From Acidobacteriota bacterium (GTDB lineage Bacteria; Acidobacteriota; UBA4820; DSQY01), in contig JBMFSH010000047.1 of the NCBI GenBank assembly GCA_049967655.1, positions 1 to 17,230 of the forward strand: a stretch of DNA of 17,230 nt. Direction: 5' to 3'. This document shows positions 1-17,230 of this stretch, piece by piece; positions within the stretch are counted from its first letter, which is position 1; each line of letters opens with the position of its first letter. The position numbers and the translations under genes were made by a program. The notes under the pieces are model-generated. The model was not told the origin of the DNA and did no database searches. It was given only the letters and a program-made list of their open reading frames with translations.

Positions 1-110
1 GAGAGGTTGACGGCCCCTTCCGGAGGCTCCGCGGCCCGGGAGGGGACGGCCCCCAAGGCCAGGCCCAATGCACACGCTGCTATCGCCCATCCGAAGGTCT
101 TCAGCTTCAT
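1..110 (-). CDS. 5' end of a secreted protein, truncated by the window edge; probably a TolC-family outer-membrane efflux channel
   Basis: Not in the ORF track. ATG at 110 with GGAGG 5 nt upstream; translates MKLKTFGWAIAACALGLALGAVPSRAAEPPEGAVNL..., a Sec signal peptide (basic n-region, hydrophobic core, SRA/AE cleavage). The TolC identity is inferred only from its position after adaptor, ATPase and permease genes. Confidence 0.6.
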   Translation of the reverse strand, partial: MKLKTFGWAIAACALGLALGAVPSRAAEPPEGAVNL

Positions 111-223
111 CCCGCCCTCCTGGTCTAGAGGCGCCGTCCAACAGGGACCGCGGCCTCTGCACTTCCATCCTCTGCACAAACATCATGGCCTTGTTGCCTG
201 GAGATCTTGTCCCAGCCACATTC

Positions 224-1441
224 TTACCCCGGAGAGACGAGGGCTCTGGCGGGGTCGAGGTAGGCGGCGCGGAGGGCGGGAGCCAGGCCCGAGAGGAGGC
301 CGAGCCCCACGGAGAGGGCGAACGACAGCGCCGCTCCGCTCCAGGGCCAAACGAGCGGCCAGCCAGCGGTAAGGCAGACGAGGGCGGTCCCGCCGAAGCC
401 GGTCAGCGCGCCGGCCGCCCCGCCCGTCCCGGAGAGGGCAGCGGCTTCTGCCAGGAACTGGAGCGCCACGGCTCCCCGCGTGGCTCCGATGGCCCGCCTC
501 AAGCCGATCTCCCCCGTACGCTCTCGCACCGAGAGGAGCATCACCGCCGCGATGCCGGCGCAGCCTGTCAGCAGCGAGACTCCGGCCACGGCCTCCATGA
601 GTCCCTGGAAAGCCGCACCCATGTCGTGCTGGGCCTTGAGGAGCTCCGCCGGATCCTGGATGGTGAAATCGTTGCCCCGGTTGAGGGGCAGGCGGTGGGC
701 CTGGCGCAGGACGGCGATCATGCGTCCCATGGTGGCGCCCAGATCCGCTCCGGGGCGGGCCTGGACCTCGATGCTCGCCAGATAGGAGACGCCGAAGAGC
801 CGGCCCATGGCCGTGGTGAGGGGAACATAGAGGGTATCGGCCCCCTGTTCGTCCGCTCCGCCCTCGTCCTGGACTACGCCCACGACCCGAAAAAGGACAC
901 CCCCCACGCGCAGATCCGCACCCAGTGGCCGGGCTCCCAGGCGCAGGTCCCGTACCGTTCTGGCACTCAGCACGGCCAGCCGGGCCTGGCCCCGAGTCTC
1001 CTCTGGCGTGAAGAACCGTCCGGCTGTCAGGTGTAGCCTCGACATGGCAAAATAGGGCGGCTCGACCCCCAGCACCGACACCAGCCCCTTCTCCCGGCCG
1101 CACGTCACGACCTTTTGGTCTCCGGCGATGCCCGAGGCCGAGGTGAGCTGGGGAACCTCCTGGAGGAGGGTTGCAGCATCAGCCGGCACGAGCGTGGTGA
1201 ACGACGCCACCTGCATCTGCCGGTTGCCGATGGGTTGGAACTCCCCCGCCTGGACCACGAGCACGCGGGTCCCCAGGGCGTCGAGACGGCGGTTCAGGTC
1301 CTTCTGGGCCGACTGCCCCGTCCCCAGCATGAGCGTCACCGCGCAGACCCCTACAAAGACCGCTGAGCAGGACAAGAAGGTCCTCGCCTTGTGAGCGACC
1401 AAAACCCCCAGCGAGGAGGCAAGCAGGCGGCGTGCCATCAT
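224..1441 (-). CDS. ABC transporter permease, MacB/FtsX family
   Basis: 405 aa; N-terminal TM helix, large periplasmic domain, three C-terminal TM helices, and the family motif [27 protein letters not shown]. Confidence 0.92.
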
Positions 1442-1465
1442 GGGTGAAAGTTCCGCGAGCCTTCG

Positions 1466-2143
1466 TCAGGCCACAGACCGGTCGAATTCCACGGTGCCGT
1501 CCCGAAGCGCTACGACCCGCTTGGCCCGAGCAGCCACGGCGGGATCATGCGTAACGAGGACGAGCGTTCGCCCCTGGGCGTGGAGCTGGTCGAAAAGATC
1601 CAGAATTTCGGCACCGGCCTTCTGGTCCAGGTTCCCCGTGGGCTCGTCGGCCAGGATGAGCGCCGGCTCGTTGATGAGGGCCCTAGCAATGGCCACCCGC
1701 TGTTGCTGCCCACCGGAGAGGGCATAAGGCTTGTACTTGACGCGATCCCCGAGTCCCACCTGCTCCAGTAGCCCCTTGCCGCGCTCCTTGGCATTTTTCG
1801 GGTAGTGCGGCGAATACAACAGGGGCAGCAACACATTGTCCAAGGCGGAGATCCTGGGCAGCAGGTGGAAGAGCTGGAAGACGAACCCGATGCGCTGGTT
1901 ACGGAGGCGTGAAAGGGCCCTGTCGCCCAGGTCCGTGACATCCTCTCCATCGAACAGGTAGCGGCCGCCCGAGGCCGAATCCAAGAGCCCAAGGACGTTC
2001 ATGAGGGTGCTCTTGCCCGTCCCGGAGGGGCCCATGAGGGCCACGTATTCGCCCTGTTCGATGGTGAGATCGATCCCCCGGAGCACCGGCGTCTCCACCC
2101 CACCCGCTTGGTAGGTCTTCTCTATCTTCTGGAGCTGGATCAT
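1466..2143 (-). CDS. ABC transporter ATP-binding protein, LolD/MacB type
   Basis: Start reassigned to ATG 2143 (AGGAGG upstream; MIQLQKIEK, 225 aa). Walker [10 protein letters not shown], signature LSGGQQQR, Walker [13 protein letters not shown]-loop VTHD. Confidence 0.95.
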
Positions 2144-2159
2144 GGGACCTCCTCTTTCA

Positions 2160-3242
2160 TCACGCCCCACCGCTCTGAGCCTGAGGAAGGAGGACCTCTT
2201 CCCCTTCGGACAGGCCGTCCTTGATGGGAATCTCTCCACCGCTCTGCGAACCGCAGACCACGACCTTTTTCTGGGGCTTGCCCTTCACCACCACCGTCAC
2301 GTAGCTGCTCCCCTGGGCGTCATACTGAACCGCCCCCGCGGGGACCACGAGGGCCGCCCGGTGTTCGCCCGTCTCGATGGAAACGGTGGCCGTCATGGCG
2401 GGACGTAGAATCCCCTTGGGGCCCTTCTGGATGGTGAGCAACACCACGTAGTTGACGACGTTGTTGCGCACCATCGCCTGGGGAATCACGGCCTGCACCG
2501 TTCCGTGGAAGGTCTCCGAGGGCGCCGCATCCACGGTGAAGGTAGCGCTCTGCCCGGGCTTCACGTGCCCGATGTCCACCTCGTCCACGTAGGCATCCAC
2601 CTGAAGGCGGTTCAGGTCTACGATCGTGACGAAGGTCGGTACCGCGAAGCTCGCGGCCACCGTCTCGCCCTCCTGCGTCGAAATGGCCGTGACCGTGCCT
2701 GAAATGGGTGCCCTCACGGTGGCGTAGCCTTGCATGATGCGCGCTGAGGCCAAGTGGCTTTGAGCACTTTCGAGAGCCGCCTTATCCACCGTGACGGTCT
2801 CGCGGGCAATGTCCAGGTCCTCCGGCGAGACGATGCCCTCCCGCTCCAAGCGGACCCGGCGCGCGAGAACCAGCTTGTCCAGATCCAGCTTGGCCCTGGC
2901 CTCCTTCACCGCTGTCCCGGCGTCCCGGACGGCCTGGTCCAGATCCGCGTGCTCGATCTCCGCCAGCACCTCGCCGGTCTGGACGGTGTCACCCACCTTT
3001 ACGTAGAGCTTCTGGAGAAGGCCTGAAATGCGGGGGCCCACCTTTACGTCCGCCCCCACCTGTGGCGTGATAGTGCCCGTGGCCGAGACGGTGCTCTCGA
3101 GCGTTCGCTGCTTCACCCGGACCAGCGTGCCGGTCACCTGGGCTTTCGGCTTCTTGCACCCCGCCAGACCAGCCAGGGCCACCACGGCCACGAGGGCCAC
3201 CATGACCCCTCTGCCCCTCCTGCACCGCCTCCTATGTACCAT
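2160..3242 (-). CDS. Efflux periplasmic adaptor (membrane fusion protein), MacA-like, predicted lipoprotein
   Basis: Likely start ATG 3242 (MVHRRR.., 360 aa); lipobox LAGC; lipoyl motifs VGPRISG..LYVKVGDTV and VRAPISGTV; VDEVDIGHVKPGQ; LRPAMTA. Confidence 0.9.
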   Translation of the reverse strand: MVHRRRCRRGRGVMVALVAVVALAGLAGCKKPKAQVTGTLVRVKQRTLESTVSATGTITPQVGADVKVGPRISGLLQKLYVKVGDTVQTGEVLAEIEHADLDQAVRDAGTAVKEARAKLDLDKLVLARRVRLEREGIVSPEDLDIARETVTVDKAALESAQSHLASARIMQGYATVRAPISGTVTAISTQEGETVAASFAVPTFVTIVDLNRLQVDAYVDEVDIGHVKPGQSATFTVDAAPSETFHGTVQAVIPQAMVRNNVVNYVVLLTIQKGPKGILRPAMTATVSIETGEHRAALVVPAGAVQYDAQGSSYVTVVVKGKPQKKVVVCGSQSGGEIPIKDGLSEGEEVLLPQAQSGGA

Positions 3243-3512
3243 CGTGAACCCCCGTATTCGAGATGGGCTTCCAAACCAGCCCGGCCTGCCTCCATGTTGA
3301 TACGAGACCGTGAGCCACAGTATGCGCCGAGCTCCAGCCACCTGCCCGAGCACTACGGAAAGAAGACCACCGCAGAAACCACGTGGATTTCGATCCCGCT
3401 GGGTTGGATCCACGCCCCCCTTGCTTCGTCGCAAGCCCCCGTTCTACATGGCCCATTCTCTTCAGCGCCGGCCGCCACCTCATAGGAATAGACGGCCCGG
3501 CCCCTATCCTGT

Positions 3513-5783
3513 CTAGCCGGCGCCCGAGTGCCCCTGCTCCTTACGGTTCCCCTGGCCTTGAGCCAGAACGGCATAGGCCCCCCCGAGGGCCAAGAGCTCC
3601 GCATGCGTCCCCTGCTCCACAATCCGGCCGCTTTCCAGCACCCAGATCCGGTCGGCGTTTTGAACCGTGCCCAGCCGGTGGGCGATGATGAGCCGCGTGC
3701 AGCCCAGCCGGGCCAGATTGGCGTGAATGCTGGCTTCTGTAGGAGGGTCCAGCTCACTCGTGGCCTCGTCCAGGAGGAGAATGGCCGGCCGCCGGACCAG
3801 CGCCCTGGCCAAGCAAATACGCTGGCGCTGCCCCCCGCTGATGTTGTTCGCCATTTCCGAGAGCAGGGTGTCGTAGCCCATCGGCATGGCTTCGATGTCA
3901 TCGGCGATACACGCCCGCCGCGCCGCCTCGCGGACCCGTTCAAAGGGCACGTCGGAGGCCCCGATCGTGATGTTGCGCCGGATGGTATCGTTGAAGAGAA
4001 AGGCATTCTGAACCACTACCCCCGTCTGCCGCCGCAGGCTGGGAAGATCGAGAACGGAGAGGCTCTTCCCATCCCACAGGACCTCCCCTTTCGTGCAGGG
4101 GTAGAGCCCCAGCAACACCTTGGCCAAGGTGCTTTTACCGGAGCCTGACTTCCCAACGAGAGCCACCAGCGCGCCTTCGGGCACCGTGGCGCTCACCTCT
4201 TTCAGAACCCACGGAGACTGCGGCCCGTAACGGAAGGACACATCCCGTACCTCGATTTGGCCTCGCAGCTCGGGGGCCGCTTGGGGGTGCCTCGGCTCGG
4301 GCGGCTCTTCAAAGACCTCTTCCAGCCGCCCCAGGTGCGTCCCCATGACCTGGAAGCTTTGCATGTTGTTCACGAGGGAGTTGAGCGGAGCGAGAAAGGC
4401 CCCGGCCAGGGCCGCAAAGCCCAGCATCTCCCCTAGGCTCAAGTCCCCCTGCAGCACGAGACGGGCGCCGTAGAGGAGCAACAGAAGAGGGCTCGCCACG
4501 GTCAGGACTGTACCCAGGCTTCTCAAGAGTACACCCCGTTTCTGCCGCCTGAACGAGGCCAGAAGCTGCTGCCCGAAGAATCCACGCCACGCTTGAAAGA
4601 CTTCGTCCTCCGCCCCCGAGGCTTTGATGGTTTCCACCCCCCGCAGGACCTCCACGAGGTAGCTCTGGCTGCGGCTCTGGGCCGCGATATCCTGGTGCAC
4701 CGGCCCCTGCATGACTTTGGCCTCCACCAGGGCCCACGCCACTTGCAGGACCGCCAGGGACAGGACCAGCAGCGCGAGAGGCCCATTCGTGGCCATCATC
4801 ACGCCCAGGTACAACACCACCAGCAGCCCATCCGTAGAGAGCGAGAGCAACTGTTGGGACAGCAATTCCCGCACGAGCGAGTTGCTGGAGAGGCGCATCA
4901 TCAGGTCGCCGGCCGACCGCACCTGAAAGAAAGAAAAAGGCAGAGACAGCAAGTGCTCAAAGAATCCCGCCATGGTGTGCTCGTCCACCATGACCTGCAG
5001 GCGGAGGAGGAGAAGACTTCGCCCCAGCGATACCACCCCATAGGCGGCCAGGTACAATCCCAATCCCAGGGCGGCCACACGCAGGCCTGGCAGAGAGTGG
5101 GCCGGTACGACCCGGTCCACGACATACGCCGTCAAAAGAGGCAGGGCCAACCCCAGCGCTTGAACAGCGAGGGACAAGAGGGCCACGAACGAAAGCGTGC
5201 CCCGCCGCTCCAGAAGCATGCGAAGAGGCCTTCGCCACGGCCGCTGCTTCTCCGCCTGGCCCTCGTACCCAGACAGGGGATCGAAGATCAGGGCCACGCC
5301 CGTAAACGACTTCCCCAGTTCCTCGATCGGCACGCAGGACCGTCTGCCCTCTGGGTCCAGGATCTCCGCACCTTTCCGGCCCACCTGGGCAAGCACGACG
5401 AAGTGCTGGAAGTTCCAGTGGAGAATGGCGGGGAGGGGCAAGTCCTTAAGGGCAGAGAGTTCAGCCCGCACGCCCTGCCCTCTCAGCCCGAAGGCCCGCG
5501 CGGCCCTGACGATCTGCTGGGCGGTCACCCCGTCGCGCACGATCCCCATTGCTTCGCGAATGTCGCGAAGTGGCACCTCGTGCCCGTAGGCCCCCAACAC
5601 CATCGCTAGGCAGGCAGCGCCGCAGTCCGTGGCGGTGGTTTGCACCACCAACGGCACCCGCCTCCGTCGCTCCCCCCACGGAAGACGCAGGGGTAGAAAA
5701 CCAGCCCGGTTGCCCAGGTGGTGTTGCAGGGCCTCGTCGCGAAAGAGGTTGGGCTGGGACCGCGCCTTTCGTTTCCGGGTCAT
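3513..5783 (-). CDS. lanT: Peptidase-containing ABC exporter (C39 peptidase + TMD + NBD), lanthipeptide leader removal and export
   Basis: 756 aa; C39 motifs QTTATDCGAACLAMV, ILHWNFQHFVVL and ILDP; Walker A GKSGSGKST, ISGGQRQR, LLLDEATSELD, IAHRL. Start overlaps the lanB stop (ATGA, 5780-5783). Confidence 0.95.
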   Translation of the reverse strand: MTRKRKARSQPNLFRDEALQHHLGNRAGFLPLRLPWGERRRRVPLVVQTTATDCGAACLAMVLGAYGHEVPLRDIREAMGIVRDGVTAQQIVRAARAFGLRGQGVRAELSALKDLPLPAILHWNFQHFVVLAQVGRKGAEILDPEGRRSCVPIEELGKSFTGVALIFDPLSGYEGQAEKQRPWRRPLRMLLERRGTLSFVALLSLAVQALGLALPLLTAYVVDRVVPAHSLPGLRVAALGLGLYLAAYGVVSLGRSLLLLRLQVMVDEHTMAGFFEHLLSLPFSFFQVRSAGDLMMRLSSNSLVRELLSQQLLSLSTDGLLVVLYLGVMMATNGPLALLVLSLAVLQVAWALVEAKVMQGPVHQDIAAQSRSQSYLVEVLRGVETIKASGAEDEVFQAWRGFFGQQLLASFRRQKRGVLLRSLGTVLTVASPLLLLLYGARLVLQGDLSLGEMLGFAALAGAFLAPLNSLVNNMQSFQVMGTHLGRLEEVFEEPPEPRHPQAAPELRGQIEVRDVSFRYGPQSPWVLKEVSATVPEGALVALVGKSGSGKSTLAKVLLGLYPCTKGEVLWDGKSLSVLDLPSLRRQTGVVVQNAFLFNDTIRRNITIGASDVPFERVREAARRACIADDIEAMPMGYDTLLSEMANNISGGQRQRICLARALVRRPAILLLDEATSELDPPTEASIHANLARLGCTRLIIAHRLGTVQNADRIWVLESGRIVEQGTHAELLALGGAYAVLAQGQGNRKEQGHSGAG

Positions 5784-8700
5784 AGTACGGCTTCGAGGCG
5801 CTCCGTCCGGTTCGCCTCCTTTTTGAGCCGGGCCATGCGGGATTCGCAGGCTTGCGCCAAGAAGGTGTAGAGCACCGCTTCATGGGCCCTGGCCCTGGCC
5901 CGCACCATGCGGTTGATGTGCATGTGCAGAAGGCTGGCCGCCAAGTCCGGCAGAGAGACCGTTATGTGGCCTTGCCGTCTCTTCTTGCGGAGGGCCGCGA
6001 TCACGGGGGCCATCTTGCGCGACCGCTCTTCCAAGACCCGCAACCCAGGAATCATGCTGGGGTCCCCGGATTCACCCATCTCCAGCAGGGTCTCCACCGC
6101 AGCCCTCTCCTTGCGGTACCGGCCGCCCAGGGCCTTCTTCAGCGCCACCGTGCCACCGAACTCCTGGAAGTACCCCTCTTTGAGACGGGTGAGCAGCGCC
6201 AGGGCAGTAGGATTTTCCAGGGCAAGATCCCCCAGCAGCCGGCTAGCGCCAATCAGGGCGAGCTTCCACCGTGCCTGGGCGCCCGCATCCCCCGTAAGGC
6301 CTCCCAGAATCCCAATCACAGCTTCGCTGTCCGCCTGAAATAGTTGCTCACAAAGCAGCATCCCCTCCGGCCCGCCGTACCGCTCCACCTCCCGCTCGTA
6401 GGTACAAATCTCCAGTCGGTGGAGAAGGCCAGCCCGGAGGTGTTTCTCCGCCTGCGCCCGGATCTCCGCCAGCACCTCCAGCAACAACCGCTGCGGTGCC
6501 CCGTGAAACCGCACCCGAAGGTGCGGATCGGGATCCGCGTAACGAATGAAGAACCACCCATCGGCCGCCTGGGAATGAAGGGCCTGTCGTACAAGGGGCG
6601 TCACTAGGCCCAGTAGCAACCGGTCCGCATTGGCCAGCCCGCAGTAGAATTTGACGTAGAGCCATTCGGAGCCCGGCGGGAAGGTGCGGGGCAGCCCTTT
6701 GCGGGGGAGGCTCGGAGCCGCATGGGTAGGCTGGTCCGCTGGTGGAGAAAAGAGGCGCGCTTCCGGACCGTTGTGGGAGGTGCGCACAAAGGGGATCACG
6801 AGCTCGTGAACAAACTTCCCCTCCGGTCCCTCCACACACCATTCGCCGGCGCCAGGATACAGCTCCAGCAGCACGGTTTCCGGGCGGTTCTTGACGTACT
6901 CGGCGAAGGTGTCCACCGCCAAGGGTAGTTCAAAGTCAATGAGAAGCTCATTATCTCCTTCGGCGAGATAAGCGAACCTGGGTATTCGTTTGTGCCCGGC
7001 CCACGCTTGAATGCGGCGAACCCGCTCTTCCCCCTGACCTTTACCCAGCGCCTCCATCTCCTGCCGCCGCAACCGCCACCGAGCCCGCGAAAAAACCAGC
7101 CGCCCCCAACGGACACGCGGCAGGAACGAACTTTGCTCCAGAAGCCCCCAGTTCCAGAAGAGCCCCGCCGCCACCTTGTGGTGCTGGAGCTGGCACAAGA
7201 ACCGGTAGGCCTTCAGGTTGAACGGAGAGCCGTAGTTATGGGCATTCGTCAGGCGAGGAATCACCTCCTTGCCTAGCCTCCGTGAACGCAGTGCGATCCG
7301 GCCACCCCGAACCGAGACCAGAAGGTCTTGCAACGGAAGTTGCTTCTCCTCCGGCGCGCTGGAGCGGCCGAGAAATGGGATCTCATAACTCCTCAATACC
7401 GGCCGGAAAACCACATTGCCGATCCGTCCCTCGGGCACGTGAGCGATCTCCGCGAACACCGCTTCGGGCTTTAGCGCCTCTTCCGCCTGAAGGTGCTCTT
7501 TCACTCTCCGGGTCAACTCCTCATCCATCGGGCAAAAGCGCCCGAGCAGGTTGGCGCCGGATGGGCCCGAAGCGGCGTGAATCCAAAGCCTGAAGTCACC
7601 CTGGTTCACCGCTTCACAAGAGGGCGCGGCCAACGTGGCCATCACGGAGAAGGCATCCGGCAGGGGAGGTGGATTCGGAGCCGACAGCGCTTCCATCTCC
7701 TTGCCATCCAACTCCATCTCCAGGTCTCCACTCCGGGCCGCCTCCTCCACCCGCGGCCAGAGAACGGGTTCAACCCTCGACCAGCGAACATCCGGTGCCG
7801 CACCCGCCCGCCCCAGGGGCAGGCCTTCTAGGAGCGGCGAAGCTATGCCCTCTTGCCCCTGCGAGCGCTCGAAGCCCACCCCCCACTCCTCGTCCAGGGC
7901 CGCGAGCAGGGGAATCTCTTGCCCTCCATAGCGCTCTTCGAAAACCCGGGCAAAGGCCTCCAGGGGATCGTCCCGCCGGGGGGGGTCATGCCGTGGAGGA
8001 CTTCCACGCCTTTCAGGATTTCCCGGATGACCCTCTCGCCCAGCGTGGCCGTCACCACGGGCTTGCGCATGTCCACCTGGAAGAGATGCTGAATCTCTAC
8101 GGGAGCGGGCAACGATTCCCGAAGGCCGGCGGCAATGGCTTCGTACCGGGCTGGCTCATGGCCCATGCCCCCGCTGTCTAGCTCCCGGAGAGCCTCCACG
8201 GCCTGCGCCAGCGCCTTCCCCAGCGGCGCTGTAGCCTCCTGCGAAGCCAATTCTCCAGCAAGCACCTCCGCCGCCTCTTCGCCGGTCACGAGCGGCTCAC
8301 ACTCCGGCACTAGTATCTGGCTCTCCACGAGCTGGGCCAGGTAGCCTTCAGCCTCGTCGGCGGAGACGCCCCCAAACCTCTCCACGAGGCCTGCGACCAG
8401 GGCGGACCCGGTCACTCCCCACCGTGCCGCCTCCACGACCTCCCGCAAGTAGGGAGTCCTTTGCACCTGAACCTGGTGGTAGCTTCTCCGCTGGCCGTTG
8501 AAGCGCCCCTCGGCATACAGGTACCCCTCCGGAGTTTCCTGAAGGCTTGAATTCGCCCGGAACCGCAAAGCCAGCCGTACCTCCGGACGCTTCAAAAGGG
8601 CCTGGACCAGCCCGTGAAGGTATTCAAAGTCCAGCCGCGTCTTGCGCTGGTAGTGCTCCCTCCCCACCAGCTCAAGGCGCGTCTCCTTCCCTACTTCCCC

Positions 8701-8991
8701 CAACGAATAGCCCGCAAACAGCCCAAAAGGCGTGGCCCGGTACGCCATGCGGGAAGAATAGCGGTACAGCGCCCTCGCCCGCCGCCCCTCCTTCCCCGCA
8801 GGCTCTTTGCTCCCGCCGTCCCCACCCGCTTGCCCGCCGAACTCCGGAGAACCCAGCCATACCGCTTCGCGAGACCGGTCGTCTGCGCCAAGCATCCCCC
8901 CCGCTGATGCTAGCAGCTTCTCCCCTTGGGATTGCGAAAGAAGAGGGGTGCGCAATACAATGAAACTAGCCTGGAAAGGAAGAGCGGCCAT
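5780..8991 (-). CDS. lanB: Class I lanthipeptide dehydratase, frameshifted at a C8 tract (7978-7985); 1070 aa if one C is added
   Basis: ORF 7843-8991 carries LRTPLL and YSSRMAYRATPFGLFAG. The -1 frame continues DDPLEAFARVFEERYGGQEIPLLAALDEEWGVGF into ORF 5780-7879 with GPSGANLLGRF, GNVVFRP, PRLTNAHNY, FLPRV and the elimination-domain motifs WLYVKFY, WFFIRYADPDPHLRVRF, YEREVERYGG, HMHINR. Confidence 0.93.
7978..7985 (-). repeat. C8 homopolymer (coding strand) at the lanB frameshift
   Basis: Coding strand reads ATG ACC CCC CCC GGC GGG ACG; C9 gives ATG ACC CCC CCC CGG CGG GAC GAT CCC CTG, which joins the two lanB ORFs. Confidence 0.85.
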
Positions 8992-9006
8992 AGCGCGAGA
9001 ACGGCC

Positions 9007-10338
9007 CTACATAGGACACGGTGGCATGTCTAACAACATACACCGGTCCCACATCGGCTCTACATCACTCACCGCCGCCAAGAGAGCCAGCCCGACGCCA
9101 CACGCTCCGTTGAGAAGACCTGGATTGTAACGCCAGAGAGGCTTCCCTGTTGTAAAGTTAGACATTTCGTATGTCCACCCACCAATTCCAGTACCAGGGT
9201 CCCGGCACTCCAATAGGGCACGGAACCAGCGGCGAGAGGCTTCCTTAAGCCGCCCTTCTCCCGTCGCTTGATAGGCCCGGTTGAATATGTGCGCCACACT
9301 GGCCAGACCATGGCACAGTCCAGGGCCGGTAGTTCCGGCTTCCTTAAGGGGTCTTTCACTTGCCTTGACGAAGGTATCGAGCGCCACCCGTCTCCATTCA
9401 GGTACATCCAGGCATACGCCCGCCATCCACAGACTCACAGCGATGGGCAGATCACCATAGCACCAGCGCAGGCGGGATGCATGAGGCTCAACATTTTCGG
9501 CCACCACTTCAGGGAAGAAAGAGCCCTCGTCATTGGAGAGACGCTGCTCTAATAGCCAGGCTACCGATCGCCTAAGCAGGGACGACACTTCTTCTCTCTC
9601 GAAACCGGCCTTATAAAGTTTAGCAAGAAAGGCGATCGCACCGGGATCACCGTGTGCCATGCCGAGATTACAATAACCGCTGGGATAGAGGTCTCGCATT
9701 TTGCCGGAAAGTATTTCTGGCGGGATGAACCAAGAGATAAGCTGCTGCTCTCTTCTTGCCAGGATGCCCATGCGAGACAAGATGGCGCGAAGGGCTCTGC
9801 TATATAGATCTGAACCAGGCCTGGTCAGAAAGTAAACGCCAAGGCCGGCGAGACCAAAAAGCAACTCAAAGCTTTGGCCTTGCCTTGTGTCTTCCAGTGA
9901 GGCGAGGGACAAGGCTTCGGCCTGCTCGCCTCCGATATCTTCAAAGCACTGGCAGCTCTCTGGGACTATCTTATCCAGCAAGACCGCCGAGAATAGAAAA
10001 CCAGGGAACCCTTCGTAGAGAGTGTTTCCCATCGTTGCACCGCTTGCCTGGTCAATGGCGCGGTTCATCTGCTCTGCCGCCGCGTCTAGCCACTCACCCT
10101 CCCGGCTGAAGCGGGCGAGCTCTCCGTAGAATAATGCGATGCCTGCGTGGCCCTGGGCGAGCGAGGCTGCGGTGATGGCGGTGCGGGTGGATGTGAATCC
10201 TAGCTCGGTTAGTTCTTCCAGAGGAAACAGACTCGACTCGGTTCCACCGGCCAAGTCTTGGGCAAGGCTTCGAATGGCTTCGATGGCCCCTTGCCTGGCT
10301 CCTCGGTCAAGAACAGGCTTCCAAGCCAGAGTATTCAC
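9007..10338 (-). CDS. lanC: Lanthionine cyclase
   Basis: 443 aa; NLGMAHG, zinc-ligand motifs RWCYGD and GLCHG, C-terminal GLLNGACGVGLALL..WDRCMLL. GTG start overlaps the upstream stop (GTGA, 10335-10338). Confidence 0.95.
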   Translation of the reverse strand: MNTLAWKPVLDRGARQGAIEAIRSLAQDLAGGTESSLFPLEELTELGFTSTRTAITAASLAQGHAGIALFYGELARFSREGEWLDAAAEQMNRAIDQASGATMGNTLYEGFPGFLFSAVLLDKIVPESCQCFEDIGGEQAEALSLASLEDTRQGQSFELLFGLAGLGVYFLTRPGSDLYSRALRAILSRMGILARREQQLISWFIPPEILSGKMRDLYPSGYCNLGMAHGDPGAIAFLAKLYKAGFEREEVSSLLRRSVAWLLEQRLSNDEGSFFPEVVAENVEPHASRLRWCYGDLPIAVSLWMAGVCLDVPEWRRVALDTFVKASERPLKEAGTTGPGLCHGLASVAHIFNRAYQATGEGRLKEASRRWFRALLECRDPGTGIGGWTYEMSNFTTGKPLWRYNPGLLNGACGVGLALLAAVSDVEPMWDRCMLLDMPPCPM

Positions 10339-11558
10339 CGAAGCAACTCGGGCAAGGGCTTCTTGAGCATCTTGCGCACCGGAACCAGCGCCATACTGGC
10401 TCCCACGGCGGCCCAGGTGATGAAGGTTATAAGAACATCATTAAGGGAAATGCCAATAAAGAGCTTCCAATCTATTGAGTAATCCGTGTTATGGTTGGCG
10501 AAATGGGCCCGCACGACCCAGGCCGTTACCCAGCTTGCGAGGACACCAAGAACGATGCTCGCCGTCAGCAAGATGGCGACCTCTACGGCATAGGCTTGAA
10601 GAACTTGCTCTCGGGTTGCCCCAAGGGCGCGCTGAATGCCTATTTCCCCTTTTCGCTGTTGCGCCAGGAGCGCAAAGAGATACCAGCCGATGGACAGCGC
10701 CAGCAAAGCTGACACTACCGTAACCAGCCAGGCTGCGAGACGCATCGGGAGGGTAACCTGTGAAAAATAGGCGCGCCTGTCTTTCGAAGACACTACTAGA
10801 AAGGGATTGCGGCTCGCAGCCGCTAGACCACGGTTTTTTCGAAGCGCCATCACCGCCTTTCCAGCTGCTTCCTCCAATGGCACATCCCGGGGAACAGAAA
10901 TCAAAATACCGCCTAGCTCACTGGATCGTTTAAACCGTGCCTGCAAAGTGGAGTAAGGGATGGTGAGCACAGCAATCCGCGTTCTGCCGAGAACTGTTCT
11001 AAGGGAGGGAAGGACATCGTCCGTACCGATTATGGTGAAGGTGAGGCCATTAAGTGTAATGGCCTTGCCTAGCGCCGTGCGAGGATCCGCAGAGAGAAGC
11101 TTGAGTAGGGCCGGGTTGGCGACCCCTACCAGCCTCGCGTCACGTTCATCTTCTTCCGAAATCCACCTTCCTGACTCCAGAACATTTGAGGGATCCATCT
11201 GGGGGTAGACGCTGGCGAAGACGCCGCACTTTTGGGGACCTCCATCTAGAGCGGTCACCGCCCCGGAAAGGGGATATGCGTTTACTCTTGCGCGCCCTGA
11301 TAGAGCCTGCTCTACCGCGTGAAGATCCTTAAGTGTAAGCGCCTTCCCACTGGCGAGGTCCGGGTAGATTCCAACACTATGTGGGCCACCGTCCATGATG
11401 TTCATTGCAGCGATCGCCCGACCGAGACTGCTTTGTATGGACAGAACAAAACCAAAGGATCCGACAGCCACTGACAGCACTACTCCCATCAGCATGTACC
11501 GGCTAGCATGACCTGCCAGACTGTTTCCGGCCCTCTGTAAGCTAGGAAGCCACTTCAT
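10335..11558 (-). CDS. ABC transporter permease, MacB/FtsX family (divergent, no adjacent ATPase)
   Basis: Start reassigned to ATG 11558 (MKWLPSL.., 407 aa; AAGAGGG upstream). TM helix, periplasmic domain (SGRWISEEDE, LGKAITLNGLTFTIIG), motif QRKGEIGIQRALGATREQV, terminal TM helices. Confidence 0.88.
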   Translation of the reverse strand: MKWLPSLQRAGNSLAGHASRYMLMGVVLSVAVGSFGFVLSIQSSLGRAIAAMNIMDGGPHSVGIYPDLASGKALTLKDLHAVEQALSGRARVNAYPLSGAVTALDGGPQKCGVFASVYPQMDPSNVLESGRWISEEDERDARLVGVANPALLKLLSADPRTALGKAITLNGLTFTIIGTDDVLPSLRTVLGRTRIAVLTIPYSTLQARFKRSSELGGILISVPRDVPLEEAAGKAVMALRKNRGLAAASRNPFLVVSSKDRRAYFSQVTLPMRLAAWLVTVVSALLALSIGWYLFALLAQQRKGEIGIQRALGATREQVLQAYAVEVAILLTASIVLGVLASWVTAWVVRAHFANHNTDYSIDWKLFIGISLNDVLITFITWAAVGASMALVPVRKMLKKPLPELLR

Positions 11559-11600
11559 GGGATTCAGCCCTCTTGAACCTGTGGGATGTTCTTGCGTTCT

Positions 11601-11633
11601 CTCGGTGTACCGGCATGGTGCCGGTACACCGAG
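11601..11633. terminator. Perfect 15-bp stem-loop just downstream of lanA (attenuator or mRNA-stabilising hairpin)
   Basis: CTCGGTGTACCGGCA-TGG-TGCCGGTACACCGAG, 14 nt after the lanA stop. No U-tract follows on the lanA strand, so it is not a canonical intrinsic terminator in that direction. Confidence 0.7.
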
Positions 11634-11647
11634 CTTTGTTCCATGGT

Positions 11648-11872
11648 TCAGCAGGCCCCCGCGGCGCTGCAGAGGTGCTGGCAGCTCGTCTCCGCAGAAC
11701 ACGTACAACAATTACTAATCTGAGTGTCACCTGGTCCTACAATAATCGTGGTGGGCCAGCCGAAACCTCCCCCCCTGATCTGGCCGAGGTCCTCTCCCGT
11801 CAGATTGTGGATCGTTTCCTTGCTCAGTACCAGCTTCTTGACCTTGAGCCCCTTCTTTTCCATCTTCTGCAT
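11648..11872 (-). CDS. lanA: Class I lanthipeptide precursor peptide (74 aa; 35-aa leader, 39-aa core)
   Basis: 3' part of ORF 11648-12202: MQKMEKKGLKVKKLVLSKETIHNLTGEDLGQIRGG/GFGWPTTIIVGPGDTQISNCCTCSAETSCQHLCSAAGAC. LxLxKx5L leader motif, double-Gly site, core with 6 Cys and 9 Ser/Thr. Alternative start at 11863. Confidence 0.92.
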   Translation of the reverse strand: MQKMEKKGLKVKKLVLSKETIHNLTGEDLGQIRGGGFGWPTTIIVGPGDTQISNCCTCSAETSCQHLCSAAGAC

Positions 11873-11927
11873 GGTGCCTGCTGTGAGGATCCCTTTGCCG
11901 GCCCCCTGTGGGCCAGCTCCGACCGGA

Positions 11928-11961
11928 AGATTACCCCCCCCCCCCCCCCATCTTTTGTCAA
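11928..11961 (-). promoter_or_regulatory. Sigma70-type promoter of the lan operon with a poly-G spacer
   Basis: Minus strand reads TTGACA(11961-11956) AAAGAT G16(11949-11934) TAATCT(11933-11928); spacer 22 nt; 55 nt upstream of the lanA ATG. Confidence 0.7.
11934..11949. repeat. C16/G16 homopolymer tract
   Basis: 16 consecutive C on the plus strand, by far the longest homopolymer in the window. Confidence 0.95.
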
Positions 11962-12264
11962 GAAATGCGGGCTGTTTGGTCCCCTGCCGGGTTTTCTGCT
12001 GGGCCATTTCCCCCTTCAGCCATGGATACGCCGGACCCACACTTCGCACCCGGTAGCCCGGTTCTGCACCCCAAGCCCACCGCTTCTTGGCCGCCTGATC
12101 GCCATCGCATGCGCCATCTTGGGCAAATTTGTCCTGTCTCCCTCCTCTCCCTGAGAACCCAGGGCACGGGGGTCCCCGGTCACCATGCGCGAATTGCCTC
12201 ACAGCCTAGCCCTGGATTCTGTTCCGGTCCTGGAACACCTCGCCGTGGCCCGGGTTGCCGGGAC

Positions 12265-12621
12265 TTGTACATTCTGGCGCCGCCCAACCAAAGCTGACAC
12301 AAGAAAGGCTGATGTGCATTACCATTGCCCTCCCCTCTCGGGACGAGCAGGAAGTCAGCATGAAGTGGCTGAGGAAAGAGGACGTCGGCACTTCGTGATG
12401 GGATCGAAAAGGAAAAGCGCCAAGTTGCCCTCCTCCGCGAATACCGCATGCGCCTGGTGGCGGACGTGGTGACGGGCAAGGTGGACGTTCGCGAGGCCGC
12501 GGCCAACCTCCCCGCCGAACCCGAGGCCGAGAACGAAACCATCGAGCCCAACGAGGACCTCGACCTCCCCCAGGCCGCCGAGGAGGAGGGGAGCTATGGT
12601 GGGGGCAAAGAAAAGGATTAG
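12265..12621 (+). pseudogene. hsdS: 3' remnant of a type I restriction-modification specificity subunit
   Basis: Not in the ORF track. From 12273: SGAAQPKLTQERLMCITIALPSRDEQEVSMKWLRKE; frameshift near 12380; then TSALRDGIEKEKRQVALLREYRMRLVADVVTGKVDVREAAANLP plus an acidic tail, TAG at 12619-12621. These are typical HsdS C-terminal motifs (LPxxxEQ, LLxEYRxxLxxDVVTGK). No start codon or 5' part. Confidence 0.85.
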
Positions 12622-12640
12622 TGCCTTTGATCTTAAGCGC

Positions 12641-12669
12641 TTGCACGATTCGCGAATCGCGAATATATT
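12641..12669 (+). promoter_or_regulatory. Sigma70-type promoter with a 14-bp palindrome in the spacer; predicted leaderless transcript
   Basis: TTGCAC(12641-12646)-N17-TATATT(12664-12669); ATG starts at 12676; perfect palindrome CGATTCGCGAATCG at 12646-12659; no Shine-Dalgarno sequence. Confidence 0.75.
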
Positions 12670-12675
12670 TGAGCC

Positions 12676-13179
12676 ATGGTACTGAAACCGCAGGACCTCG
12701 TCATCGCGTTGAAGCTCTCCCACATGGGCTCAGGGGCCTGGACTTACGAGAGCCTCGCCAAGGATCTCGCCATGAGCCCGTCGGAAGCCCACAGCGGCGT
12801 GAAGCGGCTCATGCAGGCCAAGCTCCTCACCCCGAACCGAACCGTCATCCGGGAGTCCCTTCGGGAGTTCCTCGTCCACGGCGTGCGCTACGCCTTCCCT
12901 CCTACCTTGGGGGGGAGGTCCCGTGGCGTGCCGACGGCGCATGGCGCGCAGCCCTTGGCGGCCCAGATCCAGGCCTCCGGCGAGGACCTGCCCGTCTGGC
13001 CCTACCCGGAGGGCACCGTCCGAGGGCAGAGTTTCTCGCCTCTCTACCGGTCCGTCCCTGCGGTGGCCCTCAAGGACCCGCCTCTCTACGAACTCCTGGC
13101 TCTCACGGACGCCGTGCGGGGCGGGCGGGCCCGTGAGCGCGAGCTGGCGGCCAAGATGCTCAGCGAGCGCCTGAGATGA
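12676..13179 (+). CDS. HTH-domain protein, putative antitoxin/autoregulator of an AbiE-like (type IV TA) pair
   Basis: 167 aa; HTH-like segment WTYESLAKDLAMSPSEAHSGVKRL; conserved-looking blocks EFLVHGVRYAFP, RGVPTAH, PVWP, PLYRSVP, GRARERELA. Stop overlaps the next start (ATGA). Confidence 0.7.
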   Translation: MVLKPQDLVIALKLSHMGSGAWTYESLAKDLAMSPSEAHSGVKRLMQAKLLTPNRTVIRESLREFLVHGVRYAFPPTLGGRSRGVPTAHGAQPLAAQIQASGEDLPVWPYPEGTVRGQSFSPLYRSVPAVALKDPPLYELLALTDAVRGGRARERELAAKMLSERLR

Positions 13180-13880
13180 GGCTCTCCGAGGGGGAATTGG
13201 AACGCCTCACGACCGTGGCACGGCAGCTAGAGCCACTACACACCAAGAGCGTCTTTCTGGGCGGGGCCATCGTGGGGCTCCTCGTCACGGACCCGGCAGG
13301 GGCCGAGGTCAGGCCGACCAAGGACGTGGATGTGGTGGTCGAAGTTGCGACCTACTTCGAGTACACGGAGATCGAGGCACGGCTGTGGGACTTGGGATTC
13401 CTCCTCGACCAGGAGGAGGGCGCCCCCCTCTGCCGGTGGCTCGTGGAGGGGATCAAGGTGGATATCATGCCGCCCGATACCAGCGTGATCGGCTTCTCCA
13501 ACCCCTGGTACCCGGAGGCCGTCCGGACCGCCCAGCCCTTCCAGTTGGGAATAGGGCTCAGCATCCACCTGATCAACGCGCCATGCTTTCTCGCCACGAA
13601 GCTGGCGGCTTTCAGCTCGCGGGGACGGGGAGATTACCTGCGGAGTCCTGACATCGAGGATGTCGTGATCGTGTTGGACGGGAGGCCCGAGATGGGAGAC
13701 GAGATCGCGAGCAGTCCGTCGGCCCTGCGTGAGTTTCTCGCATCGGAGAGCAGGGCCCTCCTGGAGACCCCGGCCCTTCTGAGGGCGCTCGTTGGGCACC
13801 TCGACCCTGACGAGGCCAGCCAAGCGCGGGAGGGGCTGATCCTCCGCCGGCTCCGGCACATTGCCGACATGAAAGGGTGA
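13176..13880 (+). CDS. Pol-beta-superfamily nucleotidyltransferase, AbiEii-like putative toxin
   Basis: 234 aa; VFLGGA, RPTKDVDV (DxD), VDIMP, ATKLAAF..RG and DIEDV motifs. Confidence 0.72.
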   Translation: MRLSEGELERLTTVARQLEPLHTKSVFLGGAIVGLLVTDPAGAEVRPTKDVDVVVEVATYFEYTEIEARLWDLGFLLDQEEGAPLCRWLVEGIKVDIMPPDTSVIGFSNPWYPEAVRTAQPFQLGIGLSIHLINAPCFLATKLAAFSSRGRGDYLRSPDIEDVVIVLDGRPEMGDEIASSPSALREFLASESRALLETPALLRALVGHLDPDEASQAREGLILRRLRHIADMKG

Positions 13881-13884
13881 CGCC

Positions 13885-14175
13885 ATGCCCACCGACACGA
13901 GCGAGAAGGGTCTGGAGAGCCTGATCGTCGCCTCGCTGACGGGGCGGAGCGGGCAGGAGGTCTTTGAGGGGACGCCTACCAGCGAGCACCCGCCGGCCTA
14001 CGACAACGGCTGGTACGTTCAGGGCGATCCCAGAGACTTCGACCGCGACCACGCGGTGGACCTCACCAAGCTCCTGGCCTTCCTCCAGGCCACCCAGCCC
14101 GAGGTGGTCCAGACCCTCGGGCTTGAACAGGACGGGCCCAAGCGGTAGCAGTTCCTGGCGCGCCTCCAAGGCGAG
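13885..14175 (+). pseudogene. hsdR: 5' remnant of a type I restriction endonuclease subunit R
   Basis: MPTDTSEKGLESLI..GWYVQGDPRDFDRDHAVDL..LLAFLQATQP..DGPKR*QFLARLQGE resembles an HsdR N-terminus; in-frame TAG at 14146-14148; similarity ends at about 14175. Confidence 0.78.
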
Positions 14176-14872
14176 GAGGTCCTCTCCCGCGCGGGCCGGT
14201 TTCCGGTCCTGAACGGCGAGCGAGAGAACTCCAAGGATCCCTCGCCGCTGAAGGTGAAGGAGGTCTGGGTGGAGTAGCGCCCCTACGCGGTCTGCCTGAA
14301 CCAGGAGCAGGCACGCAAGGACGCTCACGACCGACGCCGCGAAGGTCGCGGCCGAAGCCCGGTACGACGGCAAGTGGGTCCTGCGCACCAACACGGACCT
14401 GCCCGCCGCCGAGGTGGCCCTCCAGTACAAGCGGCTCTGGATGGTGGAGCCCCTCTTCCGGTCCGTGAAGTCGGTGCCTTCCACGCGGCCGATCTACCAC
14501 AAGTGCGACGAGACCATCGGCGGCCACGTCTTCTGCTCCTTCCTGGCCCTCATCTTGGTGAAGGCCATGGAAGACCGCCTCCGGGGCCGGGACCAGGAGC
14601 TGGAATGGGCGCGCTTCATCCGTGACTTGGACCAGATGAAAGAGGTGGAGCCCGATCAGAATGGCAAGCGCTTCATCCTCCGGATAGGCGAGACGGGGTG
14701 CTGTGGGAGGGTATTCAAGGCCGCCGGAGTGGCCGTCCCGCCTATGTTACGCAGGGCATAGCCCTGGAAGCCCTGCCCACACTCCGTTAGAAGGCGTAGT
14801 GCCAAGCCCTTTTTGTGCGCTCGTAACCACTTGAAGGATAAGCGCTTGCCAAACGCAACCGTAGAAGATGGG
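14173..14872 (+). mobile_element. Degenerate IS1634-family element (3' part of transposase plus probable right end)
   Basis: EEVLSRAGRF..SKDPSPLKVKEVWVE*RPYAVCLNQEQARKDAHDR, frame change near 14332, then EARYDGKWVLRTNTDL..EVALQYKRLWMVEPLFRSVKS..TRPIYHKCDETIGGHVFCSFLAL, stop at 14761. The right end near GAAGATGGG (14872) is tentative. Confidence 0.78.
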
Positions 14873-15012
14873 CATGAGTCAAGACCCGACGTAGCAGAAT
14901 GCCGCTGTACAGGGACGCCTTAGATTGATCTCTTGAGTGACACGAATCTTTACGATCTCGGTGGGAGAGGGCCGATTTCGTATTCTGGGGCGAGAGGTCT
15001 CAGGAGAGCGAG

Positions 15013-16281
15013 ATGGGCCGGGTGAGCCGGAAGGAGATCGTAGCGATGGGCGTGCTGGTGGAGCGAGGCGAGACGAAGGTGGCGGTGGCGGCGCGTCTTG
15101 GGGTGAGCGAAGGGACGGTGCGGTACCACCTGAAGCGGGAAGCGGAAGGGGCGGTGGACGGCCGGAGGGGCAAGCGGATGAAGGCGGAGGCTGTGGCGGA
15201 AGTGGTGAAGGGGTTCATGGAGCGGACGGCCAGCCGGCCGAAGAGGCGGAATCTTCGGGTTCTTCACGAGGAGCTGGTGGAGCTGGGCTATGAAGGGAGT
15301 TACCGGTCGGTGGTGCGGTATGTGAGGAAGCGGTACGGGGGGGCGCCGGTCCGGCCGTTCCGGAGGGTGGAGACACCGCCTGGGGTGCAGGGGCAGGCGG
15401 ACTGGCACGAGGAGCGTGTGTACCTTGAGGACCATGGGGGTGAAGTGGCGGTGCACGGGTTTGACCTGAAGCTGTCGTACAGCCGGGGCCGGGCGGTGGT
15501 CTGGTCGCTCTCAGAGAAGCAAGCGGCCTTCCAGGAGTGTCACAACGGGGCGTTCGAGCGGCTGGGGGGTATTCCGGCGGTGGTGCGGGTGGACAACCTG
15601 AAGACGGCGGTGGCGTCGGGGGCTGGGCCGGCGGCGGTGATCACGGAGGCGTATGGGGCGTACGCGAGAGAGATGGGCTTTCTCGTGGATCCGTGCCGGG
15701 TGCGAACGCCGAGGGACAAGGGGAAGGTGGAGCGGGAGGTGCGGTCTGTTCGAGCGGCGCTGGACGTGAAGGGCCGGCGGTTTCGGGATCTTCGGGACCT
15801 TCAGGCGTGGACGGACCGGAAGGTGGTGGCGGGGATGAGGCGGGCCGTGTGTCCCGTGACGGGGAAGAGCGTGTGGGAGAGCCTGCTGGAGGAGAGGAAG
15901 GTTCTGCGGCCGCTGCCTGGGGTGCTGCCGGAGAGCTTCGATGCGTGTGTCGTCCAGAAGGTTTCGAAGGACTGTCTGGTGTGTTTTGAAGGGCGGCAGT
16001 ACAGCGTGCCGTTCGTGCATGCGCTCACGCGGGTGGAGGTGCGGGGGTATCCGGCGCAGGTGCGGATCTACGCGCAAGGCCGCTTGGTGGCCGAGCACCC
16101 GCGGGGCACGCCGGGGCGGCTCGTGATCGATCCGGCGCACTACGACGGGACGGGCACGGAGGGGGTGATCCCTCCGGTTCCCCTGGGCAAGATGGGCCGG
16201 GCGATGCAGGAGCTGTGGAGCTCACCCGTGCAGGTGCATGCGATGGAAGCCTACGCGAGGCTGAGCGAGGTGGCGCGGTGA
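15013..16281 (+). CDS. istA: IS21-family DDE transposase
   Basis: 422 aa; N-terminal HTH, ETPPGVQGQADW, VRVDNLKTAV, DKGKVERE, YSVP; GGAGA upstream of the ATG. Confidence 0.95.
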   Translation: MGRVSRKEIVAMGVLVERGETKVAVAARLGVSEGTVRYHLKREAEGAVDGRRGKRMKAEAVAEVVKGFMERTASRPKRRNLRVLHEELVELGYEGSYRSVVRYVRKRYGGAPVRPFRRVETPPGVQGQADWHEERVYLEDHGGEVAVHGFDLKLSYSRGRAVVWSLSEKQAAFQECHNGAFERLGGIPAVVRVDNLKTAVASGAGPAAVITEAYGAYAREMGFLVDPCRVRTPRDKGKVEREVRSVRAALDVKGRRFRDLRDLQAWTDRKVVAGMRRAVCPVTGKSVWESLLEERKVLRPLPGVLPESFDACVVQKVSKDCLVCFEGRQYSVPFVHALTRVEVRGYPAQVRIYAQGRLVAEHPRGTPGRLVIDPAHYDGTGTEGVIPPVPLGKMGRAMQELWSSPVQVHAMEAYARLSEVAR

Positions 16282-17045
16282 GCGGCGGGACGCTGGACCT
16301 GGACGCGACGCGCTCCCATCTCACGAAGCTGGGGTTCAGCCACGTGGTGCCGATGCTGGGCGACCTCGTGGAAGAGGGTGTCCGCCAGAAGAAGACGCCG
16401 CACGAAGTGCTGTACGACGTCCTGAACGCGGAGCTCGTCTTCCGGGAGGAGCGGCGGGTGGGGACGAGCCTGAAGCTCTCCGGCTTGCCGCCGGGCAAGA
16501 CGCTGGAGGCCTTCGACTTTGCCTTCCAGCCCGGGGTGGAGCGGGCGCGGGTGCTCACGCTGGCCACGTGCGAGTATCTGTCCAAAAAGGAGAACGTGAT
16601 CCTCCTGGGGCCGCCCGGGGTGGGCAAGACGCACCTGGCGGCGGCGCTTGGGGCAAAGGCGGTTCTGAACGGTTTCTGCGTGGCCTTCATGCACCTGGAC
16701 GAGCTGATCCACGCGCTCAAGCGGGACGCGGAGGTCCTCCCCAACCGGCTCAACGGCAAGAAGTACCTGAAGAGCGCGCTGCTCATCATCGACGAGGTGG
16801 GCTTCACGCCGCTGGACCGGCGGGAGTCGAACCTGTTCTTCCGCCTGATCAGCCACCGGTACGAACGGGCCAGCACGGTCCTGACCAGCAACAAGGGGAT
16901 CGCCGACTGGCCGGAGGTCTTCGCGGGCGACGAGGTGATCACAACGGCGATCTTGGACCGGCTGCTGCACCACGCCCACGTCTTCAACATCAAAGGCCGC
17001 AGCTACCGCATGAAGAGCATCGGAGAAAGGATGCAAAGAGAGTAG
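16278..17045 (+). CDS. istB: IS21-family helper AAA+ ATPase
   Basis: Start reassigned to GTG 16278 (255 aa); KTLEAFDF, Walker A GPPGVGKTHLA, Walker B LIIDEVG, RYERASTVLTSN, AILDRLLHH, GRSYR. Confidence 0.95.
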   Translation: MSGGTLDLDATRSHLTKLGFSHVVPMLGDLVEEGVRQKKTPHEVLYDVLNAELVFREERRVGTSLKLSGLPPGKTLEAFDFAFQPGVERARVLTLATCEYLSKKENVILLGPPGVGKTHLAAALGAKAVLNGFCVAFMHLDELIHALKRDAEVLPNRLNGKKYLKSALLIIDEVGFTPLDRRESNLFFRLISHRYERASTVLTSNKGIADWPEVFAGDEVITTAILDRLLHHAHVFNIKGRSYRMKSIGERMQRE

Positions 17046-17071
17046 GAACCGAAACCCGCCCGCACCGGGCG

Positions 17072-17122
17072 GTCCGGCTGGGAGGGCCTACGGCCTACGG
17101 CCTTCGCCCCTCCCAGCCGGAC
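17072..17122. repeat. GC-rich inverted repeat (15-bp arms) downstream of istB
   Basis: GTCCGGCTGGGAGGG (17072-17086) pairs with CCCTCCCAGCCGGAC (17108-17122); the interior holds tandem GGCCTAC units. Confidence 0.75.
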
Positions 17123-17230
17123 AGAAAGGGCCACGATCCATGCACCAGAAAGGAGGGCAGAACTCTATCGTGCTCCAAAATCGTAAAGGTTCGTGTCACC
17201 TAACGTCGCAAAAGATCGTGTCACTTGACA

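What the first reader, a model, noticed from the sequence alone, without database searches (positions are those of the whole stretch)
11928..11961. Poly-G tract inside the -35/-10 spacer: candidate phase-variable promoter for a lanthipeptide cluster
Seen: on the lanA strand, TTGACA-AAAGAT-G16-TAATCT lies 55 nt upstream of the precursor ATG. The -35 is a perfect consensus and the -10 keeps the key T, A and final T. The spacer is 22 nt; G11 would give the optimal 17. Established: slipped-strand length change of a homopolymer in the promoter spacer tunes expression in contingency loci such as Neisseria porA. Inference: lanthipeptide production here is switched stochastically rather than by a regulator (none is present in the window), and this allele is OFF or low. 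I do not know of this being described for a RiPP cluster. G16 could also form a G-quadruplex.
Basis: partly seen in the sequence, partly recalled or inferred. Interest (0 to 1): 0.85.

Follow-up and report, generated by a model that had tools for sequence, protein, structure and literature searches.

The report
Poly-G switch on lanthipeptide promoter
A run of 16 G's sits between the two recognition boxes of the likely promoter of a peptide-antibiotic-type (lanthipeptide) gene cluster; it is probably a slippage-driven on/off switch of a kind well known for surface proteins, unusual on such a cluster, and a key enzyme gene of the cluster is frameshifted in this assembly.

Summary
Observation confirmed: TTGACA, 6 nt, G16, TAATCT lies 55 nt upstream of a class I lanthipeptide precursor. 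It is not chance: both internal G-runs of 12 or more in this genome are flanked by -35/-10 boxes, and the genome's TTGACA promoters peak at 17-bp spacing (59 of 117), so 22 bp is likely off or low. The design recurs in 40 of 301 genomes of the phylum (reversed-pattern control: 1), orthologous promoters differ in tract length between species, and about 2,100 GTDB stretches carry it, mostly before secreted proteins. This scan also found it earlier on other DNA. The mechanism is therefore the known porA type. The cargo is unusual: 0 of 29 other precursors in the phylum have such a tract, and my searches found no paper on it. Switching at this locus is unproven: no reads or second allele were available. 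New member of a known kind; interest 0.4.

The parts
11956..11961 (-). -35 hexamer TTGACA (6/6)
11934..11949 (-). G16 homopolymer on the non-template strand, ending at the -10; spacer 22 nt
11928..11933 (-). -10 hexamer TAATCT (3/6, no TG extension); start site predicted near 11920-11922
   Evidence: start site inferred
11648..11872 (-). lanA, 74-aa class I lanthipeptide precursor with GG-type leader and Ser/Thr/Cys-rich core
   Evidence: NF038153 over cut-off; start supported by the G009 homologue
11601..11633 (-). 15-bp perfect hairpin after lanA, no U-tail on the coding strand; likely stabilises lanA mRNA or attenuates read-through
   Evidence: z = -4.64; role inferred
10335..11522 (-). MacB/FtsX-type ABC permease (start approximate)
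9007..10338 (-). lanC cyclase; an alternative contig (C116) joins an ISL3 end to it at position 9191
7843..8991 (-). lanB, 5' piece (PF04738 profile positions 2-302)
7978..7985 (-). C8 run on the coding strand at which lanB changes frame
5780..7978 (-). lanB, 3' piece (PF04738 302-648 and PF14028)
3513..5783 (-). lanT, C39 peptidase ABC exporter
224..3434 (-). membrane-fusion protein, ABC ATPase and MacB-type permease

Best explanation
The G16 run fills the spacer of what is likely the sigma-70 promoter of the lanthipeptide operon and probably works as a porA-type contingency switch, in which replication slippage would change the -35/-10 distance and the assembled 22-bp allele is likely off or low. 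Shown: the sequence, the 17-bp optimum of this genome, the recurrence of the design in relatives, and different tract lengths at orthologous promoters between species. Inferred: transcription from this site, slippage within a population, and an ON state near G11. The cluster looks horizontally acquired and seems to have recruited a switch that this lineage normally uses for secreted proteins. In the assembled majority genotype the pathway is probably non-producing anyway, because lanB is frameshifted at a C8 run.
For: 2 of 2 internal G-runs of 12 or more carry both boxes, against 1 of 28,927 four-nt runs; spacer peak at 17 in 59 of 117 pairs. No other minus-strand consensus promoter in the window. 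Pattern in 40 of 301 phylum genomes, reversed control 1 match. Spacers of 61 such sites spread from 12 to 24 with 11 at 17. Orthologous promoters of the same genes: G9, G13 and G15+TGG (spacers 15, 19, 24) in three congeners; G10 vs G19 and G14 vs G9+C in G017 vs G009. 81 of 110 genes behind such promoters in a GTDB sample have a signal-peptide-like N-terminus, against 9 of 77 and 5 of 27 controls. MutS and MutL frames are open, so instability would be local. Established mechanism: porA poly-G spacer (PMC3899988, passages); tprL poly-G (PMC7864442, abstract).
Against: No second allele of this locus: 0 metagenome matches, no DNA homologue of the promoter region in 40 relatives. The lanA homologue of G009 has no such promoter in the aligned upstream region, so the tract is not conserved with the cluster. 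G16 is five steps from the predicted optimum. Differences between species show mutability over long times, not rapid reversible switching. Long G-runs are visibly mis-assembled in some relatives (G14 and G20 versions of one promoter around a gap in L024; G38 beside Ns). lanB is broken here and in G009.
Confidence: 0.68

Rival explanations
1. Relic: the pathway is decaying, and the tract has drifted long under relaxed selection or selection against production. It no longer serves as a reversible switch.
For: lanB frameshift, ISL3 path in lanC, independent TAG in lanB of G009; Asp at a LanC position that is Val or Leu in 4 of 4 aligned homologues; neighbouring fragments of type I R-M and IS1634 genes.
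Against: Even the predicted ON allele needs about 11 G, and only 3 runs of 11 exist in the genome, so the promoter would have been unstable by design before any decay. The lanB break lies in a homopolymer and could revert. The other genes have open frames.
Confidence: 0.15
2. The length is an assembly or sequencing artefact: the true tract is near G11 (ON) or otherwise different from 16.
For: No reads could be examined. Garbled or inflated G-runs occur in relatives' assemblies.
Against: Both flanks are clean. Contig ends overlap by 77 bp (89 of 294 ends recur elsewhere), which points to a short-read de Bruijn assembly; by inference a 16-nt run shorter than the k-mers must be spanned by reads. 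No excess of frame changes at coding G/C runs of 8-9 (1 of 57 and 0 of 10, against 1.3% at random sites), though that test missed the lanB break.
Confidence: 0.09
3. A stable long-spacer promoter that needs an activator (MerR-like distortion), or one controlled by a G-quadruplex.
For: Spacers of 19-20 are the commonest in the GTDB sample (56 of 122), although the search demanded 11 or more G.
Against: A homopolymer has no dyad for a MerR dimer, and 22 bp exceeds the 19 bp of mer promoters (abstract start of PMC11049809). With a G8 threshold, spacers fall on both sides of 17. The tract lies upstream of the melted region (established knowledge).
Confidence: 0.08

Closest known systems
Neisseria meningitidis porA promoter (van der Ende et al. 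1995, as summarised in PMC3899988)
   Same: Poly-G between -35 and -10; one-base changes alter spacing and transcription.
   Different: There variation and its effect are measured and the gene is an outer-membrane porin. Here only sequence evidence exists and the cargo is a biosynthetic operon.
Treponema pallidum tprL promoter poly-G (PMC7864442)
   Same: G-run of varying length inside the promoter affects activity.
   Different: Surface antigen of a pathogen; start site and reporter data exist.
Neisseria gonorrhoeae nap island (PMC11798529)
   Same: Horizontally acquired island of bacteriocin-like GG-leader peptides with likely homopolymer phase variation.
   Different: Tracts are inside the napR and napC reading frames, not in a promoter spacer; no lanthionine enzymes are described in the passages I read.
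Class I lanthipeptide clusters (LanA, LanB, LanC, LanT)
   Same: All four components are present by profile.
   Different: lanB is frameshifted; no LanR/LanK or LanI was recognised in the window; nisin-type clusters are autoinduced by two-component systems (recalled).

Membership tests
Promoter-spacer homopolymer contingency locus (porA type) | Homopolymer between -35 and -10 consensus boxes upstream of a gene | tested here: met
Promoter-spacer homopolymer contingency locus (porA type) | Host polymerase has a narrow spacing optimum | tested here: met
   59 of 117 TTGACA/TAnnnT pairs at 17 bp; sequence statistics only
Promoter-spacer homopolymer contingency locus (porA type) | Tract length varies among close relatives or within a population at this locus | tested here: inconclusive
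   No second copy found; variation seen only at other promoters of the same design, between species
Promoter-spacer homopolymer contingency locus (porA type) | Transcription starts at this promoter and depends on tract length | not testable with these tools
   needs start-site mapping and reporters
Promoter-spacer homopolymer contingency locus (porA type) | High-frequency reversible switching | not testable with these tools
   needs culture or deep reads
Class I lanthipeptide cluster | Precursor with class I leader and Ser/Thr/Cys core | tested here: met
   NF038153 26 bits, cut-off 22
Class I lanthipeptide cluster | LanC cyclase with conserved AHG, WCY and CHG motifs | tested here: met
   PF05147; motifs in alignment; their catalytic roles are recalled
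Class I lanthipeptide cluster | Intact LanB dehydratase | tested here: not met
   frame change at 7978-7985 inside PF04738; G019 homologue is one 1089-aa frame
Class I lanthipeptide cluster | Exporter and leader protease | tested here: met
   C39 peptidase ABC transporter

The most novel reading that the evidence does not exclude
A two-tier slippage switch gates a RiPP pathway: the promoter G-tract sets transcription and the C-run in lanB sets whether the dehydratase is made, so only rare cells produce the lanthipeptide. This would be simple-repeat phase variation of a natural-product pathway in an environmental lineage, and one reason such clusters look silent.
Probability: 0.25. Interest if true: 0.68.

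Novelty: new member of a known kind. Interest (0 to 1): 0.4.

Why it matters
If it switches, production of a secreted modified peptide would be a bet-hedged trait set by repeat slippage rather than by quorum sensing. It would extend contingency promoters from surface antigens to specialised metabolism and give a sequence-level sign for finding silent clusters. The mechanism itself is ordinary, and the value here is limited by the broken lanB and the lack of allele data.

Tried and rejected
Sequencing runs for window 9000-12400: none was listed, so no reads were laid. Exact flank pattern in metagenome contigs: 0 (records near the own genome may be left out). DNA search of 40 relatives: no homologue of the promoter region. 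LanA protein search: only itself. 80 metagenome lanC loci (616,429 bases): no close cluster, one G9 run outside a promoter, 11 lanA-like ORFs in 6 loci with at most G7 within 160 nt upstream. Translational switch through the 184-codon frame running across the tract into lanA: rejected, because open frames of 130-245 codons are common around other lanA matches, the G009 frame is 91 codons, and the only upstream promoter-like site scores 7 of 12. Mini-ORF ATG-Gly5-TAA over the tract: no ribosome-binding site or upstream promoter seen; not pursued. Alternative -35 at 17 bp: the hexamer matches 2 of 6 (read from the sequence). Genome-wide homopolymer indel errors: not supported. Mutator background: MutS and MutL frames open. 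G-quadruplex: not tested. One search gave no paper with porA tract lengths.

Full report
Observation. The minus strand of 11928-11961 reads TTGACA, AAAGAT, G16, TAATCT, and the precursor ATG is 55 nt downstream. None of 200 window shuffles gave the pattern. The window is the whole of contig C47 of a 3.14-Mb, 66.7% GC assembly in 147 contigs. G16 is its longest G/C run; the other two above 11 nt are a G15 on C2 and a G15 at the end of C34. The lineage was not determined directly. Named LanC homologues are from Thermoanaerobaculia and Aminicenantes, and the acidobacterial family TIGR03436 passes its cut-off in a same-family and a same-phylum genome but not in the own genome, so Acidobacteriota is likely.

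Is it a promoter? Among 257 TTGACA sites, 117 pair with TAnnnT at 13-27 nt and 59 of those are at 17. A 3-of-6 -10 like TAATCT occurs in 14 of the 59. Both internal G-runs of 12 or more have a -35 within 9 nt upstream and a -10 within 3 nt downstream; so does 1 of 3 runs of 11, against 1 of 28,927 runs of 4 and none of the C-runs of 6 or more in the control orientation. The consensus scan found no minus-strand promoter at 16-18 bp in the window. A 22-bp spacer is therefore likely poorly used; this is inference.

The operon. Downstream are lanA (NF038153), a 15-bp hairpin (z = -4.64), a MacB-type permease, lanC, lanB, a C39 exporter and a membrane-fusion/ATPase/permease set. On the other side lie a type I specificity fragment and the candidate defence pair PDC-M21A/B, an IS1634 fragment and IS21. 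GC falls to about 55% over lanC and the permease. No lan regulator family was hit among the 16 and 11 window proteins scanned.

lanB changes frame at the C8 run 7978-7985, while the G019 homologue is one 1089-aa frame. Coding G/C runs of 8 and 9 elsewhere show a frame change in 1 of 57 and 0 of 10 scorable cases, against 1.3% at random sites, so the assembly is not full of homopolymer indels; the detector missed the lanB break, so it is not very sensitive. Contig C116 carries an ISL3 transposase and ends in 77 bp identical to lanC 9115-9191, which I read as an alternative path with an insertion in lanC. G009 (same family) has an orthologous cluster at about 70% nucleotide identity with one TAG in lanB. 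Its lanA homologue, on another contig whose linkage is inferred, has no TTGACA-poly-G in the aligned upstream region.

The design in relatives. TTGACA, 2-9 nt, at least 8 G, then TAnnnT occurs in 40 of 301 phylum genomes; the reversed pattern matched once. At 61 distinct sites (shortest match each) spacers run from 12 to 24 with 11 at 17, against 56 of 106 at 17 for own-genome pairs without a G6 run. I entered 107 for 106 in the Fisher test (p about 2e-5); the sets differ in genomes and kin are not independent, so the p value is only indicative. The promoter of one 25-codon gene has G9, G13 and G15+TGG in three congeners. Two more orthologous pairs differ between G017 and G009: G10 vs G19 and G14 vs G9+C. 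These are differences between species, not within populations. Some long runs are clearly mis-assembled; by inference from k-mer assembly, runs of 20 or more are most at risk and a clean-flanked G16 less so.

Across bacteria. The GTDB scan (at least 11 G) returned 123 loci from 4 of 64 parts, about 2,100 stretches estimated, from many phyla. Of 122 promoters parsed, 110 had a downstream ORF, and 81 of those had a signal-peptide-like hydrophobic segment by a crude heuristic, against 9 of 77 own-genome and 5 of 27 same-locus controls. Pfam hits were mostly pilin, LRR, fn3, YSIRK and similar surface domains; none was a lanthipeptide family, but most proteins had no hit and about 40 were cut short by the flank. 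No reversed control was run at this scale.

How rare is the pairing with a lanthipeptide? NF038153 hit 15 of 401 phylum genomes with 38 matches, of which 30 were fetched. Of the 29 other than this one, none has more than G7 within 400 nt upstream (one had only 88 nt; tandem precursors may have their promoter further away). Eleven lanA-like ORFs in metagenome loci gave the same result.

Literature. PMC3899988 (passages) describes porA and hifA/hifB spacing switches. PMC7864442 (abstract) shows the tprL poly-G effect. PMC11798529 (passages) reports likely phase-variable bacteriocin-like peptides through coding tracts. Passages of PMC4746626, PMC11868660, PMC12926258 and PMC5084427 showed no phase-variable lanthipeptide cluster. 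Searches listed no paper whose title or abstract start describes a spacer homopolymer on a RiPP cluster; I saw only listings for most, one search listed 25 of 335, and the library lacks most subscription papers. No supplements were read. Earlier notes of this scan describe the same architecture in other genomes; none held all words of my lanthipeptide query.

Verdict. It works like a porA-type contingency promoter, probably in an off or low state, on an unusual cargo whose assembled copy is probably non-producing. Membership stays incomplete because variation and function at this locus are untested. New member of a known kind; interest 0.4.

Noticed in passing
window 7978-7985: lanB frameshift at a C8 run; the G009 orthologue is broken independently by a TAG, while G019 is intact.
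   Followed up: yes
G000:C116 (L075) and window 9115-9191: ISL3 transposase contig joined to lanC by a 77-bp overlap: probable subpopulation with an insertion in lanC.
   Followed up: partly
L331 1563-1637 (G000:C2), L330, L329: Conserved 25-codon hydrophobic peptide gene behind a poly-G spacer promoter in three congeners; in G000 it is followed by a GC-rich inverted repeat and faces a 1394-aa gene that reads like a cyclase/AAA/TPR protein (by eye). No NCBIfam hit.
   Followed up: partly
L006 4471-9047 (G000:C11), L216 (G009:C5), L024: Recurring operon behind homopolymer-spacer promoters: a small secreted Cys-rich peptide ending in P or YP, a roughly 310-360 aa protein without family hit, and a large carboxypeptidase-regulatory-like repeat protein (L024 checked for the peptide only).
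   Followed up: partly
G000:C23 42727-42753: TTGACA-G8-TACCAT promoter (15-bp spacer) before a 67-aa secreted-type peptide.
   Followed up: no
L049, L057, L069, L205, L206, L044: A family of roughly 200-340 aa secreted-type proteins in several family genomes, each behind a G9-G14 spacer promoter.
   Followed up: no
window 12448-14148: Type I R-M remnants (hsdS C-terminus by PADLOC; probable hsdR N-terminus by eye) around the candidate defence pair PDC-M21A/B, next to the lan cluster.
   Followed up: partly
window 9007-10338: LanC has Asp in the AHG-x-P motif where 4 of 4 aligned homologues have Val or Leu; possibly damaging.
   Followed up: no
L024 522-631 (G010:C64): One scaffold holds G14 and G20 versions of the same promoter around an N gap, the second with a garbled upstream flank: long G-run lengths in assemblies can be artefacts.
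   Followed up: partly
G000:C34 26267-26281 (L007): G15 at a contig end upstream of the type IV pilus pilM-Q-like operon (by eye); no TTGACA beside it.
   Followed up: no
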